The notes under the pieces: generated by a model | What the model was told of the DNA's origin: nothing | Database searches by the model: none | The model's input: the letters and a program-made list of their open reading frames with translations, nothing else | NCBI GenBank assembly: GCA_001822835.1 | Contig: MHSS01000014.1 | Location: forward strand, 1-55,093 | Length of the DNA stretch: 55,093 bases | Direction of reading: 5' to 3' | DNA from: Candidatus Terrybacteria bacterium RIFCSPHIGHO2_01_FULL_48_17 | GTDB taxonomy: Bacteria; Patescibacteriota; Minisyncoccia; Terrybacterales; 2-01-FULL-58-14 | Shown: piece after piece, positions 1 to 55,093 of the stretch | How positions within the stretch are numbered: the stretch's first letter is position 1 | How the letters are laid out: each line of letters starts with the position of its first letter | Translations under genes and position numbers: made by a program

Positions 1-100
1 GTCGGGAAACCGCGGAGGGAGTCATAAAAATAAAATAAAAAATAAATAAAAAAGAAGAGGCATACTATGAGAAGTTTACCTCATATCTATCTTACCATGA

Positions 101-127
101 AACCAAAACAGCGCGTCAACCGCGCTG
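101..127 (-). terminator. Rho-independent terminator downstream of ftsZ
   Basis: 7-bp stem CAGCGCG/CGCGCTG (109-115/121-127) with a 5-nt loop. On the minus strand it is followed by TTTTGGTT. It lies 38 nt after the ftsZ stop. Confidence 0.6.
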
Positions 128-164
128 CTCTTGACTTTCAAAAAAGATATCGCGAAATACAATC

Positions 165-1289
165 TTAGCGCTTCAAGCGCCTGCGCAGAAATGAGGGAAC
201 CTCAAATGGATCTTCTTCTTGTTGCTGCTCCCCTTCTTTATATACCTGGACCCGCGGCTGCGCGGTAAATTCTGCCTCATCCCTCATCGAATCGGCGACC
301 ACAAGGGGTTCCCGCTGGCCTTCTTTGCCTATTTTCTCTGAAAGCCCCGTTGCGATAACCGTTACGCGCACCTCATTTTTGCGCAATGAACGGTCTACTA
401 AAGCGCCAAAGATAATCCGCGCTTCTGGATCGGCCGACTCTGTAATGGCCTTGGCGATTTCATTTACATCTTGCATCCCAAGGTCTTTTGATCCCGTAAC
501 CGTAAAGAGAATTCCGCGGGCACCCTCCATAGAAGCGTCCACCAAGGGGGAGGAAACAGCGGCTTTTGCCGCTTGTACGGCCTTCCCTTCGCCCACAGCC
601 CTCCCAAGCCCCAGAATGGCAATGCCGGAGTCAGCCATAATGGTACGCATATCGGCAAAGTCAACATTTATAAGGCCCGGAACCGTGATAACGTCAGAAA
701 TCCCCAAAACCGCGTTTTTCAAGATGTCATTGGCGGCACGAAAGGCCGAAAGCAATGAGGTTTTACGGTCAATGGTATCCAAAAGCTTATCGTTCTCAAT
801 AGTAACGATTGCATCAACGTTTTTGCGCAATTCATTCCATGCCTCGGTTGCGATACGAGTCCGCTGATGCCCCTCGAACGCAAAGGGAAGCGTCACTATG
901 GCTACGGTAAGTGCGCCGTTTTTCTTTGCAAGCTCAGCAATAATCGGGGCTGCTCCCGAGCACGTTCCCCCACCCAAGCCGCCGGTTACAAAAACCATGT
1001 CGGCGTCTTTTACGTGTGCTGCGATCTCCTCCCGACTTTCTTCCGCAGCACGACGGCCAACCGCAGGATCCATACCCGCCCCAAGGCCCCGCGTAAGATC
1101 TTTGCCGAGCCGCAGCTTTTTATGGGCCTGTGCGGCATGTAAGTCCTGCGCGTCGGTATTCATAGCGATAAGCTCGACATTACGCGCTTTTGTCGAAGTC
1201 ATATAGGTTACGACGTTATTGCCGGATCCCCCCACGCCCACAACTTTTATATTGGCGAAGTTTTCGTATGGTGGTTTTACAGAAGGCAT
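165..1289 (-). CDS. ftsZ: Cell division GTPase FtsZ
   Basis: 374-aa ORF with tubulin/FtsZ signatures VVGVGGSGNN and GGLGGGTCSGAAPIIAE (GGGTGSG-type loop). Located 6 nt downstream of ftsA. Confidence 0.97.
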   Translation of the reverse strand: MPSVKPPYENFANIKVVGVGGSGNNVVTYMTSTKARNVELIAMNTDAQDLHAAQAHKKLRLGKDLTRGLGAGMDPAVGRRAAEESREEIAAHVKDADMVFVTGGLGGGTCSGAAPIIAELAKKNGALTVAIVTLPFAFEGHQRTRIATEAWNELRKNVDAIVTIENDKLLDTIDRKTSLLSAFRAANDILKNAVLGISDVITVPGLINVDFADMRTIMADSGIAILGLGRAVGEGKAVQAAKAAVSSPLVDASMEGARGILFTVTGSKDLGMQDVNEIAKAITESADPEARIIFGALVDRSLRKNEVRVTVIATGLSEKIGKEGQREPLVVADSMRDEAEFTAQPRVQVYKEGEQQQEEDPFEVPSFLRRRLKR

Positions 1290-1295
1290 ATGTTT

Positions 1296-2540
1296 TTAGG
1301 GAAGCAACGAACGAAGAAATCCTTTCACCGTTTTTGAAACATCCTTTGGGAGTCCAGGAAGGGAAATGCGCGTAAGGCCTCGTGAGGCCCTCTTTGAAGA
1401 TGAGTCCTCCAAGGCAAGCAACACAACGCCAACGGGAGTCGCAAACGCCGGATCTTGTCGTATTTCAAGCGGCCCCCCTTTTATGTTTGGCATTCCCACG
1501 GCTGCGGGAAGCTTTAGGCGGGCTTTTGCTAAATCGGCAAGCTGGGGAATGCCGGACGACCCACCGCCCAATACAATGCCGCCGGGCAAAAGGCGCGCCC
1601 TTCCAATACCCTCCAATTCTTTTGCCAACAAATCAAAAATCTCAAGCAATCGAGCTTCAATTATTTCTCCAAGTTGTTTGCGGGTAAACGATCCGGTCCC
1701 GTCGGGAAGGTCAAGCATTTCGCGCTTGCCGCCAGTTCGTGCAATGGCCAAACCGTGCGCATGCTTTAACTCTTCGGCAAGCTCAATGGGAATGCGTAAG
1801 CCAATTGCAATATCATTTGAAATATGTGCACCACCTATGGGAATGATCCCTGCATGCAGGCATCGCCCCTCTTCAAAGACAGAAAAGTCGGTCGTTCCGG
1901 CACCAAGATCAATAAGCATCGTCCCAAGTTCTTTTTGGCGCGGCGTTAAAACTCCACGGGCTGCGGCAAGAGGAGCTGCTACAAATGCTATGGGGGTGAT
2001 GCCCGCTGCCCCCAGTGCCTCTTCAAGGGAACGCAAATGCGAAGTAGAGACGGCAATAATAAGGGCCTCCAACTCAAGACGCACCCCCCGCATACCGCGC
2101 GGATCACGCACGCCATTTTCCCCATCTACGATAAAATCGCGCTCCAATACATGCAATACTTCGCGGTTTGCTCCGATTGCAGCTGCCTGCGCCGCGTCTT
2201 GCACGCGCCGCACATCTTCTTCCCCTATCTCACCATCAGCGCGCGCAACCGCAACCAATCCTCGTGCGGGAACTGACGCCAAATGCGCCCCGCTTACCGC
2301 AACCACGGCTTCCGATATCCGATCGTGAAGCTGCATTTCAAGTTCGCTGCGTAATGCCACGAGCGCCCGAGATGCCTCAGTTACGTCAACTACAACGCCT
2401 CTGCGCACGCCCGCCGAGGGAACCTTTGCCCATGCACCGACTTCAACACCGTCAGGAGAATGCTCTTCTGGTCGTACGGCGATACCGCGGAAAAATGACG
2501 AACCAAGTTCTATTCCGACAATAACATAGCCGCTACTCAT
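1296..2540 (-). CDS. ftsA: Cell division protein FtsA (actin-fold ATPase)
   Basis: 414-aa ORF with IVGIELGSS N-terminus, DLGAGTTD phosphate-binding motif and GGGSSGIPQL. Classic ftsA-ftsZ adjacency. Confidence 0.93.
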   Translation of the reverse strand: MSSGYVIVGIELGSSFFRGIAVRPEEHSPDGVEVGAWAKVPSAGVRRGVVVDVTEASRALVALRSELEMQLHDRISEAVVAVSGAHLASVPARGLVAVARADGEIGEEDVRRVQDAAQAAAIGANREVLHVLERDFIVDGENGVRDPRGMRGVRLELEALIIAVSTSHLRSLEEALGAAGITPIAFVAAPLAAARGVLTPRQKELGTMLIDLGAGTTDFSVFEEGRCLHAGIIPIGGAHISNDIAIGLRIPIELAEELKHAHGLAIARTGGKREMLDLPDGTGSFTRKQLGEIIEARLLEIFDLLAKELEGIGRARLLPGGIVLGGGSSGIPQLADLAKARLKLPAAVGMPNIKGGPLEIRQDPAFATPVGVVLLALEDSSSKRASRGLTRISLPGLPKDVSKTVKGFLRSLLP

Positions 2541-2977
2541 AAAAGTTTGTGGACAAAAAACTGCTCAAAACGCTCCATGCACGCAGCTGTTTTATCGGTA
2601 TCATGTTCAAATCCTTTCAAGTGCAACATACCATGAATAATCAATTGTGCAAGATATTCTTTTGGTGTCTTCGTAAACTGTGGCGCCTCTTGCGAAATGA
2701 CCGAAGGGCATAAGAGAATATCCGCCACAACTCTTCCCCTACGAATATCCTGAATGTAGGGAAACGTAAGCACGTTCGTTGCTTTTCGTTTTCCTAAAAA
2801 ATCGCGGGAAAGCCGTTGCATTCTTTTTTCCCCAAGAAACGCTACGGTGATATTCCCGCTGCGAAACCCCAATTCCTTCGCCACAGCCCGAACAAGAACC
2901 CGAATAAAACGGATGCTTGCAGGTGCGCGCACAGTACAGATTATTTCGGCGGAAAACGTGTCAGCGTTCTTCTTCAT
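2537..2977 (-). CDS. ybeY: Endoribonuclease YbeY (rRNA maturation factor)
   Basis: Zinc motif HGMLHLKGFEHD (HxxxHxxxxxH) near the C-terminus. The 190-aa track ORF is trimmed to Met45 (ATG ending at 2977) because its upstream part overlaps rpsU. 4-nt overlap with the ftsA start. Confidence 0.85.
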   Translation of the reverse strand: MKKNADTFSAEIICTVRAPASIRFIRVLVRAVAKELGFRSGNITVAFLGEKRMQRLSRDFLGKRKATNVLTFPYIQDIRRGRVVADILLCPSVISQEAPQFTKTPKEYLAQLIIHGMLHLKGFEHDTDKTAACMERFEQFFVHKLL

Positions 2978-3188
2978 TAAGTTTCCCGAGTTTTTCAAGC
3001 CACTCATGTTGGCGGCGCAGCTCTTCGCGTCGCAATGCCGAATTCCTTCTCTGATTCCTTGATTTTTGCCGAGTGAAAAATTTTGTTTTCTTGGCTTGCA
3101 AAATAACACCCGTCTCCTGAACGCGTTTTGTAAATCGCCGAATCAGCGATCCGGAGGTCTCACGATCTTTTCGAACTACATGCACCAT
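2961..3188 (-). CDS. rpsU: 30S ribosomal protein bS21
   Basis: 75-aa Lys/Arg-rich product (VVRKDRETSGSLIRRFTKRVQETGVILQAKK...). ATG at 3188 is preceded by AAGGAGGG 6 nt upstream. Confidence 0.9.
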   Translation of the reverse strand: MVHVVRKDRETSGSLIRRFTKRVQETGVILQAKKTKFFTRQKSRNQRRNSALRREELRRQHEWLEKLGKLNEEER

Positions 3189-3253
3189 AAATATCCCTCC
3201 TTCCACAATAAATCATAAATGAAAAACGGCAAATGAATAAAAATATCTGGGGG

Positions 3254-3601
3254 TCAGGGCAATTCCCTGTTATCCTCTTCCTTCCATCCGCCCAGCACAT
3301 GAACATGCAAATGATCAATAATCTGCCCCCCTCCCCGCCCTACGTTCATTACCACCTTAAAACCGGACTCGGCAATCCCTTGCATGCGCGCGATATCAGC
3401 GGCGGCGGAAAAAAGGTTCCCCAGAATCTCTCGGCGTGATGCGTCGGTGTCAACCAAGCTCACAATATGCTGGCGCGGAACAACCAAAATATGCACCGGG
3501 GCTTTAGGATGGATGTCTTTGAAGGCAACAAGCTCCTTCGTTTCAAAAATAATATCTCCTTTTTGTCCGCGATTTATAATTTCGCAAAAAATGCACCCCA
3601 T
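3254..3601 (-). CDS. HIT-family nucleotide hydrolase (HinT-like)
   Basis: 115 aa with histidine triad HLHVHVLGG. Confidence 0.9.
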   Translation of the reverse strand: MGCIFCEIINRGQKGDIIFETKELVAFKDIHPKAPVHILVVPRQHIVSLVDTDASRREILGNLFSAAADIARMQGIAESGFKVVMNVGRGGGQIIDHLHVHVLGGWKEEDNRELP

Positions 3602-3619
3602 AGCACCGTAAAACGCATA

Positions 3620-4939
3620 TCAACTTTTATTTACTCGCGGTTTAATTTTTTTCAGGCGTTCCCGAATTTCTTTTACGATATCTTCCCGGGCAACCGTTTC
3701 TTGAGTCCCATCACCCATAGTACGCAAAAGCGCTGTTCCTTCAAGCGCTTCTTTTTGCCCTACGATTAACACAAAAGGAGCGCCTATCTTATCGGCAACT
3801 CGCAGTTGGGATTTAATAGAGTCGCGCCCAAAGGATGCGCGCGCGAGTATCCCGGCTTTCCGCAAATCCTCAAACAAAAGCATCGCTTGATGTTTTGCTT
3901 TCTCCCCAAGTTGCGCAACAAAAACTATAGGCACTTGGGGATGCGCGATTGCCCCTGCCTCGCGGGAAAGCGCTGCGACAATGCGCTCAACGCCTCCCGA
4001 CCCGCCAATCGCCCCCGTGTCTTTTGCGCCAAATTGCTTCATTAAAAGGTCGTAGCGGCCTCCGGCAACCATGGCTGATTGCGCTTTAGGCAACGCCCGA
4101 TCCTCCCCCAGCGCCTCCTCTTCGGGCACAACCTCAAAAACCGTTCGATTATAATAATCAAGGCCCCGAACCAATTTGGTATTAAACACATATGGCACGG
4201 TAAGCTCATCTAAAAACCCCAAAAGCCCCTTGAAGTGTTGCCGGCATTCTTCGCACAGATGATCTATAATTTCTGGGGCATTCATAGCAATTCTTTGGCA
4301 GCGTTCATCCTTACAATCCAAAACCCGCAAAGGACTGGTTCCGAGGCGCTTTCTAGAGTTTGCGCAAAGCTGTTCCTTCCTGCTACGCAAATATCCTCCC
4401 AGCACCTTTTTAAAATACGGGCGGCATTGATTGCAGCCAAGCGAATTAATTTGCAGAGCCGTGTGGTGCAGACCCAACGTTTCAAGCGTTACGGCCAATA
4501 CACGAATTATCTCTACATCGGCCGACACGTCCTTATCGCCCAAAATCTCAAAACCAAACTGCCAAAACTGTCTAAAGCGGCCCGCCTGTTGCCGCTCATG
4601 CCGAAACATTGGGGAAAAATACCAAAGTTTTACCGGTTGCGGCCACGTCTTCATGCCATGTTGTACATAAGCGCGAACCACGGGTGCTGTGCCTTCCGGT
4701 CGCAACGCAAGCCTATCTCCCCCTTTTGTACGCAACGTATACATTTCTTTTTCAACAATATCGGTTGTCTGCCCCAATCCTTTCGAAAAAAGCTCCTCAA
4801 ATTCCAATACCGGCGTTTCTATCCTTCCAAAATCATATGCTTGCGCAACCTCGCGCACCGTATCGTATACACGATTCCACAAGGCCTCATCCTTGGGAAG
4901 AATATCGTGCATACCGGGTGGTGTTTGAAATTTAGGCAT
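3620..4939 (-). CDS. hisS: Histidine--tRNA ligase
   Basis: 439 aa with class II aaRS/HisRS blocks LRPEGTAPVVR, FRHERQQAGRFRQFWQFG and GGRYD. C-terminal anticodon-binding-like region. Confidence 0.95.
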   Translation of the reverse strand: MPKFQTPPGMHDILPKDEALWNRVYDTVREVAQAYDFGRIETPVLEFEELFSKGLGQTTDIVEKEMYTLRTKGGDRLALRPEGTAPVVRAYVQHGMKTWPQPVKLWYFSPMFRHERQQAGRFRQFWQFGFEILGDKDVSADVEIIRVLAVTLETLGLHHTALQINSLGCNQCRPYFKKVLGGYLRSRKEQLCANSRKRLGTSPLRVLDCKDERCQRIAMNAPEIIDHLCEECRQHFKGLLGFLDELTVPYVFNTKLVRGLDYYNRTVFEVVPEEEALGEDRALPKAQSAMVAGGRYDLLMKQFGAKDTGAIGGSGGVERIVAALSREAGAIAHPQVPIVFVAQLGEKAKHQAMLLFEDLRKAGILARASFGRDSIKSQLRVADKIGAPFVLIVGQKEALEGTALLRTMGDGTQETVAREDIVKEIRERLKKIKPRVNKS

Positions 4940-4954
4940 AACTTCGTAAATCTA

Positions 4955-5080
4955 AAGCTCAAAACTCAAATGTCAAATCAATATCCAATGACTTAATATC
5001 CAATTTCCAAACACGTTTCGGATTTGAGACATTGGGATTTTGGATTTCATTTGTCATTTGAATTTTGACATTGGGATTTT
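4955..5080 (-). repeat. Long imperfect palindrome built from CCAAA(A)T/TCAAAT-type words, copy A (hisS leader / lepB 3' flank)
   Basis: Arms 4955-5013 and 5014-5080 are roughly three-quarters complementary by eye. The minus-strand reading is homologous to 12328-12433: AAAATCCCAATG[T/C]CAAA..ATTCAAATG, and TTGAC[A/G]..GAGTTTTG..GATTT next to the ATG. Confidence 0.8.
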
Positions 5081-5082
5081 TA

Positions 5083-5625
5083 TCAATACATTGGTGCTGC
5101 AAACACAGAAAAATGTTGCGGGGGCCACACGCGCAAAAAAGCACGGCCGACAATCGCTTCGCGCGCCAATGTTCCCCAGCGCCTTGAATCAGAGGATGCT
5201 CCTCGATTATCCCCCAACACAATATATTCATCCGGGCCTGCAGAAAGCTCAAATTCTCCCGTGGCCAAAGAATCGGAGATATAACCTTCGGAGAGCTCTG
5301 CTACTTGCTCGCCATTTTGTTCCACAACGACATGTCCGTCTTTTGCCCGTACCGTTTCGCCCGGAAGCCCTATGATTCGCTTAATAAAAAACTGGGATGG
5401 GTCCTGCGGAAAACGAAACACGATTATCTCTCCGCGTTCCGGCTTGCGGAAATGATAGCTCAATTCATCGACAATCAAATAATCGCCATTCGAATACATC
5501 GGTTCCATGGAATAGCCGCGCACAAAAAACGGCTGTGCAACATACAACCGTATCGGCAGGATAATGGCTAAAGCAACGAAAATAACTTTTGCCGAATCCC
5601 AAATAAAGGAAAAAAAGCTTTTCAT
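5083..5625 (-). CDS. lepB: Signal peptidase I (S26)
   Basis: Catalytic boxes GYSMEPMY (Ser), KRIIGLPGE (Lys) and GDNRGASSDSR, plus an N-terminal TM. Trimmed to Met32 (ATG 5623-5625). Confidence 0.9.
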   Translation of the reverse strand: MKSFFSFIWDSAKVIFVALAIILPIRLYVAQPFFVRGYSMEPMYSNGDYLIVDELSYHFRKPERGEIIVFRFPQDPSQFFIKRIIGLPGETVRAKDGHVVVEQNGEQVAELSEGYISDSLATGEFELSAGPDEYIVLGDNRGASSDSRRWGTLAREAIVGRAFLRVWPPQHFSVFAAPMY

Positions 5626-5723
5626 GATAAGGCACATCCCCGCGTGCTTATGGTTACATCCATTGTGGCACCAGCGTAACGTTTTTGCAACTTGGGCATA
5701 TTTCATGTAATGATACAAGCGCC

Positions 5724-6761
5724 ATGCGTAAGATTTTTGTTGCCGTCGTACTTGCCGCTACAATCACCGCGGTGTCGGTGGCGCTTTTCATTGGGGGTGT
5801 ACTGCCCGAAAAAACGTTTGAAGTTCGGGCGCATGCGCTTTCAACAAGCATCAAGCTTGTCTTAAGTGCCACCCCCTTTGTGCCCTCCGAGAAACTTAAG
5901 GGAGAGGAATCCGGTGCCGTAAATATCTTACTGGTAGGACGCGCGGGACCTGGCTGGATTGCCGGAGAGTTAGCAGATAGTATTATTGTCGTGCGTATTC
6001 GTCCATCCGCGTCTGCGACATTTGTTTCCATCCCACGCGATCTTCTCATTGAATCCCCGGGAGCGCATACCTTCATGCGCATAAATTCGCTGGGAACGCT
6101 GGGGGAACAAGAGGCAAAACGACTCGGCAAAAAAGATGCTGGAACACAAACAGGGTTTTTGCGGCAAAAAGTGGAAGAAATTGTGGGCTTTACCATTCCT
6201 TATGCGGTGGTTGTGGATGTTGAAGCAGTTGAAGAAATCGTCACTGCCCTTGGAGGCGTACAAGTGCAGGTTGAGAAAAAGATAAGCGATCCATCATTTC
6301 CTACTCCTGGAGGAGGCATTGAAACGTTCGAGCTTGATGCGGGCTGGCGCACGCTTGACGGACGGACTTCCGGAAAATATGTGCGCACGCGACACGATTC
6401 TGAAGGCGACTTTGGGAGAATGAAACGACAGCAACAGGTTATTGAGGCAGCGATTTCCAAGGCCCAAGGATTGAAAATGGTTAATGATTTTAGTAAAATT
6501 CTTGAGCTCGTTGTCATAAGCGAAGAACACGTGGCGCATAATTTCTCAACACGAGAGCTGAAGCGCTTATGGGAATTGACGCACGATTTTGAACCAGCAA
6601 ATTTGCGCTTTCTTGCGCTTGATCGGACGGATTTAAATCTCTTGCAAGGCCAAACGATAAACCTTTCGGGAGTTGCGGCACCGGTACTTGTGCCGAGGGC
6701 GGGGATGTTTGAGTATTCGGAAATACAATCTCAAATCAAACGCGAATTAGAACGCGAATAA
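5724..6761 (+). CDS. LytR-CpsA-Psr (LCP) family cell-envelope phosphotransferase
   Basis: N-terminal TM, then LCP blocks ILLVGRAG, DSIIVVRI, SIPRD and TRHDSEGDFGRMKRQQQV. Start moved to ATG 5724 (MRKIFVAVV...). Confidence 0.85.
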   Translation: MRKIFVAVVLAATITAVSVALFIGGVLPEKTFEVRAHALSTSIKLVLSATPFVPSEKLKGEESGAVNILLVGRAGPGWIAGELADSIIVVRIRPSASATFVSIPRDLLIESPGAHTFMRINSLGTLGEQEAKRLGKKDAGTQTGFLRQKVEEIVGFTIPYAVVVDVEAVEEIVTALGGVQVQVEKKISDPSFPTPGGGIETFELDAGWRTLDGRTSGKYVRTRHDSEGDFGRMKRQQQVIEAAISKAQGLKMVNDFSKILELVVISEEHVAHNFSTRELKRLWELTHDFEPANLRFLALDRTDLNLLQGQTINLSGVAAPVLVPRAGMFEYSEIQSQIKRELERE

Positions 6762-6841
6762 ATGCGAATGGGCAATGGTGCGAACAAATACGAATACCAT
6801 ATAGACGCAGATGACCCGAATGGAGCATCCGAATGGCCCGG

Positions 6842-6877
6842 ATAAAAAAGCAAAGAGCCAACCCAAGGGGGGCTGGC
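6842..6877 (-). terminator. Terminator hairpin between convergent LCP gene and small membrane ORF
   Basis: Stem GCCAACCC/GGGCTGGC (6857-6864/6870-6877, one mismatch). The minus strand continues TCTTTGCTTTTTTA. The plus-strand T-tract is weaker. Confidence 0.5.
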
Positions 6878-6889
6878 GTTGTTACTATT

Positions 6890-7195
6890 CTACCATTCCG
6901 GAGGCCTGAACCCACGAAACGTGGGAGTACGATCAAAAAGACCCATATGCACTTCGCTGGCAATCTGAAAAAACGAAATAAGAAAAACACAAATCGTTAG
7001 CAATACAGCAGGGGAAATTAGGACCGCGCCCCAAAAAATCTGCGTGCTAGAATCCAATTCCACCCCTTCAGTAAGAAAGGTTGCTCCAAACCAAAGGCTA
7101 CAGAAAAAAACCGCGATGCCTATCATCGCCACAACGCCTCGCATGATCGCCCGCTCCTTTCTTTTTTTCAACGCTTCTGTGAGGTATACTACCAA
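6890..7195 (-). CDS. Small hypothetical membrane protein (2 predicted TM)
   Basis: 101-aa ORF with two hydrophobic stretches, followed by a terminator hairpin. No recognisable motif. The start could be Met18 instead. Confidence 0.45.
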   Translation of the reverse strand: MVVYLTEALKKRKERAIMRGVVAMIGIAVFFCSLWFGATFLTEGVELDSSTQIFWGAVLISPAVLLTICVFLISFFQIASEVHMGLFDRTPTFRGFRPPEW

Positions 7196-7207
7196 AGAAC
7201 GTTTTCT

Positions 7208-7801
7208 ATGTCCAGCTCAAAGCCCAAAATCATACTAGTGGTTGGCCTCGGCAACCCTGGCGAGGAATACGAAAAAACCCGGCACAATGCTGGAAGAAAC
7301 GCTGTTATAAAATGGCAGAAAAAGGAGGGGCTCCGCCAGTTTTCAGAAAACAGTAAACAACGATCGCTTATAACTGAAGGAAGGATTGGCGGCACGAAAG
7401 TTATTACGGCACTTCCCGAAACCTTCATGAACAAATCCGGAGTTGCCGTTGCCGCTCTTGTAAAATATTACAAAATAAAACCCGATGCGATTGTGGTTGT
7501 GCATGACGATGCTGATTTACCCTTGGGAACATTAAAAATCGTATTTAATCGCGGATCCGGAGGACATAAAGGGGTAAAATCGGTGATGCGGGCACTCAAA
7601 ACCGAAGCGTTTGTGCGCATTCGTATCGGCATTGGCAAAAACATGAAGTGGCATGAACGTGATTTAAATAAGCTTGTAATAGCAAAATTTACCCCTCTAC
7701 ATCAAACGCAACTAAACAAAGCCCTCAAAAAAACAATTGAAGCGCTTACCGTCGTGGTGCGTGAAGGATATGAGCGCGCCATGAACGAATATAATACATA
7801 A
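7208..7801 (+). CDS. pth: Peptidyl-tRNA hydrolase
   Basis: 197 aa with VVGLGNPGEEYEKTRHNAG, HDDADLPLG and GGHKGVKS. Confidence 0.95.
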   Translation: MSSSKPKIILVVGLGNPGEEYEKTRHNAGRNAVIKWQKKEGLRQFSENSKQRSLITEGRIGGTKVITALPETFMNKSGVAVAALVKYYKIKPDAIVVVHDDADLPLGTLKIVFNRGSGGHKGVKSVMRALKTEAFVRIRIGIGKNMKWHERDLNKLVIAKFTPLHQTQLNKALKKTIEALTVVVREGYERAMNEYNT

Positions 7802-7817
7802 GCCCCATGCGGGGCTT
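7800..7817. terminator. Bidirectional terminator hairpin (pth / membrane ORF)
   Basis: AAGCCCC-ATGC-GGGGCTT, 7-bp stem. It overlaps both stop codons of the convergent genes. Confidence 0.6.
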
Positions 7818-8274
7818 AATCTCTCTTTCGTTGGTTTTTAGATATACTACGAAGGAATAGGGTACGTACAAACCACACCACGATGCCGCCAATCAAGACA
7901 ACATAACCCACACCGACCACAATGGCCAAAAAGGAATGTGCCGTTCCCTCAAGGGATGCCAAAAAGCTAAACAATGGAGCAAAACCAGAGATGAGGGCAA
8001 TCACAACACCAATACCAATAATCCACCAATATTCTTTCCACAACGGAGCAAGCATATGAACAAGTATCTTTTGGGGAATGTAGCCTGTTGCCATGCCATA
8101 TACAAAGACAAGCCATGCAAAAAACGCAGGATACACCCAAAATTTGTCCTCGTTTTGAAGCACAAGGCCGACAGCCGGAACTAATGTGTATATCCAGCCA
8201 ATTATCCAAAGAGCTGCGGTGCTTGCAAGAAATATCCCCCGGAGAGTTTTCATCCCTTTTCCCCTTCCATCCAT
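7816..8274 (-). CDS. Hypothetical integral membrane protein (about 4 TM)
   Basis: 152-aa hydrophobic ORF with no catalytic motif. Confidence 0.55.
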   Translation of the reverse strand: MDGRGKGMKTLRGIFLASTAALWIIGWIYTLVPAVGLVLQNEDKFWVYPAFFAWLVFVYGMATGYIPQKILVHMLAPLWKEYWWIIGIGVVIALISGFAPLFSFLASLEGTAHSFLAIVVGVGYVVLIGGIVVWFVRTLFLRSISKNQRKRD

Positions 8275-8328
8275 CTTTTTAAAGAACTGTTGTTGCTATA
8301 GTATCCCCAAAAGTAGCTAAACGTCAAT

Positions 8329-10326
8329 GTGAAGCACGAACAACAATCCGTTTTGGTCATGGGGCTCCTCCCCGAATTTCTGGAGAAGCCCGTTTTATGG
8401 TTTACGGAGAATGAACATGAAATCCGGAAGGCGCTCGTGACGCAGCCACGATGGGAAAGTCGGACAGCGCTTCTTGAAGCAGGGAAAAAGTTACCGCTCT
8501 TTTCGCTTTTACGGAAGCTCGACGAACTAGGATATGAAAAAGTTCTTGAAGTCACACGCTATGGCGAGTTTGCACATCGTGGCGGCATTGTTGATATATT
8601 CCCCGTCAACCTCGAACATGCAGTACGAATTGAGTTCGCGGGAAATAATATTGAGGCGCTAGAAGAGCTATCCATTACATCAGACCTTTCCCGTAAAGAA
8701 TGGTTAAGGGTACGTGTGCGCACACAGCCGGATGAACTTGAGGAACTAAAAAAAGGCGAATATGTCGTGCATCTTGACCATGGTATTGGCCGCTACCACG
8801 GAAGAGACAAGTTACAAGATACCCCGAACCAGTCGCTTCGCTCCGGTGCGGGGCGAGCAATAAACAAAAACGAAGATTATCTTGTTATTGAATATGCACA
8901 GGGGGACAAACTTTTTGTGCCAGAAGAAATTGCCGCACGAAAAATATCGCGCTATATCGGCTTTCAGGAACCGAGCGTGGGACGGCTTGGCGGTTTTGGC
9001 TGGCTTCACACGAAACGAAAAATACGGGAAGAAACCGAAAAGCTCGCGCGGGAACTTTTGACGCTGTATGCGGAGCGAACCGTTGCCCAACGCCCGCCCG
9101 TGCATTTCGATCCGGAAATCCTTGCACAATTTGCGCATTCATTTGTATTTGATGAAACACCAGATCAAATAAAAGCATGGGGCGATATCCTCAAAGATCT
9201 TTCTTCTCCCCACCCCATGGACCGCTTGATTGCCGGAGATGTTGGTTTTGGCAAAACCGAGGTTGCGCTGCGCGCCGCAGCTGCTTTTGTAAGTGCGGGG
9301 CTTCAGGCAACCCTGCTTTCCCCAACAACAGTCCTCGCTGACCAACATTTCCTAACAGCGAAAGAACGCATGGAGGCGATTGGCATAAAGGTTGCCTTAC
9401 TTTCTCGACTTCAGACAAAATCAGAAACGCAACGTATCCTAAACGGGATCACCCGGGGAACTGTTGACGTTATTATTGGCACGCACCGCATTCTGTCCAA
9501 AGACGTTTTATTTCAAAACCTTGGTCTTTTGATCATTGATGAAGAGCAACGATTCGGCGTAAAACAAAAGGAGCGATTTAAGCAATTGCGCTCATCGCTT
9601 GATATCCTTTCCCTCACGGCAACCCCCATCCCCCGCACGCTTTCTCTTATTCTTTCTGGGGCCCGATCGGTATCGCGCATCGCGACTCCCCCGCCCGGAC
9701 GGCAGGTCATTGAAACGACAGTGGTTAAATGGAACGAAGAGTTAGTGAAAAAAGCGCTTGCACACGAATTTGAACGTGGCGGCCAGACATATGTGCTACA
9801 CAACCGCATTGGAACCATGGAACCTTTCGTGAAGATGCTACGGGCGCTTGCACCACCAGCGGCCCGTATCGGCACAATCCATGGCCGTATGCCAGAAAAG
9901 GAGCTTATTGCAACGATGCGTGCGTTGCGCGCCGGGACAATAGATATTCTGGTGTCAACCACCATTATTGAAAACGGGCTTGATCTGGGGAGTGCCAATA
10001 CCTTGATTGTTGAAGACGCAACAAAACTTGGGCTAGCACAGGCATGGCAACTGCGGGGGCGTATCGGACGACGCGAGATAAAAGCGTATGCCTATTTTTT
10101 GTATCCAGGAGAAAATCCTACCGAAACTGCACAAAAACGGCTTGAGGCGCTTGAAGAAGCAGCACAAGAAATTGGAGCGGGGTGGAAATTGGCGCGGAGA
10201 GATTTAGAAATTCGAGGGGCAGGAAACATTTTGGGACGCGAGCAATCGGGATTCGCCAATCGCGTGGGGCTGAACTTATATTTTCAGATGCTTGCCGAAG
10301 CAGTTGAAAGGTTGCGCTCGCACTAA
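8329..10326 (+). CDS. mfd: Compact transcription-repair coupling factor (Mfd-like SF2 translocase)
   Basis: CarD/TRCF RNAP-interaction block GEYVVHLDHGIGRY. Helicase motifs GDVGFGKTEVA, IIDEEQRFG and QLRGRIGR. Only 665 aa, with a GTG start. Confidence 0.85.
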   Translation: MKHEQQSVLVMGLLPEFLEKPVLWFTENEHEIRKALVTQPRWESRTALLEAGKKLPLFSLLRKLDELGYEKVLEVTRYGEFAHRGGIVDIFPVNLEHAVRIEFAGNNIEALEELSITSDLSRKEWLRVRVRTQPDELEELKKGEYVVHLDHGIGRYHGRDKLQDTPNQSLRSGAGRAINKNEDYLVIEYAQGDKLFVPEEIAARKISRYIGFQEPSVGRLGGFGWLHTKRKIREETEKLARELLTLYAERTVAQRPPVHFDPEILAQFAHSFVFDETPDQIKAWGDILKDLSSPHPMDRLIAGDVGFGKTEVALRAAAAFVSAGLQATLLSPTTVLADQHFLTAKERMEAIGIKVALLSRLQTKSETQRILNGITRGTVDVIIGTHRILSKDVLFQNLGLLIIDEEQRFGVKQKERFKQLRSSLDILSLTATPIPRTLSLILSGARSVSRIATPPPGRQVIETTVVKWNEELVKKALAHEFERGGQTYVLHNRIGTMEPFVKMLRALAPPAARIGTIHGRMPEKELIATMRALRAGTIDILVSTTIIENGLDLGSANTLIVEDATKLGLAQAWQLRGRIGRREIKAYAYFLYPGENPTETAQKRLEALEEAAQEIGAGWKLARRDLEIRGAGNILGREQSGFANRVGLNLYFQMLAEAVERLRSH

Positions 10327-10333
10327 CGCCTCT

Positions 10334-10440
10334 CGCTTTCCTCATCCGAGAGCTACAGGCACTCGCGCAACCCGCCGCGCGTCTGCAGGATTACCCTTTC
10401 GTTCCCTAAGGCCACTCGGCGGGAGCCGCTCGCGCCCACC
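10334..10440 (+). repeat. Dispersed ~105-nt GC-rich intergenic repeat, copy 1
   Basis: Aligns over its whole length, about three-quarters identical by eye, with the reverse complement of 45197-45300. Example core: GGCACTCG..GCGTCTGCA..CGTTCC(C/T)TAAGGCC(A/G)CTCGGCGGG..CCGCTCG(C/T)GCCC. Confidence 0.85.
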
Positions 10441-10507
10441 ACATTGCGGCCTCGTAACCCGCTCAAAGCCCCTGCCCGCGCTGAAGAAAATTGATATTGA
10501 TAAGGGA

Positions 10508-10529
10508 AAGCCGCCCACTGGGGCGGCTT
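10508..10529. terminator. Hairpin shared by convergent mfd and orphan gene
   Basis: 9-bp stem AAGCCGCCC-ACTG-GGGCGGCTT. Flanking U-tracts are weak on both strands. Confidence 0.55.
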
Positions 10530-10538
10530 CTCGGCTAT

Positions 10539-11258
10539 CTAACCCTTAAAATAATACTGGCGGTGTCCGCAGTTTTGGCATTTATAATAATAGATGATGC
10601 GCGGATCGATAAATATACCAATTTCCTGCGTCTCTGTGCTATCGGTTTTTTCAACGGGTCCGTCGCAAACTTCGCAGAGTTCATTTCTGCGGATTCGTTT
10701 CGAACCATCCCATCCCGGGCTCTGCTCGTAATAGGCGCAAGCAATACACTGTTTTCCGCAAAGAACGTCGCCCCGAAAAGCCCGAAAGAAAGCATCGGGG
10801 TTCCGAATGCATATCGAACGAAAAACGTGCTCATGCTCATCGCTTTTGCTGGCAAAAAACTCTTCAAGCATCGTAAGATTGGAAGTAAAGTTGGAAAGCA
10901 AACGCATATTTTTGTCTTGCGATGCCTGCCCCGCTTCCTGACGTAGGCGCACAAGTAAATTCTCAAACGCTTGCTGCGCAATCTCGGTCGGGATAAGGGC
11001 AAGAAAATCGATCAGCGCGGCTTTAGTCCAAGGCGCAACAGCACAAAACTTCACGGCTAACTCCACGAAAGCGTCGCCGTACTCATGAGGATTCCCTTGA
11101 TTACAAAGAAGATGTGCCAATCCATCAAGATGGCGGCCACCCTTTTCGGCGACTACGCTTTGCACGTGTTCACCCGTTACGCCACGGCGGCGGAGTTGTT
11201 TCACAAACTCGCCTGCGCGATCTTCGCCCCATTGTGGCGCGATGTTTTTGCCTTTCAC
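10539..11258 (-). CDS. Orphan protein with C-terminal Cys-cluster / zinc-ribbon-like region
   Basis: 239 aa. GTG start with AAGGAG 6 nt upstream. C-terminal CGKQCIAC...CEVC...CQNC pattern. I do not recognise the family. Confidence 0.7.
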   Translation of the reverse strand: MKGKNIAPQWGEDRAGEFVKQLRRRGVTGEHVQSVVAEKGGRHLDGLAHLLCNQGNPHEYGDAFVELAVKFCAVAPWTKAALIDFLALIPTEIAQQAFENLLVRLRQEAGQASQDKNMRLLSNFTSNLTMLEEFFASKSDEHEHVFRSICIRNPDAFFRAFRGDVLCGKQCIACAYYEQSPGWDGSKRIRRNELCEVCDGPVEKTDSTETQEIGIFIDPRIIYYYKCQNCGHRQYYFKG

Positions 11259-11388
11259 CGCTTTCTCCTTTTCGTTGTGAATGAACGCTGCTTCCCTCGG
11301 CCACCCCGAAAATGCGGGGCTACATCCTTACGGACAACTTCGTAAAGCAGTTCTTTCCTATCATAAAAAGGCTGAGCTGTCAACGCAT

Positions 11389-11418
11389 TTGACATCCCGC
11401 GCAGAATTATCTTATATT
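11389..11418 (+). promoter_or_regulatory. Sigma70-like promoter for dprA-topA
   Basis: TTGACA (11389-11394), 18-nt spacer, TATATT (11413-11418). Confidence 0.5.
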
Positions 11419-11426
11419 CGCACTAG

Positions 11427-11467
11427 CCAGTATTCGGATTATTCGGATGATGTTCAATACTGGTTTT
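11427..11467 (+). promoter_or_regulatory. Leader hairpin plus T-tract between promoter and dprA start (possible attenuator)
   Basis: 8-bp stem CCAGTATT/AATACTGG (11427-11434/11456-11463). The loop contains tandem ATTCGG words. Followed by TTTT, then ATG at 11475. Confidence 0.45.
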
Positions 11468-11474
11468 CGCCCTT

Positions 11475-12329
11475 ATGCAAGAAATTAAAGTCCTTAAAAG
11501 AGATGGGTTTCCTCCGCTTTTGCAGGAAATCCACGATCCGCCGGAAGAGCTTTTCGTGTGGGGAGAAATCCCGGATATGCCCATGCTTGCGGTGGTTGGT
11601 ACGCGCAAAGTATCGCCATACGGCAAACAGGTTACCCCTCGGCTTGTGCAAGATTTGGCCCGCGCAGGGCTTTGTATTGTCTCGGGGCTTGCCTATGGTA
11701 TTGATGCCTTGGCGCACCAAGCTGCGCTTGATGCCGGGGCAAAAACAGTTGCGGTGTTAGGATCCGGCCTTGACCGGGCTTCCTTATATCCCCGCGAGCA
11801 CTGGCGCTTGGCAGAACGAATTGTAAAAAATGGCGGAGCAGTTGTTTCCGAATATCCCGAGGGCGCAGAACCCAAACCTTATCATTTTCCCGCACGAAAC
11901 AGGATAGTAGCAGGCATGTCGCGCGGCGTATTAGTAATTGAGGCGCCGGAAAAATCGGGGGCATTAATCACCGCGGATTTGGCGCTTCGCGAAAACCGAG
12001 ACGTCTTTTGCGTGCCCGGATCCATTGCGTCGCAAAATTCAGTAGGGCCAAACCGCCTCATCCAACTTGGTGCAAAACTGGTGATGCGCGCAGAAGATGT
12101 TTTGGAAGAATGGGAAATGGAAACAGCAATTAGTAATCAGGCATCAGGAATCAGTTTATCGGAAGAGCAACAGAAAATTATTGAGGCCCTGAAGGATGCG
12201 CCGCGACACGTAGATGCTATAGTAAAAGAAACAAAGCTTGACATCACCACATGTAATGTGGGACTAGTAGAACTTGAATTGCAAGGACTCATAAAAAATC
12301 TGGGCGGAGGAATGTATGCTCGCGTCTAA
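11475..12329 (+). CDS. dprA: DNA processing protein DprA
   Basis: 284 aa with GLAYGIDALAHQAAL, GSGLD and YHFPARNRIVAGMS blocks, plus a C-terminal winged-helix-like tail. Confidence 0.93.
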   Translation: MQEIKVLKRDGFPPLLQEIHDPPEELFVWGEIPDMPMLAVVGTRKVSPYGKQVTPRLVQDLARAGLCIVSGLAYGIDALAHQAALDAGAKTVAVLGSGLDRASLYPREHWRLAERIVKNGGAVVSEYPEGAEPKPYHFPARNRIVAGMSRGVLVIEAPEKSGALITADLALRENRDVFCVPGSIASQNSVGPNRLIQLGAKLVMRAEDVLEEWEMETAISNQASGISLSEEQQKIIEALKDAPRHVDAIVKETKLDITTCNVGLVELELQGLIKNLGGGMYARV

Positions 12330-12433
12330 ATGTCAAATGTCAAAATCCCAATGCCAAATCAAATTCAAATGGCCGAATGTCCAAATTTGGATTTTGGCCC
12401 TTATTTGACGTTGGAGTTTTGGAGTTTGGATTT
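12328..12433 (+). repeat. Long imperfect palindrome of CCAAA(A)T-type words, copy B (fills the dprA-topA spacer)
   Basis: Arms 12328-12386 and 12387-12433 are complementary, centred on GTCCAAATTTGGAT. Homologous to copy A on the opposite strand. It ends directly at the topA ATG. Confidence 0.8.
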
Positions 12434-14560
12434 ATGAAACTGGTTATTGTTGAATCCCCTACCAAAGCAAAAACGATCTCGCAATTTCTCGGAGAATCCT
12501 ACCGAGTTGTTTCCTCATATGGACACGTACGTGATCTTCCAAAATCAAAACTTGGCGTTGATATTGATCATAACTTTGAACCGCAATACGTTATTCCTAC
12601 CAAGGTCCGCAAGCGCGTGAATGAGCTTAAAAAAGATGCGCAAAAAGCAACGGAGTTGATTTTGGCAACGGATGAAGACAGGGAAGGAGAAGCGATCGCG
12701 TGGCACTTAATCCAAGCCCTGGGCTTGGGAAGTACAAAATCCAAAGCCCAAAATCCAAAACAAATTGAGCGGATTGTGTTTCATGAGATTACGAAGCAAG
12801 CGATTGAGGAAGCGCTGAAAAACCCGCGGAGTATAGACGAGAAGCTGGTGGATGCGCAGCAGGCGCGGCGCGTGCTTGACCGCTTGGTGGGATATAACCT
12901 CTCGCCGTTTCTGTGGAAAAAGGTAGCGCGCGGCCTTTCCGCAGGGCGCGTACAATCGGTTGCGCTACGACTCATTGTTGAACGCGAGCGCGAACGAAGA
13001 GCTTTTCAGGCGCAAGAATACTGGAACGTAGTCGCTTCGCTCCAAGTTCCAAATCCAAAATCCCCGCCTGCCGACGGGCGGGCAGGCAAAATCCAAAACG
13101 CCCTTGAGGCGGAATTGATTGAATGGAATAAACAAAAGCTTGGGAAGTTTGATATTCAAAATGAAAAACAGACAAAGGAAATAATTAAAGCGCTCCAAGG
13201 AATCGAGTGGGAAATTGCTAACGTTGAAGTAAAAGAGCGCAAACTCAACCCTCCTCTCCCCTTCCGCACCTCCACCATGCAACAGGAGGCGTCGCGTCGC
13301 TTTGGTTTTTCCGCAAAACAAACCATGATGATTGCACAACAACTTTACGAAGGCATAGAAGTCAACGGACGCTCAACGGGACTTATCACCTATATGCGTA
13401 CTGATTCGGCGAATCTTTCGAACCAATTCCTCACTGCAGCACAAAGAGTTCTTTCGCAACATTTTGGCAATGAATATGCCCAAGGTTCCCGTCGCTATAC
13501 CTCCCAAGCCAAGGGTGCACAGGAAGCCCACGAGGCCATACGACCAAGCGATCCTGCGCTTATCCCACAAGAACTTCAAAAGGAACTTCTGCCGCGGCAG
13601 TGGAGGCTCTACGATCTTATATGGCGGCGCGCGATGGCTTCACAAATGCCCCAAGCACGACTTCGCGCAAAAACAATAGACGTTGTTGCAAAAGATCGGG
13701 CGCTTTTCAGGGCTAACGGCAGCACCACGGATTTTGACGGTTTTATGCGTCTGTGGCCATCGTCACGCAAAGAAAGCGAGCTTCCAGATGTCTCGCAAGG
13801 ACAAAAAATAACATGCAAAAAAATAACTCCCAACCAACACTTTACAGAACCCGCACCCCGTTATTCTGAAGCTACACTCGTAAAAACCCTCGAAGAAAAT
13901 GGGATTGGCCGGCCTTCAACATATGCGCCAACGCTTTCCACCATTCAAGACCGCGGATATGTAATGCGCGACGAAAACCGGCGGCTTTTTCCCACCGAAC
14001 TTGGCGAGCTCGTTAACGGCCTTTTGGTCGAACATTTTCCCGAACTCGTTGATGTTACGTTTACGGCTACCATGGAAAAAGAGCTCGATGAAGTTGCCGA
14101 AGGTCTGCAACAATATGTAACTGTTGTCAGAGATTTTTGGAAACCGTTTTCGTCTCACGTTGAGGAAAAACTGGAAACCGTGAAGGAAATAAAGGTAAAG
14201 GAGCCAACGGACGAAACATGTCCAAGGTGCGGAAAGCCCCTGGTCATTAAGCTTGGACGCTTTGGCAGATTCCTTGCCTGTACCGGTTTTCCCGATTGCA
14301 AAACAACAAAATCAATAAAAGAAAACCGCACGAACGTAATCTGCCCGCGATGCAAAAAAGGAGAGCTTGTTTGCAAACGAAGCCGTCGCGGAAAGGTTTT
14401 TTATGGCTGCTCCGATTACCCCGATTGTGATTTTGCGCTGTGGGATAAACCAAATGGCAAAGCATGCCCAAATTGCAATTCCCTGCTCGTTATGAAACGG
14501 GGCGAGGAGCGTTGTTCTGATAAAACATGTAAATGGCTCCCGCCCACCGCTATACAGTAA
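12434..14560 (+). CDS. topA: DNA topoisomerase I
   Basis: TOPRIM start MKLVIVESPTKAKT, DEDREGEAIAWH, active-site region ITYMRTDS, and three C-terminal CxxC..CxxC zinc ribbons. Start moved to ATG 12434. Confidence 0.97.
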   Translation: MKLVIVESPTKAKTISQFLGESYRVVSSYGHVRDLPKSKLGVDIDHNFEPQYVIPTKVRKRVNELKKDAQKATELILATDEDREGEAIAWHLIQALGLGSTKSKAQNPKQIERIVFHEITKQAIEEALKNPRSIDEKLVDAQQARRVLDRLVGYNLSPFLWKKVARGLSAGRVQSVALRLIVERERERRAFQAQEYWNVVASLQVPNPKSPPADGRAGKIQNALEAELIEWNKQKLGKFDIQNEKQTKEIIKALQGIEWEIANVEVKERKLNPPLPFRTSTMQQEASRRFGFSAKQTMMIAQQLYEGIEVNGRSTGLITYMRTDSANLSNQFLTAAQRVLSQHFGNEYAQGSRRYTSQAKGAQEAHEAIRPSDPALIPQELQKELLPRQWRLYDLIWRRAMASQMPQARLRAKTIDVVAKDRALFRANGSTTDFDGFMRLWPSSRKESELPDVSQGQKITCKKITPNQHFTEPAPRYSEATLVKTLEENGIGRPSTYAPTLSTIQDRGYVMRDENRRLFPTELGELVNGLLVEHFPELVDVTFTATMEKELDEVAEGLQQYVTVVRDFWKPFSSHVEEKLETVKEIKVKEPTDETCPRCGKPLVIKLGRFGRFLACTGFPDCKTTKSIKENRTNVICPRCKKGELVCKRSRRGKVFYGCSDYPDCDFALWDKPNGKACPNCNSLLVMKRGEERCSDKTCKWLPPTAIQ
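13049..13102 (+). repeat. In-frame repeat-like insert inside topA
   Basis: CCAAATCCAAAATCC and CAAAATCCAAAAC direct words flank a GC hairpin (GCCTGCC..GGCAGGC, 13066-13087). The segment encodes PNPKSPPADGRAGKIQN. Confidence 0.5.
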
Positions 14561-14585
14561 TCAGAAAATAGCAATTAGAAATAAG

Positions 14586-14615
14586 TGAAAAAACCTCGAG
14601 TACTCGAGGTTTTTA
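14586..14615. terminator. Bidirectional terminator (topA / queuosine-salvage gene)
   Basis: AAAAAACCTCGAG-TA-CTCGAGGTTTTT, a perfect palindrome with an A-run and a T-run on either side. Confidence 0.8.
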
Positions 14616-15629
14616 ATAGGCGGTGGTTTTTGTGTAGTGATGTTTCCCCCGAGCTTCGCGGCCGGCAGACCAGACCGCATAATCGAGTTCGATCTGAGTT
14701 ATTGGCTGCGCCCGTTCACGCAGGCGATTTATTGCAGCACATAACGCATCCATAGCATTTACGGTCTGTGCGCGAATTTCTACTTCATAGACATTGCCGT
14801 GATGTATGGGAATTCCATCATCGACAAGACGAGAAAGGTGCGGGCTATACCGCAATACTCCAACCGCCCGCAGTGCCTTAGGAACGTCATAATCGGCAAC
14901 AGGGCCGATATTTCCAGGATCTTGCAGACAGGGAAGGCACCCCTCGGACGCCCGTGCCCTTCCTTCGTACATCAACGCCAAAAGCCGCGCGCGCTTATGG
15001 AAAGGAATGGGGGTTGAAAGCCCGCAATATCGTGCCATATCCCTACTATACGATAGGAAATGACGCGCCAGGCGCTGGATAATGCCGTTTCCGTCATCAC
15101 GAAATACCTGAAAATCGGCCCGATCAAAAAGATTTGAAAACGCTCCATCGTACCATCGCAGAAGCGCCTCGCCTGTGGCGCGAAGGTTTTGTATGCGGCT
15201 TTCGCGCATGGGTAGCGGTGTTGTTACGGGAACAAAAATCTGATCGTATGTCTCCTCATCGAGGCCTTCGGCCAAAAAGCGTGCCGAAAGTACGGGAATG
15301 CCATTGTTAAGGGCCCTTTTTAGGCAAGCCCACATGGCAAATGCGCCATACACCACCCGTTTGGAGCCATCGGGAAAGACAAAATTGGTATCAAATTTCC
15401 CATGCGTCTTAAAATCGGTAAAACAATAATTAATCGAGTTACCAACGCCAAGAAACTGCAAAAAGGTCTTGTCGTCGTTTTCCGGAAATACGGGTGCCCT
15501 CCATGAAGGCGCAGAGAGCTCGCCGCGCATAAGGGTTTCCGCGAGGTGCGCAAAGGCCTTATCTCTTATGCGCACATTCTGTGCAAGCAGGCCCACGGCA
15601 CGACACGTTCCAACAAGAAAATCCTGCAT
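14613..15629 (-). CDS. Queuosine salvage family protein (DUF2419 / QNG1-like)
   Basis: 338 aa. Blocks FLGVGNSINYCF and VADYDVPKALRAVGVLRY match my memory of the DUF2419 family. Start moved to ATG 15629, which has AAAGGAG 8 nt upstream. Confidence 0.7.
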   Translation of the reverse strand: MQDFLVGTCRAVGLLAQNVRIRDKAFAHLAETLMRGELSAPSWRAPVFPENDDKTFLQFLGVGNSINYCFTDFKTHGKFDTNFVFPDGSKRVVYGAFAMWACLKRALNNGIPVLSARFLAEGLDEETYDQIFVPVTTPLPMRESRIQNLRATGEALLRWYDGAFSNLFDRADFQVFRDDGNGIIQRLARHFLSYSRDMARYCGLSTPIPFHKRARLLALMYEGRARASEGCLPCLQDPGNIGPVADYDVPKALRAVGVLRYSPHLSRLVDDGIPIHHGNVYEVEIRAQTVNAMDALCAAINRLRERAQPITQIELDYAVWSAGREARGKHHYTKTTAY

Positions 15630-15661
15630 TAACAAATCTCCTTTGGAAAACAACTGAATTT

Positions 15662-15690
15662 ATTGAAGCAGGGCTTTTGTTATTTGTCAA
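15662..15690 (-). promoter_or_regulatory. Sigma70-like promoter for the queuosine-salvage gene
   Basis: On the minus strand: TTGACA (15685-15690), 17-nt spacer, TTCAAT (15662-15667). Confidence 0.5.
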
Positions 15691-15716
15691 CAAAAAGACA
15701 CCCGGCTTGAGTGTCT
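15691..15716 (-). terminator. Terminator after the 99-aa orphan ORF
   Basis: Stem AGACAC/GTGTCT (15696-15701/15711-15716). On the minus strand it is followed by TTTTTG. It starts 2 nt after the stop. Confidence 0.65.
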
Positions 15717-15717
15717 A

Positions 15718-16017
15718 TTATGATTGGGAAAGGAAAGGAACAGGAAGCTTGGGAGATACCGTGCCGTCGGGAAAAACCCTTCGGCAATCATAGCTTGCGC
15801 ACCACACAACCATCTTGTCATCTTCATTTAAAACACCCCATCGGACAAATGAACCGCATGCGATATGAAAAAGGCCATCAGGTAACCACACGAGCAGATC
15901 TCGCTCGTCTTTATATCTTACGATAAGCGCATCCTTGGGAGCGTTGGCGGGACGCTGTACTATGCCCCAATCTTTGAGGCAAAGAGCATTTTCGCCCGCC
16001 TTAACCGGATCACACAT
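15718..16017 (-). CDS. Orphan 99-aa protein
   Basis: GGAGG 5 nt upstream of the ATG and its own terminator. No recognisable motif. Confidence 0.6.
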   Translation of the reverse strand: MCDPVKAGENALCLKDWGIVQRPANAPKDALIVRYKDERDLLVWLPDGLFHIACGSFVRWGVLNEDDKMVVWCASYDCRRVFPDGTVSPKLPVPFLSQS

Positions 16018-16080
16018 ACCAACCTCCGTTATTTTATATTTTCTAAGAACCTTGCCCTTTATACTATGGAGCGGTAAGAT

Positions 16081-17808
16081 ATGTCAACGATGGAAGAGTT
16101 GCTGCAAAAAATATTGGATGCGTGGGGTAAACGCACACAAGATGACCGCGAGCTTGTTTCCCGCGCCTTTACATATGCAGCCAGTGCTCACCAAAAACAA
16201 AAACGGGAATCGGGCGACCCCTATCTTATACATCCGGCAGCGGCAGCACAAACATTAGCAAAAATGGGGCTGGACGCCGCAACCGTTGCCGCAGCCTTGC
16301 TGCATGACGTCGTAGATGATACGCCAACAACAAACGAGGACATAAAACGCGGTTTTGGAGACGAAATCGCGTTTCTTGTTGCCGGAGTTACTAAGCTTGG
16401 AAAAATAAAATACCGGGGAGCCGGAGGGAAAACCGAAGCAGGCATACAACGACAAGCAGAAAACCTACGCAAGATGTTTCTTGCCATGGCAGAGGACATT
16501 CGTGTGGTGTTAATTAAGCTTGCAGACCGACTGCATAACATGGAAACACTCAAGGCCTTACCAGAACGCAAGCAGCACCGCATCGCACTTGAAACGCTGG
16601 AGATTTATGCCCCGCTTGCCGGACGGCTCGGAATTGGGGAGTTAAAAGCAAAACTCGATGATCTCGCGTTCCCCTATGTGTATCCAAATGAATATGACAC
16701 GCTCATTCGCGAAGTCCGCGAAGCATATGCGGAACGGGATAAGTACTGTGAGAAAATATTGCCTATTGTTTTAGAAACCCTGACGGGTTCGGGTATTAAG
16801 ATGGTCTCCATACATGCCCGCGCAAAGCACTATTTTAGTTTATGGCTAAAGTTGCAACGTCTCGGTGGAGAGCTTTCCAAGGTCCACGATTTAGTGGCGC
16901 TACGCATTGTGGTGCCGACTGTGGCTGATTGTTACGAGGCGCTTGGGATATTACATAAACGCTGGAAGCCGCTGCCGGGACGCATTAAGGACTACATTGC
17001 AGTACCCAAACCCAACGGCTACCAGTCGTTGCACACAACCGTCTTTTGCGAAGACGGCCGGATCACGGAGTTTCAAGTGCGTACGCCCGAAATGCACGCA
17101 CAAGCAGAATATGGTATTGCGGCACACTGGGCTTATACGGAATCGGGTAAAAAAGCCGTTGCGGTGCATAACCGCTTCCGCTGGGTCCAGCAACTCCGTG
17201 ATTGGCAAAAGGAGGTTGGCGGAACACAAGAATTTTTAGAGTCGCTGCGTATCGATTTTTTCCGAGACCGTATTTATGTTTTCACCCCAAAGGGTGAGGT
17301 TTTGGAATTGCCCGAAGGAGCAACCCCCATTGATTTTGCGTATCACGTGCATTCGGAAATTGGAGACAAAGCAGTTGGTGCGCGCGTTAACGAAAAATTT
17401 GTGGGGCTGGATGCGCCCTTGGCAAACGGCGACGTTATCGAAATTCTCACCCAAAAAGGGAAAAAACCGTCTGCCAAATGGCTTGAAATTGCAAAAACGA
17501 CTGCGGCACGACACCATATCAGAAGGGCGCTCAGGGACCAGGGTATTGAAGTTGCTTCTCCTCTGCCGCAATCATTGCGTGCCGAAGTGACGCTTGAGGC
17601 AGGAGACCGGGTGGGACTTATTAAAGACGTCTCAACAACTGTTTCGCGCGCGGGATTTAATATCGTCAGTATTGAAGGTCGTGGCAAAGGAGAAAGCGGC
17701 GACATGCATCTTATTGTAAACATACCGTCACGCGATGCCTTAAAAAAACTTTTGGAGCGGATCAAAAAAGTAAAAGGAATACTGGAAGTCACGGGAAGAA
17801 TTGTATAG
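16081..17808 (+). CDS. relA: Bifunctional (p)ppGpp synthetase/hydrolase (RelA/SpoT homologue)
   Basis: 575 aa with HD hydrolase HDVVDDT, synthetase RIKDYIAVPKPNGYQSLHTTV, TGS block IYVFTPKGEVLELPEGATPIDFAYHVH and a C-terminal ACT-like domain. Confidence 0.95.
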   Translation: MSTMEELLQKILDAWGKRTQDDRELVSRAFTYAASAHQKQKRESGDPYLIHPAAAAQTLAKMGLDAATVAAALLHDVVDDTPTTNEDIKRGFGDEIAFLVAGVTKLGKIKYRGAGGKTEAGIQRQAENLRKMFLAMAEDIRVVLIKLADRLHNMETLKALPERKQHRIALETLEIYAPLAGRLGIGELKAKLDDLAFPYVYPNEYDTLIREVREAYAERDKYCEKILPIVLETLTGSGIKMVSIHARAKHYFSLWLKLQRLGGELSKVHDLVALRIVVPTVADCYEALGILHKRWKPLPGRIKDYIAVPKPNGYQSLHTTVFCEDGRITEFQVRTPEMHAQAEYGIAAHWAYTESGKKAVAVHNRFRWVQQLRDWQKEVGGTQEFLESLRIDFFRDRIYVFTPKGEVLELPEGATPIDFAYHVHSEIGDKAVGARVNEKFVGLDAPLANGDVIEILTQKGKKPSAKWLEIAKTTAARHHIRRALRDQGIEVASPLPQSLRAEVTLEAGDRVGLIKDVSTTVSRAGFNIVSIEGRGKGESGDMHLIVNIPSRDALKKLLERIKKVKGILEVTGRIV

Positions 17809-17812
17809 GGCA

Positions 17813-17848
17813 ACAAAAAACAGCCGCCAACGGGCGGCTGTCTTTTAT
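17813..17848. terminator. Bidirectional terminator (relA / parB)
   Basis: AAAAAAA-ACAGCCGCC-AACG-GGCGGCTGT-CTTTTAT, 9-bp GC stem. Confidence 0.85.
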
Positions 17849-17855
17849 AAACATT

Positions 17856-18743
17856 TTAGTGAAGCAATTTTTTAAGAATTGCCGCAAGCTCTTCCTTGGT
17901 CTGATAAATAAGAGCAATAGATCCCTTCTTGCCTCGACGGGTAATGCGAACCGGAATACCCAGCGCCTTACGAAGCCGATCTTCAAGGCGTGCGCGCTCT
18001 TCTGACGCCTCGCGCACAGGAACGCGCCGCATTATTTGAAGTTGCCGCGCTGCTGCCTCTGCTTCGCGGACCGAAACGGAATTTTCTTTAAAATGCCGGA
18101 AAAGATAATCCCGCTCCTCTTCTGCCACAGAAAGCAGTGCGCGGCCATGGCCTTCCGACAGCTCCCCTTTCCTGATGCTTTCTTTTATTTTAGAATCAAG
18201 CTCCAAAAGCCGCATTGTGTTTGATATGGCAACGCGCGAAAAACCGACGCGTTCAGCAATTTCTTTTTGCGAAAGTTCAAATTCATCTTGTAATTTCTTA
18301 AATGCTTCTCCGCGATCAATGGGATTTAAGTCCTCGCGCTGGATGTTTTCGACAAGCGATAACAAAAGGCGGGTGCGATCATCGCGCGCTTTACGGATGA
18401 TAACCGGCGCTTGCCGTATATTCACCAATTTTGCTGCACGCAACCTCCGCTCTCCCGCGATAAGACGGTATTCCATCTTCATGCCGTGCTTTGTCGGAAT
18501 TTCAACTTTCTCAACAATCAATGGTTCTAAAATTCCATGCTCACGGATAGAAGCGGCCAGCGTTGCAATGCCTGCTTTTTGAAATTCTTTCCTGGGCTGT
18601 TCGGGGTTCGGCTTAATCTCGTCAACGTCCAACCAAAACACGCCGTCTTCGCCGGCTTTCCGTCCTGTACCCTGTCCCCTATTTACTGTACCCTTTTTAT
18701 GTTTTTTCCGAATAAGCGATTGTAATCCTCGGCCAACAACCAT
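17856..18743 (-). CDS. parB: Chromosome partitioning protein ParB/Spo0J
   Basis: 295 aa with N-terminal GRGLQSLI, ParB box GERRLRAA and HTH QKEIAERVGFSRVAISN. Confidence 0.93.
   Translation of the reverse strand: MVVGRGLQSLIRKKHKKGTVNRGQGTGRKAGEDGVFWLDVDEIKPNPEQPRKEFQKAGIATLAASIREHGILEPLIVEKVEIPTKHGMKMEYRLIAGERRLRAAKLVNIRQAPVIIRKARDDRTRLLLSLVENIQREDLNPIDRGEAFKKLQDEFELSQKEIAERVGFSRVAISNTMRLLELDSKIKESIRKGELSEGHGRALLSVAEEERDYLFRHFKENSVSVREAEAAARQLQIMRRVPVREASEERARLEDRLRKALGIPVRITRRGKKGSIALIYQTKEELAAILKKLLH
18705..18743 (-). repeat. parB 5' end, duplicated copy 1
   Basis: 18705-18731 is identical (27/27) to 19659-19685. The 12 nt up to each ATG match 8/12. Confidence 0.9.
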
Positions 18744-18764
18744 AAATAATTAATCTCTAAGCTC

Positions 18765-19697
18765 TCATTTCTGATTGCTAAAATTCTTCTTTCTTTTTCT
18801 CCAAACAATATATGCAATTAGCGCACCGGCAATCCCGCCCCCGATTAATAAAACATATCGTATTATAGTTGACGGATTTATAGTATAAACGTCGCGCGGG
18901 AAAGTTGTCACATAATCATAGCTACCGGGAAATAGAATTTCCTGATCCGCAACGGTCACGACGCCATCCGCGTCCACGTCAGCAAGAGGGTTATAGCCGA
19001 GGTCATTTCGTCTCTTGCCTAAAGCCTGCTGGAAAAGAGCGGAGTCCGCGTCGTCGCACTGACCATCCGTATTCAGGTCACAAGGCATTGTCTCCAATTC
19101 TTCCATTCTTGTTGCCTCTCCTCTCTCTACCGCCTTATAGGTAGTAAAATGTTTTGCCGTAAAGACCAGCTCTTTTGCCGATTGATTCCAAAGCTTATCC
19201 TTAATATCTTCCGGAGTTGCCAGCTTTCCGTCTACCTCAATGGCCGGCTCCTCCTCAAACGGAAGGTTGCGCATAGTAATATTCGCCCGCTTATTTCTTA
19301 GATACGTAAGCGATTCGGAGTCAACGGTGACTTCACCTGTTTTATCAAGCTGAATATAGGTATCTAAATTATTTATCGTATTGGTATCGCACATATCAAT
19401 AATCGAATCATGGAACTCAACCTTATTCTTGCCCGACACATCGAGAACAATATTAAGTGCTTCTCCTAATGTGCAAACCCTAGTGAAGTTGGTTGTTTCA
19501 GATCCGGGCAGCGTAAATATCCCCGGTGGCGCTACTGCGATTATCTTTATACCGGGACCTGCCGGATCAAAATTGGAGTTATCGCCAAAATTAATTTCTG
19601 CATTCGCAAAAGAAATAGAGATCAAAAAGACAACAACCGCCACAAAGAAACGAGGCAATTTCCGAATAAGCGATTGTAATCCTCGTCCGACTGCCAT
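18765..19697 (-). CDS. Secreted/anchored protein with dockerin-like Ca-binding repeats, inserted between parA and parB
   Basis: 310 aa. The N-terminus MAVGRGLQSLIRK copies ParB. It continues with signal-peptide-like FFVAVVVFLISISFANA/E, loops DLNTDGQCDDAD and DVDADGVVTVAD, and a C-terminal TM followed by KRKK. Confidence 0.75.
   Translation of the reverse strand: MAVGRGLQSLIRKLPRFFVAVVVFLISISFANAEINFGDNSNFDPAGPGIKIIAVAPPGIFTLPGSETTNFTRVCTLGEALNIVLDVSGKNKVEFHDSIIDMCDTNTINNLDTYIQLDKTGEVTVDSESLTYLRNKRANITMRNLPFEEEPAIEVDGKLATPEDIKDKLWNQSAKELVFTAKHFTTYKAVERGEATRMEELETMPCDLNTDGQCDDADSALFQQALGKRRNDLGYNPLADVDADGVVTVADQEILFPGSYDYVTTFPRDVYTINPSTIIRYVLLIGGGIAGALIAYIVWRKRKKNFSNQK
19659..19697 (-). repeat. 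parB 5' end, duplicated copy 2 (start of the inserted gene)
   Basis: See 18705-18743. Encodes MAVGRGLQSLIRK versus ParB MVVGRGLQSLIRK. Confidence 0.9.
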
Positions 19698-19717
19698 AAA
19701 AATAGAATAAGCATTCC

Positions 19718-20524
19718 CTATTCCCCACTTGCCCCGTACCGAACTTGTTCTGGTGCGGGGTTCCCTGTTCCCTCATTTAATATTTCTCTTGCTAACGCAT
19801 GGAATGTCTGCGCAATATCGCTTTCTGGGTGAGTAATTACCACTGGCCGGTTTATAAATGGCGCCTCGGCAAGTAATGGATGTTTGGGAATGATGACCTC
19901 GAAAACCGGGTGCGCTCCTCGCCACAATTCTTTTGCCACGCGCATTGCGGTTCTATTATTGCGTTCGTGCATAGTAAGAAGCGTTCCACGAATAGCTGTT
20001 GGAATATCGAGGTTTTGCTGAATAAGATTAAGCGTCTCCACAAGCTGACGCAAGCCATCAAGGGCAAAGGGAGAGGGGCTTACCGGCACAATAACCTCAT
20101 CAGCAGCCGCCAGCGCATTTACTGTCAAAATGCCCAGCGACGGCGGACAATCTACAAGAACAAAATCGTAGTCACCCTTTATGTCCTCGAGCGCTTGACG
20201 AAGCAAAAGTTCGTAGTCCTCAAGCTCAAAAAGCTCAACAGTAGCTCCGGCAAGCTCGGGGGTAGCGGGCAAAATGTCAAGATTTTCTTGCGGGCCTTGT
20301 ACAATAGATTCACGCGCCGAAACTTGCCCAATTAATACATGATACAACGAAGTTGCAAGAGATTCCGGGGCTATACCCAAAAGCGTGGTGGCATTTGCCT
20401 GCGGATCTGCATCAACCAGCAAAACCCGTTTACCCTGTGCTGCAAGCGCAGACGCCAAATGCACTGCCGTTGTGGTTTTCCCTGTTCCTCCTTTTTGGTT
20501 TGCAATTGCAATAATTTTGGCCAC
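19718..20524 (-). CDS. parA: Chromosome partitioning ATPase ParA/Soj
   Basis: 268 aa with deviant Walker A KGGTGKTTTAV and DCPPSLG. GTG start. Confidence 0.95.
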   Translation of the reverse strand: MAKIIAIANQKGGTGKTTTAVHLASALAAQGKRVLLVDADPQANATTLLGIAPESLATSLYHVLIGQVSARESIVQGPQENLDILPATPELAGATVELFELEDYELLLRQALEDIKGDYDFVLVDCPPSLGILTVNALAAADEVIVPVSPSPFALDGLRQLVETLNLIQQNLDIPTAIRGTLLTMHERNNRTAMRVAKELWRGAHPVFEVIIPKHPLLAEAPFINRPVVITHPESDIAQTFHALAREILNEGTGNPAPEQVRYGASGE

Positions 20525-20551
20525 ATAGATAGTGTATCATGCGTAAAGACC

Positions 20552-20580
20552 TTGGCAATAAAAAAAGAATCTGATAGAGT
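20552..20580 (+). promoter_or_regulatory. Candidate promoter for tRNA-Leu
   Basis: TTGGCA (20552-20557), 17-nt spacer, TAGAGT (20575-20580). Lies 20 nt upstream of the tRNA. Confidence 0.45.
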
Positions 20581-20599
20581 AACTGAAGTAACTTTAAAT

Positions 20600-20686
20600 G
20601 CCGGAGTGGCGGAATTGGCAGACGCGCAGGACTCAAAATCCTGTGACCGCAAGGTCGTGTGGGTTCGACCCCCACCTCCGGCACCA
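20600..20686 (+). tRNA. tRNA-Leu(CAA), type II with long variable arm, CCA encoded
   Basis: Acceptor GCCGGAG/CTCCGGC. Anticodon stem CAGGA/TCCTG with loop CTCAAAA. Variable arm GACCGCAAGGTC. T-arm GTGGG-TTCGACC-CCCAC. Discriminator A plus CCA. Confidence 0.93.
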
Positions 20687-20697
20687 ATTCTCCGAAA

Positions 20698-20723
20698 ACG
20701 GCTCCATGAGCCGTGTTTTATTT
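20698..20723 (+). terminator. Terminator after tRNA-Leu
   Basis: Stem ACGGCTC/GAGCCGT, loop CAT, followed by GTTTTATTT. Confidence 0.8.
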
Positions 20724-20820
20724 ATAAGAGAACAGTATGGTCGCCACCGCACACGCAAGTTCTTGCGAATGCGCTAACCCTGTCCAAAATTGGAAATGCG
20801 GATAGACCAATTGGCTATAA

Positions 20821-23238
20821 ATGGATACAATGACGGTGAGATCTATGGATAAATTCCTCAAGCAAAACCTGCTTTCTGTTTCCGTTTTTATCACTGGAGC
20901 TTGTGTATTGATTGTTGAAGTTGTCGCTCTTCGGGTTCTTTCACCCCACTACGGCAATACAATTTTTACCGTATCCAGCGTAATAAGCGTAATACTTGCG
21001 GCTTTGAGTATTGGATATTATGCCGGCGGAAAATTTGCAGACCGCTACCCGTCGTTGCGATGGTTTTTTGGCATAATTCTCGTAAGCGGCTTAGCCATCA
21101 TTGCGCTCCATCTTTTGGGCACGCTAATTCTTCCGACCTTAAGCGCTACCCTTTCCCTCGCCAGCGGACCCCTTGTGTCTTCTTTGCTCCTTTTTTTCGC
21201 CCCCGCTCTTTTGCTGGGCACACTGTCACCTTACGCTATAAAATTACAGAGCATTCAACTTCCGGAGCAGGGAGTCGGAACGGTATCCGGGAAAATGTTT
21301 TTTTGGTCTACGCTTGGCAGTATTGTAGGTAGCTTGCTTGCGGGCTTTGTGCTTATCCCCCGCTTTGGGATAGACCAAATTTTTATCGCCACCGGACTTG
21401 TCCTTTTTCTGCTCGGATTCATTCCTCTTTTGGTTTTTGGTTTTAATAAAAAACACTTACTTCACGCTTTGTTTACTATAGCTATCTTAACCCCCATCAC
21501 CATCGTTGCTTTCAAACAAGCAAAGAATGATGTTTTGTACAGCAAGGACGGCATTTACGAAAAAATTACAATCTATGACGGCATATGGGAAAATAGGCCG
21601 ACAAGGTTTTTCCAACAGGATCGGAGCGGCTCCGGGGGGATATTTCTTGATTCAAATGACCCCGCTGACCTGGTTTATGAATACACAAAATACTATTCGC
21701 TCTACGAAATTTTCAAGCCAGACGTTCAAAACGCTCTCGTTATCGGTGGCGGTGCCTACTCGATACCCAAGGCGCTTTTGACGGAGTTGCCAAATGCAAC
21801 TGTTGATGTTTCGGAAATTGAACCTTCGTTATTTGAATTGACAAAAAAATATTTCGGGCTAAAAGATAATCCAAACTTACATACTTATTTTGAAGACGGC
21901 CGCCGATTCCTTAGAAATTCCAACAAAAAATACGACCTAATATTTAGCGATGTGTACTACTCGCTTTTTTCCATTCCTGCCCATTTTACGACGCAGGAGT
22001 TTTTTACTATCGCAAAAGAAAAATTATCTGGCGATGGAATATTTATTGCCAATTTAATTGGAGATTTATCGAGGCAACAACCATCTCTTATTTTTGCGGA
22101 GGTAAAAACATTTCAAAGCGTTTTTCAAAATAGTTATTTTTTTGCGGTTGAAACACCCCAAAAAACGGATCCCCAAAATATTATTTTAGTCGGATATAAA
22201 AGCCGAAAAAAAATTGATTTAAATGCGACCTCTATTCAGCAAAGCGAAAATCCAACCATGAATGCGCTTGAAGACAAAATTATTAACCTAGACCGGTTTG
22301 ATTTGTCTCCATATCCAATTCTCACAGATAATTTTTCCCCAGTTGAACATTTAACAGCAAAGGTGGTCCGACGTACCCTCAAGGAAGAGCCTTTTCTTGA
22401 CGGCAACGAAATGTTGGCCGTGATAGACCAACAGCTGCGCTATGGACCTCGCTATATGGGTGCTCCCGGACATGAAAGCGTTCGAAGGTTTTTGGCTGCC
22501 GAAATGGAAGCACACACCAATGATGTCACAATGCAATCGTTTGATTATCTTGGGACGGACGGCAAGACCCACAAATTAACAAACATCATAACTCGCTTAT
22601 ACCCAACCAAAGAATCTCGCATTATTTTAGCTACACACTATGACAGCAAAAAATTTGCGGATAAGGATCGCTTACACAATGATCAGCCGGTGCCGGGAGC
22701 TAACGATTCGGCTTCGGGCGTCGCCGTTCTCGTGGAACTAGCGCGGATGCTCAATAATTCGCATCTAATACCGCACGTTGGCATAGATATAGTTTTTTTT
22801 GATGGAGAGGAGGGTGACATAAACCAGAGTAGCGATTACAGCAACTGGAAGCCCCTTGGTTCAACATATTTTGCCGAGCATCTAAACGAACTTTATAAAA
22901 AGACCAAGCCGACATCTGCGCTTGTTGTTGATATGGTATGCGATAAAGATTTGAGAATTTACAAAGAGCAATCATCAACACAAAGCGCTCAAGCCCAAGT
23001 AGATTCGTTTTGGAATATTGCAAAACAAGTGGATGGTCAGGTTTTTCAAGATGAAATTGGACTAAACGTCCAAGACGATCATACCCCCCTAAATCGAGTA
23101 GGGATTCCGAGCTTTCTATTGATTGATCCCGAATACCCGCCCTACCACACCACTGACGATACGCTCAATAAATGCAGCGCGGAAAGCTTAGCGGTCGTAG
23201 GCCATGCTGTATTTGAGTATATCTTCTCAATTCGTTAA
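20821..23238 (+). CDS. Fusion protein: polytopic membrane + spermidine-synthase-like domain + C-terminal M28/glutaminyl-cyclase-like domain
   Basis: 805 aa. About 7-8 N-terminal TM helices. SAM/aminopropyltransferase-like block VIGGGAYSIPKAL..DLIFSDVY. C-terminal ATHYDSKKF, GANDSASGVAVLVELAR and VFFDGEE. Confidence 0.85.
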   Translation: MDTMTVRSMDKFLKQNLLSVSVFITGACVLIVEVVALRVLSPHYGNTIFTVSSVISVILAALSIGYYAGGKFADRYPSLRWFFGIILVSGLAIIALHLLGTLILPTLSATLSLASGPLVSSLLLFFAPALLLGTLSPYAIKLQSIQLPEQGVGTVSGKMFFWSTLGSIVGSLLAGFVLIPRFGIDQIFIATGLVLFLLGFIPLLVFGFNKKHLLHALFTIAILTPITIVAFKQAKNDVLYSKDGIYEKITIYDGIWENRPTRFFQQDRSGSGGIFLDSNDPADLVYEYTKYYSLYEIFKPDVQNALVIGGGAYSIPKALLTELPNATVDVSEIEPSLFELTKKYFGLKDNPNLHTYFEDGRRFLRNSNKKYDLIFSDVYYSLFSIPAHFTTQEFFTIAKEKLSGDGIFIANLIGDLSRQQPSLIFAEVKTFQSVFQNSYFFAVETPQKTDPQNIILVGYKSRKKIDLNATSIQQSENPTMNALEDKIINLDRFDLSPYPILTDNFSPVEHLTAKVVRRTLKEEPFLDGNEMLAVIDQQLRYGPRYMGAPGHESVRRFLAAEMEAHTNDVTMQSFDYLGTDGKTHKLTNIITRLYPTKESRIILATHYDSKKFADKDRLHNDQPVPGANDSASGVAVLVELARMLNNSHLIPHVGIDIVFFDGEEGDINQSSDYSNWKPLGSTYFAEHLNELYKKTKPTSALVVDMVCDKDLRIYKEQSSTQSAQAQVDSFWNIAKQVDGQVFQDEIGLNVQDDHTPLNRVGIPSFLLIDPEYPPYHTTDDTLNKCSAESLAVVGHAVFEYIFSIR

Positions 23239-23294
23239 GAAGTCCAGCTCCGACAATTTACGTGTTTCACTAAAAAACGCGACCTGGGGACGTG

Positions 23295-24095
23295 TTATTT
23301 GTTTAAAAAAAGAAAAATAAGTCCCGCAAAAAGAAACCGATACCACACAAAGGGGAAAAGCGAGTGCTGCGCAAGATAACGCATCAAAAATGCAATCACC
23401 AAATAACCAGAAACCGCTGCCGCGATAGTGCCAATCATGAAAAACAAAAGATCGTTTGCCCCAAGCGCCGCAAGCTCAATGCCGGTCAGGCGCTTGAGGC
23501 CCGCGGCAGCAAAAAGCGGAATTGCCATCAAAAAAGAAAAGCGTGCGGCATTCTCCCGCCGGAATCCAAGCCCAAGACCTGCAGCAATGGTTATGCCCGA
23601 CCGTGAAACTCCGGGGATAAATGAAAAAACTTGTGCCAATCCTATAATCAACGCATCGCGCGTATTCCCCGATGAGAGCTCACGCGCTCTTTTCCCTACT
23701 TTTTCCGCAAGAACAAAGGCAATGCTTCCGCCCATAAGGCCCAGAATCACCGCCCACGGTGATCGAAATACGGTTGCAACCGCATCCTCGAACAAAACCC
23801 CAAAAATTCCTGCGGGGACTATGCCGACCACAACAAGCATCCAGAGTCGAGTGACCCCACGATCAAAGCTGATGAGTTTTGCAATGTCTCCCCAAAAATA
23901 CAACACAACTGCAGTAAGCGTTCCTAAATGCAAAGCCGCATCAAAGGTCAAGCCGAACCGCTCTTGCGAAACGCCCAGCCATTTTTCCGCAACGATAAGA
24001 TGGCCGGTGGAAGATACCGGCAAAAATTCCGTTAATCCCTGCACCGCGCCCAATATTGCGGCAATGAAAATATTCATGTTTTCATATAACCCCAT
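23295..24095 (-). CDS. uppP: Undecaprenyl-diphosphate phosphatase
   Basis: 266 aa with LTEFLPVSSTGHL and PGVSRSG, polytopic. The start could be Met7 (24077). Confidence 0.93.
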   Translation of the reverse strand: MGLYENMNIFIAAILGAVQGLTEFLPVSSTGHLIVAEKWLGVSQERFGLTFDAALHLGTLTAVVLYFWGDIAKLISFDRGVTRLWMLVVVGIVPAGIFGVLFEDAVATVFRSPWAVILGLMGGSIAFVLAEKVGKRARELSSGNTRDALIIGLAQVFSFIPGVSRSGITIAAGLGLGFRRENAARFSFLMAIPLFAAAGLKRLTGIELAALGANDLLFFMIGTIAAAVSGYLVIAFLMRYLAQHSLFPFVWYRFLFAGLIFLFLNK

Positions 24096-24124
24096 TCCCT
24101 ATCCCCTATATCCTATTCCATGCT

Positions 24125-25327
24125 TCATGGTTTCCAATACCGAATCAGCGGGAGCAAGAGCGGCAGTGTTGCGGTAATGACAAGCAAAATCCTAAAATCC
24201 TGCGTAGCAAGCGCCACAACCGCCAATATACCAAGAAAGATGGCCCTTCCAAGATTCAGGGCGATCTCACGAAAAACGATTGCGGCATAGGGATCGGGAG
24301 AGGTTGCGGCGCGATCATAAAACGTTGTGAGGAACGGAACATTATAGGCCGCGCGCGAAACGCCATATACCATATTTGCAAACGCTGCCGGTAGTACCGT
24401 ACGCACACCTGCCCGCACAAGCCATGAGGCAGAAGCTGCAGCAGACGCGAACCGCAATATCTTTATACGATCTATCCGATCGGATAACTTCCCGAAAATC
24501 CATGTGGTCAGAACCCCAAGAGCAGTACCCAAGGACACGATAATGCCAAGCGAAGAAAACGAAATGGCCAGCAGAAACAAAAAAAGCGGCCACACTCTTC
24601 CGTTTGCCTCGTCTTCCGCACCGCTTGCTGCAAACGCGAGCGTTGAGCGCCAGTCGCGTAAGTTTTTGATTCGTCGAAACATTTCTCCAGGAGAATGTTT
24701 GAATTTATGATCGGAATCGCGTACCAAAACAAAAGGGAGGGCAGATGCCAACACAAAAGGCAGAACAACCGCAAAAAGTACGGCGTAGCCAAACTGTGCG
24801 ATAACAATTCCTCCAACCGCCGGCCCCAAAACGGACGCTACCGTACTAATAATAACAAGCCCGCTTAATGCCTGACCCCGGTTTTGTGCAGGTGTTGCGG
24901 TAGCAAATAAAAGATGAAACCCCGGCCAAAAAAGCGATGCTCTGATGGTAATTGCAACAAGCGCCACCGCAATAAGCCACGGATATTTAGGCAAAAGAAG
25001 CAAACACACGAAGAAAAGAAATAAAAACGGGGAAGAAAGAAGTGCGGCTTTAGAAAAACCAAAGCGCGAAGAAAAAAGGGCGCCCAAGGGGCATAAAAGC
25101 GCAAACGCAAGAAAGAAAACAGAAAAAAAACCAAAGACAGCTGCCGCAGGAAATGCTACGCCTAAATTTTTGAAAACAACAAAAAGATAAATCGTCTCAA
25201 AAATTGAAACTAAGCTTACGCCAAACATTTTGATGGCCTCGGAAAGATAGATATCGGCCAACGCGTGATCCTTTAGATATGACAAACGAACCAATTCTTC
25301 AGTTGCGTGAATTGGACGACGTAGCAT
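24125..25327 (-). CDS. MFS-type transporter
   Basis: 400 aa with about 12 hydrophobic helices and the loop motif GKLSDRIDRIKILR (MFS motif-A-like). Substrate unknown. Confidence 0.75.
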   Translation of the reverse strand: MLRRPIHATEELVRLSYLKDHALADIYLSEAIKMFGVSLVSIFETIYLFVVFKNLGVAFPAAAVFGFFSVFFLAFALLCPLGALFSSRFGFSKAALLSSPFLFLFFVCLLLLPKYPWLIAVALVAITIRASLFWPGFHLLFATATPAQNRGQALSGLVIISTVASVLGPAVGGIVIAQFGYAVLFAVVLPFVLASALPFVLVRDSDHKFKHSPGEMFRRIKNLRDWRSTLAFAASGAEDEANGRVWPLFLFLLAISFSSLGIIVSLGTALGVLTTWIFGKLSDRIDRIKILRFASAAASASWLVRAGVRTVLPAAFANMVYGVSRAAYNVPFLTTFYDRAATSPDPYAAIVFREIALNLGRAIFLGILAVVALATQDFRILLVITATLPLLLPLIRYWKP

Positions 25328-25352
25328 AGAATATTACGAGGAGTAATGCTTT

Positions 25353-25922
25353 TTAACTTCGAAGTATCGCAAGGCCTCTGGACGTAACACGAATAACCGT
25401 TGATGGTTTACCGAAAAGCCGACCGCCATCGATAATCAAATCCGCATCGCAAAATATACGTGCGGCCACGCGGGCTGTAGACGCGGGAGTGTTTCCTGAA
25501 ATATTCGCGGATGTGCCCACGATTGGACCGTCAAATTTGTGAATAAGTTTTTGGAGCAAATGATGATCTGGAGCGCGCACCCCAATCGTATTGCGCCACA
25601 CGACAGCACGAGGCAAGGACCGGCGCGCCTCAACCAAAAAAGTCCATGGGCCGGGCCACAATATTTTTGGCAATGGCTCAACCCAATTGGGGAATTTTGC
25701 AAAGCGCTCGGCCATAGCAAAATCTGAAACAAGAACGGGAAAGGGCTTTCCGTAAGGACGTCTCTTTATTTTTAAAAGACGCCGTAACGCCTTTTTATTG
25801 GTGACATCACACCCCATGCCATAAACGGTATCGGTAGGATAAATAAGGATGCCGCCGTGCCGCAAAACTGAAAGCGCGCGCACGAGCCAGTTGTGCGACC
25901 GTAGCGATACAATGGGAATCAT
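25353..25922 (-). CDS. tsaC: L-threonylcarbamoyladenylate synthase (YrdC/Sua5 family)
   Basis: 189 aa with YPTDTVYGMGCD and GTSANISG. 4-nt overlap with yvcK. Confidence 0.88.
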   Translation of the reverse strand: MIPIVSLRSHNWLVRALSVLRHGGILIYPTDTVYGMGCDVTNKKALRRLLKIKRRPYGKPFPVLVSDFAMAERFAKFPNWVEPLPKILWPGPWTFLVEARRSLPRAVVWRNTIGVRAPDHHLLQKLIHKFDGPIVGTSANISGNTPASTARVAARIFCDADLIIDGGRLFGKPSTVIRVTSRGLAILRS

Positions 25923-26902
25923 GAAGAGATGGGCCGATGACGAGCTTTTAACGCCCGAAGCAGTGCCCGGGCAAGACGTTGAGAGTCGTGGCGAATAAAA
26001 CGCCTATCCGACCGTATAAACTTCCCCTCAATGACTGCAAAGCTTTTTCCCGGAAAGAAATCGGGTTTATGCGCCACCGGAGCAACGTGCCCTTTTTCAC
26101 GGTAAAGACGCAAGAGCCGTGCTGGAGGCGGGGCGGTATTTACCACAATAACATCAAGCGTTTCTCCGCCCAAATATTTTTCGATGATATCCACAAAATC
26201 TCTCGAAGTAAAATTATCGGTTTCGCCTCGCTTCGTCATAAGATTCACCACATATACTACCTTTCCACGCGTTTTTCGTAATGCCGTGGAAATGCCGTTG
26301 ACCAAAAGATTTGGAAGTACGGAGGTATAAAGATCGCCCGGTCCAATAACCACAAGATCGGCCCTTAAGATCGTGTCGATAGCCCGAGGATTTGCATTTG
26401 CCTTTCGCGTAAAAGCAAGACGGATGATACGGGCTATCCGTCTTCCCATGGGAACATCAATAGCATGCTCCCCCGTAACCACCCCTCCCCCCTTAAGCCA
26501 CGCGCGTAAACGCACATGCTCCAAAGTTACCGGAATCACCTCGCCTTTTGCGCCCAAGATCTTCCCCGCCTCTGAAATTGCGTTTTCAAAAGAACCAGTC
26601 ATCCGCTCAAGCGCCGTGATGAGAAGATTGCCCACGGAATGCCCTTCAAGGCCCTTTCCCTCCTCAAACCGGTATGAAAAAAGGTCGCTCAGTGTTTTTT
26701 CTGCGGGAGAAAGAGCTATCAACGCACGCCGAACGTCTCCCGGAGGCAAAATGCCAAAATCGGCTCGAAGCGCTCCGGTAGAGCCGCCCTCATCTGCCAT
26801 CGTCACAATTGCAGAAAGTTTATGGGAGGTGCGCTTTAAACCAACAAGCACCGTGAATACTCCGGTGCCACCGCCAATGACGACAATACGTTTTGGCCTC
26901 AT
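25919..26902 (-). CDS. yvcK: YvcK/CofD-family (UPF0052) protein
   Basis: 327 aa with VVIGGGTG and GPGDLYTSVLPNLLV. Confidence 0.9.
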   Translation of the reverse strand: MRPKRIVVIGGGTGVFTVLVGLKRTSHKLSAIVTMADEGGSTGALRADFGILPPGDVRRALIALSPAEKTLSDLFSYRFEEGKGLEGHSVGNLLITALERMTGSFENAISEAGKILGAKGEVIPVTLEHVRLRAWLKGGGVVTGEHAIDVPMGRRIARIIRLAFTRKANANPRAIDTILRADLVVIGPGDLYTSVLPNLLVNGISTALRKTRGKVVYVVNLMTKRGETDNFTSRDFVDIIEKYLGGETLDVIVVNTAPPPARLLRLYREKGHVAPVAHKPDFFPGKSFAVIEGKFIRSDRRFIRHDSQRLARALLRALKARHRPISS

Positions 26903-26994
26903 ACCAATAGTTTAACACAGCCACCCCATCCTTGCTGCTTCTGGCAAAACGTGCTTGAAAGGAGATAAGCTATTTCACAAAAGGAAAGAATTTT

Positions 26995-27666
26995 ATGAAG
27001 CAGAACCTTAGCAACCCAGAAACGCGTAGACGCATCGCAAGACAATTTGCCATGCATGGCGTAACGATCATCGACCACATCGCGTCGTATATTGAAGAGC
27101 AGGTAGTAATCGGGGGTGGTACAGTCATTGAGCCCGGAGCGAAACTTCTTGGTGCCACAATCCTTGGTGAGGACTGCGCCATACAGGGAGACGTGCGGCT
27201 CGTGAATGTGCGCGCAGGAAAACGATGCCGCTTTACCGGCCCGCTCGTTATTGAGGATACAAAACTGGGGGATGATTGTGAAATGGGGCCGTTTGTGCAA
27301 ATAAAGCGGAGTTTGGTCGGCAATAAGTTTACGGCAAAACACATGTGTTATTTAGGAGATCTTTCTGCGGGGGATAACGTAAATATCGGCGCTGGTACCA
27401 TTACCGCAAATTGGAATGGAGAAATGAAATCGCGCACCACCATCGGTAATAATTGTTTTATCGGTGTCGGCACTATTTTTGTGGCTCCGGTAACACTGGA
27501 AGACGAAAGCGGAACGGCTGCGGGAAGCGTTGTTACGAAAGATATTCCGCAGCAAACGCTTGCAATTCGTCGGGTTTGGCAACAAACGCACAAAGCCGGA
27601 GGGGTGAAAAAAACAAAATCTGGATGGAAAATTGGTAAACAGGCACAACAAAAAAATAGCTCCTAA
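26995..27666 (+). CDS. Stand-alone left-handed beta-helix acetyltransferase equivalent to the GlmU C-terminal domain
   Basis: 223 aa of hexapeptide repeats. YLGDLSAGDNVNIGAGTITANWNG..K..TIGNNCFIGVGT..VAPV matches the GlmU acetyltransferase half. There is no N-terminal uridyltransferase domain. Confidence 0.8.
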   Translation: MKQNLSNPETRRRIARQFAMHGVTIIDHIASYIEEQVVIGGGTVIEPGAKLLGATILGEDCAIQGDVRLVNVRAGKRCRFTGPLVIEDTKLGDDCEMGPFVQIKRSLVGNKFTAKHMCYLGDLSAGDNVNIGAGTITANWNGEMKSRTTIGNNCFIGVGTIFVAPVTLEDESGTAAGSVVTKDIPQQTLAIRRVWQQTHKAGGVKKTKSGWKIGKQAQQKNSS

Positions 27667-27684
27667 CGGAGCTATTTTTATTTT
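27655..27684. terminator. Bidirectional terminator (acetyltransferase / gpmI)
   Basis: AATAGCTCC-TAAC-GGAGCTATT with an A-run before and TTTATTTT after. The TAA stop codon lies in the loop. Confidence 0.8.
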
Positions 27685-27696
27685 CCCTTCTTAGCG

Positions 27697-29247
27697 CTAG
27701 CGCAATAAACTTCTTCCGGTCATGGAAACCGGCACCTGCAATTTTAGAATTCCCAAAATAGTGGGGGCAATATCAGCTAAAGTGCCGATGGGATCCTGCG
27801 TCAATTTTGAAATGCCCCGGAAGCGGTCGGGAAGGGAAAATCCCGTGATATAAAGCGGGACGGGATTAGTTGTATGCTCCGTGAGAGGACGGCCCGTATG
27901 AGGATCAATCTTTGCCTCAACATTCCCATGGTCTCCCGTAACGATGAGGGTCATTTCGCCAGCTTGAGCGCGCGGAAGCAGCTGACCAATCACGTTATCC
28001 AAAACCTCAACCGCTTCCACGCAAGCCGTAAAATTGCCCGTATGTCCCACCATATCGGCATTTGCAAAATTCGCGACGATAAAATCAAAACGCTTTTCCG
28101 CAAGCGCAACGATTATCTCATCCGCCACCTCACGCGCACGCATTTGTGGCTGCGCATCCACATGCGCAACCTCAAGCGATGGGATGATTCGTCGTTCCTC
28201 CCCGGGAAACGCAACCTCTTTGCCGCCGTTAAAAAAGTACGTTACGTGTGCGTATTTTTCGGTTTCGGCAATGCGCAATTGCTGAAGGCCCGCCCCCGAT
28301 ACAACTTCACCGAGCGTATCAATAACATCCTGCGGAGGGAACAAAATATGAGGCGTAAGCCCCTCTTCGTATTGCGTGATGGTTGCAAAAAAGACACGCG
28401 GATATGTCCCGCGATCAAAAGAATCAAACTTTTCATGGGCAAATGTCCGCGCCAGTTGCCGCTCCGAGTCCTCGCGGAAATCAAACAAGAGTACCGCATC
28501 TTTATCTTGTATCGTAATTGCCTGCCCCTCTTCATCCACCACGGATGCGGGAGGAATAAATTCGTCAGAAAGGCCCTTGGCGTATTGACGAGAAAGGTAC
28601 TCATCAATCTCGCTTTGCCGAATCCGCTCCCCTTCCCCATGAACGAACAGATTCCATGCGGCTTTCGTTCTTTCCCAATTCCCATCCCGATCCATGGCGT
28701 AATACCTTCCTACAAAAGAAGCGAGACGCCCCACTCCCAAATCGTGCATGCGCGCAATGACGCGCGGAAGAAAATCTTTTCCTTCATGAGGCGTAGCATC
28801 CCGACCGTCGGTAAACGCATGAAGCGCGACAACGATCCCGCGCTGCCTTGCCCATTCAAACAAAGCCCACAGATGATCAATATAGGCATGCACCCCACCA
28901 GACGAAGTCAGTCCCAAAAGATGAAGCTTGCCACCGGAGTTGCGAAGGTGCGAGGCGATTTCTTTGAGGACTGGATTTTTAAAAAACGAACCGTCGCGAA
29001 TGGCAAGCACAATTCGTGGCAAGTGATGGTAAATTACTCTTCCTGATCCCGCCGTAAGATGCCCTACCTCGGAATTTCCCGGCTCCCCCCACGGAAGCCC
29101 AACGGCGAGACCCGAGGCCTGCAGCGTTGCGGTGAAACCCTCGCGTGTAAGCGCGTCGAAGCTGGGCGTGCGCGCACGCCATATCGCGTTTCCAAACGAC
29201 GGTGGAGCTACGCCAAAACCATCTAGAATAGCAAGGACGAGAGGCAT
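27697..29247 (-). CDS. gpmI: 2,3-bisphosphoglycerate-independent phosphoglycerate mutase
   Basis: 516 aa with ILDGFG, GNSEVGH, NADMVGHTG and TGDHGN. Confidence 0.96.
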   Translation of the reverse strand: MPLVLAILDGFGVAPPSFGNAIWRARTPSFDALTREGFTATLQASGLAVGLPWGEPGNSEVGHLTAGSGRVIYHHLPRIVLAIRDGSFFKNPVLKEIASHLRNSGGKLHLLGLTSSGGVHAYIDHLWALFEWARQRGIVVALHAFTDGRDATPHEGKDFLPRVIARMHDLGVGRLASFVGRYYAMDRDGNWERTKAAWNLFVHGEGERIRQSEIDEYLSRQYAKGLSDEFIPPASVVDEEGQAITIQDKDAVLLFDFREDSERQLARTFAHEKFDSFDRGTYPRVFFATITQYEEGLTPHILFPPQDVIDTLGEVVSGAGLQQLRIAETEKYAHVTYFFNGGKEVAFPGEERRIIPSLEVAHVDAQPQMRAREVADEIIVALAEKRFDFIVANFANADMVGHTGNFTACVEAVEVLDNVIGQLLPRAQAGEMTLIVTGDHGNVEAKIDPHTGRPLTEHTTNPVPLYITGFSLPDRFRGISKLTQDPIGTLADIAPTILGILKLQVPVSMTGRSLLR

Positions 29248-29290
29248 AGAGGATCACATTTTAGGGAAACCCATATCTATTGTAACAGAT

Positions 29291-29313
29291 AAAGCAAAGC
29301 CCCGGTGAGGGGC
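29291..29313 (-). terminator. Terminator after the PKD-protein gene
   Basis: Stem GCCCC/GGGGC (29299-29303/29309-29313). On the minus strand it is followed by TTTGCTTTATC. Confidence 0.7.
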
Positions 29314-29350
29314 CCTTCTTCGCATATGATAAAAGGAAGGCCGGCTGGAG

Positions 29351-31822
29351 CTAATATGCCGATACGTCGGGAATGAATTTGCCTAACACGAAAGAGAAAA
29401 ATCTACGTAATGGCGCTGTTTGCCAAAAAGCGTTTGCAGCGGTAACCGTAACGTTACATGTCGCTGATTTTACCTGATCACCAGAAATAACACGGATCGT
29501 TCCGGTCTTTGGACCCGGACTGCTATACACTCGCAGCACGATAGAAGTTCCCAAATAGGTAACATCGGTTTTCCCATCGTCATTATCATCAAATTGCCAC
29601 GTATACGTATACTTCCCGCTCCCCCCAAAAACCGTTGCGGTCCAGCGCACGATATCTCCAGTGGTGGGGTTTGTTGGCTCAACGCTACACGATACCTGAA
29701 GGGCGGACGTCACATTTACTTTTACCGTATCTGTACCCACGTCTCCCTCGTTATCGGTAACCGAGAGAGTAACCGTATATTCGCCAATGCTTGAAAAGGT
29801 ATGCGAGGGCTCGGGTCCTGTGGTTGATGTGCCGTCGCCAAAAAACCATTCGTATTTTGCGAGTGCGCCGCCATCAGGATCATAAGACCCCCGACCGTCA
29901 CCATTACCATCCTTTAACGCAGAAAAGAATGCGGTTTGTCCTGGACCGATTTCGACGACTTCGCCGAAAGTCCCTGTCGCAGAAGTTGAAACAGTGGCAT
30001 CGGCAATTGGCAGCGAACGCACCTCAACTTGGCAGTTTGCTGTTTTGGTTTCCGCACCGGCGGTTACCGTAAGCGTTGCGGTCTTGGTTCCGGCCGTAGC
30101 GTAGGATTTGGAAACACTTGACGAGGTTCCGGAAAGGCCATCGGTACCGGACCACGAATAAGAGTAATCGCCGACACCACCGGAAACTATAGCGTTCCAA
30201 ATAACGTTCTGGTTAAGTTGCGCGATGGGAGGTATTCCCTGACAACCGACTTGCAACGGAGGGCTTACGACCGTTTGTACAAAATCCTCTGCAGTATCCC
30301 CTTCGTCATCCGTCACGCGCAAACGGATAATGATTGTACAGGAATCTGCACCACCACAATCCGCCCTCTGATACACATGCGTTGGGTTTGCATCAGTACT
30401 ATCAAAAGCGCCGTCATCCGTGAAGTCCCACTGGTAGGTAATGGTGCCCCCATCGGGGTCATTAGAACCGGCAGAGGAAAAGTACACCGGTTGCCCGTAT
30501 ACAATTTTAATGGTTTTAGCAAACGGGCCGCTTATGCCAGCTGTTGATGCTGTAGCCACCGCAATTGGTGGGGCAGAACGCCGCAAGCCGAACCACTGAT
30601 CTTTTATCTGGCCGACGCCCAAGTCTACAGAAACGTTGTTTGGGCTTGTAACGATCCAATTTATAGGGGGAAGAGCAGTAAGCACATATGACCCTGCGGC
30701 AATCGAACCCGTAGAATAGTAAGGACCCCCTTGATTGCACCTATCAGGGAGACGCGTACCGGATTCAGGACCAGAATAACTTACGCCCGCACCCGACACC
30801 GTGGTACCAAGAGAACACTTGCCATCCTCTGATTTAATTAAAGCCTCCCCTGCTTCATAATTCCCGTTCGCATTCGCGTCTATAAACAATCGGCCCTGAA
30901 TGATTCCGGTATTGCAAGCCGTGCTTGCAACGCACCTGCTTTCTGGGGCACAATTATACGTACAATTTCTGGTCTGCCGCATCTGATTTGTTGCACATCC
31001 GCCAAGACCACATCCCTGATTCGCCCACGCGCCACACGTGTCTGCCTTGCACGTATCGGCGTCGTTGTAGCAGGCACCTGAACGGCAACCCGTATTCCTG
31101 AAACACACATTGGTTCCAGAGCAATAGGTGGTATTCGCCGTACATGCCGGCAAGCTTCCACACCTATTACCCCACGCATCTTTGCGGATGGGCTGAAGAC
31201 CGCTGCAAACCCAGGTACTACTTTCACAGCTGGCCCGCGCAAGATAGATATCGTAATTTGCCGTATTGCTGTTGCCCTCGGGATACAGGGTGGATTTGGA
31301 ATTTGGGCCGTGGTTTACCAACCAAACAGGAGTCGCAGCATAATTTACAGCATCGGCGCTTAGCCGAAACGGCATGTTGCATCCGCCTACACATAACGAT
31401 CCGTTTTGATTGGCTGTTCCCCCAGCGCATTTTGCAGAAAACCAGGAAAATGTCGGATGTGTACTATCCGGCCCTTCACAGTAATACGCTCCCCCCGATG
31501 CAGCGCTGCCACAGCCGGTCGTGTAATTAAATGAGTTTGACCGGAAATCGGCTTTGCATTGAGCAGTAAAGGTCCCGGTAATTGCTTTCATGTTTACGTA
31601 ATCGATAAGCCGTGCTTTTACCGCTACCCATTCGGAGGCCGGTGCGCTACACGAAACAGCTTGCCCAGCAGTAACGCCTCTGTATATATACGTCGGGGAA
31701 TTGATGAACTGGGCATCGACATTAAAATGAGGAACCAAAAAGAGGAGAAGCGCCAAAGCACCCACCGCATACCAAGCAAATGGATTTAGCAACAAACGGC
31801 TGATACTTATAGGACGTGCCAT
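29351..31822 (-). CDS. Large secreted Cys-rich protein with PKD repeats
   Basis: 823 aa. N-terminal signal/anchor, then a ~260-aa region with very many Cys. SdrD-B/CarboxypepD-like segment (GRLFIDANANGNYEAGE). Two PKD units (YQWDFTDDG, YEWFFGDGT), each followed by an Ig-like unit (YSYSWSGTDG, YTYTWQFDD). Confidence 0.85.
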   Translation of the reverse strand: MARPISISRLLLNPFAWYAVGALALLLFLVPHFNVDAQFINSPTYIYRGVTAGQAVSCSAPASEWVAVKARLIDYVNMKAITGTFTAQCKADFRSNSFNYTTGCGSAASGGAYYCEGPDSTHPTFSWFSAKCAGGTANQNGSLCVGGCNMPFRLSADAVNYAATPVWLVNHGPNSKSTLYPEGNSNTANYDIYLARASCESSTWVCSGLQPIRKDAWGNRCGSLPACTANTTYCSGTNVCFRNTGCRSGACYNDADTCKADTCGAWANQGCGLGGCATNQMRQTRNCTYNCAPESRCVASTACNTGIIQGRLFIDANANGNYEAGEALIKSEDGKCSLGTTVSGAGVSYSGPESGTRLPDRCNQGGPYYSTGSIAAGSYVLTALPPINWIVTSPNNVSVDLGVGQIKDQWFGLRRSAPPIAVATASTAGISGPFAKTIKIVYGQPVYFSSAGSNDPDGGTITYQWDFTDDGAFDSTDANPTHVYQRADCGGADSCTIIIRLRVTDDEGDTAEDFVQTVVSPPLQVGCQGIPPIAQLNQNVIWNAIVSGGVGDYSYSWSGTDGLSGTSSSVSKSYATAGTKTATLTVTAGAETKTANCQVEVRSLPIADATVSTSATGTFGEVVEIGPGQTAFFSALKDGNGDGRGSYDPDGGALAKYEWFFGDGTSTTGPEPSHTFSSIGEYTVTLSVTDNEGDVGTDTVKVNVTSALQVSCSVEPTNPTTGDIVRWTATVFGGSGKYTYTWQFDDNDDGKTDVTYLGTSIVLRVYSSPGPKTGTIRVISGDQVKSATCNVTVTAANAFWQTAPLRRFFSFVLGKFIPDVSAY

Positions 31823-31825
31823 ATA

Positions 31826-32809
31826 CTATAAAAATGTCTTTACGTCCGCCTGTACGCGCAAAGCGGCATACCATTCTTCGAAACTTTGCGTTCCCAAGGG
31901 TGCCTGCTGAATTTCACCTATCTTTATAATGAAGTATCCAGCAAATCCCTCATATAATTTCGCCTCTCCGGACCCAAGTTCACGCAACGCATCAAAAAAG
32001 CCAACATCCACCGGAAATGGGAATGATTCGACGTCAAGGACAGATGCGTCATCGGTCGGAAGAACTACTTCGCCAAGATCCCCCCCGTTTTTGGCGCTTA
32101 CCTCGTGTTCCGAAACCTCGCGCGCAATCGCCGCAAAATCCTCGCCTGCCTGAACGCGCGCAAATGCCCGCTCGGCCTTTTCTTTCTTTTCACGATTCAA
32201 TCCCTCAAGTTGTGCGCGCTGCTCGGGGGTCATGGACTCATACGCAATAACCTGCGGCTGATTCTTTTCTACCCAGATTCCAAATACATGTTGTGCGTTT
32301 CTTAAGGCCGCTATTTTCTCGCGCAAAAGATCTATACGCACCGTCCGTATAACCTCATCAAGCGTCGTACGATAAATCTCTTGCAGTTCCTGTTCATAAA
32401 GCTGCCAATCGCCATCAAATTGCGTATCCACCGTAATTTCTTTGATGCGCTGCCTTGCCTCGTCATCAGTGACGCTCAGGCCCTGCTGCGAAAGAAATTG
32501 GGTCAATAGTTTTTCCTGGATCATTTCTTCGAGAGTTCTGTCGCGAATAGTTGCCTGTTCTGCTTCGGGCAAGGGGGAAATCACCGTATAAAAATACTCA
32601 TCTGCTGCTGCGCGCGCTTCAAATTCGTCTCGCCCAATCTCCTCGCCGTTCACTAAGGCAACGATATCGGCTCGCTCTTCTTCTGACGGCTGTGCCGGGG
32701 ATTTGGAAACCAATTTTGGATAAAGAAAAATCGCAAGAGCAACAAAAACAGCCCCTGCGACAATTACAAGCGCCAAAATCTTATTCCATCCACGGGAAGA
32801 AAGTTGCAT
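31826..32809 (-). CDS. Membrane-anchored parvulin-type peptidyl-prolyl isomerase (PrsA/SurA-like)
   Basis: 327 aa with an N-terminal TM and PpiC block FAAIAREVSEHEVSAKNGGDLGEV...GYFIIKIGE. Located 3 nt upstream of the PKD gene. Confidence 0.8.
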   Translation of the reverse strand: MQLSSRGWNKILALVIVAGAVFVALAIFLYPKLVSKSPAQPSEEERADIVALVNGEEIGRDEFEARAAADEYFYTVISPLPEAEQATIRDRTLEEMIQEKLLTQFLSQQGLSVTDDEARQRIKEITVDTQFDGDWQLYEQELQEIYRTTLDEVIRTVRIDLLREKIAALRNAQHVFGIWVEKNQPQVIAYESMTPEQRAQLEGLNREKKEKAERAFARVQAGEDFAAIAREVSEHEVSAKNGGDLGEVVLPTDDASVLDVESFPFPVDVGFFDALRELGSGEAKLYEGFAGYFIIKIGEIQQAPLGTQSFEEWYAALRVQADVKTFL

Positions 32810-32833
32810 ATGAACGTATTTTCCCTCTCTTTT

Positions 32834-32861
32834 ATTATACCAAAAACAAGACAGGTGCCAA
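32834..32861 (-). promoter_or_regulatory. Extended -10 promoter for the parvulin-PKD operon
   Basis: On the minus strand: TTGGCA (32856-32861), 16-nt spacer, TGGTATAAT (-10 at 32834-32839). AGAGAGGGA lies before the ATG. Confidence 0.6.
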
Positions 32862-32903
32862 GCTTATCAGCAGGCCGCCCCACAGGGCCGGCCGTGTATT
32901 TCC

Positions 32904-33524
32904 TTATTTCTTGTTTCCCCCGGATTTACCTACAACGATCTTATCAATCAGGCCGTATCCTTTTGCCTCTTCGGTTGTCATCCAAAAATCGCGATCGGTG
33001 TCTTTTTCTACCTTTTCTAGTTTCTGACCGGTATGCTTGGCGAGAATGTCGTTCAGTTTGTTTTTGAGGGAAATAATATGACGAGCCGTAATTTCAATCT
33101 CCACTGCTTGGCCCTCTGCTCCGCCCATCACCTGATGGAGTAAAATTTCGGAATTAGGAAGCGCGAATCGTTTACCCTTGGTACCCGCGGCAAGAAGCGT
33201 AGCGGCCATAGATGCAGCCATTCCCACGCAAATGGTTGAGACGTCCGGCTTTACATATTGCATCGTATCGTAAATCGCAAGGCCCGCCGAAACCGATCCG
33301 CCGGGACTGTTAATATAAATCTTTATATCTTTTTCGGGGTCTTGCTGCTCTAAAAACAAAAGTTGTGCAATTACCGCATTAGCAACGGCATCAGAAATGG
33401 GACCCGCCAAAAAAATGATACGATCTTTCAAAAGTCGCGAATAAATGTCGTATGCGCGTTCCCCAAATGCGGTTTTTTCAACCACCATGGGAACAAGATA
33501 TTGGGAGGCAAGTTCTTCTTCCAT
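32904..33524 (-). CDS. clpP: ATP-dependent Clp protease proteolytic subunit
   Basis: Triad contexts GMAASMAA (Ser), LHQVMGG (His) and DTDRDFWM (Asp). Trimmed to Met24 (ATG 33522-33524). Confidence 0.95.
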
Positions 33525-33536
33525 AAAGTAAAAGTT

Positions 33537-33663
33537 GCAAGACACAAGGAACAATGACCAAACAATATTCAAAATATAATAACCAATAATCAAACGCGGC
33601 TGTAATTGGAATTTGGTTATTGAAAGTTGTTTGTATCTTGCGTCTTGTGTCTTGTGTCTTGTG
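33537..33663 (-). repeat. Long interrupted hairpin spanning the tig 3' end, the spacer and the clpP leader
   Basis: Outer stem CAAGACACAAG (33538-33548) / CTTGTGTCTTG (33644-33654). Middle stem CAAACAATATTCAA / TTGAAAGTTGTTTG. Inner stem TAACCAA / TTGGTTA. The right arm is a CTTG(T/C)GT x4 tandem inside tig. Confidence 0.7.
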
Positions 33664-34930
33664 TTACGACGTCGTAAATCAATTGTAAGACCTTTTCGTT
33701 TCGAACCCTAGCTTCAGCATACGCGCGAAGCTCGCTTGGGTCAACTTTGCCTTCAAGCGTAGGGGCGTTGGCACCCTTCAACAATTTCGCGGCCTCCCCC
33801 TCGATCTCGCCGTCTGAGGCCCTGATTGCTTCCGCGTGGGCGATCGCGCGCATCACCAAAGCGGCCTTTGCGCGCTCAAGGGCAGGCACACGAAGCTCTT
33901 TCTTTAATTCCTCCGGGCTTTTCCCTATACGCAATAAATAATCGGAAACAGGCATTCCTCCCGCCAAAATAGAATTTGAAAAATCCTGCCACAAATTCTC
34001 AACTTCTTGCGCGACGAGCGCCTCTGGAATTGGCTCCTTCACCTTTCTTGATAATTCCTTGAGGGCATCTGCTTTAACGCGCCGCTTTTCTTTGTCTTGA
34101 TGTTCGCGTTCTAGTCCCTCGCGCACGTTTTGTCGCAGGGTCTCAAGATCTTCAAGCTTCCCAAGGGAACGAGCGAAGTCATCATTTAACTCCGGAAGCA
34201 ATCGCTCATGAAGCGTAAGTAATTTTACTGTAAACGTTACTGCCTTCCCAGCAAGCAGAGGATGCGGCCATTCTTGCGGAACGGCAATACCAAAGGTACG
34301 CTCATCGTTTCCGCGCATCCCTACCACTTTATCCTCAAATCCCGGAACAAAACTTCCCTCGCCTAAAATAAGCGGATATCGCTCCGAATTTGCCTCAGAA
34401 AGTTCCTTGCCGTCAACCGTAACACGAAATGCCAATTCAACAAAGTCGCCCATTTGCGCAGGACGCGTAACAGCACGATATTGCGCCCGAGATTTACGGA
34501 GCCATTGAAGAGAACCGTCGATTTCTTTAGCGTCCACAACGACGGCCTTTTGCTCAATCCGTAACTTTTTCCAATCTTTTAAATCAATTTCCGGCAAAAG
34601 ATCCGCTTCAATGCGCGCCTCCAGGGGGCTGGCGGCAGCCGCCTTAATGATTGAAATACGGGGAGGGCCAACCATTGTATCGATGTGGGGCGCAAGGACT
34701 TTTGCAGCAGCATGGCCCGCAGCAATTTCTACGGTCTTTGAAAAGAGCGCCTCAGGCCGTATGTGCTGCCGCGCTATGTGCGGGGGCACATTGCCCTTTC
34801 GGAAACCCGGCACATCAAGCTTTTGCGCAAGCATGCCAAGCGCTTCTGATTCGTGCACACCCATCTCGTTTTGCTCGAGCGTTATGAGAAATACGAGGGT
34901 ATTTTTTGAATGGTTTTCTCGAATATCCAT
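33617..34930 (-). CDS. tig: Trigger factor
   Basis: 437 aa with ribosome-binding PGFRKGNVP and FKBP-like block [12 protein letters not shown]. The C-terminal tail [15 protein letters not shown] is encoded by a tandem repeat. Confidence 0.93.
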
Positions 34931-35005
34931 ATGACCTTGAAATTTCTTGAGTTTTGTTTCATAATCATATCATCCGATCCTTAAAACTGTAAAGGGGTGT
35001 CTATA

Positions 35006-35746
35006 ATGCAAAAACAGCTTCCTGGACGCATTCAACAGATCGTGGTCTCTGGCAGCTTAACAATGATTGCGTTTTTGCTCGTGTATAGCGTCATACGGTT
35101 TTCCCTCAATAAGATCACAACCTTCTGGAAACCATTCTTGTTATTTGATGGTCTTTCGCCGTGGTTTAGTGACGACTATAAACCTCTTATCATTCCCGCC
35201 TCCCTTGCTCTCACCGCGGTTATTATTGTGCTTTTTGGTGTGATCATGACTTCCAAAAACAAACTGGTGGCCCGGATTTTGCAAAAAACGCGGCTTAATA
35301 TACTGCCTTGGGCGCCAAAAATTGATGAGGAAACCGGCCAGGTGGTGAAGGTAAATGTCCAAGAGCTTTTCATGTTTCAACCCGCGCTTGCCCTTATCGC
35401 CGGCAAACCCGAAGTCGGCTTTATTATGGGGGATGAAAACCAAAACGCCACCCTCCTTGATGCGGATGGGGTTTCTGTGGGAACCGCCGACTGGGTAAGT
35501 TTCTTTGTTCCTGCCATGCCGGCAGTCATTAACGGAAAGACATATCCGATTCCTAAGCATTTAATGCTTCGTGTCCAGAATAAAAGCTCGGAGGTGTTTG
35601 GATGGCTCCAAAGTCAAGGCAAAAAACCAATCCACTGGAAACCACAGCTTTGGAAAAACATCCCCATTGACTCCGCGCTCCTTGAATCCCTCCAAAAATT
35701 CTGGGGCTTTCAACTCGATGAAGCTACACACACAAAGAGGCGCTAA
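35006..35746 (+). CDS. DUF502-like membrane protein, paralogue 1
   Basis: 246 aa with 2 N-terminal TM, then VPAMPAVINGKTYPIP...SQG resembling the DUF502 PTTPNPTSG..SGG core. ATG 35006 with AAAGGGG upstream. Confidence 0.55.
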   Translation: MQKQLPGRIQQIVVSGSLTMIAFLLVYSVIRFSLNKITTFWKPFLLFDGLSPWFSDDYKPLIIPASLALTAVIIVLFGVIMTSKNKLVARILQKTRLNILPWAPKIDEETGQVVKVNVQELFMFQPALALIAGKPEVGFIMGDENQNATLLDADGVSVGTADWVSFFVPAMPAVINGKTYPIPKHLMLRVQNKSSEVFGWLQSQGKKPIHWKPQLWKNIPIDSALLESLQKFWGFQLDEATHTKRR

Positions 35747-35762
35747 GGCGCCTCTTTTTTGC
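35734..35762 (+). terminator. Strong terminator between the two DUF502-like genes
   Basis: 10-bp stem AAAGAGGCGC/GCGCCTCTTT. The TAA stop lies in the 4-nt loop. Followed by TTTGC. Confidence 0.85.
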
Positions 35763-35828
35763 TTCCCTTGTATTTCAAACCACAACGTGATACCAGGAAA
35801 GTACACGTACTTTTACAAGAGGCGACTG

Positions 35829-36662
35829 ATGAAGATTAACATTTCTGCGTTTCGGGCGTTTGCCTGGCGTATGTTGCCATATCCTATTAAACGCATGCTC
35901 GGCCGGATTCGACGATGGCTTTTTATCGGATTTGTTATCCTTTTTTTCTTCGGGATTGTGTGGCAGATATTCCAGTTTGGAAAAGGCGGGGTGCTTGATC
36001 TTTGGGATGCGTTATTTGCCGCGCTTAATATTTCCTTATACACAAACCAGGTTCCTCTGGTAGCAGGGGTTCTTGCAACATTGGTGCTGGCAACCATTAT
36101 CGGCGCACTGCTTGACTGGAAACTCTCAAAGCGCGCGCTCAGCGCCATCCCTCTCATCGGAAACCTGTTTGGCCTTACCACTTCGGTAATAGAATCTATC
36201 GGGGATCTGAAAGGAATGCCTGCGGTTCTGGTCGAAAGCTTCACTGGTCTTCGGCAACTAGGGTTTGTTTCCGGATTTGAGCCGATACGCAGCTGGAAAC
36301 CCACTTCACAGACGGGCGGTCAGCAACGCGAATGGAAACTGTTTGGCGTTCCCGTAATGATCGGCCGCGAAAAAATAAGGCGGTTACGGTTTAGGATTTA
36401 CTATCCTGATTTCCCTTTCATCATAAATGGACGAGGCGGTTGGGCCGAAGCTCCCCGGCTTGAATGGATTCTTAATTCCTTTGAAGAAATATTTGCACGG
36501 CTTGCTTCTGCGGGCTTTGCAACCCGTCTTAAAACGGGAGAACCAATCGTGCTTTCTGATGAAGAGTGGCGCGCGATCGGTCTTGATGTGGTGGAGCTTA
36601 CTGAAGAGGAACTCAAGCAGATCGTCGCGCAAAGCAGAAAAATAAATTCCTCCGCAAAATAA
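35829..36662 (+). CDS. DUF502-like membrane protein, paralogue 2
   Basis: 277 aa with TM helices, AIPLIGNLFG...LGFVSG and FPFIINGRGGW...SAG blocks. Start moved to ATG 35829 (AGAGG upstream). Confidence 0.6.
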   Translation: MKINISAFRAFAWRMLPYPIKRMLGRIRRWLFIGFVILFFFGIVWQIFQFGKGGVLDLWDALFAALNISLYTNQVPLVAGVLATLVLATIIGALLDWKLSKRALSAIPLIGNLFGLTTSVIESIGDLKGMPAVLVESFTGLRQLGFVSGFEPIRSWKPTSQTGGQQREWKLFGVPVMIGREKIRRLRFRIYYPDFPFIINGRGGWAEAPRLEWILNSFEEIFARLASAGFATRLKTGEPIVLSDEEWRAIGLDVVELTEEELKQIVAQSRKINSSAK

Positions 36663-36675
36663 CGCGGAGGAATTT
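36644..36675. terminator. Bidirectional hairpin (DUF502 paralogue 2 / hppA)
   Basis: 12-bp stem AAATTCCTCCGC/GCGGAGGAATTT. The loop contains the plus-strand TAA. The minus strand continues ATTTTTCTGCTTT. Confidence 0.65.
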
Positions 36676-36696
36676 CATGTATGACCTCAAACATTA

Positions 36697-38724
<2,028 letters not shown>

Positions 38725-38753
38725 AAGAATAAAATTAAAGCTCTTACGTGATA

Positions 38754-40187
38754 TTACGCGGTTTTCTTTTTTGGAGATGCCCTTTTTGTTGTTTTTGTTT
38801 TTGAGCCTTTTGCTTCGGTGGTCACTTTCGCGGCTTTTGCATCCGTTTTTTTCTTCCTCTTTTTTTCTCCAGTTGTAGCTAGTGCTTCCTTCGCTTTCTC
38901 CGCTCCTGCTATCTCTTCCGCTTTTCCCGTCTCTCCTACATCCTCCGCCTCTTCGCCTTGTATAATTACTTCCCCTCCTATCTCAGCAACTGCCTGTGGC
39001 GCTTCCGATTCCGCCTGGGAATCTCCCCGCACTTCTATTTTCCAATTCGTAAGTTTTACTGCAAGTCGCACATTTTGACCCTCGCGGCCAATGGCGAGCG
39101 ATAACTGGTCATCGGGCACCAAAACCGTGGCAACAGAACGGGCCTTAAGTTCCACATCAACCACCTTTGCGGGAGACATGGCATTTGCGACAAAGCGCTC
39201 GGGGTCTTCGTCCCATTCGATAATATCAATCTTCTCGCCATTTAATTCGTTGGTAATTGCCATAACGCGCGTACCGCGCTGCCCCACGCAAGCACCTATG
39301 GGGTCAACGCCTTCCTGATTTGAGTGCACCGCCACTTTTGTGCGAAATCCTGCTTCGCGTGCGACCCCCTTTATCTCAACGACGCCCGCTTCAATCTCCG
39401 GAACATCGAGCACAAAAAGATTTTTTACAAATTCGGGGTGCGAACGCGAAAGGATAATTTGCGGACCTCGTTGAGACATATTTACCTCTAACAAAAGCGT
39501 GCGCAGCCGCGAACCAATACGGTAATACTCGCCGGGGATTTGCTCTTGGGGAAAAAGCATGCCAATGCCGCGCCCCAAATCAACATACACGGTACGTCCC
39601 TCAACGCGCTGTACGATTCCAGAAACCAGTTCTCCTTGTTTGTCTTTGTATTCGTCAACAATTGCCTCGCGCTCTGCCTCACGCAAGCGCTGAATAATGA
39701 CCTGTTTGGCGGTTTGCGCGGCAATGCGCCCAAAATCCTCGTGCGGTTCAAGCTCGATAAGAAGTTCTTCACCCGTTTTTATGCCTTTTTGTATTTTTTT
39801 TGCTTCCGCGATCATCATGTGCCGTTCCGGATTAAAGCGAACCCGGCCATCATCTTCATCTATCGGTGGAGTTTCTTCTTGTCGCGATGCGTTTCGTGCT
39901 TTTGCGGAACGGCCGCCCCGTTGTTTTCCTTGAATTTCCTCTTCATCCCCCTCGCTCTCTTCTTCGGGCTTTAACATCGACTCGTCCACCACAAGCATTA
40001 CTTTAAATACTTTCATCTTTCCCGATTCCGGATCAAGCGAAATACGAATCTGCTCGCCGCGCGAAGCATAATCGCGTTTGTAAGCAGCCGCAAGCGCCGC
40101 CTCAATGGTTTCCAGGACCTTTTCTTGGGGAATGCCTTTTTCTTCAACGATTTGCGAAATGGCTGATGCGAATGTTTTTAAATCCAT
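38754..40187 (-). CDS. nusA: Transcription termination/antitermination factor NusA
   Basis: 477 aa with S1 block [21 protein letters not shown] and KH blocks [11 protein letters not shown] and [13 protein letters not shown]. Has an acidic/basic insert in the N-domain and a long charged C-tail. Confidence 0.95.
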
Positions 40188-40194
40188 ATAAATC

Positions 40195-40272
40195 GCGGAC
40201 TTACGCGGACGCTACGCTGACTTACGCTAACAATTTTCCGAGACAGTCCGCGTTTAGTCTGCGTTAGTCCGC
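40195..40272 (-). repeat. Inverted arrays of ~10-11-nt tandem units directly upstream of nusA
   Basis: Left arm CGGACTTACG-CGGACGCTACG-CTGACTTACG. Right arm AGTCCGCGTTT-AGTCTGCGTT-AGTCCGC. Outer 12 positions pair 11/12 (40195-40206 with 40261-40272). It ends 8 nt before the ATG. Confidence 0.7.
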
Positions 40273-40287
40273 ATGCGCCGCAGCGCA

Positions 40288-40313
40288 AACAAAAAAGCGT
40301 CCATATGGACGCT
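40288..40313 (-). terminator. Strong terminator after the serine-protease gene
   Basis: AGCGTCC-ATAT-GGACGCT followed on the minus strand by TTTTTTG. Confidence 0.85.
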
Positions 40314-40351
40314 CTATAGTCAAGCATGACGCAGGAATGAGATTCTGTCAA

Positions 40352-40427
40352 CCCCGTTAGAAAATTGCGGGATAATCTGCGCAACTCATTTTACGGTCAT
40401 ACAGATTTCGGCAATTCTCTAACGGGG
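40352..40427 (-). other. 76-nt extended stem-loop in the protease 3' UTR (candidate structured RNA)
   Basis: 17-bp outer stem, 40352-40368 with 40411-40427. Its single mismatch is A:C on the plus strand but G:U on the minus strand. 6-bp inner stem AATCTG/CAGATT and a 22-nt apical loop. Confidence 0.6.
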
Positions 40428-40434
40428 TCAAGGC

Positions 40435-41244
40435 CTAAGGCTCAAGGATGTCGATGCCGGTTTTGCGCAAGATTTCCCGCACCGCAAAGGCGACATCGGT
40501 TGCCTGAAGCTGCATCGTAAGGGTCGGATCTTGGGGATCTAGATTCATGCGACGCATAATTCCGGCAATTTTAAGGCCACCGTGAGTACGCACGAACACC
40601 GGCCCCCCAGATGCCCCCGGAACAGTACGAGCCAGGATCGTTTCAATCTTAAAACCAAACCATGCCTCGGATCCGTATGGCGGCGCAAAACGGCTAACGG
40701 TTCCGGTGATGGTCTGATCGAATTTCCCCGAAAAAGGATGCAAATAAAAACAAACGGTTTTCCCATATCGAATATCGCTCCGCGACGCAATATTAAATGT
40801 TGCTTTATTATCACGTTGCGATTGAGACGGCATTGCGAGGATCGCAAAATCAACCGGCTCATTCTCATAGACCACGCGAGCAATGGCTGTGCGCGGTGTT
40901 CGTTTAGATTGCAGAAAACGCTCAAGAAAGATTTCGCGTTTTATTACTTCTTCGTCACGATCCTGGTTGATGACATGCGCCGCGGTAATAACATATTCGT
41001 TACGTACAAACCCAAGCCCCCGATAAGGACCAACTCGCTCACCGCCAGCAGTCGTAAAATAAGAGGAAACAACAACCATGGAATTGTCGACGAGATCAAG
41101 TTCGTGCCGTGTTCCCGGGCAAGGACCTACGCCTTGTTCCGGGGCCGATTTTTGGGTCTGGAAAGATTGGGTGTAGACAACAAACCCAAGTGCGGCACCA
41201 ACAAGCAGAACGATGCTTAAAAACCAAAGAGTGTTTTTGCGCAC
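40435..41244 (-). CDS. Membrane-anchored trypsin-like serine protease (S1 fold)
   Basis: 269 aa with an N-terminal TM, ITAAHV (His) and VPGASGGPVF (Ser). Confidence 0.8.
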   Translation of the reverse strand: MRKNTLWFLSIVLLVGAALGFVVYTQSFQTQKSAPEQGVGPCPGTRHELDLVDNSMVVVSSYFTTAGGERVGPYRGLGFVRNEYVITAAHVINQDRDEEVIKREIFLERFLQSKRTPRTAIARVVYENEPVDFAILAMPSQSQRDNKATFNIASRSDIRYGKTVCFYLHPFSGKFDQTITGTVSRFAPPYGSEAWFGFKIETILARTVPGASGGPVFVRTHGGLKIAGIMRRMNLDPQDPTLTMQLQATDVAFAVREILRKTGIDILEP

Positions 41245-41273
41245 TCTGCTTCCCTTTTTCGTATTTCAAAGAC

Positions 41274-42644
41274 CTATTTCTTGTCCTTTTGTTTTATCAC
41301 GTGCGCCGTTTTGCGTCTACCCTCCACAGCGCGCTCGACTGCTTCTCTAAACAACCCAATACCTTGCAAAAGATCGTCTTCAGAGATTATGAGCGGTGGC
41401 ATAATACGAATAGAGGGATTGTGTGCATCGAAACCGCACGAAAGCGTAATAAGGCCGAGCTGTTCGGCCTCCCCGACAACCTGATTGCGTAATTGAGGAT
41501 AGGGTGCTGGATCATCGTGACTGTGCTGAAACTCAACTGCCAACATAAGTCCCCTGCCACGGATGTTTTTGATGTTGGGATGAGTACCCAATGCTTCATG
41601 CAGCTTTTTGATTGCAAGATCGCCTAATTTCTTTGTTCGTTCCATAATCTTGCCCTGTTCAAGATACGCGAAAGCCGCAAGCATGGCCGCGGCTTTCAAC
41701 GGCTCAAACCCAAACGTAGATGAGCTTTCACCAAGCGTTTTAAATGAAAGGTCTTTGCGCATGAGGGTTGCGCTAATATCTGCAATTCCTCCGCCAAGCG
41801 ACTTCCCGGCAAGAACCATATCCGGCGCAATCTCATAATGCTCGTACGCCCATAACGATCCAGTGCGGCCCATGCCGCTTTGAATCTCATCCGCTACAAA
41901 AACAATGTCGTGTGTGTGGCAAAAATCAACTATGCGTGAAAGCGCCTTCGCATCCACCACATTAATTCCTCCTTCGCCTTGTATGATTTCAATGAATAAA
42001 CCGTTTATTCTTGGGTATAGGGCAGAGGGTATGGTAGATAGGGCGTGGACGGTTTTTTCCAAAGGGCTATCGTGGTGCTCGGCAGGAAACGGAAGCTCGA
42101 GCGTATGGTAGGGCATTGCATAACTTGTTACGCGTTCTGGTTTGCGCGGATCAAGCAAACAAAGAGAGCCATGAGTTCTGCCATGAAAAGCGCCGCGAAA
42201 CCGCATGAAAAGATCGCGTTTTGGGCGCGCTTTACGCATGGCTTTGAGGGCCGCTTCAACTGCTTCGGCACCGGACCTTGCAGGAAACGCAAGGCCGTCG
42301 CCAGACAAAATAACCCGATCGCGCAACGCCTCTGCAGCGCGAATGCTCCACTCGTTATGCCAATCCGTTGTAGGATAATGCGCAATACCTTGTTCCAGCA
42401 CCCCGTACACTGCGTCTCGTATTGGTTTAAGCGACGAGCCAAAACCGAAATTATCAATTCCCACGCCGCAAAATACTAGAAATTCGTTGCCATCCACATC
42501 CCACGCGCGCGCTCCTTCTCCCCGTCCAGAGAGTACCAATTTTGACCCTACCGTGGTTTTAGAAAGCGCCTTCTCCGCTCGCACCAAATATCCCCTCGCT
42601 TTTCGTCCAGGCACTTTGCGATATTCACCTATTTTAGCTGGCAT
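41274..42644 (-). CDS. Class-III PLP aminotransferase (acetylornithine/GABA aminotransferase family)
   Basis: ADEIQSGMGRTGSLWAYEH and LAGKSLGGG (Schiff-base Lys). The track start is TTG 42662. I prefer ATG 42644 (MPAKIGEY...). Confidence 0.9.
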   Translation of the reverse strand: MPAKIGEYRKVPGRKARGYLVRAEKALSKTTVGSKLVLSGRGEGARAWDVDGNEFLVFCGVGIDNFGFGSSLKPIRDAVYGVLEQGIAHYPTTDWHNEWSIRAAEALRDRVILSGDGLAFPARSGAEAVEAALKAMRKARPKRDLFMRFRGAFHGRTHGSLCLLDPRKPERVTSYAMPYHTLELPFPAEHHDSPLEKTVHALSTIPSALYPRINGLFIEIIQGEGGINVVDAKALSRIVDFCHTHDIVFVADEIQSGMGRTGSLWAYEHYEIAPDMVLAGKSLGGGIADISATLMRKDLSFKTLGESSSTFGFEPLKAAAMLAAFAYLEQGKIMERTKKLGDLAIKKLHEALGTHPNIKNIRGRGLMLAVEFQHSHDDPAPYPQLRNQVVGEAEQLGLITLSCGFDAHNPSIRIMPPLIISEDDLLQGIGLFREAVERAVEGRRKTAHVIKQKDKK

Positions 42645-42693
42645 GTTTCCAGTATACAGCAATCAGAAACTAGGAAATAGCTATCTTTTTTTG

Positions 42694-42729
42694 TTTCGCG
42701 ATAACATACGATCGTAGCTTATCGCGAAA
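42694..42729. repeat. 36-bp palindrome upstream of the aminotransferase gene
   Basis: Perfect 11-bp arms TTTCGCGATAA / TTATCGCGAAA around the partly palindromic CATACGATCGTAGC. Confidence 0.7.
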
Positions 42730-42756
42730 ACAACAACCGCCCCATGTATGGGGCGG
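42727..42756 (-). terminator. Terminator after the 107-aa orphan gene
   Basis: Stem CCGCCCC/GGGGCGG (42737-42743/42750-42756). The minus strand continues TTGTTGTTTT. Confidence 0.7.
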
Positions 42757-42831
42757 CGCAAAATCATGCGGCTTTTCTATAATACTCGTGGGGGCGCTAT
42801 ACTGTCTTTGCAACAACATTGAGAAAAGAAA

Positions 42832-43155
42832 CTAAGTCCCCGTTACCCGCCGAATCGTTTCGTCGTCAGGAATGCTTCCGCCCACTTCTTCAAGGGAAGC
42901 AAGCTTTCTTTGCTCAGCGTTCCCCTCCATTCTCGCAAGGACCGCAAATCTTTTTCCAAAGCTCTTGATATTCCAATCCTCTACGGTCCTTCCCCCTGCT
43001 CCTATCAAGCTTACGCTATCCCCGACGCGCCATTCTCGACCATGAGATTCAAAAAATGATTGTGCTGAACCTTCCCGGGCGCGCTGCTCCGGCGTCTTCA
43101 TAGATTCCGGGTCAATACCCATTTCCTCTGGCGATGGCCCTGTTTCGCGTGGCAT
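42832..43155 (-). CDS. Orphan 107-aa charged protein
   Basis: ORF only. Pro/Glu-rich N-terminus. Second gene of a two-gene unit. No motif recognised. Confidence 0.55.
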   Translation of the reverse strand: MPRETGPSPEEMGIDPESMKTPEQRAREGSAQSFFESHGREWRVGDSVSLIGAGGRTVEDWNIKSFGKRFAVLARMEGNAEQRKLASLEEVGGSIPDDETIRRVTGT

Positions 43156-43175
43156 AAGTTATAAGATTCGTGGAC

Positions 43176-43634
43176 TTAATCGGTTTCAATTTTGTGCAAA
43201 GAAGCGCGCATAAGACCCGGCTCCTCGCCTCGCCTAAACTGACCTACCTCGTAGCCCATCTCGGAGGCAAGCTCTCGTAAAGCAGAAAGTTTTTCCTTAT
43301 CTTTATCGGCCAATTCGCCAGCGCTCACATTTTCTAAAAGCAATCCTTGTTCTGCGTGATTCTGAATTTGCCCGCGTAATGCGTTCTCGTAGTTCCTTAT
43401 CTGTTCCGGCGACAACCCCTCTTCTTGCATCCTCTGCCAAAATTGCCTTGCATACGTATGGTCCCTGTTTAATGCCGTCGCCCTCTCTTCCGAAACCTCT
43501 TCGCCAAAGTGATACCATTTGCCGTCTTGTTGTATCGGCCGTTCTCGGACAGGACCTCCCGGTGTTTTGGGTTCTTGTTCTTTCTCCGCTTCCCGCCGAA
43601 GTTCCTCCGGCATTGGTTGTTCAGGGCTTCTCAT
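43176..43634 (-). CDS. Orphan 152-aa charged protein
   Basis: ORF only. Glu/Arg/Pro-rich N-terminus. No TM and no motif recognised. Confidence 0.55.
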   Translation of the reverse strand: MRSPEQPMPEELRREAEKEQEPKTPGGPVRERPIQQDGKWYHFGEEVSEERATALNRDHTYARQFWQRMQEEGLSPEQIRNYENALRGQIQNHAEQGLLLENVSAGELADKDKEKLSALRELASEMGYEVGQFRRGEEPGLMRASLHKIETD

Positions 43635-43692
43635 ATTAATTGTAGGTTAGCATATTTTCTTTGTGTCTGCAAGCCAACGAACACAGGCGAGG

Positions 43693-43721
43693 TTGACAAA
43701 AAGCAAATAAAATTATATAAT
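43693..43721 (+). promoter_or_regulatory. Perfect sigma70-consensus promoter on the plus strand
   Basis: TTGACA (43693-43698), exactly 17 nt, TATAAT (43716-43721). Best promoter match I found in the window. Confidence 0.65.
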
Positions 43722-43757
43722 AATTTATCGCTCTGCTCGTTGAGAAAGGACTTTCGC

Positions 43758-43919
43758 GTGAAGTACCAACAAATCGCTCGCAGCGTAGGGAGGGGTATTC
43801 ATCAATTGCTTGTTTTTACCGGCAAGCAATTCGGAAAATTTTCAACTGCACACCCCTTTGCGGCTGGCATGATTTTATGGGTGACGTGGTTGCTCCTCGC
43901 CGCCTATGTGTTCTTTTAG
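43758..43919 (+). CDS. Candidate 53-aa small membrane protein (alternatively part of an sRNA)
   Basis: GTG start with AAAGGA 8 nt upstream, about 30 nt downstream of the consensus promoter. C-terminal TM AAGMILWVTWLLLAAYVFF. Followed by hairpin 43926-43947. Coding status is uncertain. Confidence 0.3.
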   Translation: MKYQQIARSVGRGIHQLLVFTGKQFGKFSTAHPFAAGMILWVTWLLLAAYVFF

Positions 43920-43925
43920 GAATGG

Positions 43926-43947
43926 CAGACCCGCATGCGCGGGTCTG
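43926..43947. terminator. Hairpin between the small plus-strand unit and yraN
   Basis: 9-bp stem CAGACCCGC/GCGGGTCTG with a 4-nt loop. U-tracts are modest on both strands. Confidence 0.5.
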
Positions 43948-43964
43948 TATCATTATATCTTACA

Positions 43965-44363
43965 TCACACGGCTCCGACTGCGCGTTCAAAATGCTCCAT
44001 CTCAAATTCGCCATCAAATTTCCTCCGCACCACCACCACATCAATCTGATATTCGCTCCCCTCTTTTTTGTTGTACATCAACCACAACGCTGCAAGCTTA
44101 CGAAGTTTCTGCTCCTTTTGCGGCGTTACATGCACGGACGGGTCAATCATTCCTGCTTTTCCTGCCTTTACTTCCACGAATACAAAAACCGCGCCTTTGC
44201 GGGCAATGATATCTATCTCGCCGATCCTTCTCCCCTGCCGCCACGGGTCAAGCGCCTTGGCTCTTGCTTCCCAATTGCGCGCAAGGATTTTCAAACCGCG
44301 TTTTTCCAAATATTTTGCGGCTGCGTCTTCCGCGCTTTTGCCAAAATTAATCTGATTCGTCAT
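43965..44363 (-). CDS. yraN: YraN-family (UPF0102) endonuclease-like protein
   Basis: 132 aa with GEIDIIA and VFVEVK blocks. Overlaps the suhB-like stop. Confidence 0.88.
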   Translation of the reverse strand: MTNQINFGKSAEDAAAKYLEKRGLKILARNWEARAKALDPWRQGRRIGEIDIIARKGAVFVFVEVKAGKAGMIDPSVHVTPQKEQKLRKLAALWLMYNKKEGSEYQIDVVVVRRKFDGEFEMEHFERAVGAV

Positions 44364-45144
44364 ACCTTAACGCTTCGCGAACAATCCTTGTCACCTCGGC
44401 ATGAATATTTCCATTCGTAGCAATAATGCCTGGCTGAAAAATATCTTTTGAATTTCCTTGCAAATCAGTCACCAGCCCGCCAGCTTCTTCTACCAATAAA
44501 ACGCCCGCTGCAATATCCCACGCATTGAGCCCTCGATGCACAAACGCATCACGCTCCCCTGAAGCAACTGCGCATAAATCAAGCGCGGCACACCATCTCC
44601 CCTCCTGCTCAACCCCTTGCGCTCGAAGAGCCGCAATAATACGCCCGTGAATCTTACGGCTTTCCGTTTTGCGTCCCGGATCTAAAAGTGTCCGCGCCGC
44701 AGATAAATGTCCTGTATTCGATACGTGAATACGGGCGCCGTTGAAGAAGGAGCCGCTGCCTCGCTCCGCCACAAACACATGTCCTTTTGCCGGCGCATAT
44801 ACAATACCGATTTCCGGGATACCGTTGCGCACGAAAGCAAGCGAGACAGCAAAATGCGGCACCCCAGTCGCAAAATTTGAAGTGCCATCAATGGGGTCAA
44901 GAACCCAAAGCTCATTTCCTGCAACCCGTGTTTGTCCCTCTTCGCTTACAATCGCATGATCTGGAAAAGCTTTGGTAAGGCCCTCGGTGATCATCGCGTG
45001 TGCAGATCGGTCCCCTTCTGTAAGCAGTGAATGGTCTTCTTTAAAATTATGCGCCAACGATTTGCGAAAAAAGCGCAGAACCTCTGCGCCGCTATCCTCT
45101 ACAATCCTTACCGCAACTTGTGTTTCCTTGCGCATATAACTCAT
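44347..45144 (-). CDS. suhB: Inositol monophosphatase family protein
   Basis: WVLDPIDGTSNF and WDIAAG motifs. Start set to ATG 45144, since the track start is TTG 45174. Confidence 0.9.
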   Translation of the reverse strand: MSYMRKETQVAVRIVEDSGAEVLRFFRKSLAHNFKEDHSLLTEGDRSAHAMITEGLTKAFPDHAIVSEEGQTRVAGNELWVLDPIDGTSNFATGVPHFAVSLAFVRNGIPEIGIVYAPAKGHVFVAERGSGSFFNGARIHVSNTGHLSAARTLLDPGRKTESRKIHGRIIAALRAQGVEQEGRWCAALDLCAVASGERDAFVHRGLNAWDIAAGVLLVEEAGGLVTDLQGNSKDIFQPGIIATNGNIHAEVTRIVREALRYDESD

Positions 45145-45196
45145 AACTTTCAATCCCGTGCAAGCAGAAAGCAATACGAGCCCGAAAAAAATTATC

Positions 45197-45300
45197 GGGC
45201 ACGAGCGGTTGCCCGCCGAGCGGCCTTAAGGAACGGAAGGATCCCTTGCAGACGCGAGGTGGGCTACCCGAGTGCCCGCGCTTCTTGTGCGAGGACAGCG
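45197..45300 (-). repeat. Dispersed ~105-nt GC-rich intergenic repeat, copy 2 (inverted relative to copy 1)
   Basis: Its reverse complement aligns with 10334-10440. Both copies are sense-oriented with respect to the flanking genes. Confidence 0.85.
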
Positions 45301-45322
45301 AAAAACGCTGCCGCAAGCACAT

Positions 45323-46027
45323 CTACCCCTCCGGCCAATTCTTTATTGCTTCATTCCATCTTTCGAACGTTCCGCAGTCGTGCCAGGCGCCCTCGTACGG
45401 AAAGCCGTATAATCTTCCTTCCTCTGCAAGCTTTGGGAATAAATCCTGCTCTACCATTGCGGGTTTGAATGTTGAAAAGTTGTAATAATCGAAAATTTCC
45501 GGCGTAAAAAGATAAAGACCCGAAGACACTAATTTGCTTGGAGGATTTTGGGGTTTTTCCAAAAAATCTTTTATGCGCATGCCGTCCATTACTGCAACGC
45601 CATAATCTTGAGGTCTTGGCACTTCAACAAGCGCGATGGTAGCGGGTCCTTGATGTTCGTCATGAAACGTCCGCATGGCTTTTAAATCCACGCGCTTCAG
45701 TTCGTCCCCGTTCGTGACAAAAAATGCAGGATCGGCGCGCAACCAATGGGCCGCTCCTACAATACCGCCAAACGTACCCATGGGTTCGGTTTCTTCAAAA
45801 AACCGAATGGGGTAATCGTCCCACCACCTTTTATACCACCACGCGAAGTCATCCTTATGCTCGGTGTTTATCATAACACCGATATCGTGCATGCCTTGCT
45901 CCAAAAAAAGCTCGACCAGGTAGTTAATGATCGGCTTTTTGCGCACGGTTAACAACGGCTTTGGCGTTTCCAAAGTTACGGGATATAATCGCGTCCCCTT
46001 GCCCCCAGCTAAAATAAGCGCTTTCAT
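45323..46027 (-). CDS. Sugar-1-phosphate nucleotidyltransferase
   Basis: MKALILAGGKGTRLYPVT (GxGTRL) N-terminus, 234 aa. Start moved to ATG 46027. Confidence 0.88.
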   Translation of the reverse strand: MKALILAGGKGTRLYPVTLETPKPLLTVRKKPIINYLVELFLEQGMHDIGVMINTEHKDDFAWWYKRWWDDYPIRFFEETEPMGTFGGIVGAAHWLRADPAFFVTNGDELKRVDLKAMRTFHDEHQGPATIALVEVPRPQDYGVAVMDGMRIKDFLEKPQNPPSKLVSSGLYLFTPEIFDYYNFSTFKPAMVEQDLFPKLAEEGRLYGFPYEGAWHDCGTFERWNEAIKNWPEG

Positions 46028-46034
46028 AAAACTT

Positions 46035-46916
46035 TTATTCTTGATCACGCCCTATAAATCGTCCGGCCCATTCCGGATGTGACCTTACCCATTCCGACAA
46101 TTCGTCTTCCGCGTCCCGCATATAGACACGGGCCTGCGCCCGAAGAATGGCGGCCTCTTTCAAAAGCGCATCGCGTTCCTGTGGCCCTGCCGCGTATGTC
46201 ATCGCCGGATCTTCGATACGTTTTTCTAATTGCTCAACCGCACGAAGTATATCCCACTGATCTGCGGCACGCTTGGCCGGTGGCGGGTCCAGCCCCTTGG
46301 CCGATAGATCAGCATAATCGCAATCGCGAACACGCTCGGCAAATTGTGAGAGCGCCTCTAGCGCAAGTCGCAGATCGCCTTTCGTTGCAAGCAAGCTCAC
46401 GAGCATCGTCTTGTCGCTACGGTCAAGAGGTTCCCGCATTACTTTGTCTTGCAACAACAGCGCCCCTAAACGTTGGGTATCTTCCGGTCTTGCGAAACTC
46501 CGATACAAATCGAAAAGCGCGTAATCTGGTTTTATTTCAAGGCGCTCCAAAAGGGCATCAGCAATCTGATCGCGTCCAGCTTCCTCCGTAATCAGCCGGC
46601 GCATTTCTTGTTCTGCGCCTTCATTATGAAACCGGGAATCGTAAAAAAGCTCCTGCCATGTATCAAGCATTTTATTCAACCGCTCTTCTTTGCTGAATTT
46701 TTGCCAAAATTCTTGCCCGCGTTCCGACATCATCACTTCCTTCCAAGAAAGATCAACCGGCTCTGGATGCATGACGAATTCCCGCCCTTCTCGCGGTTTG
46801 TCTTTTGGCCCGCCCATCTCCCCCTTCTGCGCGCGCGCTTTATATTCGCGCAGCATCCCTTTTTCCTGTTCAGAAAACTCTGGGCCAAGCCCTTCGGATG
46901 AATGTTTTTGTTCCAT
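46035..46916 (-). CDS. Orphan 293-aa charged soluble protein
   Basis: ORF only, helical and charged composition, no motif recognised. Located 7 nt upstream of the nucleotidyltransferase. Confidence 0.6.
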   Translation of the reverse strand: MEQKHSSEGLGPEFSEQEKGMLREYKARAQKGEMGGPKDKPREGREFVMHPEPVDLSWKEVMMSERGQEFWQKFSKEERLNKMLDTWQELFYDSRFHNEGAEQEMRRLITEEAGRDQIADALLERLEIKPDYALFDLYRSFARPEDTQRLGALLLQDKVMREPLDRSDKTMLVSLLATKGDLRLALEALSQFAERVRDCDYADLSAKGLDPPPAKRAADQWDILRAVEQLEKRIEDPAMTYAAGPQERDALLKEAAILRAQARVYMRDAEDELSEWVRSHPEWAGRFIGRDQE

Positions 46917-46939
46917 ATTTTGACCCTAACGCGCTTTCC

Positions 46940-46971
46940 GAAAAAAGAAAAGCCCCGGAAACTTCCCGGGC
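46940..46971 (-). terminator. Terminator closing the DUF2339/DUF3999 operon
   Basis: Bulged GC hairpin GCCCCGG..CCCGGGC (46952-46971). The minus strand continues TTTTCTTTTTTC. Confidence 0.6.
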
Positions 46972-46994
46972 AGATTCACGGCTTTAAAAAACAC

Positions 46995-47471
46995 CTACAA
47001 AGATTCGCAAGCATCCCTAATATCAATCGCCGAAATCTGTTTGGATGTTCCTTTTTCAATTGCAAATTTAACTTTCATACCGAACCGCATCGGTGTTGTT
47101 TGGGTACTGATTCCGCAACGGAAAAAGGCCGTATTAAGATCAATAGAATAATTTTGAACGCGCACAGGGACGCCCGAGGCGTTGACATAGGAATACTCTT
47201 GCGCGCTTTCTCCTATTAGCGCATCGATAACCGTATATCGAGAGGGGTTTAAAAAATAGAAGGAGTAATCTCGAGAGCTTGGCCGGGAAGGTTGCGGGGG
47301 GTAAGATGGCGGCTCTGGTTCAAGGCCTTGATTATAATAAGGAACAGAAGACGTGTTTTCGCCTGATGAATCCGATATGCCGGCTATAAATAAACCAACA
47401 GAGGCAAGCGCTGCGACAAAAAGGAAAATTCCTACGGCAGGCAATGTTTTTTCAAAAAAAGTACCGTTCAT
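46995..47471 (-). CDS. Membrane-anchored small extracytoplasmic protein
   Basis: 158 aa with an N-terminal TM, a Pro-rich linker (EPEPPSYPPQPSRPS) and a ~90-aa domain with 2 Cys. Located 3 nt after the DUF3999-like gene. Confidence 0.6.
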   Translation of the reverse strand: MNGTFFEKTLPAVGIFLFVAALASVGLFIAGISDSSGENTSSVPYYNQGLEPEPPSYPPQPSRPSSRDYSFYFLNPSRYTVIDALIGESAQEYSYVNASGVPVRVQNYSIDLNTAFFRCGISTQTTPMRFGMKVKFAIEKGTSKQISAIDIRDACESL

Positions 47472-47474
47472 GCC

Positions 47475-48770
47475 TTATTTTGGGGGAAGAATATTTTTGA
47501 TGCGCCGAAAAAGAAAAACTAAAAATATCCCAAAACCAACCGTCAATACGACAACTGCTCCGTTTAACACCCACGGGAAACGTTCAGAAAATGGCGGGGG
47601 CGGAGGGATTTTTTCCTCAAACAAAGGATTTTGCTCTTGCAGACCAAGGGTTGCCGCCGGAAGCCCTTCTGTTTCAAGATAACGGAAATATTGCGCAAGA
47701 TCGTAAGAGGGATACCGCGCCAAAGGATTTCCGTAATAGAGACGAAGCACCGCGTATGGGACAACAGAGAAAACCACCTTGCGCAAAAGCCCGACTGCGT
47801 GAGCGCTTTTTATTTGAAGAGGAGGATTGTCGGCATTAAAAATCGTAAGCCGCAAATACCGAAACGCGGTTTCGGGATATAAAATGGATGTTTTGGCACC
47901 CCTAAATTTCGGAGTATCGTATGAATAAAGAATGTCGCGAGAGTACACGCTATTCCATGAGTTTTTATCATTGCTTCCTTCAAGAGCAACTTCGCGCGAA
48001 TAATTGCTATCGGAAACCACAAGCTCAAGACGGTTGCTTGGTAAATTTTCTCCGCCAAGATCAAAGATGATTTGCGTACGTTGATTCTCGGGATCTTGTG
48101 TGCGCGCAACGATATCGGCATCGTACTGCACTTCTTTGGCTGCGGTTTCCCGTACCGAGGCAACGCGTGCACCGGAAAGCGAAAGCGCATCTTCCCCCCG
48201 GTCAAAAATCGTCACACGCAAATACCGTACCGTGCTCTCTGGATATCGCACCTTCGTATCTTGTGCCCGAAAACCGCGCTCAAATACCGTAAAATCATAA
48301 ATTTGGCCCTTCTCCGTCAATACGGCCCAGCTGGCCGCATCATTGCCTCCTTCAACAGAAACGCTGCGCCGAAAGTTTACGGAACTTGTGATAATTTCAA
48401 CCTCGCCGTGCAATGCCCCCGCCCTTCCCAAATCAAACACAAACGAGGTCTGCTCGCCCTTTATATACGAAAGGTCGCGCATATTTACGGGAAACGTAGT
48501 GCGCTCGCGCTCACTCTGTTCCACCACAAGCTGATATGGCACCTCGCGCCGACTGTCGTTTTCGATAATACGCAAATCGCGCAGGCCAGAAGCGGCATGC
48601 GCAAAAACATCCTGATCAAGCTCCAACTCAACATATTCGTTTTCGCCAAGCGCTTCGGGGAGGTTGATTGCCTTTACAAGCCGCCAGTCAGCAACGCTGA
48701 AATCGGCACGCACGGAAGCTGCAAATAACACAAGAGCGAAAAATAAAACAATCGAAATGATGTATTTCAT
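47475..48770 (-). CDS. DUF3999-like secreted protein with C-terminal TM anchor
   Basis: 431 aa after trimming to MKYIISIVLFFALVLFAASVRA (ATG 48768-48770). Beta-rich ectodomain and C-terminal TM. Size, topology and position after DUF2339 fit DUF3999 as I remember it. Confidence 0.65.
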   Translation of the reverse strand: MKYIISIVLFFALVLFAASVRADFSVADWRLVKAINLPEALGENEYVELELDQDVFAHAASGLRDLRIIENDSRREVPYQLVVEQSERERTTFPVNMRDLSYIKGEQTSFVFDLGRAGALHGEVEIITSSVNFRRSVSVEGGNDAASWAVLTEKGQIYDFTVFERGFRAQDTKVRYPESTVRYLRVTIFDRGEDALSLSGARVASVRETAAKEVQYDADIVARTQDPENQRTQIIFDLGGENLPSNRLELVVSDSNYSREVALEGSNDKNSWNSVYSRDILYSYDTPKFRGAKTSILYPETAFRYLRLTIFNADNPPLQIKSAHAVGLLRKVVFSVVPYAVLRLYYGNPLARYPSYDLAQYFRYLETEGLPAATLGLQEQNPLFEEKIPPPPPFSERFPWVLNGAVVVLTVGFGIFLVFLFRRIKNILPPK

Positions 48771-48771
48771 A

Positions 48772-50709
48772 CTATGATTCTTCAAGTAAAAATTCCTTAA
48801 TATTTTCTTTAAAACGATTATAGAGAAAAGCTGTGGCAAGCAAAATAATGCCAAGCGTGATAAACGCGGCAACACGATATCCCTGGTCAAGACCCAAAGA
48901 GTCAAACAAGAATACCTTAAAGATGGTGAACCAAAGCAATACGAGTGCCGCGATACGAATCGCGCGTGATCGCCGCACAATTCCTACGGCCACCATAGCA
49001 ATGGCGTAAAGCGCCCAGAGCGCCGATAACGAAAAATTCTTTCCGTTGCTAAGGTTGCGCACCTCGGCATAGTCAGCTCTTGGTTGCGGCACAAACGGCT
49101 CTTTGGGCCCAATGGGGGAACGTGCGGCAAGGGCGCGGCTATCAAACAAAGAGATAAGCTCGGCGCTCAACATCCAAAGCGTAAGAAAATGGGCCGCAAG
49201 CGAAAGTATCGGTAGTATCCATTTTTCCTCGGGCCTTAACAACTCTTTCCCTTTTGCGTAAAAATATGCGGCCGCATATACGGATGCAATCGCAACCACA
49301 AATGTCATAAAGCGATCGTTAAAAATAGGAGAAAACGTTTTAAGATTTACGCCGGCATCAAACGCAAATAATCGCACCATTGCAATAACAAGCACGCCGA
49401 GTCCAAATGCACGCAAATGGTAACTGGTAAGCAAAAAACCAAGCCACAGAAGCACTACCCCCTCCACTACCCAGGCAATTGTAATCCAATTTTGGGTAAA
49501 TTGAATGGGAATGGCAAACGTCAGCAATACCAGGGCTATACCACCCAAAAACAAAGTAAGCAGTGCGTTTTTGCGTGAAACCGACAATGCGGCATATGCC
49601 AGGATTCCATAAAACGCCGCAAGCCCAAACGTAAATATTCCCAGAAACGGCTCCCACGAGGGCAAAAGCAAAATGTAACTAATTGCAAAGTAGCTCGCGG
49701 CATTGAGCGACATAAGCGCAAGATCGGAACGATCCGGCGCCTTACGCCATAAAAAATGAAACAGAGTTGTTGCACCGACAAAAATAAGCCAAAAAACAGT
49801 GAGGGCGCCTTGCGCAAGAGCTAATTTCTCTTGCACATCCACCTGGCTTGTCCAAAAACCAAAAAGCACGAGAGACCCCACTAATCCCAAAAGCGTTAAG
49901 GGCCGCCAATTTCGAAACGACGCTAGCGATAAAACGCCAAGGTCTAAAATTGCGGCATAGATAAGCAAAATAAACTCATTGGAAAATTCTGTCCATAAAA
50001 GCACAGGGGTGACAAAACCACCCAATATTCCTACAATCGCAACACCTGCCGATTCATACCGCAGCGCTAAAAGTCCGGCAGTTGCGGTAACTGCCGCCAT
50101 AAACACAAACACAAGCTCTGCCGGAACGAGATGATAAAAAATGGCGGCTGCAAAAAGCGAAAGATAAAGAATCGCAACGCCTCCGCCCGTTATAATCTGC
50201 GCATATATTTTATATTTCTCCTTCCAGTATTCCCCAAGACCCAACAATGAAAGCCCTCCCGCAATTCCTAAAAGCACCCTTCCGCGCTCGCCTATCCAAT
50301 CATTGTCAAACGCCAGTTTTAAGAAAAATGCGACGCCAAGCACAAGAGCCGCCACCCCTACTCGCGCAAGCCAGTTGCCGCCAAGCATGGCCTCCCATTG
50401 AATCTCCTTTGGTTTTTGAGAAATATATGGCGGAGGAGATGGCGGAGGAGGGATCTCTTGAAAGGATGGCGCTGGGGGCGCGGCTGAAGAAACTCCTATT
50501 TTAAATGCAATCTGTTTTACGGTGGTCTCAAGTTCTGAAAAACGTCTTTCAAGTTTCTCAAGTCGTCCAGACACATCAAGCGCACCATACGCCTCCTCAA
50601 TCAATGAGGGGTTCCATCCTTTTGCCAACAACGCCTGCCTGATTGTAACATCGGTAGTGCCGCGTTGTCGCTCACTGGCGATATAGAAAACGAGTTCCTC
50701 TCGTGCCAT
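48772..50709 (-). CDS. DUF2339-like polytopic membrane protein
   Basis: 645 aa. Small N-terminal soluble module, coiled segment LEKLERRFSELETTVKQ, Pro-rich linker, then roughly 18-20 TM helices. Confidence 0.75.
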   Translation of the reverse strand: MAREELVFYIASERQRGTTDVTIRQALLAKGWNPSLIEEAYGALDVSGRLEKLERRFSELETTVKQIAFKIGVSSAAPPAPSFQEIPPPPSPPPYISQKPKEIQWEAMLGGNWLARVGVAALVLGVAFFLKLAFDNDWIGERGRVLLGIAGGLSLLGLGEYWKEKYKIYAQIITGGGVAILYLSLFAAAIFYHLVPAELVFVFMAAVTATAGLLALRYESAGVAIVGILGGFVTPVLLWTEFSNEFILLIYAAILDLGVLSLASFRNWRPLTLLGLVGSLVLFGFWTSQVDVQEKLALAQGALTVFWLIFVGATTLFHFLWRKAPDRSDLALMSLNAASYFAISYILLLPSWEPFLGIFTFGLAAFYGILAYAALSVSRKNALLTLFLGGIALVLLTFAIPIQFTQNWITIAWVVEGVVLLWLGFLLTSYHLRAFGLGVLVIAMVRLFAFDAGVNLKTFSPIFNDRFMTFVVAIASVYAAAYFYAKGKELLRPEEKWILPILSLAAHFLTLWMLSAELISLFDSRALAARSPIGPKEPFVPQPRADYAEVRNLSNGKNFSLSALWALYAIAMVAVGIVRRSRAIRIAALVLLWFTIFKVFLFDSLGLDQGYRVAAFITLGIILLATAFLYNRFKENIKEFLLEES

Positions 50710-50713
50710 AAGT

Positions 50714-51214
50714 TTAATAAAAGCTTCGAAGTGCGAATCCTAAAAACAACAACACGATCCCGGCGAGTAAAAATCCGATTACAAAAGTTGCCAAAACACC
50801 ATAAGAAATCCATCGCCGCCTTTTCCAAAAATACATTATTACGCCGATAAAAATTCCAAGCGATACGAGAACAGGGAAAAAGCGGAGTGCTAACGGTCCG
50901 TATGCAAAAAATCGGAATGGGATAAAAGCATAAAGCAGACGGGAAAAAATATAACCAATCACCCAAAATCCGAAAAAGCCGAACGCAAAATCACCGACTT
51001 TCTGCCACACGCTTTTGTAAAAACGTTTGTTTTTAAAATCAAAAAACCCACCGTCCCTTGTCACACCCGGTTGCAGCGGTTGTGCTAATTGTTTAAGGGC
51101 TGCGGCGATTTCTGACTCTGGATATCCTGCGTCCTTCAAGTTTTTCATCAGTACATCCTTAGGATACCGTGTACTGTTTTCCAAAAGATATCGAAGCGCA
51201 GCCGATTCTGCCAT
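50714..51214 (-). CDS. Small membrane protein sharing the N-terminal module of the DUF2339-like gene
   Basis: 166 aa. N-terminal LRYLLENSTRYPKDVLMKNLKDAGYPESEIAAAL, then 3-4 TM helices. Located 4 nt upstream of the next gene. Confidence 0.6.
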   Translation of the reverse strand: MAESAALRYLLENSTRYPKDVLMKNLKDAGYPESEIAAALKQLAQPLQPGVTRDGGFFDFKNKRFYKSVWQKVGDFAFGFFGFWVIGYIFSRLLYAFIPFRFFAYGPLALRFFPVLVSLGIFIGVIMYFWKRRRWISYGVLATFVIGFLLAGIVLLFLGFALRSFY

Positions 51215-51226
51215 TGATCTATTATA

Positions 51227-52408
51227 TCATAATGCCCCGCAATAACGCGGGGCAATTGTTGAAAGAGCATCGTTAAATCCTGAAAGGATTTTTTCTTTTT
51301 CCTCAAGACCAACCGAAACACGGATAAGGCCGTCGCCAATACCTGCTTCCTGACGTTGAGCTTGAGTCAGTTTTGCGTGGGTAGTGGTTGCGGGATGAAT
51401 AGCCATGGTCTCGGTCTCGCCCAGATGCGGGACAATGATAGCCGTGCCATTTGCAACCAGGTGATCGCACACGCACCATGACGCGTCTTTGCCGCCTTCA
51501 ATCTCAAATGAAAGGAGGCCGCTTCCCTTACTCCCCATCTGTTTTCGCACCAATTCGCGCTGCGCAGTTGAATTTAATCCAGGGTAATAGACGCGCTTAA
51601 CCGCAGGATGCGTATAGAGAAATCGCGCAAGCGCTGACGCATTTTGGGAATGCTGTTTCATGCGAACTTCCAAATGCGCAACTGCAGTCGTTGCAAACCA
51701 CGACTCAAAAACGCCAAGATTAACCCCAGAAACTCCTAAGCGTTGCCTTAATGGCTCAATTAACTCTTTTCCGCCGGTTACCACGCCGCTTAAGAACAAA
51801 CCGTTCGTAAGATATTTGGTTGCCGAGTACACCACAAGATCTGCCCCAAATTCAAGCGGACGCTGAATGGTGGGACCAGCAATGGTATTGTCAACCACAA
51901 GTAACGCACCGTTTTTATGCACCACATTGGCAATGGCGGCAATATCATATACCTCAAGCAAAGGGTTGCCGGGAGATTCAAGAAATGCCACTTTTGGCTG
52001 CCAACGATTAAAGCTAAAACGTGGACGCATCGCGCGCTCCCACACCACAAGATCGGTGGGGTCGGGTACAAACCGTGCCTGGACGCCACGCTCTGCCAAA
52101 AGATAATTTGTAAAATAGTTATATGTTCCTCCGTAAATGCGCGCGGATGACACCACTGCTTCTCCTGGCTGCACAAATACTTTGCATACCAGCTCTATCG
52201 CAGCTTCACCCGATGATGTGGCAATTCCGTCTTCTGCGCGATCTAGTTTGGCAACGCTCATTGCAAAGATATCGGGGTTGTCGTGGCCATAGCGATGATA
52301 AAAATGTGTCTTCAGTTTCTCGTCGGCAAAAGCATCGGCCGCCTCTTTGCATGTTGTAAAGGGGAAGCCGGCTGCTGCAAAAATCGTTCTTCGGGACTTC
52401 CAGTCCAT
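51227..52408 (-). CDS. Cys/Met-metabolism PLP enzyme (cystathionine gamma-synthase / O-acetylhomoserine sulfhydrylase / gamma-lyase family)
   Basis: 393 aa with VVYSATKYLTNG (PLP-Lys context). GGAG-rich SD upstream. Exact activity cannot be assigned. Confidence 0.88.
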   Translation of the reverse strand: MDWKSRRTIFAAAGFPFTTCKEAADAFADEKLKTHFYHRYGHDNPDIFAMSVAKLDRAEDGIATSSGEAAIELVCKVFVQPGEAVVSSARIYGGTYNYFTNYLLAERGVQARFVPDPTDLVVWERAMRPRFSFNRWQPKVAFLESPGNPLLEVYDIAAIANVVHKNGALLVVDNTIAGPTIQRPLEFGADLVVYSATKYLTNGLFLSGVVTGGKELIEPLRQRLGVSGVNLGVFESWFATTAVAHLEVRMKQHSQNASALARFLYTHPAVKRVYYPGLNSTAQRELVRKQMGSKGSGLLSFEIEGGKDASWCVCDHLVANGTAIIVPHLGETETMAIHPATTTHAKLTQAQRQEAGIGDGLIRVSVGLEEKEKILSGFNDALSTIAPRYCGAL

Positions 52409-52426
52409 CGCTCCTATCTCCTCTTT

Positions 52427-52449
52427 GTAAAAAAGCTCAGTGTGGAGCT
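52427..52449 (-). terminator. Weak terminator after holA
   Basis: 5-bp stem AGCTC/GAGCT. The minus strand continues TTTTTAC. Confidence 0.4.
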
Positions 52450-52479
52450 ACCCTATCACAACCGCTTTTGAAAGGAAAG

Positions 52480-53430
52480 CTACCTTGCCGCAAGCAACCA
52501 CGCATCTATGGCCAAGCGCAGAGGGAGCAAAGAGCGCATGCGTCGAGCGTCAAACCGAGCCGCGTGAATAAAAAACTCCTCTGCGTTTTGTGGATTCCAA
52601 AGCTGCGCAAAGGACAAAAGCTTGCGTGCCACAAAAGGATGTAAAGAAAAAGTGCGCGCTACCGTGACTTCAGAAATTCCCTCCTGATATGCCGCATATA
52701 TGCCCGCAAACGAGCGCGCAAGCCATATAAGATAATTGCCAATTCCTTTTGGATCCTCCCCTCCCGACACCAATTCCTCCAGAAACCTGAGTGCTCCAAG
52801 CGAACGGTGCGATAACAATGCGTCGCCCAAAGGAAAAATGGCCTGCGTCTCGTATTCCTGCCCGAATAACGATACATCCTTGATAGTAATTTTTTGCTTG
52901 CCGTATGTGAAGGCCAATACCTGTTCCAATATATTGGTAAGTCTCCAAAAATTATTCCTCCCAATCGAAGCAAGCTGCGTCAACGCTTCCGATTCAAGAA
53001 CCTGGCCGCTTCGTTGCGCGATTTCTTTTTTAACAAAACGGGTAACCCCCTCCAAAGATGGCTCTGGAAATTCCTGAATGGTGGCGACGCCTTGCAGTAA
53101 AGATAAAATAGTTTTTTCAATTTTCTCCTCGACAAAAACCACGATCATGGCCGGATCTTTTGCGGCTTTATATTCCTGAAGGAGGACTAAGGCCTTTTCG
53201 CCCCAATGCAAAAGACCATCGCGCGCAATGATAAAACGCGAGGACACAAATAATCCCTGCGCGGCCAACAGCGTTTCGAATTCCTCAAGCCCCTGCTCGG
53301 AAGCATCAATATGAGAAAAACCGAGCGCATCCGGGTGCTTTTGCTGATACGCTTCGATAATTTGGGAAAGTTTCCGATTGCGCAAAAAACTATTTGGGCC
53401 GTGAAGAAGGTAGAGCATGAAGGACAGCAA
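52480..53430 (-). CDS. holA: DNA polymerase III delta subunit
   Basis: 316 aa with LYLLHGPNSF N-terminus. Length and helical C-terminal domains are typical for HolA. Confidence 0.78.
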   Translation of the reverse strand: MLSFMLYLLHGPNSFLRNRKLSQIIEAYQQKHPDALGFSHIDASEQGLEEFETLLAAQGLFVSSRFIIARDGLLHWGEKALVLLQEYKAAKDPAMIVVFVEEKIEKTILSLLQGVATIQEFPEPSLEGVTRFVKKEIAQRSGQVLESEALTQLASIGRNNFWRLTNILEQVLAFTYGKQKITIKDVSLFGQEYETQAIFPLGDALLSHRSLGALRFLEELVSGGEDPKGIGNYLIWLARSFAGIYAAYQEGISEVTVARTFSLHPFVARKLLSFAQLWNPQNAEEFFIHAARFDARRMRSLLPLRLAIDAWLLAAR

Positions 53431-53460
53431 TTAGGGAGTAGAAAGCGGTAGATAGAATGA

Positions 53461-54567
53461 CTATTCGATCTGAACGGATTCTGTTTGATCAATAATTTCA
53501 ATCCACAGGGGTCCTTGGGCAAACGGGATTTCAGTACCCGCGACATCAAGAAAACGAAGGGGCGCGGACAAAGGACTCGCCTCTTTCTGCCATCTTCCCT
53601 CTACCGCCTCACCTAAACGCAGCACAGTCGCCTTCCCCTCTCCCACAATACGAATATCATTATATTGACCCTCAATCTGCCGAGAGGTTGTTCGCATAAT
53701 AACAATTGTTCCTGCAGTTACTTGCTGTTTCGTTGACGCATCAATTTCCGGCGTTCCCCCTCGCCGCCGCGCATATCGACCGGTTCCCGAATCATATTCC
53801 CACACAACACGATACGATGCAGGGTATAGAACAGTAGTTTTTTGCGTATGACCCTCTGCTTGCGCGTGGTTTTCAATCGCGGGAAATCCAGAAAAATGAG
53901 AGGTTGTACGGTATCCCAGTTTTTCGGCCACGGTTCGTAAGCGCTCAAATGAGGTGAAGCCATTGTGGGGTGCGGGTATGCCCGATTTTCGGAAATATGC
54001 GCCAAACGGATTGCGTAATGCGTCGATATCGTCAATAATTCCGCCACGCAATTGGTCGAGCGCAAAATGCGACCCGCCCCAATGCGCATATACCGCGTCA
54101 AACGCGGCTGCCAGGGGAATAAAATCGTCGCGCGCCGACCGGACTGATCCGATTTCGGCAGCATCCTTACATTGGAAAATTGCCATAAAACGGTTTACGG
54201 AACCAGTGACTACCGGCATTTCAACCACAATATCTGCTTGCCCGATTCCCGATAAGGGGCGCGCAACGATATCTCCCGCAAGCATAACAGCAATAGCGCG
54301 GGGAAGCTGCTGCTCGCCCTTGCATAAAACCTCACCGGCTTGCGGCGATAAGCGTTTTGATGCTTCGGGCAAAGAAGCCGTAATAGGATGAACGTTCTGT
54401 TTTTGTGCTATCCGAATTGTTCTTGGTAAAAACAAAAAAGAAAGAGCGCCAATCATTGCCATCGCCCCAACCCCCGCAATAAGCATCGTGCGTTTGGACA
54501 TAAGTAAAGCTATACAAAAAAGCAGCCCAGTGCCTTTACTTTTGCATGCCCTGCGCTGAATATGCAA
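53461..54567 (-). CDS. DUF3048 domain-containing exported protein
   Basis: 368 aa with an N-terminal TM/signal and ARPLSGIGQADIVVEMPVVTGSVNRFMAIF...IGSVRSARDDF...HWGGS. An alternative start is ATG 54501. Confidence 0.78.
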   Translation of the reverse strand: MHIQRRACKSKGTGLLFCIALLMSKRTMLIAGVGAMAMIGALSFLFLPRTIRIAQKQNVHPITASLPEASKRLSPQAGEVLCKGEQQLPRAIAVMLAGDIVARPLSGIGQADIVVEMPVVTGSVNRFMAIFQCKDAAEIGSVRSARDDFIPLAAAFDAVYAHWGGSHFALDQLRGGIIDDIDALRNPFGAYFRKSGIPAPHNGFTSFERLRTVAEKLGYRTTSHFSGFPAIENHAQAEGHTQKTTVLYPASYRVVWEYDSGTGRYARRRGGTPEIDASTKQQVTAGTIVIMRTTSRQIEGQYNDIRIVGEGKATVLRLGEAVEGRWQKEASPLSAPLRFLDVAGTEIPFAQGPLWIEIIDQTESVQIE

Positions 54568-54584
54568 GCACGATCAATGACGAC

Positions 54585-55093
54585 TTAGCCGCCTACAATG
54601 CTTTTTACCTTTGCCACGATTTCCCCAGGCGTGAAATGCGCCTTAATGAGAAAATCGGCTGCCCCCAAGCTCATCCCTTTTTCAATGTCTTCGCGCTGGC
54701 CGAGGTTAGAAAGAATAATAACAGGAACATTTGCATTTTTTGCTTCGGCCTTAAGCTGCCTCAACACCTCAAATCCATCTATGCCCGGCAAGATTAAATC
54801 AAGCAAAATAATGGATGGGGTTATCTCTTTTGCGTGCTTCAATGCTTCTTCTCCATCCATGGCCTCGTCCACCGCAAAGCCCTCGCGTTTTAGTTTCTGC
54901 ACCATAAGATCCCTCAAGAATTTGTCGTCTTCAACCACGAGCACCAAGGTATTTGCTCCGCCCTTCCCTTCCTTGCGCGAAGCCGTCTTTTTTGCGCCCA
55001 TGCTTAAACGCGCCATATTTGCCCTTACTTTCGTCACCACCTCTTCGGGATCGAAATCAGCTTTTACGAGGTAGTCAACTGCCCCCAATGCTT
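54585..55093 (-). CDS. Response-regulator receiver protein, 5'-truncated by the window edge
   Basis: Complete REC domain (LVLVVEDD, ILLDLILPGIDG, IILSNL, FLIKAHFTP). It is preceded by GAVDYLVKADFDPEEV, which looks like the end of another REC domain. The frame stays open to the window end. Confidence 0.85.
   Translation of the reverse strand, partial: ALGAVDYLVKADFDPEEVVTKVRANMARLSMGAKKTASRKEGKGGANTLVLVVEDDKFLRDLMVQKLKREGFAVDEAMDGEEALKHAKEITPSIILLDLILPGIDGFEVLRQLKAEAKNANVPVIILSNLGQREDIEKGMSLGAADFLIKAHFTPGEIVAKVKSIVGG

Follow-up and report, generated by a model that had tools for sequence, protein, structure and literature searches.

Two intercistronic hairpins of a Candidatus Terrybacteria genome as probable ORF-less copies of a dispersed, PF05635-linked palindromic element family

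Introduction

The IVSs of 23S rRNA, known from Salmonella, Campylobacter, Leptospira and Coxiella, reside in helix 25 or helix 45, occur with or without an ORF of the S23p/PF05635 type, and are removed from the transcript by RNase III with no subsequent religation; their classical site is the tip of helix 45. They have been regarded as a curiosity of 23S rRNA, the PF05635 proteins as orphans, and the insertion of RPE-type sequences into genes as a peculiarity of Rickettsia. The RPEs, reportedly described by Ogata and co-workers in 2000, are said to be palindromic repeats of ~100–150 nt found both between genes and in frame within conserved protein genes; to our knowledge, they have no associated transposase and are confined to Rickettsia. 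The STRR repeats of cyanobacteria, which Mazel and co-workers are said to have described in 1990, reportedly use the words CCCCAAT and TTTGTCA, resembling the words CCCAATG and ATTTGTC of the family considered here. Avd, finally, is the accessory protein of diversity-generating retroelements and is essential for their retrohoming.

The IVS of Coxiella lies in helix 45, carries an S23p ORF, is excised by RNase III, contains variable tandem heptamers and has been termed selfish (PMC4990558). The 23S genes of the CPR hold many short ORF-less insertions at IVS sites in addition to 23S_rRNA_IVP ORFs (PMC11270868). PF05635 proteins are similar to Avd in sequence and structure (PMC10053308), and their genes also occur wedged amid cas genes (PMC3936711). 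For the heptanucleotide/TAACTGA repeats, a patchy occurrence across phyla suggests horizontal spread (PMC4679880). The literature that we searched gave no account of conserved CAAAT/ATTTG word arms or of a dispersed family crossing phyla, and literal sequence strings were likewise unmatched.

Here we analyzed a stretch of 55,093 nucleotides from Candidatus Terrybacteria bacterium RIFCSPHIGHO2_01_FULL_48_17 (hereafter the window), for which an earlier note had described the lepB-hisS and dprA-topA spacers as homologous long palindromes of a dispersed REP/RPE-like family.

Results

The two elements and their neighboring genes are located as follows.

4940–5082, minus strand: copy 1, a complete ORF-less heptamer-word hairpin element occupying the entire lepB-hisS spacer
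5028–5082, minus strand: 5′ arm of copy 1 (sense strand), made of NCAAAT and CCCAATG words and beginning directly past the lepB stop
4943–5010, minus strand: 3′ arm of copy 1 (sense strand), made of ATTTGN and TTTGAG words and stopping 9 nt short of the hisS ATG
3620–4939, minus strand: hisS, downstream of copy 1 (PF13393, PF00587, PF03129), matching the histidine--tRNA ligase of Ca. Terrybacteria RIFCSPLOWO2_01_FULL_48_14
5083–5718, minus strand: lepB, signal peptidase I, upstream of copy 1 (PF10502 Peptidase_S26)
12330–12433, plus strand: copy 2, a complete ORF-less element occupying the entire dprA-topA spacer
11475–12329, plus strand: dprA, upstream of copy 2 (PF02481, PF17782)
12434–14560, plus strand: topA, downstream of copy 2 and host of an intragenic copy (Toprim, Topoisom_bac and Zn_ribbon_Top1 domains)

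Both spacers had been proposed to be long imperfect palindromes, and folding of both strands against dinucleotide-shuffled controls, as had been suggested, bears this out. The sense-strand RNA of copy 1 forms one long imperfect hairpin of −40.9 kcal/mol (z −4.75), equaled by 1 of 200 shuffles, and that of copy 2 likewise a single one of −35.4 kcal/mol (z −4.0), equaled by none of 200. Antisense RNA and DNA-parameter folds are also better than those of the shuffles, the sense strand folding better than the antisense strand by 5.6 and 9.8 kcal/mol, respectively, and among the 24 window spacers of at least 45 nt the two copies are among the few that are strongly non-random. Copy 2 contains an inner GC-containing hairpin at 12371–12400, and its 3′ arm includes the topA GGAG and abuts the topA ATG at 12434; TopA orthologues begin with MKLVIVESP. 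The previously given distances of 9 nt (hisS) and 0 nt (topA) between element and ATG agree with these coordinates, and the ORF at 4959–5252 is indeed spurious, being a read-through of copy 1. Both loci are identical in sequence in four independent assemblies. One Logan contig ends within the hairpin.

Direct similarity between the two copies is modest, amounting to 34 nt at 85% and 19 nt at 89%, and these are the stretches on which their homology had been claimed. To search the window we used an nhmmer arm profile built from unrelated metagenome copies only, with the window sequence left out. Within the 55 kb it matched 12322–12381 on the plus strand (E 7e-14), 5095–5028 on the minus strand (E 3.6e-11), corresponding to the 5′ arm of copy 1, 4943–5010 on the plus strand (E 1.7e-6), the reverse complement of the 3′ arm of copy 1, and 12439–12383 on the minus strand (E 8.6e-5), corresponding to copy 2. 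Beyond these four arms, the sole match in the 55 kb was a weak one within topA (12720–12766, E 1.7e-3). Both copies further consist of period-7 words with the polarity 5′-(NCAAAT)n…(ATTTGN)n-3′ and have arms that pair into a long stem; this polarity, an A/C-rich arm followed by a U/G-rich arm, is equal on both strands. Judged by these sequence features, both spacers belong to a widespread palindromic element family with heptamer-word arms. The elements measure 100–145 nt at 30–37% GC, and the self-match of the window arms is maximal at lag 7 (0.52) and lag 14, the family arms reaching 0.48 at lag 7. The arms are degenerate and variable in length, for which local slippage could account in part, as seen for (GGATTTT)n in L201 and (ATTTGRC)n in L253. 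In line with the earlier statement that the element contains no known RNA, tRNA-Leu was the only match in the whole window at Rfam gathering thresholds, neither element matching, and the E-value mode returned only far-sub-threshold plant miRNA-precursor models, to be explained by the form that long AU-rich hairpins have in common.

Many further copies were found beyond the window, in metagenomes as well as in GTDB genomes. The 23-nt motif ATGNCAAAATCCCAATGYCAAAT (21 specified bases) is present in at least 118 metagenome contigs, and the GTDB matches comprise Patescibacteria/Moraniibacteriota, Desulfobacteraceae, Syntrophaceae, an 816-kb Calditrichia contig, a Nitrospirales chromosome, Planctomycetaceae and Bdellovibrionales. 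A first scan of genome contigs had used the pattern AAAATCCCAATGYCNNAW, which was too loose, its 119 loci being mostly chance matches with only ~13 real ones. In the pairs L189/L201 and L176/L243 the element is ~96% identical over 78–148 nt within unrelated flanks. In the search of relatives that had been suggested, the orthologous lepB-hisS spacers measure 33 nt or 9 nt or contain a different hairpin, and the arm profile matched nothing in the Terrybacteria relatives L124–L128. Conservation by descent among Terrybacteria was not found at the lepB-hisS and dprA-topA spacers, the orthologous spacers of the relatives lacking the element. The element is dispersed into unrelated contexts and absent from relatives, and with at least 118 contigs, several phyla, unrelated flanks and in-frame gene insertions the notion of a dispersed REP/RPE-like palindromic family is now far better supported than when it was put forward. 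Among the motif-selected loci, no copy lies beside hisS, lepB, dprA or topA, the pair L254/L255 having been retrieved via the protein. By inspection, the junctions display no direct repeats and no defined target. A motif search of IMG/VR for a phage vector returned no match, which is uninformative at the size of that collection.

The family also occupies rRNA. In L148 (identical in sequence to L172) and L219, the element sits in the apical loop of a helix at LSU model positions ~1210–1223, which we take to be helix 45 of 23S rRNA. It is these other family members that sit in helix 45; the window copies, being in mRNA spacers, lie outside helices 25 and 45.

Within protein genes, the element was found as in-frame insertions, including the topA gene of the window itself.

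13045–13100, plus strand: intragenic in-frame copy in topA, consisting of AAATCCAAAATCC words around the palindrome CCGCCTGCCGACGGGCGGGCAGG (13064–13086) and encoding ..NPKSPPADGRAGKIQN..
12720–12766, plus strand: weak, tentative arm-like stretch in topA (nhmmer E 1.7e-3), encoding ..STKSKAQNPKQ..

Compared with the TopA of L127 and PDB 6ozw, the former represents an insertion of 13–14 residues. Its palindrome, of which the window holds no second instance, is also nested in the word arms of L218 and L147, and the encoded peptide recurs in the LeuRS of L203. Relative to solved TopA structures, the loop encoded at 12720–12766 has 8 additional residues, as measured by PDB alignment gaps; its length equals that in L127, which leaves the assignment of this stretch tentative. 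In LepA, a 29-residue in-frame insert splits residues that are contiguous in 2ywe, and further in-frame copies are present in MetRS, LeuRS, a Mur ligase and KsgA.

No transposase was found in the window, as had been stated before, but the ORF associated with the family is PF05635, the 23S rRNA IVS protein. This ORF sits between the arms in L130, L199, L202, L207 and L227. PF05635 genes picked by protein homology alone carried arms in five out of five cases, pairing strongly with z-scores of −5.5 to −10.3, the Ignavibacteria PF05635 cassette found via protein homology having the same arms. The element family is linked to PF05635, with the ORF itself present in only ~5% of the motif-selected loci and no PF05635 gene in the window. 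For L254, one of these five, the PF05635 cassette is located in the dprA-topA spacer, and its arms align with copy 2, which contains the following trace.

12351–12369, plus strand: relic of the start codon and initial codons of a PF05635 (IVP) gene, where copy 2 has ATGCCAAATCAAATTCAAA

The L254 counterpart, ATGCCAAATCAAACTCAAA, is the start of the IVP gene (MPNQTQ...), of which copy 2 keeps the start codon and the first 6 codons. The dprA-topA position common to L254 and copy 2 could be due either to inheritance or to a hot spot. The genes adjoining the five PF05635 cassettes examined include no transposase and no reverse transcriptase, and no template/variable repeats were seen there. PF05635 is no known transposase, so that mobility of the family is inferred from its distribution alone.

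Two local features were noted within the window copies.

4949–4976, minus strand: sigma-70-like site TTGACA-16 nt-TAGATT inside the 3′ arm of copy 1, directed outward, toward hisS (consensus match only)
12330–12437, plus strand: 35-codon sORF running through all of copy 2, with an ATG immediately after the dprA TAA and a TGA that overlaps the topA ATG (ATGA)

The promoter-like site matches at 10 of 12 positions, with 2 sites found against 0.6 expected and no equivalent site in copy 2. The consensus scan showed no terminator-like site in either copy, and we rejected terminator or promoter activity as a general function. On its sense strand, copy 2 has 0, 1 and 0 stops in the three frames, single frames being stop-free in only ~9% of cases in family elements. 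Selection for translation through the element was nevertheless rejected for the family, with 9 stop-free frames in sense against 6 in antisense and 259 stops against 268, copy 2 alone standing out. Selection on a strand-specific RNA, to which the two window copies and 7 of 10 early cases had pointed, was rejected as well, the split among 38 non-redundant elements being 22 versus 16 (Wilcoxon p = 0.24), so that the stronger sense-strand folding of the window copies does not extend to the family. An orientation preference relative to genes was likewise discarded (20 versus 23), so that the common orientation to the downstream gene, claimed earlier, applies to the two window copies and not to the family; nor is the distance of the element to start codons fixed across the family. 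Room for some local function is left by the better sense-strand folding of both window copies and by the unusual scarcity of stops in copy 2.

Discussion

We put at roughly 70% the probability that the two spacers are ORF-less copies of an IVS-type selfish palindromic family, the full form of which carries a PF05635 gene between its arms, and which lands wherever a hairpin or a surface loop is tolerated, presumably without any dedicated regulatory function. The full element would comprise a small gene for a PF05635 four-helix-bundle protein flanked by the arms, and the hairpin-only form would be to this cassette what short rRNA IVSs are to the IVSs with an ORF in Leptospira and Coxiella. Being selfish and dispersed, the element would be tolerated in intercistronic spacers, at the tip of 23S rRNA helix 45 and in loops of housekeeping proteins. 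By analogy with rRNA IVSs, the transcribed imperfect stem of 50–60 bp may be cut by RNase III, in which case the lepB/hisS and dprA/topA messages would be separated; alternatively, translating ribosomes might melt the stem. The topA Shine-Dalgarno sequence is predicted to lie within the stem, and retention of the stop-free 35-codon relay ORF, which leads from the dprA stop to the topA ATG, is probably an adaptation of copy 2 by the host.

Among the described systems, the 23S rRNA IVSs resemble the family in their extended hairpin, in the occupation of the helix 45 tip by some members and in the PF05635 ORF between the pairing arms of others, as well as in a sporadic, horizontal-looking distribution. 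The PF05635 ORF within the stem loop that marks long-form IVSs is found in the family, the window copies being ORF-less. Unlike IVSs, the window copies and most family members lie in mRNA spacers or even in coding sequence. In the Coxiella IVS, heptamer repeats adjoin the ORF in a similar manner (PMC4990558).

The likeness to RPEs is one of behavior rather than membership, both being palindromic, dispersed between genes and able to add surface peptides in frame (LepA, MetRS, LeuRS, Mur ligase, KsgA and TopA here). The present family differs in spanning many phyla, in its heptamer-word arms and in its PF05635-bearing full form, and a sequence relationship is not expected. Elements of the REP/BIME/REPIN (RAYT) type and MITEs such as Correia, ERIC and RUP are also short, palindromic or inverted-repeat, multicopy and situated in intercistronic spacers just past stop codons, and they sometimes create promoters, as the outward TTGACA-16-TAGATT of copy 1 might suggest. 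However, instead of a GTAG-type head and GC-rich units of 20–40 nt we observed heptamer arrays of 100–145 nt at 30–37% GC, which sets the family apart from REP/BIME; in contrast to MITEs, transposase-derived TIRs are absent and the only associated ORF is PF05635; and in place of a fixed sequence, the arms consist of degenerate heptamer arrays that vary in length. The STRRs of cyanobacteria and the TAACTGA repeats of Beggiatoaceae, cyanobacteria and Bacteroidetes share the period-7 intergenic words near start codons, but in most cases repeat one heptamer directly and on one side only, whereas the present hairpins are formed by two opposed degenerate arrays, between which a PF05635 gene can lie. 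Unlike the Avd genes of diversity-generating retroelements, the examined cassettes are without adjacent reverse transcriptase or template/variable repeats.

A host-selected intercistronic hairpin that terminates transcription or stabilizes mRNA, in the way REP/BIME guard upstream messages, with the A-rich 5′ and U-rich 3′ arms giving nested termination in both directions, appears rather improbable. The elements do start a few nt past stop codons and lie between co-directional genes in 43 of 52 cases, the arm polarity is the same on both strands, and copy 2 has its inner hairpin at 12371–12400; yet this co-directional share is, by a rough estimate, near the expectation for any intergenic feature, the consensus scan of both elements revealed no short GC-rich stem with a U tract, and canonical terminators of that kind are used elsewhere in the genome, for example inside 40188–40434. 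For some copies such a role is impossible, because they lie inside rRNA and coding sequence.

It is unlikely, too, that the hairpins never moved but expanded on the spot through heptamer slippage at replication and template-switch 'palindrome correction', the common vocabulary then reflecting a convergent mutational or compositional bias. Consistent with such growth are the strong period-7 structure, the tandem (GGATTTT)n and (ATTTGRC)n runs, the differing lengths of close copies, a heptamer copy number that varies between Coxiella strains (PMC4990558), the single TCTAAATTCCAATCAC in the short spacer of L124 and the presence of hairpins made of other words in the same genomes. This is difficult to reconcile with an exact motif of 21 specified bases in at least 118 contigs of many phyla, with 96% identity over 78–148 nt between unrelated flanks, and with the same sequence breaking into conserved proteins and rRNA helix 45. 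Once an element has arrived, slippage probably remodels its arms, but it does not explain how the element got there.

Least probable, and in our view very unlikely, is the regulatory leader suggested in the earlier note, in which the hairpin would control the translation of hisS and topA by hiding their RBS or start, in the manner of, say, a thermometer-like or protein-titrated switch: the 3′ arms end 9 nt and 0 nt from the ATG, the topA GGAG is within the stem, the sense strands fold better by 5.6 and 9.8 kcal/mol and copy 2 retains two stop-free sense frames, but the relatives have spacers of 33 nt, 9 nt or an unrelated hairpin in place of a conserved element, the family shows no bias in orientation (20 versus 23) or sense folding (p = 0.24) and no fixed distance to the start codon, and the element is also found within rRNA, within coding sequence and flanking PF05635 genes.

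Returning to the IVS-type selfish family, we tentatively consider a more far-reaching version, which we regard as possible though doubtful. The PF05635 gene together with the heptamer-word arms might constitute an autonomous mobile element of broad host range, of which the hairpin-only copies would be non-autonomous derivatives. The pentameric four-helix-bundle protein might recognize the 7-nt words as RNA or ssDNA and mediate spread, possibly via an RNA intermediate like Avd in retrohoming, with operon spacers, rRNA helix tips and coding loops as targets. If this were true, the classical 23S rRNA IVSs would be the rRNA-resident minority of a far larger class.

The locus studied here links IVSs, PF05635 and RPE-type insertion in one family extending from the CPR to Nitrospirota and Desulfobacterota, a family that supplies intercistronic hairpins, helix-45 insertions, in-frame peptide insertions and the arms of PF05635 cassettes. 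If our reading of the spacers as ORF-less members of this family is true, it would give rRNA IVSs a concrete, testable origin and provide a handle on what a very large family of orphan proteins with homology to Avd does. It would also account for some of the extra loops that are common in CPR proteins and for some breaks in CPR assemblies, and it would caution annotators against taking such spacers for riboswitches or leaders and against trusting the short ORFs called there, most of which are spurious.

Both spacers form long imperfect hairpins

The spacers between lepB and hisS and between dprA and topA are each occupied over their entire length by one element, termed copy 1 and copy 2.

Genes and elements at the two spacers
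3620–4939, minus strand: hisS, downstream of copy 1
4940–5082, minus strand: copy 1, the entire lepB–hisS spacer
5083–5718, minus strand: lepB (Peptidase_S26), upstream of copy 1
11475–12329, plus strand: dprA, upstream of copy 2
12330–12433, plus strand: copy 2, the entire dprA–topA spacer
12330–12437, plus strand: 35-codon ORF running end to end across copy 2
ATG at 12434, plus strand: topA, downstream of copy 2

When folded, each spacer yielded a single long imperfect hairpin, with sense-strand RNA energies of −40.9 kcal/mol (z −4.75 against shuffles) for copy 1 and −35.4 kcal/mol (z −4.0) for copy 2. The antisense strands and DNA parameters likewise performed better than shuffled controls, and comparably non-random folding was exhibited by only a handful of the 24 window spacers of at least 45 nt. 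The arms show a 7-nt period (lag-7 self-match 0.52) and match no family in Rfam. These data confirm the long word-repeat hairpins that an earlier note had described before hisS and topA. Its claim that the two copies are homologous held for the stretches it had named, which are also the only direct similarity between them (34 nt with 85% and 19 nt with 89% identity); taken alone, so little similarity would hardly justify speaking of a family. Copy 1 also happens to contain an outward TTGACA-16-TAGATT site facing hisS, a match of the promoter consensus type, and no equivalent was found in copy 2.

The window sequence was found in four independent assemblies, and the HisS it encodes matches the NCBI HisS of Candidatus Terrybacteria bacterium RIFCSPLOWO2_01_FULL_48_14 at 100% identity. 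[quoted passage not shown]

Several further window spacers drew attention. The spacer at 40188–40434, between two minus-strand genes, folds at −105.7 kcal/mol (z −7.65) and comprises three units: a hairpin of 85 nt (40351–40428; arms ACCCCGTTAGAAAATTGC / GCAATTCTCTAACGGGGT), a canonical terminator with GC stem and U tract, and a hairpin of different words of the GCGGACTTAC / GTAAGTCCGC type. Its CCCGTTAGA...TCTAACGGG arms resemble the dprA–topA hairpin at 3250–3390 of the Terrybacteria relative L127, which looks unrelated to the family. At 45175–45322, a 61% GC spacer (−65.8 kcal/mol, z −3.8) ending in a terminator-like stem and U tract matched nothing in Rfam, even with the threshold relaxed to E ≤ 1; it may represent a small RNA or a leader that has escaped annotation. 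One-sided word repeats without a strong overall hairpin occur at 6762–6889 and 11259–11474 (CGAATGG/CGAATAC and two copies of TATTCGGAT). The convergent-gene spacers at 17809–17855 and 14561–14612 fold strongly (z down to −12, mononucleotide shuffles) and are probably ordinary bidirectional terminators.

Both copies belong to a large family

An initial scan of GTDB genomes used a motif so loose that most matches were by chance, yet about 13 loci held clear-cut hairpins composed of the same words, in different phyla (Patescibacteria and Moraniibacteriota, Desulfobacteraceae, Syntrophaceae, Planctomycetaceae, Bdellovibrionales), with an 816-kb Calditrichia contig and a complete Nitrospirales chromosome as further carriers. 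The stricter motif ATGNCAAAATCCCAATGYCAAAT, with 21 specified bases, matched at least 118 metagenome contigs. A typical copy, mostly 75–180 nt in total, reads 5' ..AATGTCAAATG[T/A/C]CAAAATCCCAATGTCAAAT.. in its 5' arm and ..GGATTTCATTTGACATTTGAGCTTTGACATTTGACATT 3' in its 3' arm, around a variable centre that holds nested GC-rich palindromes in some copies. An arm profile built from metagenome copies alone, with the window left out, identified exactly the four element arms (E 7e-14, 3.6e-11, 1.7e-6, 8.6e-5), its sole other window match lying inside topA (E 1.7e-3). As this profile was made independently of the window, both copies are family members. The family itself is genuine and has a very large membership, which supports and extends the RPE-like repeat family proposed in the earlier note.

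Hairpins grown purely in place by slippage would account for the variability of the arms, which slippage does remodel ((GGATTTT)n in L201, (ATTTGRC)n in L253), but this explanation leaves a 21-specified-base motif common to many phyla unexplained, as well as near-identical copies in unrelated flanks, such as the ~96% identical element pairs L189/L201 and L176/L243. Long, pure tandem runs of one heptamer mark the outermost part of some 3' arms, about 12 units of (ATTTGRC) at L253 1861–1957 and about 6 of (GGATTTT) around 3540 on the minus strand of L201, and indicate microsatellite-like expansion.

Genomic context and dispersal

Of the 52 two-armed copies with both flanks resolved, co-directional genes flank 43, convergent genes 5 and divergent genes 4; copies usually begin a few nucleotides past the stop codon of the upstream gene and take up the spacer. 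One copy directly adjoins a tRNA gene (L139, 71–142). The motif-bearing arm points either way (20 versus 23), so that the orientation to the downstream gene shared by copies 1 and 2 does not extend to the family. Neither a systematic sense-strand folding advantage (22 versus 16, p = 0.24) nor fewer sense-strand stops were found across the family, so the strand asymmetry seen in copies 1 and 2 does not characterise the family as a whole.

In Terrybacteria relatives, the family is absent from the syntenic region, and the arm profile matched none of these loci. Their lepB–hisS spacers measure 33 nt (HisS 74% identical) and 9 nt (57%), while a third relative (HisS 55% identical) has a 116-nt hairpin of quite different words there and an unrelated long inverted repeat between dprA and topA. 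In L127, the hairpin of the orthologous lepB–hisS spacer (9885–10000) shares the architecture of copy 1 in another vocabulary: A-rich AAAAGT/AAAACT words come first, a GC-rich hairpin (TCTCTCGCC..GGCGAGAG) forms the centre, and T-rich words close the series. The family is dispersed, gained and lost. A dedicated regulatory leader of hisS and topA, the role raised in the earlier note, is contradicted by this lack of conservation, by the missing orientation and strand bias and by the element's occurrence in other contexts.

Copies in rRNA and protein-coding genes

In both L148 and L219, a copy interrupts a 23S rRNA helix at its apical loop (LSU model positions ~1210–1223), and L172, a 260-kb contig, carries the same sequence as L148. 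Following the literature on intervening sequences (IVSs; PMC4990558, PMC2801512), we take this helix, in LSU model numbering, to be helix 45, one of two classical IVS sites. Several conserved genes hold complete or one-armed copies in frame. In LepA, a 29-residue insert separates residues adjacent in the Aquifex structure 2ywe; MetRS, LeuRS and Mur ligase genes also carry copies, and KsgA has one in an antisense frame. The window itself contains such a copy:

13045–13100, plus strand: in-frame copy in topA, AAATCCAAAATCC words around the palindrome CCGCCTGCCGACGGGCGGGCAGG, encoding NPKSPPADGRAGKIQN

This stretch is a 13–14-residue insertion relative to a Terrybacteria orthologue and PDB 6ozw; L218, L147 and the L203 LeuRS show the same nested palindrome and peptide. 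The family occupies and tolerates sites at the tips of rRNA helices, in protein loops and between cistrons. A terminator or stabiliser selected by the host is weakened by these copies in rRNA and coding sequence, by the lack of terminator features in the elements and by the canonical terminators that the genome has elsewhere.

The long form is a PF05635 cassette

In L130, two inverted motif copies surround a 128-codon ORF encoding a PF05635 protein (also TIGR02436, four-helix-bundle protein), and L199, L202, L207 and L227 show the same arrangement. At L091 2050–2560, a PF05635 gene lies between inverted arrays of a different heptamer with the polarity reversed (AATTTTC/AATTTCT ... GAAAATT/AGAAATT), so that CAAAT is not the only vocabulary from which the word arms of PF05635 genes are built. 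To remove motif-selection bias, five PF05635 genes on long contigs were chosen by protein homology alone. All five lay between (NCAAAT)n ... (ATTTGN)n arms, which pair strongly (duplex z −5.5 to −10.3), and the arm profile matched four of the five. The long form of the family is hence the PF05635 cassette, copies 1 and 2 being ORF-less members.

One cassette (L254/L255) lies between dprA and topA in a host whose TopA is 51% identical to that of the window, and its arms align with copy 2. Copy 2 keeps ATGCCAAATCAAATTCAAA; the L254 counterpart, ATGCCAAATCAAACTCAAA, comprises the PF05635 start codon and first codons. Based on this alignment, copy 2 looks like a cassette minus its ORF.

A putative ribosome relay from dprA to topA

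The 35-codon ORF starts with an ATG immediately after the dprA TAA, and its TGA overlaps the topA ATG (ATGA). Stops number 0, 1 and 0 in the three sense frames of copy 2, an unusual state given that only ~9% of single frames in family elements lack a stop, and the GGAG and ATG of topA lie within or at its 3' arm. In L127, the dprA–topA spacer (3245–3394) is a hairpin non-homologous to copy 2, bridged by a 49-codon ORF with a TAATG overlap at the dprA stop and an ATGA overlap at the topA start. As two non-homologous hairpins in the same spacer are each spanned by an ORF, the arrangement suggests that ribosomes may be relayed from dprA to topA through whatever is inserted between them. Local adaptation of copy 2 at topA seems likely.

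Relation to known elements

In Coxiella, helix 45 holds an IVS of 428 nt that has been called 'selfish'; it contains an S23p (PF05635) ORF, immediately preceded by tandem heptamers whose number varies among strains, and is excised by RNase III (PMC4990558). In the CPR, short ORF-less insertions are numerous at the IVS sites of 23S genes, and 23S_rRNA_IVP ORFs occur in 16S and 23S insertions alike (PMC11270868). PF05635 genes have been reported wedged between cas genes (PMC3936711), and TAACTGA heptamer repeats lie near start codons with a patchy cross-phylum distribution (PMC4679880). In the searchable literature, which leaves most subscription journals outside, we found neither a description of the word-arm family nor a paper that treats dispersed hairpins between genes, in-frame insertions in proteins, insertions in helix 45 and PF05635 cassettes as a single phenomenon; an earlier description may exist. 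PF05635 is similar to Avd, a protein essential for DGR retrohoming (PMC10053308). It is a tentative and rather unlikely proposal that the Avd-like protein and its heptamer-word arms form a mobile unit capable of autonomous spread, from which the hairpins derive as non-autonomous forms.

We regard the element as an IVS-type selfish hairpin residing mainly outside rRNA. Its transcript would form an imperfect stem of 50–60 bp that, by analogy with rRNA IVSs, may be cut by RNase III, which would uncouple the flanking cistrons; alternatively, ribosomes and helicases might simply melt the stem. The elements would persist as nearly harmless passengers at such sites rather than as regulators of hisS or topA.

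Follow-up and report, generated by a model that had tools for sequence, protein, structure and literature searches.

The locus described here lies within a 55,093-nt stretch of DNA (the window) from an uncultured CPR bacterium of ultra-small size, in which, on the minus strand, parA is followed by an open reading frame (ORF) of 933 nt encoding 310 aa and then by parB, as judged from the ORF list and Pfam matches. A sequence-only reading of the same DNA had already placed a 933-nt ORF between the two partition genes, and its coordinates agree with ours. The layout is as follows:

20531 to 20558, minus strand: sigma-70-like promoter candidate upstream of parA (TTGCCA-16-TACACT), by consensus match alone
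19718 to 20524, minus strand: parA, 268 aa, a Walker-type ParA/Soj ATPase
18765 to 19697, minus strand: inserted ORF, with a chimeric signal peptide, a 2-Cys beta-rich ectodomain, a dockerin-like module and a transmembrane (TM) anchor
17856 to 18743, minus strand: parB, 295 aa, an intact gene whose product carries the ParA-binding motif at its N-terminus
17815 to 17846, bidirectional: terminator-like hairpin 3' of parB, which is convergent with relA/spoT

The locus has the make-up of a chromosomal parAB operon, with a Walker ATPase (Pfam AAA_31 at 6.7e-63, CbiA and MipZ) and a three-domain ParB (ParB_N, HTH_ParB and ParB_C) encoded on one strand and probably co-transcribed. No terminator-like site was found on the minus strand between parA, the ORF and parB, and sigma-70-like promoter sites are no more numerous than expected from shuffled sequence. 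A parS reading of the repeat described below found no parS-like site in the window, and all matches in the genome carry at least two mismatches.

ParA is encoded directly upstream of ParB in all 19 of the class-level relatives that have parA, and L147, whose ParB is about 80% identical, represents an empty site with a 45-nt parA-parB spacer. The nearest genome, G001 (same family), keeps the order tRNA-parA-22 nt-parB-relA. In the genome under study (G000) the ATG of the ORF lies 20 nt after the parA stop codon, at the ancestral position of the parB start, where G001 has 22 nt. The sequence-only reading had proposed that these junctions be aligned, and the outcome is that the insert is lineage-specific. 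When set beside the soj-spo0J operon, the locus is therefore conventional in its ParA and ParB domains, their orientation, the ParA-binding motif at the ParB N-terminus and the tRNA-Leu and relA synteny that is kept in G001, but differs in carrying an unrelated third gene between the partition genes, which is seen neither in the 19 class-level relatives nor in L147. Another insertion, encoding HATPase_c and STAS domains, occupies the same junction in L146 (a roughly 80% lineage), and the last inserted gene (STAS) ends in-frame in the old parA tail, a capture which evidently looks incidental. Relatives of the L146 and L147 type came from a protein search, while the best ParB match among JGI metagenome contigs was 43%, with no closer relatives there.

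The ORF and parB begin with two copies of the same block:

19659 to 19700, minus strand: upstream copy of the parB 5' block (TTT followed by the 13 codons from ATG), at the ancestral parB start
18705 to 18746, minus strand: downstream copy, forming the parB start as it is today, behind a 21-nt spacer brought in by the insert

The 27/27 exact match between 18705-18731 and 19659-19685, and the 8/12 match over the remaining nucleotides to each ATG, are as first reported from the sequence, and over the full 42 nt the copies agree at 38 positions (90% identity). The judgment that the 27-nt repeat is not a chance event also holds, with 0 matches expected in 100 shuffles and only two copies, both at this locus, in the whole 865-kb genome. 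At the protein level the start of the ORF repeats the ParB N-terminus as claimed, with MAVGRGLQSLIRK against MVVGRGLQSLIRK (12/13 identical); they differ by a single conservative A/V change, besides two synonymous ones. G[RK]GLxxL[IL] stands at the N-terminus of no further ORF in the genome, and a search for a longer duplication gave no significant similarity either upstream of the two ATGs or on the downstream side of the repeat. Divergence between the copies is uneven, with third positions differing in 3/3 of codons 2-4 and 0/9 of codons 5-13 (Fisher p about 0.005, a post hoc statistic), which is not what a single recent duplication followed by neutral drift would predict.

Beyond the duplicated block, the ORF encodes an exported protein whose parts are:

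19599 to 19697, minus strand: signal peptide, residues 1-33, assigned by inspection and from a cleavage-site column conserved in the alignment
19128 to 19598, minus strand: conserved family domain, residues 34-190, from (Q/E)INFGDN to AKHFTTYKAV
18933 to 19079, minus strand: dockerin-like module, residues 207-255 (PCDLNTDGQCDDAD ... DVDADGVVTVAD), absent from other family members
18801 to 18866, minus strand: C-terminal TM anchor (IIRYVLLIGGGIAGALIAYIVW), followed by RKRKKNFSNQK

The h-region with ANA/E, the two loops and the C-terminal TM segment that had been read from the sequence are all present, and the domain of ~170 aa that had been proposed after the signal corresponds to a conserved domain about 155 aa long, in which C75 and C103 are invariant. 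By inspection, the signal peptide is of the Sec type cleaved by signal peptidase I, with a positively charged n-region, a hydrophobic h-region in the 7-15-residue range and an A-x-A c-region and no lipobox cysteine. Its n-region is made up of the ParB-derived MAVGRGLQSLIRK plus LPR, giving MAVGRGLQSLIRKLPR with a charge of +4, whereas h-region (FFVAVVVFLISISF) and c-region (ANA|E) are features native to the protein family. The AlphaFold2 model of the ORF has a mean pLDDT of 73, with most of residues 81-200 above 90 and a helix at residues 275-309, in the region of the C-terminal anchor. A Foldseek comparison of the ectodomain fold with the PDB returned nothing at E < 1e-3 (best E 3.9e-3, TM 0.14), and an NCBIfam search with the ectodomain gave no match.

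The ORF belongs to a family of exported 2-Cys domain proteins (homologues P0002-P0030, E 1e-78 to 5e-44) and retains all 22 invariant family columns as well as the linker, TM helix and basic tail that follow the domain. The 29 homologues have the ectodomain and the A-x-A|Q-INFGDN site in common, while their N-termini are unrelated and belong to signal peptides of an ordinary kind; a small-x-small tripeptide, commonly [AS]-x-A, precedes Q/M/H at the aligned site in about 26 of them. None of the eight homologue loci examined lies near parAB. Homologues with an unrelated N-terminus and no flanking duplication had been held in advance to count against the duplication, and such homologues are just what is found; they argue for capture of the parB start, not against the observation itself. 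The family is absent from the 40 relatives searched and has distant matches only among 400 genomes of the phylum, with two Saccharibacteria MAGs as the GTDB representatives that hold it. GC content is 0.441 in the ORF and averages 0.484 (sd 0.03) over the genome, and the GC3 of the ORF is within range, values which are not decisive for foreignness. A habit of this family of copying the start of its downstream neighbour was considered and rejected: when five homologue loci were scanned, L046 alone gave a match (22/28 at both ATGs), which falls in the lysine-rich n-region common to other family members and looks like chance.

Both edges of the insertion point carry repeat elements:

19712 to 19777, minus strand: dispersed hairpin/heptamer-word element, encoding the C-terminal tail of ParA, NEGTGNPAPEQVRYGASGE, with its stop codon
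18650 to 18704, minus strand: parB linker directly after codon 13, an in-frame heptamer-word array (GGGTACA/GGGGACA)

The core of the parA-tail element has matches at C5 72032-71995 (92%, 38 nt), C8 40506-40480 (96%, 27 nt) and C5 8573-8535, and the tail NEGTGNPAPEQVRYGASGE is absent from the ParA of L147. The parB linker array has many dispersed matches to AGGGGACAGGGTACAGG and is hypervariable between lineages, with other arrays at this place in L146 and L147. The parA tail and parB linker, which flank the insertion point, are in-frame copies or arrays of the dispersed heptamer-word hairpin elements, whereas the inserted ORF itself is no such element; these repeats may have had a causal role in the insertion. 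A search for other genes flanked by duplicated 5' ends had also been suggested, and the same genome does have two further duplicated gene ends. The 3' end of tatD is duplicated around a secreted ORF of 153 aa, with 55 nt exact and then a diverged tail, the orphan copy of which still reads as an intact TatD C-terminus, and two unrelated neighbouring secreted proteins have an exact leader segment of 54 nt in common.

We consider a lineage-specific duplicative insertion of a horizontally acquired exported-protein gene after parB codon 13 to be the best account of this locus, with a probability of about 0.7. The incoming gene would have entered parAB at the boundary between the ParA-binding motif and the hypervariable, repeat-filled linker, and about 42 nt, from -3 to +39 of parB, would have been duplicated in the process. 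ParB stayed intact behind the new 21-nt spacer, and the incoming ORF, without a start and n-region of its own, is fused in-frame to the original parB start. The three genes would then be transcribed together from the parA promoter and the ORF translated from the old parB initiation region, with the 13 ParB residues plus LPR serving as the n-region of a Sec signal peptide. As the family itself supplies both h-region and cleavage site, the part derived from ParB would be lost from the mature surface protein at ANA|E. Two interpretations had been offered from the sequence, one of a cassette inserted with a ~40-nt target duplication and one of captured parB translation signals. The adjacency of parA and parB in relatives, the empty site in L147 and the position of the ORF ATG support the former and, equally, the first half of the latter; the two are not alternatives, since signal capture follows from the same facts as insertion.

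The insert bears some resemblance to an IS or transposon with its target-site duplication, in that direct repeats of the target flank a discrete insert. Target-site duplications of such elements are usually 2-14 bp, whereas the repeat here is 42 nt and its copies have diverged unevenly. The insert also lacks the hallmarks of integron cassettes and transposable elements: its only ORF encodes neither a transposase nor an integrase domain, and no inverted repeats were found at its termini. The fusion has a further predicted feature at the RNA level:

19654 to 19695, minus strand: hairpin predicted in the mRNA, starting at the G of the ATG and ending shortly beyond the fusion junction

This hairpin has a folding energy of -20.2 kcal/mol (z -2.1) and ranks 5 of 128 codon variants, and the opening energy of the ORF start is 14.0 kcal/mol vs. 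7.5 for parB. It is strengthened by each of the four substitutions that set the ORF copy apart from the parB copy, and on this modeling the hairpin probably keeps translation of the ORF low.

The rival that survives best, though we regard it as doubtful, is that the locus owes its form to recombination with a diverged relative and not to one duplication in situ. In one version a circular or one-end-anchored fragment, carrying the cassette and a homeologous piece of the parB 5' end, crossed over within the 27-nt core, either by Campbell-type integration or by the homology-facilitated illegitimate recombination that de Vries and Wackernagel reportedly described in 2002. In the other, L146-like DNA took the place, after the insertion, of the region reaching from the parA tail to the first codons, with the exchange ending in the core. 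The uneven divergence of the two copies fits such an origin, with identity falling abruptly from 100% to about 67% at the core edge. GCA is codon 2 of the upstream copy and of L146 parB, and GTT that of the downstream copy and of L147 parB; both are parB alleles of sister lineages and each copy in G000 matches a different one, a pattern that hints at different alleles as sources of the two copies. The upstream copy is identical to the parB start of L146 at 37/39 nt, although alleles cannot be assigned firmly from a stretch of only 39 nt. The parA tail agrees with the tail on the L146 STAS gene at 74/78 nt, compared with a background of about 75%, but its origin as a copy of a dispersed element also accounts for this. 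One and the same sample yielded the L146 and the G000 contigs, and the tatD locus shows the same exact core and diverged flank, with an intact TatD C-terminus as expected of an imported allele. The likeness to Campbell-type or homology-facilitated integration lies in an insert bounded by two short homologous copies with an exact core and a diverged flank; here, however, the exact homology is only 27-55 nt, and the mechanism is a candidate one. The Campbell version needs a donor ORF that already had a parB-like start and so leaves the origin of the fusion unexplained, and the four substitutions may instead be read as tuning of the hairpin.

The second half of the capture interpretation, that the cytoplasmic N-terminus of the protein still touches ParA, fares less well. 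ParB's motif for ParA binding consists of aliphatic residues together with a central R/K ([LI]G[RK]GLxxL[IL]) at the extreme N-terminus (PMC12462528). The ORF product carries GRGLQSLI, central arginine and hydrophobic positions included, at just this site, within the 12/13 residues that are as in ParB, and is in this respect like ParB and its analogs in PomX, ParG and MinE. It could be imagined that the precursor, or an uncleaved signal-anchor form, presents the complete motif on the cytoplasmic face of the membrane and, as a product of the same operon, thereby tethers, titrates or locally activates ParA, linking partition to an envelope protein. The predicted topology does put the N-terminus in the cytoplasm, and in the set of 40 relatives the motif is confined to genomes that have ParA, all 10 with a motif-less ParB being without ParA, which indicates that the motif decays if unused. 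We nonetheless judge it unlikely that the captured motif still acts on ParA. The signal-peptidase site is conserved in the family, and the peptide should therefore be cleaved and degraded. The ORF has no ParB Pfam domains, and its motif is followed after only five residues by the hydrophobic h-region, not by a flexible linker and a ParB/Srx CTPase domain. Single ParA-activating peptides are >10-fold weaker than ParB dimers (PMC12462528), and the copy in the ORF would be monomeric and probably cleaved off. The start codon also lies within a strong hairpin, and the comparable capture of the parA tail by the L146 STAS gene looks incidental. Synonymous sites are likewise unchanged across the 27 nt, so that too little time has passed for selection on the peptide to be visible. 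Very unlikely, in our estimation, is the more ambitious proposal of a membrane-tethered ParA activator or titrator, produced within parAB itself, that couples nucleoid-bound ParA to the envelope of a very small cell, together with the related idea that the 954-nt unit of repeat and ORF excises and, through homologous recombination, re-integrates into related genomes at their conserved parB 5' motif; if true, the unit would be a single-gene cassette aimed at the start of an essential gene.

Translation of the ORF from the TTG at codon 14, which would make the duplicated parB segment an untranslated leader, is highly improbable. It would yield MPRFFVAVVVFLISISFANA, with a textbook n-h-c signal peptide, but the ATG is located exactly at the former working parB start behind its original 20-nt spacer, the duplication is in-frame and without stop codons, and the TTG has no Shine-Dalgarno-like sequence at a workable distance in front of it.

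The possibility of a chimeric assembly had been raised from the start. Exact-protein look-ups returned 20 to 21 contigs, drawn from several samples and produced by several assemblers (MEGAHIT k141, ANAN16 scaffolds and two JGI assemblies); the order parA(268)-ORF(310)-parB(295) is present in 8/8 of the contigs displayed, which are 100% identical to 17700-20700 of the window, the remainder being listed as similar places with no layout displayed. While this is a metagenome-assembled genome, the repeat flanks the insert and one short scaffold (L036) differs by deletions of 10 nt and 9 nt, the chance that two loci were joined via the 27-nt repeat is next to nil, as k=141 far exceeds the repeat length, different samples and assemblers agree, a 27-nt parB sequence inside the ORF would still be needed, and recurrence across 20 or more contigs is not the mark of misassembly.

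Returning to the duplicative insertion, the locus is an example of foreign-gene expression inside an essential operon and not a new partition mechanism. It offers a base-resolution record of how a foreign gene settles in such an operon without harm, in which one duplicate keeps parB intact and the other provides the newcomer with a proven start and, by luck, a positive n-region. The insertion in L146 and the two other duplicated gene ends in the same genome suggest that, in reduced CPR genomes, gene ends near hairpin or word-repeat elements are recurrent entry points for surface-protein genes. For studies of partition, the locus is also a natural construct that places a ParA-binding peptide on a membrane protein, where it is expected to be inert.

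The module that follows the family domain deserves a separate comment. It had been called dockerin-like, a description that stands for its two D-x-[ND]-x-D-G loops, recognized by eye in a region of low pLDDT, and is borderline by profile, with a Pfam Dockerin_1 score of 22.2 bits in hmmscan, 0.7 bits under the cut-off of 22.9, and of 24.8 bits in a six-frame genome search. Like type I dockerins (PF00404), it has two D-x-[ND]-x-D-G-x-x-x-x-x-D loops about 35 residues apart and a score at the threshold, but it differs in sitting in a membrane-anchored CPR protein and in having a Cys pair in loop 1. A similar module, with 48% identity, is found in a G265 protein.

At the parA-parB locus of the window, an essential operon has taken up a gene, in frame and by insertion with duplication, at a hot spot that has been hit more than once; the case is an instructive one of its kind. 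The processes concerned, insertion with duplication and gene fusion, are already known; the locus shows a variant of them, and no new system is involved. The sequence-only reading had parA and parB split by a 933-nt ORF, and ORF calls and Pfam domains agree on this:

19718-20524, minus strand: parA (ORF call; Pfam, Walker-type ParA)
18765-19697, minus strand: inserted ORF, 933 nt (ORF call)
17856-18743, minus strand: parB (Pfam, full ParB with ParB_N, HTH_ParB and ParB_C)

The repeat said to be shared by the 5' ends of the ORF and parB is exact at 27/27 positions (18705-18731 and 19659-19685) and lies within a 42-nt block at 90% identity spanning TTT, ATG and 13 codons, with product N-termini MAVGRGLQSLIRK and MVVGRGLQSLIRK. 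Zero such repeats are expected by chance, as had been argued for 55 kb, and these two copies are the only ones in the whole genome (G000; 865 kb, 16 contigs, 98.7% complete), which resembles a Patescibacteria (CPR) organism in size and relatives and of which the window is contig C14. None of the genome's other ORFs starts with the same N-terminal motif, and no significant similarity was found outside the block on either flank. The feature is genuine and its structure is clear. Exact-protein look-ups returned 20 contigs for ParB and 21 for the ORF, originating from several samples and assemblers, including MEGAHIT k141 contigs, ANAN16 scaffolds and two JGI assemblies. Among those matches, the order parA(268)-ORF(310)-parB(295)-relA was seen in all of the eight contigs compared, the same eight being 100% identical to window 17700-20700; this recurrence across samples and independent assemblies effectively rules out the chimeric artefact for which a check had been advised. 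One short scaffold (ENA ERZ28564339 scaffold_95791), 99% identical to the window, has two deletions between short direct repeats, one of 10 nt that frameshifts parA (window 20046-20055) and one of 9 nt, in-frame, in the h-region of the ORF signal peptide (19632-19640); it represents a minority variant or else a misassembly.

Comparison with relatives gives the direction of the event. ParA directly adjoins parB in 19/19 class-level relatives having parA near parB, and a member of the same family, G001, retains the synteny tRNA-parA-22 nt-parB-relA. In the window, the ORF ATG lies 20 nt past the parA stop, at the ancestral parB start position, and the present parB is preceded by a new 21-nt spacer. 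The ORF occupies the old parB initiation site, with the duplication in-frame and parB intact. The first earlier proposal and the first half of the second fare well here: insertion with a target duplication of ~40 nt is supported by the empty-site relatives, the ancestral start position and the 42-nt block, and capture of the parB start by the surface-protein gene by where the ORF begins. The ParB search, in which relatives carry the names Parcubacteria, Azambacteria and Sungbacteria, also found two sister lineages, L146 and L147, at ~80% identity in amino acids and 73-77% in nucleotides; each is about as far from the other as from the window's genome. L147 has an empty site, with parA, a 45-nt spacer and parB beginning MVVGRGLQSLIRKKKK. 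L146, from the same sample as one contig of the window's genome, carries different cargo at the same junction:

L146:1025-3702 (ENA ERZ27254752 k141_2017559): insertion into the parA 3' end, HATPase_c gene and STAS/DUF4325 gene

Its parA ends early with a new short end, ALAKEVLGETDRNS and a stop, and its STAS gene reads through, in frame, into what was the parA tail (REILSEGTGNPAPEQVRYGASRE and a stop), which is 74/78 nt identical to the parA tail of the window. The window's genome and L146 thus have independent insertions at the parA-parB junction, each fused in-frame to a partition-gene end.

Repeat elements crowd the insertion point. The ParA tail including the stop codon (19712-19777, minus strand; last 19 residues, NEGTGNPAPEQVRYGASGE) is an in-frame copy of a dispersed hairpin/heptamer-word element with further copies on contigs C5 and C8, and ParA of L147 is without this tail. 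Directly after codon 13, the parB linker (18650-18704, minus strand) is an in-frame heptamer-word array (GGGTACA/GGGGACA) with many dispersed matches. The arrays found there differ between L146 and L147, so the linker is a hot spot for these elements, and the insertion point is accordingly the border between a conserved motif and a linker that is hypervariable and occupied by elements. We infer that the repeat elements promoted the rearrangement.

Divergence between the two block copies is uneven. All four differences fall in codons 2-4 (GCA GTC GGA vs GTT GTT GGC), and codons 5-13 match throughout, even at synonymous sites, so that third positions differ in 3/3 codons vs 0/9 (Fisher p ~0.005, post hoc). 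This can be read as tuning of translation: within the ORF, each of the four stabilises a hairpin that begins at the G of the ATG and ends shortly after the fusion junction (fold energy -20.2 kcal/mol, z -2.1). Substituting parB codons changes the ensemble energy from -20.9 to -16.9 kcal/mol, the actual sequence ranks 5 of 128 codon variants, and the opening energy is 14.0 kcal/mol vs 7.5 for parB. Alternatively, the copies may be different alleles, recombination with a co-occurring relative having exchanged one side as far as the identical core; codon 2 is GCA in parB of L146 and GTT in that of L147, and L146 matches the upstream copy at 37/39 positions. Quite improbable is an action of the captured motif on ParA: the literature backs the potency of the ParB N-terminal ParA-binding motif, but the signal peptide is likely cleaved, the motif lies 5 residues from the membrane helix, the start is occluded and the parallel capture in L146 looks incidental. 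The motif is kept in every relative with ParA, and ten class-level relatives with ParB lacking the N-terminal GRGL motif (G004, G008, G009, G017, G020, G021, G023, G024, G027 and G030; loci L013-L015, L019-L022, L026, L027 and L030) have no ParA genome-wide at E <= 1e-20, the genomes being phylogenetically non-independent.

The ORF would be expressed on a single transcript that starts at the candidate parA promoter and ends at the hairpin behind parB, as the stretch between contains no terminator-like site. Translation would begin at the ATG, and residues 1-16 (charge +4) would form the n-region of a Sec-type signal peptide with native h- and c-regions; after cleavage behind ANA, the surface protein would stay anchored through its C-terminal helix. 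Inside the ORF 3' end, 120-170 nt upstream of parB, lie two promoter-like sites (10/12 matches, 18862-18911, minus strand), not above chance in number, which could give parB a separate transcript. The canonical parS palindrome TGTTTCACGTGAAACA has no match with fewer than 2 mismatches in the whole genome and none within 3 in the window; parAB is nonetheless complete.

A database search found 29 ORF homologues (E 1e-78 to 5e-44). The family has an ordinary signal peptide, a conserved A-x-A cleavage context before Q-INFGDNPNFD, a beta-rich ectodomain of ~155 aa with two invariant cysteines and AKHFTTYKAV at its end, then a variable linker, a transmembrane helix and a basic tail. An AlphaFold2 model of the ORF built with the family alignment (mean pLDDT 73; residues 81-200 mostly >90) has one helix at either end; Foldseek, proposed earlier for this domain, gave no significant PDB fold match, and no NCBIfam profile matched the ORF. 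Within the family, the ParB peptide occurs only in the ORF and its near-identical copy P0001. Homologues' loci show the gene with an unrelated N-terminus and no duplication, an arrangement that had been set against the sequence-only reading; we take it as capture, and the observation stands. Because the family is absent from 40 class-level relatives, occurs among GTDB representatives in two Saccharibacteria MAGs and lies close to parA or parB at 0/8 homologue loci examined, its distribution is patchy and the gene was probably acquired horizontally. The dockerin-like insert (residues 207-255), unique to the ORF within the family, has borderline Pfam scores (22.2 and 24.8 bits vs a threshold of 22.9), and another genome, G265, encodes a similar module in a secreted protein unrelated to the ORF. 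Such modules, with a Cys pair in the first loop (PCD-x-N-x-DG-x-C ... PLAD-x-DADGV), lie at window 18933-19079 (minus strand), G000:C13:94603-94737 and L038:1039-1914, in secreted CPR proteins that have nothing else in common. GC3 is higher in the module (0.55) than in the remainder of the gene (0.42).

A search for further duplicated gene ends, along the lines advised, found two similar cases in the genome outside the window, the first a shared leader segment:

G000:C2:59611-59684 and 60819-60892: leader-segment pair, 54 nt exact

This segment, encoding ATTIALAAAIIMEDAQPK, is common to two neighbouring secreted/anchored proteins of 199 and 233 aa that are otherwise unrelated. The other is a tatD-like 3' end duplicated 615 nt downstream (G000:C2:71670-71783 and 72285-72398), the copies flanking a 153-aa secreted ORF (G000:C2:71829-72290). 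They share 55 nt exactly, followed by ~70% identity in a tail that has diverged yet is TatD-like. The orphan copy, which has a stop codon of its own, still encodes an intact TatD C-terminus, as would an allele that had been imported or displaced.
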